Below, piece by piece: positions 1 to 37,961 of a stretch of DNA of 37,961 bases. The first letter of the stretch is position 1. Every line of letters starts with the position of its first letter. Origin of the DNA: Phoronis australis (Eukaryota; Animalia; Phoronida); contig NMRA01000092.1 in NCBI GenBank assembly GCA_002633005.1, forward strand, positions 370,464 through 408,424, read 5' to 3'. Position numbers and translations under genes: made by a program. The notes under the pieces were generated by a model, which saw only the letters and a list, made by a program, of their open reading frames with translations, was not told where the DNA came from and ran no database searches.

Positions 1-199
1 CCCCCCCTCGGGACAGGATCAAAAATAAAAACTGGAAAAAAATCGCCAGAAAAACGAAATTAGCTACTAAAAATCCCAAAAAATCTTACACGGGAGGAGG
101 GAAACCCTCTCGCGACCTTCCTTCTCCTCGGCGCTACGCGCCTCGGATTGTTTCGAATCCTAAACCCCCCCCCTTACTGAAATCGTAGATCTGCCACTG
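1..199. mobile_element. Right part of a hAT-like MITE (end TAGATCTGCCACTG), truncated by the window edge
   Basis: Poly-C followed by TAGATCTGCCACTG. Near-identical ends occur at 6066-6079 (TAAATCCGCCACTG) and about 25092-25105 (TAGATCCGCCACTG). CAG(T/G)GGCGGA-type termini are typical of hAT-derived MITEs. Confidence 0.55.
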
Positions 200-1423
200 G
201 TTCAGTTGCAAACGAATGCACCGAGTCCGAGTCGCCGCACCGCCTCTGTGAATTCACGAACACATTGAAGACAAAGGATAAATCTTCACCCAAATTCACT
301 AATTTCATGGCTTATTTGACGTTTCGCTGTTTCGATCTCGCGTTCACGACGTGTTTTAACATCCGACTTGATTTCTATTGTCCAATTCATACTTGGTTCC
401 TTATATCAGTCTCACCGGGGCGTGGTGTGTATCGCAAACTGTTTGCATACTTACTGTGGACTCCAGGGGAGGCAGCGTGGCCAAGTGTGATAGGTATTCC
501 GCTTTCATTAAAACCGATCAATGTGCTATATTGCTATGAATGTACCTTTTTCAAAAATAAAATTGTGTGGTAAGTTAATGACACATGAATATAAAACATA
601 CAAAACATATTTTTCTAATCTCTGTTCTTTTTCTTTCAGAAATATATACTTTTACTAGTTGACATGCCTTGGATTTTTTTTTCATATACGGATTAGAATG
701 AAGGTCGCTAAATAAGGTTTGAGATAACCTTAACGGTCTAAAATGTGCAATATCTGCCGTAACTCGGAAATAACCCAAAACGGAAGTTGACTTACGTAGT
801 AGATGGTTTCCAAAAGCCTACACATCATTGTGAAATTACATCAACTGTAGTAAGAAAATTATTGAAGTGTGCACTTGGATTTAAAAATTTGTAATAGTTT
901 GCTATGGAAATACTGTGCAAAACAAGATTTATCGGACTTCTTCGACGTCTGTGTGATTAAGGCACGGTTACTAAAGCATCTAGAATATCTTTAATGCAAA
1001 ATATGTCCCCCCATCCCAACAAGAATTTGACCCGGGCACCCTAAGTGTAATTCCATCACTAGTTATTGACAGATGGTCTTTCATTTTTTCTTCAACATTT
1101 TTGCTATGTCTTTCTTTTCCATGCTGCATCCGACCCTACGCCCCTACGCCTATGCCGGTCGTCACGTTTCACCCTAACGCCTTTAAACTATTGGGATAAC
1201 CTTACGCTCCCTGGCCCCTCGCTTCCTACGGCCCTGGCTTTTTGGGATCTGGTGTGTCCTGTTTTGCACACTGGCAAATAACTGAATACAGGCCCACCTC
1301 GCTCGCATTGTCACTAAAGTAGACGGAAAACTGTAAAAATCTTTAATGCTTCAAACCTGAATGTCTCAAGGCGCACCAAAATGGAACGCTACTGTACAGA
1401 CAACGTCCAGTGTTTAACATATC

Positions 1424-3589
1424 TTAGGAGGTCTCTTGGAATGTGACTTCCTCGTCACTGCTTTTATCGTCAAACGTTGCGCTCCAAGCATATATAGTCT
1501 CGAGTGATTTCGATTTTTCAATCTTCACTACCTTGTTTTTCATCTTTTCATCGCAGATCTCAAGAATGAGTCGATACAGCGCCCCTAGTCCAGGACATGC
1601 AACTTCCACATTTTCAAATGTATAAGGTTCGATAGCCTGTAATGACCGCTTTGCGGTGTTAACCTTAATAGTATTCGTCTTTACCACTAACAGGCGTTTC
1701 ATGAAATGCGGAGTCTGCGAGACCGGCCGTGTGATGCACTCCGCCCAGTTACGTGACCTTTGCTCCGATACACCTATGAGCATAAGTGAGGCTACTAAAA
1801 CGTCATGCGTCACTCCAGGTGGTTGTTTTAGTTTTCGTAAGACACCAAATACACGTTTATTAAACTTATTAGCAAGCTTCAATAGCTTTTTGTTTCGCGC
1901 ACGGTTTCGAAAATCCCCTCGATAACTGGTTGCCATTATTTGACGTAGTTTGACTAGATCACATCGATTGATAGCGTCATTAAACTCGTCGTCTTTTTCG
2001 CGTTCCACGGCACTGTGGCACACGTCACTGGCATGTCTTCGCCTTCTCTTTTTCAAGGCTCCTGTTTCGTCTACTTTCCATTGTCTCTGAGCAGGCAACT
2101 CGCCCACCTCCTCAACCATCTCTGCTTTCAGTTCAATTGCTTCTTCTTCGCCAATGCATGCATGTAGATCAAAACTCCTCTCCTCACTGATGGCTAAGAG
2201 CGGAGAGCTGGAGGATGTTGAGGGGGGCTCACAAAGGTCGAAATCGTCAGCCGGGTTTGTTCTCTGTTTTTCCTCGGTAGTTGAGGTCTTTGAAAAAGGA
2301 ACACTGGGTAAGGCCAAGTGTTCGTCGTTTCCGGTTTGTTCTGCGTCTGCTTCAATGGCTTGGCGTTTCTTTCGAACCGATCGTGCATACAAATATATGA
2401 CAAGAATGCATATGCAACAAAATGCTGTTACAACTACTACAATTATCAAAGTCGTGGTTGTCCTACCAATGTTACGTAATCCACATAGAGTACTTGCATT
2501 TGTCCTCCATTCACCTTTGAAGCACTCGAGCAGCTTCCTCGAAGCGTATCCTTTCTTACACGAGTAGGAGCATAAACTGAGTGACCGTCGTGAGCACATG
2601 GCGTCCAAATGAACGCCTTCGATACTGTCCGAACACTTGTTCTCTTGGTCAGTACATCGGTCAGCTGGATCTTTCTGAATGTATTTGATACAAGATGACG
2701 CAGGTGAACTAATCGTTCTGTTCAGAACCTGAATTGTCTCTCCATTTCTTGTTTTAAAAGGAACGTACCCAGCATCTCGAATTGCCAAGCCATAGTAGAA
2801 CTCAGACGTTCGACTTATTGAGGCGATGGGGAAACTTATTGTAAGTTTTCGTGTGCCATCTCGCCCCTTACATGACACAATTTTGGCCAATTGGTGGCGG
2901 TAGCAAACTTCAACGACACTAGACTTTTCCCGATCAGCGTGTAAGATTAAGCACGAGAACAATTTTGCGTCTTCACCATTAGTAAAAAATTCGACTTGAA
3001 TTTTCTTAGTGTTCAATATAAGTGATTTTATTTGACCAATTGCTGTTAAGAAATATACTTTGTTTAATGTAGAGTCAAACAGCATCTCTTTCACGTTAGA
3101 GAATCCGTTAGGTTGAATTTTAATTACAGTCTTTCCTGTTCCATTGTATGCAAATGAGCCCAGTTCGTCCTTTGTAACATAATACACTCGCTTTGATACT
3201 GAATCGTACGACATTCCCAAGATATCCGTATCTAGATCCCACAAGGAGTTGGGTAACCCTCCATTGACTATACGAGACTCCAGGAGTGACTGGGTACCTG
3301 AGTAATTGGTGACGTAAAACATCGAACCATAATCGTGATCGTAGTCAAAGGAGCCTATTTCTGTGGGCTTGGTTGTGAGTATCGTTCCCAAAATCACAAA
3401 GTTTGAAGTAATAAAGTCCATGGAGAAGGCATAAACCGTGTTTATAAATACAGTGCCATTCCATCTCTGCTCTCCTACAATGATGCCGTAGCATTTGCTG
3501 TTTATCCGAGCGTTAACCGGCTCCGGGAACGTAGGTAAAATGCAATGTAAAATAATAGCGAATGATAATAAAATCACATTTTCAAACAT
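1424..3589 (-). CDS. Intronless 721-aa single-pass membrane protein: signal peptide, YWTD/LDLR-B-like beta-propeller, Sushi/CCP, TM helix, cytoplasmic dynein-MTBD-like domain
   Basis: 2166-bp uninterrupted ORF. Hydrophobic N-terminus VILLSFAIILHCIL. Repeated blades SFDYDHDYGSMFYVT, GMSYDSVSKRVYYVT and EMLFDSTLNKVYFLT. Sushi pattern CSYSCKKGY..LECFKGEW..C (about 2480-2660). TM LIIVVVVTAFCCICILVIYLYA followed by RSVRKKR (about 2384-2450). Several NxS/T sites in the ectodomain. C-terminal LRKLKQPPGVTHDVLVASLMLIG..W motif. The ORF is solid; domain names are by eye. Confidence 0.9.
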   Translation of the reverse strand: MFENVILLSFAIILHCILPTFPEPVNARINSKCYGIIVGEQRWNGTVFINTVYAFSMDFITSNFVILGTILTTKPTEIGSFDYDHDYGSMFYVTNYSGTQSLLESRIVNGGLPNSLWDLDTDILGMSYDSVSKRVYYVTKDELGSFAYNGTGKTVIKIQPNGFSNVKEMLFDSTLNKVYFLTAIGQIKSLILNTKKIQVEFFTNGEDAKLFSCLILHADREKSSVVEVCYRHQLAKIVSCKGRDGTRKLTISFPIASISRTSEFYYGLAIRDAGYVPFKTRNGETIQVLNRTISSPASSCIKYIQKDPADRCTDQENKCSDSIEGVHLDAMCSRRSLSLCSYSCKKGYASRKLLECFKGEWRTNASTLCGLRNIGRTTTTLIIVVVVTAFCCICILVIYLYARSVRKKRQAIEADAEQTGNDEHLALPSVPFSKTSTTEEKQRTNPADDFDLCEPPSTSSSSPLLAISEERSFDLHACIGEEEAIELKAEMVEEVGELPAQRQWKVDETGALKKRRRRHASDVCHSAVEREKDDEFNDAINRCDLVKLRQIMATSYRGDFRNRARNKKLLKLANKFNKRVFGVLRKLKQPPGVTHDVLVASLMLIGVSEQRSRNWAECITRPVSQTPHFMKRLLVVKTNTIKVNTAKRSLQAIEPYTFENVEVACPGLGALYRLILEICDEKMKNKVVKIEKSKSLETIYAWSATFDDKSSDEEVTFQETS

Positions 3590-4390
3590 GTATGCCGTAA
3601 AACATGACTACGACGGATCTTAATGACATCATTTTATGACGTCGTACAATTTGTGTCATTCTATTGTCTGTTACGGACAATGGCACGCGGAAGGACATCG
3701 AAGATATTGAAATGAACACAAAAAATGCAGGGCAGAGTTGAGAAATTTTAAATGAATATGAGCCGGTCTACGCTGAATCACCCCGTCTACTACGGTTGGA
3801 TAATACGTTAGGTGATAAGATTGGAACTGAAATTGCCTGACCATTGCAGTTAATCAGGCACATAAGCTCAACCGACGGAAATTCTGTGGATTCAATTCTG
3901 ATGTTTCATGTCCAAGTATTGTCTTGCTACAGCTCTTACACGAAGCCACATAGTGTCACCACACAGAGAGTAATGGCACTGCATTCCCATACTTCGGAAT
4001 TCATTGTGTTGGTCTCATGCGTATATTATGGTTTGAACATTTTTCTTAAGAAAACGGTCCAGCAATGAGTCGAAACTGCCGTTGATGTTTAACTACAGCT
4101 TACTTACGCTAATCGATGACGATTTCTGGGTAAAATGAAATGCTTTGTTTAACAATTTTTGAGATACTAAACACTATGTTTGTCAATTAACAGATATCGT
4201 TTACAACTAAGTCTCTTAAATCTTTGAAATGATGCATGTCCGTATCCAAGGGAAGGGGGAATTTGGGATCCACCTTAGCACGTTGTATTTAATTCATATT
4301 ACCTGTACCTGAACATCTACCATTACCTCAATAATGAACTTTAACTAAAAACTACTTTTTGCTGTAAATGATTGTCATCTGACTCATTAA

Positions 4391-5518
4391 AGATTTCCCA
4401 CAATGCGTTTTTCTTAGTTTTTGAGGTTTCATTTAGCTAATATGAAATGAATACCATAAAATCTAACTAAGTGAGCAATTTTTATGCCAAATAGTTACGG
4501 TTTTTTTATTTTAAAGACAAATTAGTTATTTCCACGTTTCCCGCTAAATGATGTCATGGGTAGAAGACGTTTCATTGGTCACTTGACAATCAATTTCAAT
4601 AGCGGAACATAGCAGATCAGAAGACGAAGACGATCTTGAGCGAGAATTAGACAATTATGATACAGAGAGAGGAGAGAAAGGATACGGGCATCAGTCAAGT
4701 ACTTGGAGAATCAGAAAAGGAATTCTATTTCCCACTTAACGAATTTTCCTCGGCTTTGAGGCAGTGTGATTTCGACCCACTTGCACGTGAAATGCTGCAG
4801 ACATATTTGAGACACAACTAACTGAACCAAGGGGTGGTCAATATTCACAAAATAAACACTGACAAAGGCCACAGTAAACCTGGGTTACTCGTATCCACTA
4901 TCGCCATGATGGAATGAGCACGGTCTAAACACAATGCATAAGCTTACGTGTCGTAGCCCTCAATCTGGGCCGGGGCCTGGATTCACTCAACCTCGAATGG
5001 AAACAGTTTTTTAGTTATTTATAAAATTCGCAAATTTACAAGGTGTTCAGTCAGTCATCGTAACGCTGTTTTTGTGTTTGGTCGAAACACGATTCCTTGA
5101 AATATGCCGAACAAAGTGTGGCTACCAACTGAATCGCATGTTCCACACTGACATTCAACACTCTAGTGTGGCGCACAAATCGACGCCATTTTTGTGCAAA
5201 TTTCACGTATTTAGGAAATTTGAACACAAAAGAACGTTCTCAGTCAAGTTGCTGTTACTATAGCACAAACGCACATTTTCATGTCTCGGGAAAAAGCGGC
5301 TCTCCACGGACTTTCCTCACAACTCCTCAATATCGCACTGGTAAAACAACGGCAGAGACGGTCTTCCACCCATTTAGTACAACCCCTATAACAGTAAAAT
5401 ATATGTCTTTTGATTTTGGCTTGTTTTTTAACAACAGGTATACTAAAGGCTATTAAATCTTTTAAGATGTATAATTAATAACATTCTTTTCGCGACACAG
5501 GGTCATTGTGGGAACTCT
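4391..5518. mobile_element. Non-autonomous Kolobok-type DNA transposon (1128 bp)
   Basis: 15-bp terminal inverted repeats (TIRs) with 1 mismatch: AGATTTCCCACAATG (4391-4405) and CATTGTGGGAACTCT (5504-5518). TTAA on both flanks (4387-4390, 5519-5522). 5'-RR..YY-3' termini fit Kolobok rather than piggyBac (CC..GG). Confidence 0.8.
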
Positions 5519-5922
5519 TTAAAGTGCTCGAGAAAGATAAGGTAATCATAGCAAACCGGGGCAAACTTACGATTTTAGTATTGTCGACTGCTTTTTGGTC
5601 AGCTCAAATTACAAAGAAGACGCATGCGGTAGGTTCATTTCTGTGGGCACGCACGTTATATTTCTCCATTAGGTCCCCAACAGTCTGATACACAGCAATC
5701 AGATGAGCCGCTCTGAAATCCGCCAAAGAGCAAATTTTCTGACAAATATTGTGAGTCAGTCCGATGCCACCAACGACAACAAGAAGCCGTTAACAGACTT
5801 TTTTGAAACAAGATGGGCAGCGCGACACAGTGCCTTTTCTCATTTTCATCAGGTGATGTTTGCATTGTGAAAGCCTTTGAACTCATTGCCCACAGACAGA
5901 CAGCACTATATATGAGGAGTAC

Positions 5923-6079
5923 CAGGGGCGGAAATTGAGTTAGCTGGGGCCAGGACAGAGTATCAGCCAGGATTTTGCCTGTTAGACATTCGCACTCTCG
6001 AACTGCCAAATGGAATCTGAGACAATTTTAGGGGGAGGGGCATGGCTCCCTTGCCCCCCCCCCTCTAAATCCGCCACTG
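5923..6079. mobile_element. hAT-like MITE (157 bp)
   Basis: Ends CAGGGGCGGA ... TCCGCCACTG, with an internal GGGGGAGGGG/CCCCCCCCCC hairpin. No clean 8-bp TSD. Confidence 0.6.
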
Positions 6080-6351
6080 AGTATGCAGAATCCACGGACA
6101 GATGGGGTAATAATTGCAGACAGTAAGCCAGTTTACTGTTATCGACAACCATCTCATTTCTGAGAGACTATGCAGTATCTATCATAGCTAAACAACGGTA
6201 TGAATTAGTGATCAAATCTTGTTTGATTTAAAGGAGAATGCCACCCGATTTAGTTAGTCTTTTTTACCGTCTTTTAAGACGATTAAAATCGGTCTATATC
6301 CACTTCGCCTCTTACACGGTCGAACTCACCTTGCCGTGAGGAAGGTGAGAA

Positions 6352-6684
6352 ATGACGCAGCGACGTCAGTGGTTCGTCTGCAGAGTGAATACCGCTATAC
6401 TGCGGTGCATCGTTCCCACTTGTCCGAACTATGAAGCTGCGAAGAAAGCGGGTATATCGTTTTTTCGACTTCATCGAGAGCCCGAAATGCTTAGAAAGTG
6501 TCTCGCAGTAGGGAAGAATGAAAGATACAATGTTAATAGCAAGTATGAGGCCGTGAAACATCTCCGTGTCTGTGGCAGGCATTTCGTCGACAATGATCTC
6601 TCTGACAAATTCCGGCTTACCAAAGAACTATCCATACATTCCGTTGCCTGTGCATGTTCACGGCGTCTGTCTAGTATTTCTTGA
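6352..6684 (+). pseudogene. THAP zinc-finger fragment (N-terminus of a transposon protein)
   Basis: RCIVPTC..GISFFRL..LRVCGRHF fits the C2CH THAP consensus (CxxxxC..FF.FP..W..VCxxHF). The conserved P and W appear substituted (H, C) and no catalytic domain follows. Confidence 0.75.
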
Positions 6685-7314
6685 TCAGTGTATTCCGGTT
6701 CGAACTGATAGCCTGTGAAACCAAACGATCCGAACCGGCCGTGAAGTCTTCGTCGGATGAGCTCTTGACTAAGTCGGGATTGGCGCCGGGAGAGTTGCCA
6801 CGTAGACATTTATTATTCTGCGTTCTGTTTCAAAATGAATTATTCCCATCCTAACCAATGCCTGTATAAAACTGAAACAAAGTCTGTCTCATTAGATACA
6901 ATTTGTCATGCCTTTGCAGTATTCGTGAGTGCCAAATGTTGAGAAGCCAGCAATGAATAAACCATTGCGTTACCGGCTTTTGATGCCGGCAATAAAAGTA
7001 ATTGACCGGGCACCGAGGCCGTGTGAGCGCATGCTGATTCAGTGTTTGCTGACAGAAAGCTCTTGTGAAACAATTACCCGATTTTATATGCTATGGTCAC
7101 ATGTTAGGGGAACCTTTATTTAAAAATACAAATACATTATTCAAATCATTGTTACTGTACAACCATTACCTTGACGGTCTGTGGAAGGGGAACCCGACTT
7201 CGCGGCCCCCGACAAGCAAGCAGATTTTCAGTTTCGTGGCTCACTATTATAGTCTTTTCGTGACTGGAGGTTTAGTTTCCAACTCAAACTTGTTTATGTT
7301 CGTGCCAGTCCCGG

Positions 7315-7420
7315 CGGCCGTGACGGTCCTGATCGGGTTCCGAGCAACTGGCCGGGATAACGAGTCAGTCCGGCCGCGACGGGCCTGATCGGGTTCCGAG
7401 CCACTGGTCGGGATAACAAG
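7315..7420. repeat. Two-copy tandem duplication, period 56 bp, inside the Kolobok element
   Basis: cggccgtgacggtcctgatcgggttccgagcaactggccgggataacgag (7315) versus cggccgcgacgggcctgatcgggttccgagccactggtcgggataacaag (7371). Confidence 0.9.
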
Positions 7421-9641
7421 CGTTTTGTGTGTTTAGAACTCAAAAAATCACAAGTCTAAACCAAACAGATCTAGGTTCTCCTGTCTGTATTTCACGGAAG
7501 AATACTTCGAATTTATTTCCGAACAGACCCCAAACTCCTGCTCCGGACCTTGGTAAATTGGCCTCAGTGCCGAATTTTTAGGCTATGGTGTGTCCAAATA
7601 CCAATAAATCCGTAACAGCGAAATAAAACAACACGTTTTTTAAGAACGCGTTGTATTTTTATGAGTTTGATATCGAAGTTTGATGATTTATTAGGGTTAA
7701 ACGATGAATTCAACCCATGAACTGACACCAGTAACCCGTGTTGGGAACTGCTGAACAGACAGCGTGTGAAACCAATGACGTCATTGGATAATTTCAACAC
7801 CTCCGTCTGCCGTCAGGTGTCAGGTAACGCAACCGAATGTGCCGTTTTCTAGTAGAATTACTCGATCTAAATTGATACAACAAAATAGGTTGTTTTTGGG
7901 GTGGCATTCTCCTTTAAACATTCAAGATAAAATCTCAAAAATCTTGTTACAATTATATTAATTACCGCTTCTTTTTATCCAACTTAATTTTTTTCATGAA
8001 AACAAAAAGTTCTAATTTTTGATACCTTTTTATACAAAAGTGCAACATTTTAAAAACAATTCCTAATGAAGTTTTGGAGAACAGTGCACACACCACAATA
8101 TCTGAAAGTTTCAAATAAATCTTCCGCTATTTCCGCTTGGGGCTTAGTGATTGGTCTAGACACAAACCGCAATCACGTGTCTCCACAGTTCGAATCTCTA
8201 TTTTCACCGTATGTTAGACAACCTATCGCTTGCGCAGAGAATCCTATACTCGTCTCATGGCCAAAACCTCTTGTAAATTACGGCAAGCCTCGAGATTTTG
8301 ACGAATTTTTCAAGAGGTTTTGCCCTTGTCATAAACCTGAGACGAGTGTCGGATTTGTTTTCCCACATGAAACGTAAAAACGATCTTTTTGCCGAAAAAC
8401 TCGACGTGTCTAAAACTTTCAACCACATGACGCAACTTTTGTAAAATTACGCTTGCACAAAGCAAACTTGTAAAGCAAACTCGGTTACTTTTTGTCAATA
8501 GTTGTATTTTAAACTTAGCAATTGTAAATTGCACTCAGCTTCCGTAACAAATGTCCGTAGGAATCTAATAAGTAGTCTTTGAAGTTGCAATATTAAACCT
8601 TAACAAATGTATTAACAGACAGCACTGAATTGACCTTGAGACAGCGCAGCTTATAGACAATCTCACCGCCTTTTTTTGAGTTGGGGTTCGTATCTGTTTG
8701 AATGAACGGGGGGTATGAAATTCCCTACTGGGGTTTTGTCACCCGATGAAACGCCCATTCGGAAAATTATGCCGAATAAACCCCCCTGGGCCTTTATTTG
8801 ATGTTACAACTTCTGGTGTCAAGTGTCCAGATAGTGGGGCGTTTATTCGGAAAATTTCCTCTTAAAAGCCCACTCCCAGTCAACGTTTTGTCACAAATTG
8901 AGTTTTATGGAGCATTTAGTAGCGAACAAGGTGTTGGCGAATTATGCATTTATTAAAATAAAATTTAAAAACATAGTTTTAAGCAAAACAAATGTCAAAG
9001 TCAGCAAAACTATGACTTTCCGTTTACATGCCTTCCTTTTTCGAATTCAAGCGCCCGGGCACGGAATTCTGGTATTGTTTGGTTGGAGCGTGTTTGGTTG
9101 TTGGTATCAGCGTTTTGCAGACAATGAAATGCAAGGCGTATGGATTTCTACTGTGCACTATTTTGTAATATCAAAAAATTACGTACTCGGTTTATTAACC
9201 AGTCGTGTCGTAACACATTCCAGGTCATTTAACCAAATGAGTTTTGCAAGTGATTACCGAACTTTTTGTTCGAGCAGTCACTCGTTCAGTTCCCGAAATC
9301 GTGAAATCGCCATTTTTATATTGCGCACGCTCCAATTTTTACCACGCTCGCTAGGTGATGTGACTTCATGACCTCAATCTTTAAATAGGCTAAAGGAGAG
9401 CCATTGCGGTCTTGTCAGTCAAATGTTCGTTTCTAAAATGCCACCACTATATGTCTTTACTTGACGTTACTTGAATCTGATTGTATTTCAATGAATTATT
9501 GTTTGTATTTGATAAAGATAAATGCTGTTGGTATGACATTTAATAGTCTTTGTGCACATATTTGACATTTTAATGTTTAACAACACGGCAAATGCACGGC
9601 TGGTTCCCGGCAGCACGTGCGCAGAGTGCGGGGACTTTAAC

Positions 9642-10405
9642 CAGAGACCGTAGAGAGGGAGACGTTTCACCTAGCGAAATCCTATTGGACGGCCACTGGC
9701 GGCCATTGTTGTTTCATGGACCGTAGAGACGTCTAGCGGGTGTGTGTGCGAAAAATGGAACATGGCTGATACTCGTGGTCAGTGGTCACACAGACAAGAT
9801 ATTTTATCTGATCATGTTGTTCATATAGATTTCCCATAGATAATACTTCTGAGGTTAGTGCTGTGTCAAGTAACTTCAAAACAAGATACGGCGGCTGCAG
9901 TTCCTAAAAAGAGGATCAAAGGAGCTTTTTGCGCTGCTGCAACAGTCACTTGAAAAATCGGGACTTGCACTTCTCCCCCATGATAAAGACAGGTGAGATA
10001 TACGAGTGATTGGAAGAATTCTTTTTGTGAAAATGCTGCCAGTCAACCATTGATGTTGGCAGAGCGATTTGAACTTGTCTTGCCTTTAAGTTTCAAGGCT
10101 TTATTTAATTACTCAAAGCACAAGTGTGGTAATCAGATACATGGCCGGGATGATGGGTACTTGATTTTATAGCCAGTTACTCCCAATGAATTACCCCGTT
10201 ATTCAGTGGTAGTAACTGGTTCTCAAATGAATCTTGAATGAAGGACCCTCCTATCAAACTATAACCGAAATTGTCCTGCATGTGTTTCATGACTTAGGGC
10301 CTGCTGATAACTTGTGTTTCTATTCTATGAAGTTGGATCTAAATTGTAATTTCTTTCATTTCTTCAATTCATTTTGTGTTTATACATTCAGATCCAAGAG
10401 ATAGG
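9642..10405 (+). mobile_element. Decayed THAP-bearing DNA transposon fragment, copy 1
   Basis: Starts CAGAGACCGTAGAGAGGGAGAC and shares colinear blocks with 11332-11785 (for example GGACCGTAGAGACGTCTAGCG). GAFCAA.. remnant near 9920 resembles a THAP start. Confidence 0.55.
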
Positions 10406-11331
10406 TGATAAACAGCAAATGTGAGGATCTTCTAAGGAGAAATGCTGTGATGTTAACTTAGTCCAGTAGACTAGTATGGGCTTAGGTCTTTACTGTGATG
10501 GGCCTTCATTGTACTTTGAAGGACCTATAATCCCAAGGGTCATTACTTGAAAAATATATCAATCAGGCGTTATTGCAAAGCAACATTTCCACGAAGGGTG
10601 ATTACTTAGCTACATTAATGGGAAAGTGTGAGTGACGTTGCGTTGACAATATTGCTGATGCCACATATTTTTCCTGCATGTTGTATTTGTTATAATGTAA
10701 ATGATACTTTTCCAACCAATAGATCACAGCTACGCCTCGAGTGAGCCCAGTGAAACACCCCCATCTACTGGGCACCATACAGTGCTGCTTTAGTAAAGCT
10801 CTTAGGTGAGGTAATAGGACATAATTGATAATGACCACAATTTCATCATCCATGACTGATGGTTTTGTTATACCTATTGTATTGCTACCTGAAGCTAACC
10901 TCTCTACTTACTATAGTTATAAAAAGCGGACTCTGTTGTTTTTGATTTCATGACTTGGATGTATACTTTTATTGATTTGAAATGGTATTTTAAATATTTG
11001 TTTGGTTTAACACACTTGGTATTTTTAAAGCCCTTTGATTAAAAAATATGCTGAAAATCAGAGAATGAGTCTTGAGTCAGGCTGTTTGTTAAAAATGTAG
11101 GTGTGGACAAGTAGACAGTTGTAGGCAGTTAATATGTGTAGATACCTTAAATGTATTTTTGTATTCATTCACTTCAGAAAGTTGTTGACTTGCATGAGAA
11201 AGTAAGTCAAGCGGGGATGCCGAAAAGTCTGCACCCAGCGGTTCCTCTGCCTGTAACTGTAGAAGGAATTGTCAGTGGTGCTGTCGGATTAGGCATGGCG
11301 CCAGTAACTGCAGCATCTATGGTGCTACCAT

Positions 11332-11785
11332 CAGAGACTGTAGATAGGGAGACAGTCCACCCAGCGAAATCCCATCGGACCGTAGAGACGTCTAGCGAGT
11401 GTGCGTGCAAGAAACAAATGTGGCAAGATATCACTGCTCCCGTCAGTAAAAAATCAATGGTACTTTTTGCACTGCCTACGGCTGCAGCAACAGTTAATTG
11501 AAAATTCTTGACTCATGCTTTTTTGCTTCCTCAATGATTAAAATAGGTGATGTTCATGCTTGAAACAGAGGATATTTCTGCGTGAAACTGTTGCCAGTCA
11601 TTTAGTGATGGACTGGGTGATTTGAACTTAATGTCTTTACTATTTCCTGCATTCGATTACTGATTATTATCATAAATTGTTTGCATGATTTTTAGAACTA
11701 CTGATTAGTATATTCTATGCCCATTGATGCTTCTAATTTTTTCATTTCGTTCTGCAGTCTTAATACATGCAGATCTAAAAGATAA
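11332..11785 (+). mobile_element. Decayed THAP-bearing DNA transposon fragment, copy 2
   Basis: Starts CAGAGACTGTAGATAGGGAGAC. Encodes APVSKKINGTFCTAYGCSNS* (THAP CxxxxC start). Colinear with copy 1 up to cagatctaaaagata. Confidence 0.55.
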
Positions 11786-11920
11786 TTATATTTACTATTA
11801 TTTACTAATTTTATTATTGTTTTTATCATATATTTGTTTTTATATCTATTCTTGATTATTTATTATTATTATTATTATTTATTTTTGTTTATTTGCTATT
11901 ACTTATTTAAATTATTTCTT
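11785..11920. repeat. Degenerate (TTA/TTTA)n microsatellite
   Basis: Runs of ttattattattatt. Confidence 0.85.
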
Positions 11921-12807
11921 GTGATCCCATACAGTCAACATTCTTGCTGTCGTTGATCAATACTGATCATGATATGGACTTCAGTGCATAATAAATATTA
12001 CTTTTATGGTTTCGTAACCTACTTGATTATTTGCCATAGGAAGTGGTGAAGGAAGTGTTCTTTTAAAGGCACATTGAGCCATACATCTGTGAGCACTTCG
12101 GTAGTATGTGTAGTACCTTGGAAACTTGTTACACTCCAGTGACGACGTCGTTTGTTTAGATTTTTGTTTTGACATGGGTCTTAAAACATCAAGTCAGGAT
12201 ATAAGGCGTCGTTATGTTATTTACTTTGAAGTTGGCCTGCCGAACTAACTACTGATAGTTGATTTTAAAAATATGAATAATTTACGAGAGCTGGAAAGCA
12301 TCGTAAACAATACCCGAAATGGATTGCGCATTCAATAGACATTTTGGCTGTTTTATGGGGGCATACAGGCAGGTTTACTGGACTTCTGGCAGGAATTAAA
12401 TCTCTTGCTGGTTTGGAACCCCTACCCCTCTTGCCTCCTGTTTCATTCACCACAACTCACCCCAATTCGCTACCCATTTCAGATACCATCGGGCACGGAT
12501 GCTTGGGGTGCAGTGAATCAGTCCCAAATAGCGACTCCACTGTTCCCTAAAACTACTACGTTTTCGGGAGTTTTCTACATTGAATTCTCAATATGATTGA
12601 AAATAAGTAGGGCTCTTTTCATGCAATGCGTCTAATTTAAGGACTAAGTCCCTAAAATGTTTTGACTGAATTAAGAGCTCAGTTTTTAGTAATATCATTT
12701 TGTAACGTCATAAGTCAAAAGAGGAACTCATAATCAAGATAAAATGATAGCAAAATATAAAAACTGTGAGCAAAAAACAAAAAGATGCCTAAAAGATTTA
12801 CCAACTC

Positions 12808-12965
12808 AGGCGGATAAAGGGTGCGGGGGTCAAAGGGGTCTAGACCCCCATTTTCCTTGACTGTAGTGATATCAATGCTAGAATTTTCAAATTGTTGACT
12901 TGGCCACCTTTCTTAAAAAATCATTATCCGACCCCCCCCTTTAAAAAATCCTAGATATTACCCTG
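12808..12965. mobile_element. Degenerate hAT-like MITE
   Basis: CAGGCGGAT..GGGGGTC..GACCCCC at the left and CCCCCCC..CCTAGATATTACCCTG at the right. Same style as the elements at 1-199 and 5923-6079. Confidence 0.45.
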
Positions 12966-14189
12966 TTGGGTTGATATTTGGGACAATTTCATGTAAATGG
13001 GCACAGACACAACTGCTTGAATCTAGAACGTCTTTAAGATGTGAATTTTCGAAAGAAAGATCTACTAATTTTTCCATTTTATTTTTAAACAAAATTTGTG
13101 TGTTGAAAGCTTACATAATTTGTTAATTGATATTAACACCTGGAATATTGGGGGAAGAAAGCTATCTCTGCCCCCAACCTTTCAATTGGTCGAGGGGCAC
13201 CCCCTCTCCTATCTCTTCTTCAGCAGATCCATTTGATGTTTATTACATTCCTGACCCCCCTGGACAAAATTCTACTGTTTTGGTACCTGCAAATTCTCCA
13301 ATAACCTACTTTCATCTGCTCAGCTCTTATTACTGAGTCTCCCTCTTGCTGTGATGTATTTCTCGTAATTTATATAACCTTTGCTGCCCAAATTTTTTCT
13401 TGGTTTACTCTATATTTTGCCTGTGTGTATTATTCCATTACAGTGCTCGTGTTTTTTGTTTTCAATATTTTAAAAAAAGACACTTCACTGACAATTTTGA
13501 ATTTGACAAACTAGGATCGGCCATAGTCAATGTCTTGCGTACTTCGTCGGCCCACAAACACCCGCTAGGTGCCGCCACGGTCCATGACACAATAAAAGCG
13601 GCGGCCTTGGTGAATAGTCTTGTTAGCGTCTTTGCTTTAACTTTCAACTTCTGACCTTCGGCCTCGTTAAAATAATGAGGTCATATCTCTTGGCGTGCGT
13701 CGAGTGAAAATGGTGAGTTCACGATTTTGGGAACTGAAATATGGACTGCTCGAAGAAAAAGTTTGATAACGGGAGTATAAATTTGTTCGAGTTGGAAGGA
13801 ATTAAACATATCGACAACCTGCTAAGGTGTTCCTCTATGGGCAAAAGGTATTTATAACAACGTGACTTAGATGTTTTAGTCGGTGCGAGGCATAATTCGC
13901 TGAAAAGCTTCCGGCGTATGGAGCGCCTATAGCTGCATCACCTCTGGTCGGGCCAACAGAGGCGATGGTCATTGCCTAACAATTCTGTTGCTCTGGGAGA
14001 TGTCAGGGGATGTACTGTATACATTTAAATAACTGCCCGGAAATTTCCGATACAAGACCTCATAAGCACAACAGGCAAACGAGCAATTTCTATAAACACC
14101 AGGAATTGTTTTAGGAGCCTGCCGCGCTTCAAAAATAATTTCATTGACGCACTGTAATTGGTTACCTCGGCCCAACGGACTCATAAAAA

Positions 14190-15470
14190 TCAAAGTACGA
14201 TTTAGGCCCTGATCAAGTGTTCAATGCAGACGAAACGGGGTTTTCGGTCAAGGATACTTACAAAGCTAAGGTCATCGCATCAAGTGCGGACAAAGCAGTA
14301 TTTCAGCGCCAAGTCAAGTTTTCGGGGCACCAACGCCACTTTTTGCTGCGCATGCAGCTGGTAAGGTTATGCCACCGACAGTAATATTCCAAAGCGGGTT
14401 GCCAACTGGCTTGTCACCATCAGACATAGGCAGCTGGAGTTACCAGTCTACAAAGTCTGGTTACGTAAACACGGAAATATTTTTTGGTGGTTTAGAGATG
14501 TTTTCATTCCAGCAAGTGTTGTGCGACATAACCGCCCGGTCATGCTGATATTAGACAACCATGCATCTCACTTGTCGAAGGACGTAACAGACATTGCGCA
14601 ATCAAAGAACGTCACCCTCCTCTGCCTTCCTCCACACTCATCGCATATTTTGCAACCTCTGGATGTGGGGTATTTTGGTCTTTTGAAACGGCAGGTGGCC
14701 CGGTTTGCCATTAATCTGGGCGGATCTCGTGTAATTCCCAAGTCGCTTTTACCAAACCTTATAAGAGCTGCTACTCAAAACATCACCAAAGAGGCCGTCA
14801 TAGCAGCTGTCAGGGTAGCAGGCATTTTTCCCCTGAGACCAGTCACGCTGCCAGCGTCGACTGTTGGCAGTTCAGTGCCGCCTGTGGTAACTACATCACC
14901 AACTCTTTAGTTCGTCTCTGCATAGTCCTGGAGTCTCTCAAGAAGATCTTAGTGCCACCAACACAAACGGTCAGTAATCGACCATGAAGCGGAAACTTCA
15001 TGCTAGGCTTTTGACATCAGCCGATGTTACCGTCGGCGAAAAGACCGAAACCAGTGAAGTGCATAGGAAAGGGTCTACTAGCCTTTCCAGCCCCAAAGTG
15101 GCAGTGTGAGGGAGCAAGATCTCCAGGAATAAGGGGAAGGCTATAAAGTCAAAAAACAAAGCGTCGCGACGATCAGCAACAGTAGACAGTGGGTCACAGT
15201 CAGGTGTCAGCGGAGTGGGAGCGCTTCAAACTGAGGACAGCGATTACAGCGAAAACGATGACAGTGCAGTGTGTTGCCAGCCGTGGGCGGTTTTCACCGG
15301 AGGCGCGATGTCGTTTACTAACAATCATCAACTGGGTGGCGTGCGACGTTGTCGGGTGCAACCATTGGACCCGCCTGTGATTTTGCACTTCGATAGAGAG
15401 AGTTGAACGACAGCAGAAGTTCAAGTGCGGGTGCCACGGTACAGAGGCTCACATCATGGAGTTTGAAGAG
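14190..15470 (+). pseudogene. pogo-superfamily (DD35D) transposase pseudogene with C-terminal PHD-like finger; 5'-truncated and frameshifted
   Basis: QVFNADETGF (about 14214), AAGKVMPPTVIF, KSGYVNTEIF/WF, LILDNHASH and LPPHSSHILQPLDVGYF, with 35 residues between the 2nd and 3rd Asp. Frameshifts near 14330 and 14485, stop at 14910. PHD-like remnant CQ..WVACDVVGCNHW..KFKC at about 15265-15440. Confidence 0.9.
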
Positions 15471-16113
15471 TGAGGCCACAGCAGAGTGCCTTATCTAGTT
15501 AATCATTTAATGATAAAATTGATGTATTTAATTAATAGGTATGAGAGATTACTGTCGCTAAGCCATTGGAATTCATGTTCGACTGAGTTTAAAAATGAAA
15601 TAAAATTTTGTGCTTTCGTGAAATTGCCTTTTTTCAGAAATTTAATCTAGATCATACATACCACAAAATTATAAAAATTGTAATGGGAGCCACGAGTTTC
15701 TGTAGTTACAAATAATTTGCTTCACAGCTAGCAAAAATAAGTAAATATAAAAACATAAGCAACATAGACGACTATTTGGCCATCCACTGTACATTACAAA
15801 CTGTAAAACAAATGTATCAACCCGCAACAGCGGTTACATTCATTGCACGAGGATACAGTTAGTCAATTTGCCACACTGTGGCGCATACGTCAATATGGTG
15901 TCCGATATTTAGGTACCCGAGCTATATGCAGATGATCTCGTTTAAAGCTCAGCGAGAACTTTTATGTGGACTGTGATCACATAAATGATAAATAATACAA
16001 CTCTGTAAAGGTAAGTCTTTATTTCGGTAAAGAATTTATAACAATCCGTAGTATTTTCAATTAAATATAATGCAAAATGTGCCAAAACGTCCGATAATTA
16101 GGTCACTTGACTG
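14190..16113 (+). mobile_element. pogo element remnant including the probable right terminus
   Basis: GTCCGATAATTAGGTCACTTGACTG|TA ending at 16113 (a CAGT.. terminus plus TA), with a subterminal repeat GTCCGATATTTAGGTAC at about 15900. No matching left TIR seen. Confidence 0.55.
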
Positions 16114-16409
16114 TATCTAAGTCTGGGCAGATTTCTAGCCCATTACCCGACAGAAACTTCATAATGTCAAACCAGAAGTACCACACCATTTTAATATTCC
16201 GTTTATTAATTACATCTGAAACTGAATTACAGCTTAACTATTAATTGCATGTTGTCTTCTCGACAGCAGGAGGCGCCCCAATCAGCAGTGAAGGTCCATC
16301 TGTAAAGTTTGATACTTCCGTATTAATCAATTTGAGAGCGAAGAATATTCTCAAGCGAGAACGATTATTCTGAACACTTAGGCTATTTTCGTTGTCATAA
16401 AAACCTCGG

Positions 16410-16528
16410 AGATGAAGGTTATCTGTGCATGTGCAAACTTCAGTCTACGGCCAATCATACTCCAGTTAAAAGGTCACATCACCTGCGTATGACTGAAGTC
16501 GGCATATGCGCAGATAACATTCACGTCT
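16410..16528. repeat. Imperfect inverted repeat (about 35-bp arms, 45-bp spacer)
   Basis: gatgaaggttatctgtgcatgtgcaaacttcagtc pairs with gactgaagtcggcatatgcgcagataacattcacgtc. Confidence 0.8.
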
Positions 16529-17787
16529 AAGGGGAATTTAAGGCTACTAAAATCGTCAAGGTGCTCCGGATGACATGGTGTTTCGAATAAGGGAGGAACA
16601 GACGGGTGATTGAATACTATATAAACGAACACCACTTGTGAGTTGTCACAGAGCACTATTATTCATTAAACAACACCTAAACTGTACGGGGATCCTCAAT
16701 TAAAGTTTTTTTTTCTTTGCTTACCACCAAAAATGCAAAAGAATGAAACAGATCACTCGAAGAGACACAAACGATGTCTCAAACCTTTCCAAACACTAAC
16801 TGCATTCGATTGTCTTCCAAGGCTGCATCGCGTCAATCGGCTAACATATTTGATTGGTTCTCGATGGCGGCTAATAGCATATAAACCAATCAGGATCAGA
16901 CTTTTAATCTTTGCACTAGAAATTATTGTAGCCGTTTTCCGTCCCGCTTTTATACAAACTCAAGATAATGTCAATTATTCTATTCTGGAGTACATTATGA
17001 CTTCCCGGCGCGATCAGTTTCTTGTCCAACTGCACACTTGCGTGATGGCTCATAGATTCGAGATACAAATTCCAGTAAAAACTCGAGATTACGAATAAAA
17101 GCTCGACATTTGGGGTCATCAGGTGCAAAACCGGGATTAAACAACGCAAACCATAACACAGTTGAGCGCATAACCGTAGACGCTTATTATGACTTTTTAG
17201 TAATGTAGAACGGAAAATGGCAAAAATAATTTCGAGTTCAATTTGGATTACAAATATTAGACCCTGGGCCCAGATGTCTTAACCAGTTGACCCGCCGGAA
17301 CCGGCCAAGCCAATCAAGTGCAGCCAATGATCAACTTGATTTTCATCTCAAAACATATCATGCAGTGCATCAAGGAAAATGAAGTTCAACCAGTCCAAAA
17401 TGGGACAGGTCTAAGTCGATGGCGACGAATGGGCTGGGAATACATCGATTCCTAATGACGGCAGAAACCAATTGTTATCATAGCAACGGAAACTTTGAGA
17501 CAAACTTGTGATTGCTGACATTGTAATTCAATGTCCATGTCATAAAGGGGCGGGATGCACGTTTCAAATTATAGCGATTTTTCCAAAAAATGCACCAGTG
17601 CAAAAAATCCATTTTGTGACTTCCTAAAATATCCCTAAACTAAGAGATATGTCATCACGAAATTCCCGATGAACATGAATACCTATGAATCATATTCATT
17701 AATCAATAACAGAAGGAACGATTACTACTTTTGAAGGGATTGTAAAAATGAAGGCAGGTAATTATTCGTTTCTCTATTCCTACCTAA

Positions 17788-18009
17788 GCCATGTCTAAAC
17801 ACTCCGATTTTTCATATCAAGACTTCCTGCGCGGCTGTCGTATGCGACTAATCGGAGTACTGATGTAGACAGTCGTTCCGATACGACGTTTCAAAATAAA
17901 AATAGCATTTAAAGTCGGGTGCGGCAGTCGGAGGTAGTGTTCCAGAAGTCGCGATGAAATCGTATGTGAAGTCGTATACGAAAACTCGGAGTGCCAGTGT
18001 AGACGGGGC
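17788..18009. mobile_element. Palindromic MITE (Harbinger-like ends)
   Basis: gccatgtctaaacactccgattttt ... aaaactcggagtgccagtgtagacggggc, with internal gtcgtat/atacgac repeats. Confidence 0.55.
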
Positions 18010-18755
18010 TTTTGACGACACAGAAGTGACATTGACTTACAGGTGGACAATTTTTCTTCGCATGGCGCTTCTCGACGTGTAGGGGCACTATTTGGGCAGC
18101 CCTTTTGTTCAGGGGTTTACCTTGGGATGCAACGTCTCGGCGAAAGATTGCACTGCAAAGGAACCATAATACAGGTTGGCAATTTTCAAGCAGTCACTTG
18201 TGACGGACAACAGGGAATGGTCTTTGGACAGTCATGTGATTCGTCATTGGATTATCGTTACCTAGAACTAAATTTTATATTAACTATTAATAATTGTCCT
18301 TCCTAATGTGTGAATTTACTCATTTACGTTTGCTTTTATGTCCAATCTACTGCTATTATTTCCTAGAGATCTGACTAGCATCATTTTAGGTGAATACTTC
18401 TGGAGAAATATATATATATCTTCTTAGATTCCGAAATATGTCATGTTGGCAACAAATTCCAAGGGTGTGAGACACTAATCCACACCTTCAAACCCTGCGC
18501 ACGAGCTACTGCATGATCTTGACAAACCATTGAATCATATGTACGAACCACATTTATGTTCGCGTGCATGATGTTGGGGCGCATGCCTATGTCCGCACAC
18601 AGACGTACCCTAGAACATATCCGATAACTAGGGTAAGGCGGAAGTTGTCGCTCTGTGCATGACAAAGGACAGCTAATGCGAATATGGTTCGTAAAAGAAG
18701 ACTCGGCTGTATATAATCCCAGCAGATAATTACTTCCGCCTTGCCCCAGGAACAC

Positions 18756-18926
18756 GTCCACACAGCGATTAGAAGTGGCATGAGTTACCCTAGAACAAGT
18801 TGCCCTTCCTCGATGAGATGGAGTAAGTTGTCACAAGTGGGGCAAATTGCACTGACAGGCAGCTCTCAAGCTTAGCGACAACTTGTTCCAGGAGTAACTT
18901 GTTCTAGGGAAAGTCTCTGTGTGGAC
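18756..18926. mobile_element. Palindromic MITE
   Basis: GTCCACACAG ... CTGTGTGGAC and CCCTAGAACAAGTT ... AACTTGTTCTAGGG. Confidence 0.65.
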
Positions 18927-21446
18927 TGCACTTTATTGCCAGGTGTTTGCTAATACTTTTTTCACTCGCGTTTTCGTAAGCAAACTGGTGTGACGCTGGA
19001 TGACATCAACGCCCTTCGATCACAGCTTTGTACTATAGTTTGGCGTTGTGCTTTGAGAATTTCGCTGTGGAAAAGTATCAAATCAGTGCTAAAAGAGCAC
19101 GGTTATGTAGGCCATAGGATTTTATTGACAAATCTTGTATTTAGCCAAATTTGTCCAAACTATAGTTTTTAAATGAATAAAACATATATTTCATGAAAGT
19201 AGAAAGTCTGTAGAATTTACTTTCCCACCTCTTACTAATTTGCTATTGATTGGGTCACCTGACTATGTCTTTTTGGTAAAATTTATCAAATAGAAAGGAA
19301 AATTGACTGCAAAATAACGGCATCAACAACACAATCAAAAATCAAATTTCGCTTCATATAAATGTTAAATATGAAACATCACAAAAACGCTGTTACAATT
19401 TCCTAAATTATTGTTTCGCTATTGTTTTATGCAACTTTAGATTTTTTCAATGAAAACCATAAAAGTCCTGTTTCTGATTACTCCCTCATACGAAAGTGGA
19501 AATTTTTATGAAAACAATTCCTAGAGACCTTTTGAAGAACAACATTGTTCACTACTTGATGCTAAAACGAGTCATTGTGTCTTAAACAACAAAGTACAAC
19601 AATAATTTTTGCAACGCCACCAATGTACGCGAGAAGCATTTTATCTGAAACTTCAATATGAATGTGAAGTCAGCTGTTTCATAAATATGATGTTCCGAAG
19701 TTAGCCAATTTTGGACATTTTCTAGGGCCCTACATAGTAAATGTGTCATCCATCACAAAAAAATGTTATGAACCACTTACTACTATGAAACCGGTGGAGA
19801 TGAGTCCAGGACTTCAAAAGAACTGACTGTTAGTTATTGTTCCAACAAGTTGGCGGGTCTTCATGTGTCAGCCTCGAGCATGGTCTCAACAAATAACGAA
19901 AACTCGTTTTTTTGTGAACCCAGAAATCACTTGTCGTCTGACATTGAAGTTACCTAAACCACGTAATGCGGGTTTTATAATCGCTTTAACGAAAACGATG
20001 CTCCCCGGAGACTACTTGCTATGTATCGAGATACAAAATTCAGGACTCTTAATATTTCTGTAGAAAAAAGTTCTATGGAGGGGAATTTTTGAACTGACAT
20101 TTATCGTTAAAACGCAAAAGACAGGAGAATTAAGTGATGAAACTTATGTTAGAATAAACCTTGTCGAATTCAGAACTGGCAACGGCAAGGGTGGTTGAGC
20201 CTGAATATAACCAACGAGTGAAACTTGACAAATTAGCGTCGTTTCACAACTAGCAGTCCCTGTAATAACTTTTTACTTTACCTTGCGTAGTCAGCGGAAA
20301 CGTTCTGCCCCTGAACTGCTGCTTCTCTTAACTGAACATTATCCAACATGTGGTGACAATAAGATGAAAACAGCAGAAAGACTTATTACGCGAAATGTGA
20401 AAAACTTAGCAATTTTGCCACATCCTCTAAACTAGTAATATTCACTTACGGAAGTCGTCGCGCGTCGATCACCTCCGTGGCAGTACAGACCAACAGCAAA
20501 ATTGTCAGTAACTTCAGCGTGTTCATTTTGTCTGAAACAAAAATGCAGTAAGGTTTTAGGAATCACCAATAAGTTTATCATGTCCTATTTTCCCTATGAC
20601 TGGTGGTTTTACCCTCTTCCTTCAGTTGGTGAGTTTAAAAATCCCAAAAACATCATGACATTGCATGATCAAGTCAGACACTGGAATACTGTAGGCGTAT
20701 TTCTTTTTTAACAGCAGTACCAGCAGCCACGAGCACCAGCTGCAGCACCATCCCCACCATCGCCACAACCATCCACCACCACCACTGCAAAAACGCCAAT
20801 AACTATTAAGAATCGTCTTAATGGAAAACTTGGTTGACGTACAAGAATTGGTGCGTTAAGTTACGATCTTGCACTAGAGGCAAAAAAAAATTCGTAACAA
20901 AGGTACGTATGGTTAACGTACGCATGCACCCACGTGAACGTCAGTACATGTACGCGCACACTTCTTTAAAATTTTACAATCGTACTGCTCACCACTTCGA
21001 ATTGCAGGAAAGTGAATTTCGGCGATGCGATTTGTTGTTTTGTTCATTGGTGTATCGGATACACTTTATCCCTGGCGCCGCATATAAAGTACTTGAGGAC
21101 CAGCTGCTGACACGGATCAATGGAAATGCTAAGCGAAAACCACGTGTTGCCGCAATCAATTAATTTCAGGATAGGTTTCCAATAAACCACAAAAGATATT
21201 AATGAAGAGGAAAGTCAGCTTGTCATTCACATTGCGTAATATTGCACTCGTTTCATCAAACCAATGCACATCTTGCCTTCACACAGTGGGGCAAAATTGT
21301 AGAAATGGCGAAAAACAACTTCCCAGGGCACAGTTTCAGAAAGAGGTTTTGATTTTGCCTGAGACGGAAATCAAATGTTGTTTAAGGCAAAACTGCGTTG
21401 TCATCAACCTGAACAAGACATCCGCCTTATACGGAAGCGTATAGGT

Positions 21447-21695
21447 GCCACAACACCTCAGTCACAAACACCACAGCACCCTTCAAGCTTCACAGCACTC
21501 CACAAATACCACTGCACCCAACAAACTTCACAGCACTCCACAATCACCACAGCACGTACCTACAAACTTCACAACATTCCACCATCACCATAGCACCCTA
21601 CAAACTTCACAGCACTTCGTTATCGCCACAACATCCACACAAACTCCCCACAACACCCTCCCAAATACACAACTCCCCAGAAGCTACAACACAAC
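21447..21695. repeat. C/A-rich minisatellite, unit about 20 bp (cacagcaccccacaaacttc-like)
   Basis: Roughly a dozen degenerate units. It explains the spurious ORFs 21375-21593 and 21445-21720. Confidence 0.85.
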
Positions 21696-21979
21696 GGAAG
21701 TAGGTGTCGCTTGTCGGTAAATCCGCCTTCCGAAGGAGAAATTAACTTTTGGTTGATATTACACAACTCACTGCTATAAAAGTGGTCTCAGTGTGTTCCT
21801 TACTGAAGTGAGAAGTAATTTTGGTAATGCAAAGAGTTGACAGTTTATCAATACTCGAGATTAAGCTCGAAGAACAAAATGACACGTCTTTTAGAGCCTG
21901 GTCTCAAACAATTAAGAACTGCCTGTACGTGCTTACCCCACCTTAAGGAACTGAGACTAATTTCATAACGGTAACAGCG

Positions 21980-22274
21980 TAGAGTTCAGTAACGCTAGGA
22001 CTTACGTGAGGACCTCGCTAAAATCTATCCAAAATTACGTGTTTTCATTCAAAATACACGACAACATCTCACGTAATCTCGCGAAGTCTTGCATTTTAGC
22101 GACTTCCTAGTGTTACTGAACTCTAACCGGCCTCACGTTCAGTAACGCTAGGACCTCGCTAAAAAGCAAGAGTTCGCGAGATTGAGTGAGATTTTGCCGT
22201 GTATTTTAAATGAGATCACCTGACTTTGGCTAGATTTAAGCTAGGTCCTAGCGTAGGTCTTAGGGTTAATGAAC
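21980..22274. mobile_element. Two inverted copies of an approximately 140-bp MITE
   Basis: Copy 1 is TA-GAGTTCAGTAAC...GTTACTGAACTC-TA (21980-22125). Copy 2 (22137-22274) is its diverged reverse complement. Confidence 0.75.
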
Positions 22275-22436
22275 ACACGCCCGGTCTACACCATAACTTG
22301 TTCTTTAAGACGGAAGGCGGGGTTATTGCTGCCGTAACAGATCTACAGCTTAATCGCGTAATTCTTTGAAAGAGAATAACGGTCTGTTGCTCTAGACAAC
22401 ACTGGACAGAAACAAAACGAAACATTCTTCACAAAA

Positions 22437-23190
22437 TACCCTGTATATGCACACGAAACGTACCGAGAGTGGTGTATGTGAAGTAATTTCCCACGAGGCA
22501 TTATTCCGCGGGAAATTGTCGTGCGGGATATTACTTCATGTACACCAATCGAAGTACGTTTTTGTATGTATCCCATGCGCTTCGAGTTCCTAAGGTTCTT
22601 TCACTTTTTCGACAGATTTTTTAAATACTTCACTCAGACTGTTCACGTGGCGAATCACATCCTATAAGTATGCCACTTGCGCGTTAAGGTGCAAAAGAAA
22701 CAGTTTTAAATGGAACGATTTATTACTTGAACAGACATAACTAAGATGACAACAACGGTAACTGTGCATTGAACTTGTAACATCTCCGGAAAATAGTTAA
22801 ATAATAACACCGAAAAATCAGCGCCTGAGTTGCAGACGATATAATATTTAGCAATTGAAAACTGAGACAGAACTGTCATATAATTAACAGTCCTGTTCCA
22901 GATGTTTCATCTTTGTTATCTCTTTTCAAGTAATAAATTTATACTTTTCTTTTACTAGAGAAAACTTGTAACCTATTGCGCAAGATATATGATGTGATCC
23001 GTCACATGAACAGTCTGGGTGACGTATTTAATAAAAATCTGCCGAAAAATATAAGAACGAGTTCAAAACGTAAGGGATTATCACAAAACGTACTTCGATT
23101 GGCGTAGATGAAGTAACATCCCGTGGAATAATGTCTTGTTGGATATTACTTCATCTACGCCACTTAGGTACGTTTTGTGTATTTACATTC
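22437..23190. mobile_element. Foldback-like structure with about 140-bp inverted arms that are themselves palindromic
   Basis: 22437-22590 is the reverse complement of about 23058-23190 (for example ttacttcatgtacaccaatcgaagtacgtttt versus aaaacgtacttcgattggcgtagatgaagtaa). Confidence 0.7.
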
Positions 23191-23662
23191 CTATTTCGGG
23201 TTTCAAATCGCGCCATAATACTGCCAGACACAGAGAATTCTACACGAGTTTCAGGTTTATAACATGGGCAAAACCTCTTGAAAATTGCGTCAAAATCCCG
23301 ATGCTATGCCTATGTAATATTGTGTGCATTATGAATCGCGTCTGAAAGCAAATATGGAACACGCGCTCATAAACATGCTTGTAGACACTGAACGCGTGAG
23401 TTATGCATATGTTGGTAGAGAGAGGATTATGGTAAACTCATTACTATTTTCTGCTTAGGCGAAGTAGGCCTACATTCTCAGGAACATTTTCAAACGAACT
23501 AAGTTACCTGTCATGATCATAAACCGAGATGCACACAAGCAATGGTGGTGAAATACTCCCTTAATATTGAGATTTTCGATAGTGGCCGCCCTGTATGTAA
23601 ACGTTAGCTTTATAAGTAGTTTCTACATAAGCAGCACAAACACTAGACTACGTTTTACAGTG

Positions 23663-23734
23663 ATGAGTAGTTCACACGGCAACGAGTCGTTCCCGCAAGA
23701 GGACTTGGTAGAGGAGGTGAAAGAGGCGCGTTGG
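23663..23734 (+). CDS. pLGIC putative first coding exon (MSSSHGNESFPQEDLVEEVKEARW)
   Basis: Acceptor ttttacag at 23660, ATG 2 nt later, donor TGG|GTAAGA in phase 0. No family motif in this exon. Confidence 0.55.
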
Positions 23735-26700
23735 GTAAGAGCGATAAATCTTACTCCTAAAGATATTCTATGAACGCATAGCTATGTCTATGACGCCTTC
23801 AGGGGACGTGAGTGTCTTTCATCCATTTAGTATATGCTGATATGATAGCAATCTTTTCGGCAAATTTAGTATTTGGTGTCTCAAACCTAATACGTCAATG
23901 ATTTTACAGGTCTCGCTGGTTCCATGCGTGCCGCAAGGTGGGGCGGTAGCCGCGCCAGCACGCAGGTATCACTTAAATTTTCTCGGGAATTTTTTTTACA
24001 CTAGCGTTTATGATTGGCTAGTCGAATTCTGAGGAGGTAGCGCTTTACGCAAACAAACTGGCAAGACTGATGGACTGAAGTGTAAATGTGGTCTGTTAGA
24101 CAAATCAGTGCTTAAAATTTATGTTCAGGAAATGTGAAGCCTAGAAATTGTGATTGCGCCTTTTCGGAATGCAGCTTTCTACTGTCGATGACTTTTGTTT
24201 ACGCTAGTGTCCTGTATTCATACAGTATGTATAACACAACGGTTAAATCGGCCAGATATGTGTTTATTGTACATGTGTGTGCTTCAAGCACGCGTCTCAT
24301 TCTTAACTCATTGCAGAAACGAAATAGTTGCTGCGACGCCACTTGCGTGACAAGGCTAAAAATCGTCCAAAGTCCGCCATTTTTTCACGGTGTTGTAAAG
24401 CTAACCAATGACGGCCGAGGTTACATCGACCAATGCTAAAGCGCGTGCCACTGCGTGATACCTGCGTGCTGGCTGGGCTAAGCACGCAGGGAACCAGCGA
24501 GTTTACAGGTCTGTCTCACCGGCCAACATGAAGACTACTGAGACAGCCCGCTAGCTGTATGAAAACTAACGTCCAATATTAACCTACATACATCGAAATT
24601 ACGATATATTAAAGAAATTTATATGCCGAAGTGATACGTTGAATGAAACTGCACGGAAATCGAGCCCTTCAAAAGAAAACTTAATCACTAGAAGATTTGA
24701 CGTTTTACTTCGCTTTAGTTGTCACTTCGCCATTTCCATTTCTCACCTACTGGTGAACTCGTGAACTATGATAGGCACATGACCTTTTGGCTGGTATTCG
24801 GGACACAACATTACCTTATGAGGTCAAAACTGNTCCAAAGCAATCCCGTCATTATTGCCAACACGAAAAACGGATTTGGTCTTTTGGGCATTTGAAGACT
24901 ATTTTAAATACGACAAATTTGTTAAGAATCGATGGCATAAAACGTGTAATAAGCATTACAAAAAGAAATAGGTTTCGCAAACCCCCCTCCCGACCTCCCC
25001 CCATTCGGTGCTATGCGCATCTACAATCGTGGTTCAGTTTGCGCAAATGTTTACAGCCGGACAAAATGTTGGGCCCCCCCTTGTGATATCCTAGATCCGC
25101 CACTGAAAGATAAAGGCGCCGGTATCCCGTTTTTAGAGCTACGGGAACACTTTTCCTTTTAGAACTACGGTGAAAGGTCCATAACAACTTGCCTGAACAA
25201 AAGTGTACGAATTGCATGAATATTTTGAAGCATTTGAACAGAATGTGGTTAGTGGGGATCAACTACTAACGACCTTCTTCAAAAAGATTTGTTTTGAAAG
25301 TGCGTAATATAGAGTAATACATTGTTATCTCTCGTGATTGCAGAAACTAACTAAAAACACCGGAGCTCTGGTAAGTATTCGTGGAAACGATGTTTTCAAC
25401 TGAATTCTTTATGAAACGTCCCGATCACCATACGGGAGTTATCAGATGTACTCTCGGGGATATCTCATTGAGTGGTCGTATATCTTTGCCGCGACCTCTA
25501 CCGATTAATTAGCTGAAGCTTCGCTCGGTGCTTTCCCACTGCACCGAAGTTTCCTTGAGTACCGAAGCTTCGGTTTTAAATATTACTATTTTCAGCGAAG
25601 CTTCGCATGCGGTTTAACTACGGGAGTTAACCTTTTCCCACTTACCGAAACTTTGTTCAAAGCGAAAGTTCGTCTCTAATTGGAAAGCACTGCTTGTTTT
25701 CTGCACTCTTCTCCGTCCATTATGCTTTGGGAATTACTTTTAAACTGTACTAATTTGGCAAGATGAACGATTTAAAAGTACCACTTTTATTGATGAAAAT
25801 AAGGTTCATAAATGTTTCTGTAACTTTATCGCAAACTACATGTGCACTTATTTGAATAGCTAAGTGCGCGGCGTGTGCGTGTACGTGTGCGTGCGTGCGT
25901 GTACGTGTGTGCGCGATTTATGGTCAATAACGTTATCTATTGTATTTACTTACATTCAAGAAAAAGATCTTTCACAAAAATGTTTTGCAGCAAGTAACCG
26001 AAATGACATGGAAGACAATGGGTGTTTTCCTTTCAGACACGAGTGAAGGTGAGGATCGAGTTCTCAAAAATTATCGACATAAACTGCAAAACGAACCAGT
26101 TCTGTGGCGACATCATGATTGAAGCTAGCTGGTTGGAGCCAGTACTGAGATACAGAAGCGAAGAGGTTCGTACTTCAACCTGCCTGTTGCCATATTACTT
26201 ATATAGCCTCCATGGCAACAGAAGTTGACGTAGAGGGTTCACGCACCATACGTTCACAAAAGTCACGAAAACGGGAAACGAGGCTGTTTTTTGCGAATTT
26301 GGTGGGATCAGGCAATTTTTAGCGATATATTACCATTACAGACGGGCCCTTCCAGCCACTCTACCACTTCTTGCACAGTCACTGGTAGCAAATCAATTTT
26401 TAATTTAGCCATTTTCTGTTTTAAAAACCAGTCTGGTTTTGTTTTCTTTCTCAGGTTGAAAATGATTTCTGGGGTTTATAAGATCAGGCCTAGAGTTCCT
26501 TGCCACGGTGGGTTTATTTCAGTCACCGAGGCAGTACGAAACAAAGAGTAAAAACTTTTTAACGTTGCTTTGCAAATATTTATGGGAACTTGAGAAAGCT
26601 CCACGAAATAATGAATCAACAGGGCACACAAATAGATGTGTCTTATCGTGTAACATTAAGCGAGTGCCATGAGCCATGGGGAAGTTAAGTATGCCTAAAT

Positions 26701-29700
26701 AACTTGAAATTTTTCTGAGTTGTTAGAGACATAATGGCTGCACTTGATCGACTTTATCGATTTCGCCAGGTCAATGGACTAAGATATCTGATTGGCTTAA
26801 AATCCGCAAGTCGTCATCGAGAACCAATAAGATGTCTTAGCCTTTTGACCCGGGAAACCTACGCCGTCCATTTAGTTGTACCAGTATTATTCCAATGGTA
26901 TTGTGTTTGAGCCTGCCTGGCGAAACTTTTGTGGCACACGGAGGCAATTCAGTACAACTGAAACATAACGGAAGCTTATCTATCTCTAACTCTATTGAAA
27001 CTGAGAGGAATAGTAAAGGAATTTCAAGTGTTTAGCTTGGCTCTTGACCGGACGATATGTGCCGCATTCTTTCTTACGCATATTTTTTTCGGAAACCAGT
27101 GGATTAAATTAGCTTTCAAGCCCCGTTTTTCAAAATGTTAATGAAACTTTATGAACTTTATTGAGAAATACACACATCTGGTAATGTATGAAGTGCTTAT
27201 AAATTATTAACCATTTTTTAATTTAGGAATTGACAGCTTTAGAAGAGAGATACGGTGAGATCTGGCATCCTCGATTGGTAATTCTAAATCTTGACAGAGC
27301 ACCTCAAACCGATGAGGTTTGGTATGAAATCGATTCATCGTCACAAATGACGCCAATCGTCACCCAAAAACGAAGACTGACGGCGGGAGTGTTCTATTTG
27401 AAGTTGAAGTTTCACTTATTTCCATTTGACTACCAGGTTTGTCAGTTTCAGTCTGATAAATATATTCAATACATGTATAGGAGACTAAGCCAGTGCTGGA
27501 TCTAAATTTTAGGGTGTCTTAAGTTTGAATGAGCCCCCTCTCAACAAGGAACAGTTGCGCAATAACATAGTCTGTCAAATTCACCTCCGGTATAACCCCT
27601 CTCCAGCCGACCGCCACCCTCTACTAGCATCGCCGCACCGACACTCGCCACCCCAGACGGACAACGCTACATATTACAGTCAATGCCAATGAATTTATAC
27701 TTATTTCAAAGTCCTATTTTGTGCACTACTTTTGACCACCATGTTGTGGGGTGTTGCAATTAAACTGGGACCTCAATTTCTAGTAGGAGCCTTACACAAC
27801 AACCCAACCTCGCCGACCAATATCATACCAATGGCTGCCATTTTGCGTACTTGCGAAACACTCGCCTTTCGCTCGCGTGATTTTGCGAGGCCTTGTGAAA
27901 TCTTGCTTTTCTCCCAAGAAACTTAGTCTATAGAACACTGTCCAGGTTACGATGAAATGATCGCTTACTTGCAGACAATAAGAAGTCATGTCGTTGCTTT
28001 TGATTTTGCTTCAGTTCTTTGTACGACTATTTCGCCAGCTCAGCTTTAAATTATGGATATCTTCAGGACATTGTTGTAAAGATGGTGTCGGAACTCTCAG
28101 CACGAGAAGTGTTACTGGACACCTCTTCAGATAGTCTGAGTGGGAAACGGAGCTCTGTGTCTTCTGAAGGGTTTCGTGATTTGGATGAATTCGCCTTGTT
28201 TGACACAGTGCGTGCTGAGGTAAATTTTAATTCGTTTCGCTAAAAGCTCCATTAAACTTCAACGAGCTCGAAAACAAACAAAACCATTCATACAATCAAA
28301 AATCCCAACGAATAACTAAACGACAGGATGGCGGGAAGACAACGAATAACAACGAATTCAAAGAGACTACCTAATTAACTTGCATTCTCTAGGCCAATTC
28401 GTCAAAGTGTGACGGCTCCTCATTTCATTAGCATTTCGACCGGTTTAGCTGACTAACAACAAAAGGCTGGCACACTGGGATATGTGTTCGATTCCTGTAC
28501 TCAAAGTCGTGGGTTAGAGTCCCACTAGGACACATTGATTAGGCCCTTGAGTCAGGTCTCAAGCTCCTGAGATCGGGTTTAACTATTTATTAAAATTTAT
28601 TATTATTATTTATTATGTACCGAGTAATATATCAGAGATACGTCGCGTCCCAAACTCGTTACCAAAGATGGAAGGAGACCGAGGTAGGTGATGTATAAGG
28701 TCATTCATTTTCACGAAATACACTTGCAAGGAACAGGTAGACAATACAAAATAAGATGGGCAATAAAAAGCGCCGACCACATGGGGGTAGGAGGAAATTC
28801 CGAAATGGCGGAAGTAGAGGATTTGTAAAAATGGATTAGGACGTACGTCGAAGTGGCCGTCTCAAAGAAGTTGAACTGAAATCCGACATTGGATAACAAA
28901 GAAAATACCTAAGGCAAATGTCAATCATAGCCTATAAGAACGAAGAGCTTACCAAACTCAAGGCACGTGATAACCATAGTCCAATGAGAAGGCTGGGAAA
29001 GCGACGTGTAATAATCCTGCACAAAGGAATTTGTGAACTAGTCCGAAACGAAAAAAAGAGGAAAGGAGTAAGACCGATCCATATGCTCACATAAATTTAT
29101 TTAACGAGTGAAATAACATTGATGATCGTCATATGTCCCGAGAAATATATAAGTAATACGTGCGTCGCAAGCTCGTTACCAGAGATGAAAGTAGACTGAG
29201 GTAGGCTAAATAAGGTCATTTATTATGACGAAATACGATTACAAGGAATAAATAAATAATACAAAATAAGTAAATGAAAAATAATGATCTCTGGTGAGAT
29301 GGACAATAAAAAGCGCCACAAGAGACGTTGTAGACACATTTATTTAATTAAAGTATAAAAATACTTCCATGTGATCAGTGCAATAGCGGGCCCACCTGAA
29401 CGGACTACGCACGCCTGGTACAAAGTGTACGAGACCGCTTGCAATCAAATACTTTACACTGCCATGAAATGGTCTCATACTACTCCTTACCGTGATAGAA
29501 TTTCATAATTTCATTTTTGTTGATAACCAGAACAGCTGTCACTCAAGAAAACGCATCAGAATTTATTGGGACTGGCCAGCCCTGAGATTACGATTTCGAA
29601 AACGGCTCATGCATGCATTGCCTTTGACTTGAGGTGGTGACGGAAATAGAATCCTAACACGATAAAGAATATTGTGAGAGCAATTTAAAGGGGGTTAATT

Positions 29701-32700
29701 ACCTAATTCGAGGCTCGTTTTTAGCTAGCTAAATAAGGCGAAACGCAGCTTTAAATAGCCTTAATAAACCAATGGACGCAAGAAACAACAAAAAAATGAA
29801 TGGAATGACAAACATTTTTCTGAGCCTCACTGTACAGTCATACTGACATTAAAACGATTATAGTAATTATCACACACAACGTAAAGCTGGGCAAACAAAT
29901 CCTACTACAACACCATAAGTTGTACACAGGGGAAAGGAAGCATTGACAAACACCTGGCAAGACAAATGTTACGTTACCAAAGATTCGACTTCAGTGGTCT
30001 TTAGTTTAGAGAAGGAGGTTGACGTTTGTTAGAACTAAAAAATAAATTTGATGAAGGAGAGCATCTCATAAAGAGGTGAAAGGGGTACAATAATCACCAG
30101 TGTTGCTGGAGTACAGACCTGGATGTAGTTTCTTGAACAAATCAGTGGTGACATTCAGAAGAAAAGGAAATTGTATGTGCCAACCATTCATGTTGAGCGC
30201 GAGTTGGTTGCTAAACGCTTTGGACAAGAATTACAAATGATAAAGTTGCATTGTTGGTCAAAAGTGTCGATCTAATTGCAACACGTTTTTTCTTAGCTGA
30301 GGGCGCACGAGGTATACGGAGAGAGTTATGAGACCCAACCGATCACAGCCCCAACTGAGTGTAAGGCTCTTAAGAAAAGGCTCTTATCTTTAGACAAGAT
30401 CAAACGACTGAGAAAGTACGAAGTCAGGTTCACGTGCTTCGTGTCAAGAAATCATGCGTTCTGGATTACGAACACTTTCAGCGTCTTGGTACGTTACCCA
30501 TGAATGCACACAAACATTCCAAGACCAACGGCGAAGGTTTATCAATAAACTTCTAATACATCAATGAATTGTGTACGATAGTACCGGTATTCGAGAATTA
30601 TGTCAGACACAGGGTGCTCCGTCGAAATTGGAATCCTGGTGTGAAACAGGTATTCCGGAATCGAAAAGACATTCTCCTGTACCTTCAAAGCAGCTAAACA
30701 CGAACTCCGACCCTTAAAGCGCGAACCCCGGGGATCGGATTGGAAACCCGGACAATTTTTCAAATTTTCTGAGACGATGTCAGTAGCCTGAAACTTTGAG
30801 TTAAAACGTCTTCAAGTACTTTTCAGTTGTTTTCTGCATTTTTTATGAAAATTTGTCAATAATAAACCGTAACTCATATTGTATTTACTTTGTTATTTGA
30901 TTTTATATTATCGGTAAAACTCGTGCAACTTCTCTGTGAGCAAATTTCAACATAATCTACTCTCAACACGTTGTCGACCAGTTTTAAAGCAAATTCTAAG
31001 CACTTATATCGAACAAGGAAAATTCCAATCCTACAATATCTATAAAAAAATCCACATATGCTTCTTCCAAAATATTTATAAAGGCAGCTGAAAAGTCTCG
31101 AAGAATCCGGAAAATCGTCCACCACACGAGCAGCCATTTCTTTTTGTTCAATCTGTTGACTACACTGTACACGTTCGCGAGTAAAACAGGTTCTTAAGAA
31201 TCAACACTTTTTTACTAGAGGTTTGTCATAAGTTGTATAAAATTCTCATATAGTAAAACAACATATCACAACTTTTTAAAATAGGAAGATTTATTTTTTA
31301 TTAAAATGTGAAAATGATACAAGTCGTATGAACAAAAAGCACTTGAAAGGTACTAAGGTACAATTTTCCTGAGATTTAAATGTTTGACAGAAAATGCGTG
31401 AGTGGTGTTTTGGTCCCCGAGTGTCCTGTTCGATCCCAGAGGTTCTTCTTTTACAGGTCGGGGTTCGTATTTTTCGGGCTGGTTTGGTGTTTTGAAGGTG
31501 CGGGAGTCTGTTTTCGACTCGGGCGTTCCAATTTAGATGGAACACCACGAGACATAAACTATTCTATATCATGCATTATTAATTATGTCGAATGTAAGTC
31601 TCATTTATGTCAGACATAACTCGCATTGACGTCAGAAATAAGTACGATTTTTGTCACACATAAGTCGGATTTACGTCAGACATAAATCGGAATTATGTCG
31701 CACTGCGCCAACCGTAAATGTTATAGCTACAGGAATATGGGCATGACATACCTCAGTAATTGATAGAAAATGGTTGATTTAGTGGAGGAAAAAGTATGGC
31801 ATACGAGTGATTTACGCCAAAGTTGTTTGCGGAGGTGGGGCTTGGTGGAGTAGGTGATTTGTTGAACAAGACTGTAGATGACCGGGTAAATAGTAAATGG
31901 GTGGCGCGGCTACCGTGCGGGGGACCTCTTCCATTGTCTATGCATCAGTACAAAAAGTTAAATTACTTTTGGCTATTGCCATGCCTCTCATGTTAGTCAG
32001 TGCTTGATATGTAACGGCGCCAATTGCTCAGAATAGATCCCTGAACTTTTACCTGTAGTAGTCTCGCGCAATGAAGTTTGTCTCGCGCAATGAGATTAGC
32101 TCGTGTATCTCTCTAAGTCACGCTAAAGTGACAAAACTGTTACAGAATAATGCATTTTTTCCCTCTTTAAACAGGTATATGTTACGCCACCTAAGATTTA
32201 GGTAGGGAACCGGCCAGAGGTGATTATTTGTGTGATAGTTGACTTCGGGAAAGTCCTTTTGCCAGGAATTGCTGGATAACTGAGGCAAAGGACAGTTATT
32301 TCCATAAAAAATAAGTGTTACCGGGCGCCTCCAAAATTTCAAAATCGGTCCACATTTCGAGACTTCATTTGGCTGTGTCATGGCCTGCGTGAACTGGTTT
32401 TAATCGCTATCTGGGCGGTTGTTGTGACATATTGTCGCACTCGACACATATTGTAGCCTGGACGACATTGTATGTCGAGTGCGACATGATATACCATTAA
32501 CATTGACACATATCGTCGCCCGAGCGACAGCAGGTGTCGACGTTTATGGCATGTATTGTCACCCGAGCTACAATATGTGTCGAGTAGACAATGTAGGCTA
32601 TATCGCAACGATGGGTAGGCTCTTGTGCGAGGTATCTTTTGTAAAGTGAGAGTTGCAGTAGGCTTGTTGTGAATGATGGTGGAAGGCCTACCAAAAGCGT

Positions 32701-34565
32701 GCTACTTGTCTCTGAAGGCTTCGTTCATCTCAGTTTTAATAATACTAAGCTCCAACTACTTTGCAGATCCTAATCCATCTATTATCCTTCGCGCCGTTCG
32801 CCTTTGACGCCACGAATACCACAGGTCGAATGGGCGTCATAAACACTCTGTTACTCACTACTGTAGCAAAGAAGTTGTCGCTGAGAGAATGGATTCCATG
32901 TATATCTTATATGACTTGCCTGGTACGCGCACTTGTCGTTTAAAGGTATTTACAGTGTCAGTTAAAAGAAAATAAGCAAAAAGGCGATTGTTTTGAAGTT
33001 TTTAGAGCGCCAGTTCTACCATCTGCTTTTACTGAATGGTTTATGTTAATTTGCAATGCTAAAGTCCCCCGTGAGGTCATTTTTGAGGTCATGATATGCA
33101 AAATGAAATGTGACAACTTTGCGAAGGTGTATCCGATCGCGGGATTAATCACCATTAGATCTACGAATCAACTGTGCAAAACTTTGAACGTCATCGTTCG
33201 CAAAAACCTAGAAAGCTTGCTCCCCGTTCCGTAGACTCAGGGCACCCTCGCAAGAAAGTTTAATCACGCTTTTCATACATGGCGATATCTCGCGAAAACC
33301 TACATTATCTTGTGTTTGGGCGATTGCCTTGCATCTAAGTTACGCAGCCTTGGTTTCACCCACCAACAAAGTGATGTCGCTCTACAAAATTAAGCTCATC
33401 CAAAAAAGCAGTCTATGCATGTGTTAGCTTATCAGTGACGTTTATATTGTCTTGTTCAGGCGACACGTAGTAGACCTAGTTTCTTGGGCGTGAAAGTAAG
33501 AACTCGCAAGACTTCGCGAGCGAGATATCGCCACATATTGCAAGAGAAGCACGTGATCACGCTAGCTTCCTTAGTGAGATTCTTGTTCTACGAAACTCTA
33601 CCAGGGTCAACAAAGGCTAAAAACAATAGGGCGCTGTGTGGGACTTTATAAATTTGGTTGGCAGTGGGGCGCCGGACGCACGACACTAGCGAGACACTTG
33701 AGGCGTGAAATTTTTGCATGGAATGGGAACAGTGAACTATCACCCACAATTCAATATTCCAGTGACCAATCGCTTCAGTGACCATCATTTTTGTAGTGTG
33801 CGCAAATGAGATCCCGAGCGTAGTTGCGAAACGTAGCCTTTCACTTGTGTGACTTTTAACTTTGTGTGACCTTGCGCAATCATGCCTTTTCGTTGCTGTC
33901 ATTGAGTCAAAAGCACAAATTACTCAACCGAAAGAAAAAATATATGAAGGTGATGCTTTATGGTTAAAGTAATAATTCACGAACTTGACCAGATAAATTT
34001 TGCGGTGAAGAAACGAGTTACATAAAGAAGTGCAATTCTCTATGCCAGCACGAGACGTTCGTGAACGAACTCTCTTCATTTCTACACACCTGCTACTTCT
34101 CTTCACTTTTGGCCGGTTCTCATCCCTCTGTTTTGTGCTTTTTATTGCCCATCTTTCCAGAGATTATAACATTTTTTATCTATCAAATTTAATTTTCATT
34201 CTTATTCTTTGTGCTTATATTCTGTCACAATAAATGTCCTTATTTCACCAACCTCGGATTTCATTTTATGTCTGGAAACGAACTTGTGACGCGCGTTTTT
34301 GTACTCGATAGGCATGTCAATCATAAATAAACTTGGTCAATTTCATTAATTTCAGGGTTTTTCCTTTCAGGATCGGTACATCTTATCTGTGATTGGATTT
34401 CTGACGTTGCAATCAACACACTTTGTTATCCAGTCAAATTATGTCAAAATCGGAGACAAAAACTCAATCAACATTATCAACAAGATGGATCTCTACGTTG
34501 GCATGTCTCTTCTTGGCATACTAATTCTCTTCAATGTCGTATTTTTCATCGTCATAGCGTACAGA
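23663..34565 (+). CDS. Cys-less pentameric ligand-gated ion channel subunit (spliced, at least 378 aa): join 23663-23734, 25344-25370, 26037-26165, 27227-27436, 28067-28219, 30297-30488, 32767-32922, 34371-34565
   Basis: All junctions are GT-AG and in frame. pLGIC motifs appear in order: VKVRIEFSKIIDIN, F.....ASWLEP, WHPRLVILN (loop A), FHLFPFDYQ (Pro-loop, no Cys pair), pre-M1 R..FWITN, M2 GRMGVINTLLLTTVA, PCISYMTCLDRY (M2-M3/M3), short M3-M4 linker and M4. The first two exons and the 3' end are less certain. Confidence 0.9.
23912..24501. mobile_element. Non-autonomous DNA transposon (590 bp) with 9-bp TSD, Mutator-like, in a pLGIC intron
   Basis: TIRs CTCGCTGGTTCCATGCGTGC / GCACGCAGGGAACCAGCGAG, plus inner arms GCCAGCACGCAGGTATCAC / GTGATACCTGCGTGCTGGC. 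Perfect TSD TTTACAGGT at 23903-23911 and 24502-24510. Confidence 0.88.
25344..25370 (+). CDS. pLGIC putative 27-nt micro-exon (KLTKNTGAL)
   Basis: ttgcag| ... CTG|GTAAGT consensus splice sites, phase 0-0, no stop codon. Confidence 0.5.
25505..25690. mobile_element. MITE-like element with repeated CGAAGCTTCG palindromes
   Basis: GTGCTTTCC ... GGAAAGCAC ends and several cgaagcttcg variants. Confidence 0.5.
25865..25915. repeat. (GT/GC)n purine-pyrimidine microsatellite
   Basis: gtgtgcgtgtacgtgtgcgtgcgtgcgtgtacgtgtgtgcgcg. Confidence 0.85.
26037..26165 (+). CDS. pLGIC exon (beta1-beta2; TRVKVRIEF...WLEPVLRYRSEE)
   Basis: ttttcctttcag acceptor, GAG|GT donor, 43 codons. Confidence 0.88.
26761..26857. 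repeat. Short hairpin or MITE
   Basis: ggtcaatggactaagatatctgattgg pairs with ccaataagatgtcttagccttttgacc. Confidence 0.65.
27227..27436 (+). CDS. pLGIC exon (loop A to Pro-loop; WHPRLVILN...FPFDYQ)
   Basis: atttag acceptor, CAG|GT donor, 70 codons. Confidence 0.92.
28067..28219 (+). CDS. pLGIC exon (beta7-beta9; DIVVKMVSE...FRDLDEFALFDTVRAE)
   Basis: cttcag acceptor, GAG|GTAAAT donor, 51 codons. Confidence 0.88.
28440..28615 (+). mobile_element. Degenerate tRNA-derived SINE-like sequence
   Basis: B-box-like gtcgtgggttagagtcccact, followed by gcccttgagtcagg and a (TTA)n tail. Confidence 0.35.
28616..29320. repeat. Two diverged direct copies (28616, 29134) of an LTR-like repeat
   Basis: Both start TGT(A/C)CCGAG and share ctcgttacca.agatg, gaggtagg, taaggtcatt, aatacaaaataag and caataaaaagcgcc. 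Confidence 0.65.
30297..30488 (+). CDS. pLGIC exon (extended loop C, beta10, start of M1); absent from the ORF track
   Basis: ttttttcttag acceptor, TTG|GTACGT donor, 64 open codons: LRAHEVYGESYETQPITAPTECKALKKRLLSLDKIKRLRKYEVRFTCFVSRNHAFWITNTFSVL. Confidence 0.88.
30594..31566. mobile_element. Non-autonomous element of about 970 bp with long (roughly 170-200 bp) diverged TIRs
   Basis: About 30600-30760 matches the reverse complement of about 31410-31556 (aaattggaa, tcgaaaa, accttcaaa, acgaac.ccgacc, gggatcg). Confidence 0.65.
31580..31705. repeat. Minisatellite of about 22 bp with palindromic core TTATGTCAGACATAA, about 6 units
   Basis: ttatgtcgaatgtaa, ttatgtcagacataa, tgacgtcagaaataa, tttgtcacacataa, ttacgtcagacataa, ttatgtcgcac. 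Confidence 0.75.
32420..32612. mobile_element. Palindromic MITE with internal repeats
   Basis: actcgacacatattgtagc ... gctacaatatgtgtcgagt, plus internal tgtcg/cgaca units. Confidence 0.65.
32767..32922 (+). CDS. pLGIC exon (M1 end, M2, M2-M3 loop)
   Basis: ttgcag acceptor, CTG|GTACGC donor, 52 codons ILIHLLSFAPF...PCISYMTCL. Confidence 0.92.
33225..33600. mobile_element. Diverged MITE with inverted arms
   Basis: tggcgatatctcgc ... gcgagatatcgcca, atcacg ... cgtgat and cgtaga ... tctacg. Confidence 0.5.
34130..34310 (-). repeat. Third, inverted copy of the 28616/29134 LTR-like repeat
   Basis: The reverse complement reads cgcgtcacaagttcgtttccaga..ccgaggttggtgaaataaggacatttatt..atctctggaaagatgggcaataaaaagc. 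Confidence 0.65.
34371..34565 (+). CDS. pLGIC exon (M3, short linker, M4)
   Basis: ttcctttcag acceptor, 65 codons DRYILSVIGF...FFIVIAYR, then GTAAGT. Read-through would add VSSM* and end at 34580. Confidence 0.9.
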
Positions 34566-37290
34566 GTAAGTTCTATGTGATTGAAGACACGTGTGTAATG
34601 GTGATTGTTGTCGTAAGGGTCGGTGGTGTATGGAAAAGGAGCAACAAGATTGTTAAAAACGGTTTGACCGTATACCTATACACATATGTCATTGTACGTG
34701 TGCATAAACTTTTCAACCCGAGACAAGAATCGTCTTCATGTAGAATCGATGTTACCCTCAAATGGAAAATGACAGCTCATCAACAATATCTTTTAAACAG
34801 TTCATGAAGAAAGTACCATGTTGCAACGTCTGCTACAGAGTTATACACTTTCCATTGGAAGGGAATTTCCAAAAAAATCACAAAATCCACGATTTTTGAA
34901 ATAAGCGCGAAGGAAAAACTCTGTATTCACCACAGAGTTTCTAATCTCCCTCTCTCTTATGATAAATGTGCGCATGCGCTCACAATCATTTGACAAACAG
35001 CTGACTTCCAAGATGGATATTAACGGCTGATTATCATGTGTGATCGCACTCCGAATCTGAGATCGACGGCACAGCATGAGGCAATCCAGTGTAGAGAGTA
35101 GTTTTTCAAAAATATTTCCGAGTGCATTTTAGAATATATTTGAATACTATGATATTGTATAACTAACTTTTAACAGTTAGGACTTACATCAATTGCTTCT
35201 TAATCAAACTGGCTGCTGCTTGAAGTTGTTTTGTTTGCATCAAAGATCAAAGGTCAAATTTCTATGGAAATGTGGTACATCTATGTCTTACCATGCCAAA
35301 ATAAGGAGACGTGCTTTGTCTTGTGGGGGGATCGACAAAGGGACGAGCAGTTGACACATCGCTTCTAAAATTACAAACTAAGAGAAAAATGCCTTGATAC
35401 TTGGTGAACAGGTCAAATTCTGTGTTAGTGACAGAACCATTGTAATTTAATGTTTTTTTCACGTTCCAGGCCTCTTTAAATAATAACGCAAATTTCACAA
35501 TGGCGTCATAGTTGTTTACTTGTAAATTTGAATTGATTACTTCTCATCTTAGTTTATTTACAACAAGTAAACTTTTTCCCAATCACAACAACATAATACA
35601 GTCGTCATCTAGTGAAATGCAGCGTAGCTATCGTGATCTTGAATTGGCACACTTTTGAGAACGGCAAGGTGTATTCTTATTCGACGCTATTTAAGCTAAA
35701 ATAGGTAAAAACGTCGGCGACCCGCTGATTTTTCTAATTTCATTGAGAACACGAGGGCTATTAACCTGAAACATTAAAGCAAAAATTCTAGAGGGGAAAC
35801 TTCTAGTGTGAAAGCCTATTAAAATGAAAAAATATTATTCAACATGTAAAAAACACTAGTAAACCGGGAAATAATATTAAAACAGTTAAAACATAGTAGT
35901 GACATCGTGCAATGAAATTAAACCATTTTCAAAGGATTTCAGTCACCGGTTTAATTGGAGGTGATTTTTAGTAGCCTACGTAAATGTGACGTTTTGTGCC
36001 ATTGTTTTTTTAGCTGTGATCCTGTTGTGACAAATACTGTCACACTGTGACCCGGGCATATACACCCACTTTGTTTCGCAGATTTGTAGTGGGCAAAGAC
36101 CGCAGTTTGAATAATATAATAAAAAATCAAGTGATAGATTAAAACTGTGTTGAACCCCTTTAAACAGATTTTCTTTTTCAGCGCAAACTGAAACTGAAAC
36201 GAAAAGATCTTCAAAATGCGCGACTTCTGAACGCTAGAACAATTAGTGAACTCACGCGCAGGGAAACGGTCCTATAAGTGAAGCAGAGACCTCCAATATA
36301 CTCACAACCAATGATAATAACGCACCCATTGAGTGGTGAAGCGAGGCGATATCCATACAGCGACTTCATGCTTATAATCTATAGGAGAAACTTCACAGTG
36401 TTGCCCAAGGTTGGAGATCGTCGGCCTTCGCAAAGTTCTTTGCAGAATGTCCAAGCCGTCCTAAACAGTGGATTAAACTGGCTGGATACTGGTGGAAATG
36501 AAGTGCTGACCATAGGATTTTGTAGAATATCCTCGCAAATTTCCACTCACATAATGAGTTTTAGTCCCTACTGAGAAATTTTCGAAAATGTGCTGTGACG
36601 GTGTGACCGACTGCATAAGGGCTTTTGCATAGGAAGCGGAGGAGCAAGCGCTTCTTTCATGAAGTGGGTGCAGTGCCCCTCACTGAAGTAACCAGAAAAA
36701 AGTATCAGTTGAATCATTTTGCAGTCATTTTCCTCAACAGACAGGCAACTGCTTGCTTAAGCTGGTGACGGAAGCAGTCACACCAAGATGGTTCTCGACA
36801 CGATTTCAAAAATTCGGGTGAGCGGAAAAAGCGAGTGGAAACTCGCGACACCAACAAAGACAGTTTCGGTACGATCTGGAAAACAGCAAAAACGAGTAAT
36901 TTTGTACAATCTGGCCAAGTAAGAACGCCGTGGATAGTGTCCTATTGAACTTTGACTTCGGCCCAAGTTCATGCGTCCATGATTTCTGACCATTCTGTGG
37001 TGCGACGGGTTCTTCACCTGCCAAGTTATTGGCGAAACTTCGGAACGACTGGGAAGCGAAAAAGACGTGTGCCAGTGCTCACATCTGAATAGCATACTCA
37101 TATAGCGATTTTGAATTGCTTTTTAAAGTTGTAATTAAACAATTTTTACTTTCGTTTTCTCTTATTGAATCGTCTGTATTTTTAAAAACACCTAGCTACA
37201 ATTAGAACAATGAAAGTATTGGATTAATATAGTTTCGTGTATCTTAATTTCGGACAACTTCCTTATGTTACAGCATACGCACGCATTTAA

Positions 37291-37961
37291 AGAGGAAATT
37301 GCAAGGTCCAAACCAATCTGAACAACAATATGGTCTAAATTCTAGTTTATAATTATCATTGCTATATTCTTAACATTAACTGAATTGTATGCCGCTATAC
37401 AAAGTTATTTACAAATTTAGTGCCGTGATGTTGTAACGCCATCGTTGTAACGGAGAATAGAAACGGCGCCATTTTCGTTCGTTACACATCTGTGACGTGG
37501 TGTTGGGAACACAAAGGAAGCAATGTGTGTACAAGTGAGTACAGCAGCGTAGATGAGTAATACTTTGAACGATACAGGGACGGACAGGTGGACTTTTCAG
37601 ATGATTCCGACCTTTCGGACGTGGAGGTGGAGGTGACAGATCCCAGAGGAACGATATGTGTTCACAGCTTTTCTGTAGTGGAGCCGTTCTCCCTCGATCC
37701 CTTTCACGGCCCTTTCTCTGGTCGCCGAAGACTCACTGCCAGCAGGTTCGTCCTGTGAACGTCAACAGGCTGAAGGTGCGCAGGAGTTGCGATTAGATGT
37801 TAGTGATTGGTAAGAATATTATCAATATGTATCCTACAACCGCGAATTATAACTTGGTCTTTTTTAATTCAAAAGTAGGTGCTTTACCAGTCAGTCCCAG
37901 GCGCCCGTATCCCCATTGGTGAATCGTGTTTCAGCCGTGGATAAATACCAGTTTCAGTGAT
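37291..37961. mobile_element. Possible left part of a third Kolobok-type element running off the window
   Basis: TTAA|AGAGGAAATTGCAAGG, then an acidic remnant DFSDDSDLSDVEVEVTD and VEPFSLDP. The partner TIR is not in the window. Confidence 0.35.

Follow-up and report, generated by a model that had tools for sequence, protein, structure and literature searches.

A dynein-type microtubule-binding domain fold in the cytoplasmic tail of a predicted receptor from Phoronis australis

A predicted membrane protein of Phoronis australis carries in its cytoplasmic tail a homologue of the dynein microtubule-binding domain (MTBD), which is a new architecture for a known domain. The protein, P0001, is encoded by an intronless open reading frame at 1424..3589 on the minus strand of the window, by which we mean the whole stretch of 37,961 nucleotides that was analysed, and its 721 residues are predicted to form a type I single-pass membrane protein. 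That the tail module is an MTBD-fold homologue residing in a real gene we regard as nearly certain. A previous sequence-only reading had placed an MTBD-like module at 1550-1990, and these coordinates are correct, covering aa 534-680. It had also not recognised the architecture from any characterised family; this agrees with our searches of sequences and of open-licence literature, in which no described or second example of a transmembrane (TM) protein with an MTBD was found. Its further suggestion of an ‘undescribed system’ holds for the architecture only, because motor-free MTBD modules proved to be widespread.

The frame extends from stop to stop over 1424..3607 with an ATG at 3589, and all motifs quoted in the sequence-only reading lie within it. 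Expression was assessed in RNA runs bearing the same species label, aligned to the window. In two of the three raw-read runs (X1 and X2), reads span the whole ORF on the expected strand and without joints, at a bin depth of ~12-38; this unspliced, stranded cover of the whole ORF places ectodomain, TM segment and tail in one transcribed reading frame. The third raw-read run (X3) contained no reads on the ORF, and a fourth RNA run, available as contigs, gave no match to it. Downstream, the 3' UTR (990..1423, minus strand) contains two possible polyadenylation signals, at about 1347 and 995, and the read cover stops at around 1300-1390 in X1 and around 1000 in X2. Reads and window differ at four fixed sites (3083, 3116, 3494 and 3527), all of them amino-acid changes between aa 21 and 169 and none in the TM segment or tail; four sites are too few for a selection test. 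On the plus strand, a divergent transcript (window 3620-4300) begins within ~100 bases of the 5' end of the P0001 gene and is present in X1 and X2 (depth up to 25), not in X3. As its longest ATG ORF comprises only 55 aa, it is probably non-coding and transcribed from a bidirectional promoter.

The domain order, with all features on the minus strand, starts with a predicted signal peptide at aa 1 to ~24 (3518..3589; N-terminal hydropathy 1.9), and the membrane is predicted to be crossed once by a helix at aa 380-402 (2384..2452; Kyte-Doolittle 19-mer score 3.25), followed by basic residues. The hydrophobic N terminus, the single TM peak, the basic residues behind it and the placement of the N-glycosylation sequons, five of five on the outer side, predict a type I topology in which the tail faces the cytoplasm. 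The sequence-only reading had labelled the outer part as a propeller and a Sushi module, and both labels stand as weak leads, with Pfam blank. The beta-rich ectodomain at aa ~30-300 (2690..3502) could possibly be a diverged LRP/YWTD-type propeller: its ESM Atlas features point to LRP-type clusters at 0.79-0.81, a level reached by one third of shuffles, and a profile of four putative blade repeats finds LRP2 at E 0.45. It gave no Pfam match, including to Ldl_recept_b (PF00058), contains no canonical YWTD motifs, and its single-sequence model has a pLDDT of 32. The six-cysteine module at aa 319-369 (2483..2635) has Sushi/CCP-like spacing in its Cys positions; the Sushi Cys/Trp pattern is visible in the sequence, and the module finds complement factor H at E 1.2 and has no Pfam match to Sushi (PF00084). 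LRP and cueball-type YWTD propeller receptors thus have the type I topology and a weak ectodomain feature similarity in common with P0001, but P0001 features a Sushi-like module where those have EGF, and a folded MTBD-like tail.

On the cytoplasmic side, a Ser/Glu-rich linker at aa 403-526 (2012..2383), with a basic cluster at aa 514-519, is likely disordered, judging from its composition. It is followed by two predicted helices at aa 527-556 (1922..2011; AlphaFold pLDDT 60-67), by the MTBD-fold module, which includes short stubs of CC1 and CC2, at aa 557-690 (1520..1921; H1-H6 core at ~578-664), and by a short acidic C-terminal tail at aa 691-721 (1427..1519), with eight acidic versus three basic residues over aa 690-721. 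Of the motifs quoted in the sequence-only reading, the first begins with aa 580 (nt 1852) and the final one occupies aa 671-678 (nt 1579-1556). The quoted pattern is present, except that the spacer between Gly and Trp has eight residues instead of seven, and it starts ~177 residues past the TM segment, after ~125 residues of linker and ~50 of predicted helices, rather than after ~130 mostly disordered residues.

How is this module linked to dynein? Direct searches of Pfam, NCBIfam and PDB sequences returned nothing relevant for the tail, PF12777 included, so that the proposed Pfam check succeeded only transitively, through homologues that match this family themselves. A phmmer search of the tail against 1.84 billion representatives gave five matches at E up to 0.001, three of which (P0003, P0004, P0005) are MTBD-like modules; the proteins that contain them are a Pinctada KY/transglutaminase-like protein with three module copies, one from Batillaria (two copies) and an unnamed one (four copies). 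The Batillaria two-copy and the unnamed four-copy protein match Pfam MT PF12777 at E 2e-9 and 5e-15. The other two matches, P0002 and P0006, were discarded as repeat-driven artefacts. A search from the Pinctada module added four further modules, from Pinctada and Montipora-type EF-hand proteins.

Scored against a profile of 15 homologous modules built without the query, the tail reaches 47.5 bits, a score attained by none of 2000 full and none of 2000 block shuffles, whose maxima are 7.5 and 11.4. As 11 of these 15 modules had been retrieved with the help of the query, the shuffle test was redone with the four that had not: here, the tail scores 22.6 bits against shuffle maxima of 6.8 and 7.3, with 0 of 4000 shuffles reaching it. 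Overall, query-free profiles give the tail 22-47 bits and shuffles at most 16, and the tail is the sole segment with E < 1 among the 974 six-frame segments of the window. When a query-free 8-row profile was compared with the PDB, it retrieved 51 sequences with E values of 10 or lower, the best being 1.3e-12; bar one designed protein, they are dynein heavy chains by name or size. The query itself is closer to the motor-free modules, scoring 15-25 bits in pairwise comparison with 11 of 13 of them versus 1-7 bits with two dyneins. Against a profile of two dyneins the tail scores only 3.4 bits, which 55 and 75 of 2000 shuffles also attain, and a profile comparison with hhalign yields a probability of only 59%. 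Identity to any homologue is 25% or less. The metazoan motor-free modules have the same eight-residue loop between Gly and Trp, which is shorter in the two aligned dyneins. At the level of sequence, the link from the tail module to dynein is thus a transitive one, via motor-free modules.

The predicted structure points in the same direction. An AlphaFold model of the tail, made on a 10-row alignment without dyneins, has a pLDDT of 74 and a pTM of 0.66 and contains the six-helix MTBD fold between CC1 and CC2; being alignment-guided and built on homologues, the model has this fold partly imposed on it. In the AlphaFold and Foldseek check proposed for the tail, the top 12 Foldseek rows are all dynein-containing entries, and the best E of 6.5e-3 lies above the 0.001 line. 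In a structural search of 48,161 chains, dynein MTBDs came first, and rows of unrelated fold stayed at Z 7.2 or less. The model matches 5ayh with Z 14.2 (rmsd 3.1, 129 aligned) and 3err with Z 14.1 (rmsd 2.3, 125 aligned), followed by 8i3j and 6l4p at Z 12.9 each and 2rr7 at Z 10.9, and the matched region, aa 557-690, takes in all of H1-H6 together with the last part of CC1 and the first part of CC2. These Z scores have to be read with the search tool's own warning that models made mostly of helices may score Z 13-14 against unrelated structures, and the structural case stands because it concurs with the sequence results. Of the two yeast structures, the low-affinity 6kjo (Z 12.5, rmsd 2.6) is slightly nearer to the model than the high-affinity 6kjn (Z 11.3, rmsd 3.8), which, coming from a prediction, is weak evidence. 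A viral structure library gave no match (best E 0.88) and the ESM Atlas no usable match for the tail.

Could the module be a chance helical pattern, not homologous to the dynein MTBD? We consider this very improbable. Such a pattern would fit the lack of a direct Pfam or PDB match, the high Z scores open to unrelated helical models and the dependence of our model on its alignment; however, it leaves the shuffle controls, the pairwise scores to 11 of 13 motor-free modules and the colinear, full-length match over six helices and both stalk stubs without explanation, and it is largely refuted by the shuffle controls together with the query-free profile match to the PDB. MTBD homology is well supported by query-free profile scores above those of shuffles, by the structural overlay and by motor-free intermediates that match only dynein MTBDs. 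The MTBD-like assignment of the sequence-only reading is therefore confirmed by both a transitive profile match and a structural match.

Compared with the dynein MTBD (mid PF12777; 3ERR, 5AYH, 6KJO, 6L4P, 8I3J), the query has the same six-helix fold between CC1/CC2 stubs, at Z 11-14, and shares with it basic contacts on H1, the Pro-Pro motif that follows this helix and the Trp that precedes H3. In contrast to dynein, it lacks the AAA ring, the linker and the long coiled-coil stalk, is only 13-18% identical and is borne on a TM protein; no AAA+ ring, linker or long-stalk domains were found in the complete, unspliced 721-aa ORF.

What generally emerged from the searches is that motor-free copies of the MTBD fold are common, occurring in KY/hillarin-like, EF-hand and tandem proteins of invertebrates and protists. 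The sequence-only reading had already mentioned such versions in uncharacterised invertebrate proteins, and we found them in Pinctada, Batillaria and Montipora-type proteins. The nearest sequences to the query are modules of KAK3098481.1 and KAK3097041.1 (Pinctada KY/transglutaminase-like), KAG5712244.1 (Batillaria), XP_068681150.1 (Montipora EF-hand) and P0005, which are motor-free like the query but, unlike it, retain the Glu of H1 and the Trp of CC2. The KY/hillarin-like transglutaminase proteins differ further: P0003 has a transglutaminase-like core and a KY Ig-like domain, whereas P0001 has neither. A TM-level hydrophobic stretch was present in none of the 11 homologous proteins checked, several of which are fragments. 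In open-licence papers and preprints, we found motor-free dynein-type MTBDs nowhere described as a family; the ‘MTBD-like’ literature on TTLL11 concerns an unrelated motif. Among the relatives, P0014 and loci L001-L005 make up a coral-type family, named ‘trichohyalin-like’ by NCBI, whose members combine EF-hands at the N terminus with a long, charged coiled coil and an MTBD-like module, and the Batillaria tandem MTBD-like protein P0007 bears the UniRef label ‘Nucleoprotein’, apparently an automatic mislabel.

The fold also appears in solved non-dynein structures. The tail model matches chain 7jtk_C at residues 459-591 (Chlamydomonas radial spoke 1) with Z 10.6, rmsd 2.6 and 128 aligned residues, 9fqr_Xl at 1343-1494 (bovine sperm axoneme) with Z 9.9, 9ya2_L at 1207-1457 (Toxoplasma intraconoidal microtubule; a 162-residue chain) with Z 8.0, and 7jrj_I (Chlamydomonas recombinant spoke head and neck) with Z 6.8. 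Like the query, these chains have a motor-free MTBD-like fold, but they are soluble cytoskeletal proteins and not membrane receptors. From numbering and length, we take 7jtk_C and 7jrj_I to be probably RSP2, 9fqr_Xl possibly EFCAB5 and 9ya2_L probably ICMAP2. If the identity of its chain holds, ICMAP2 would be a motor-free, microtubule-bound use of the fold. PMC12819142 describes its globular tenth as binding the intraconoidal microtubule every 8 nm, and since PMC10774369 reports no recognisable domain in ICMAP2, the MTBD-like fold may be an unreported assignment. RSP2 and EFCAB5 would, if those chain identities hold, be uses of the fold away from the doublet lattice: the C-terminal part of RSP2 extends to the spoke head surface (PMC10774353), and EFCAB5 bridges RS3 to RS2 through RGS22 (PMC11779644). 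The domains of these chains are not called dynein-like in the sections of the literature consulted. The structural matches suggest unrecognised MTBD copies in radial-spoke and apicomplexan proteins, and the occurrence of the same fold in Chlamydomonas radial-spoke chains means that the fold alone is no guarantee of lattice binding.

But what of the tubulin-contact surface? According to PMC7042235, yeast dynein forms six salt bridges, through K3117, E3122 and R3124 in H1, R3152 and R3159 in H3, and R3201 in H6. Mapped by alignment, with H3 read by eye, two of the six are kept in the query, both of them basic residues of H1 (K3117 as K578 and R3124 as R585), and four are lost (E3122 to V583, R3152 to A616, R3159 to V623/S624 and R3201 to V663), with R621 lying near the lost R3159 position. 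Both alpha-tubulin contacts are among the losses. The other modules are more conservative: 13 of 15 have Glu at the E3122 position and 11 of 15 Lys or Arg at the R3201 position, where the query has Val, and all 15 have the Trp at the start of CC2 that is Leu in the query. The query core is the most basic of all 16, with a net charge of +9 versus -5 to +4 in the other 15; its H1 carries a charge of +5, H6 is net acidic, and basic stretches precede the core. By these residues, a canonical high-affinity microtubule footprint appears unlikely, while a weak electrostatic contact with microtubules is plausible. The coupling to microtubules that the sequence-only reading put forward thus has the four lost contacts, and the use of the fold in a radial-spoke chain, against it.

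On this basis we tentatively propose, with confidence somewhat short of even, that P0001 is a weak, static membrane-to-microtubule tether. The proposal is closely rivalled by a reading in which the MTBD fold was kept but now serves the receptor tail as an adaptor for protein interaction or signalling, with no microtubule binding, which we hold to be a serious possibility though a doubtful one. Loss of both alpha-tubulin-side contacts and of the H3 arginines speaks for an adaptor, and the fold does occur in radial-spoke chains (probably RSP2) and, among homologous modules, on KY/transglutaminase-like and EF-hand proteins without a shown microtubule role. A long end branch on which the hydrophobic pattern is retained is likewise in keeping with an adaptor. 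The kept basic H1 contacts and the unusually basic core, however, speak for the tether, and an adaptor has no known partner.

No whole-protein relative was confirmed among 192 stretches in a metagenome scan, and a word-index search for tail homologues among proteins of 396-1262 aa yielded none from 284 candidates. Scanning with the query-free alignment gave five loci among 68 stretches, none with a TM segment in the same ORF, and a second TM + MTBD protein was found in neither the sequence nor the metagenome searches; the window holds no second module copy (paralogue). In a tree, the query sits on a long end branch (1.74), unplaced, with its hydrophobic pattern retained, and thus no donor is named. 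The helices at aa 527-556 resemble those preceding the KY/EF-hand-type modules to a non-significant degree (207 of 3000 shuffles reach the likeness). The module would stem from the motor-free MTBD-like modules of invertebrates and not directly from dynein. At the coral-type loci L002-L005 the module is split over separate ORFs, as opposed to the intronless P0001, which fits a retroposed or shuffled origin but does not show it.

A third reading takes P0001 as a young, lineage-specific and possibly retroposed chimeric gene whose captured module is decaying, with no selected function. The missing whole-protein relatives, the intronless gene beside coral-type loci with the module in pieces, the loss of a Trp that all 15 other modules keep and the silence of run X3 would all suit it. 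We nevertheless judge it improbable, as the frame of 721 codons is unbroken and expressed, the core pattern has outlasted a divergence that leaves no homologue above 25% identity, and the fixed differences spare the tail, four sites being too few to test selection.

Finally, we would like to place the favoured tether reading into a mechanistic context. A diverged, motor-free MTBD on the cytoplasmic side would tether the membrane to microtubules weakly and statically, contacting tubulin through the basic H1 face and the nearby basic stretches instead of the full H1/H3/H6 footprint of dynein. As the footprint is partial, a firm hold would depend on receptors being clustered through ligand binding or adhesion; the ~125-residue linker would give reach into the cortex, and without an AAA ring or long stalk the protein could not cycle between affinities. 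Cortical microtubule capture usually works via multi-protein adaptors or anchored motors. It is conceivable, though we would wager against it, that a surface receptor with a captured dynein tip pins microtubules to the membrane at adhesion or ligand sites without motor or adaptor, as an integrin-like single-chain link. If true, a receptor that carries its own dynein-type grip on a single chain would link the outside directly to microtubules. The protein offers a natural test of whether the MTBD fold functions outside a motor and of how far its contact surface can drift. Even without microtubule binding, the MTBD would be a mobile module that was shuffled onto a membrane protein.

Elsewhere in the window, the plus strand carries a DDE_1 transposase fragment at 14365-14910 (Pfam E 5.9e-15) and a THAP domain ORF at 6349-6684 (Pfam E 3.5e-8), likely a transposon remnant. 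Short dispersed repeats at 628-733 and 4409-4470 draw reads with unrelated flanks in all four RNA runs.
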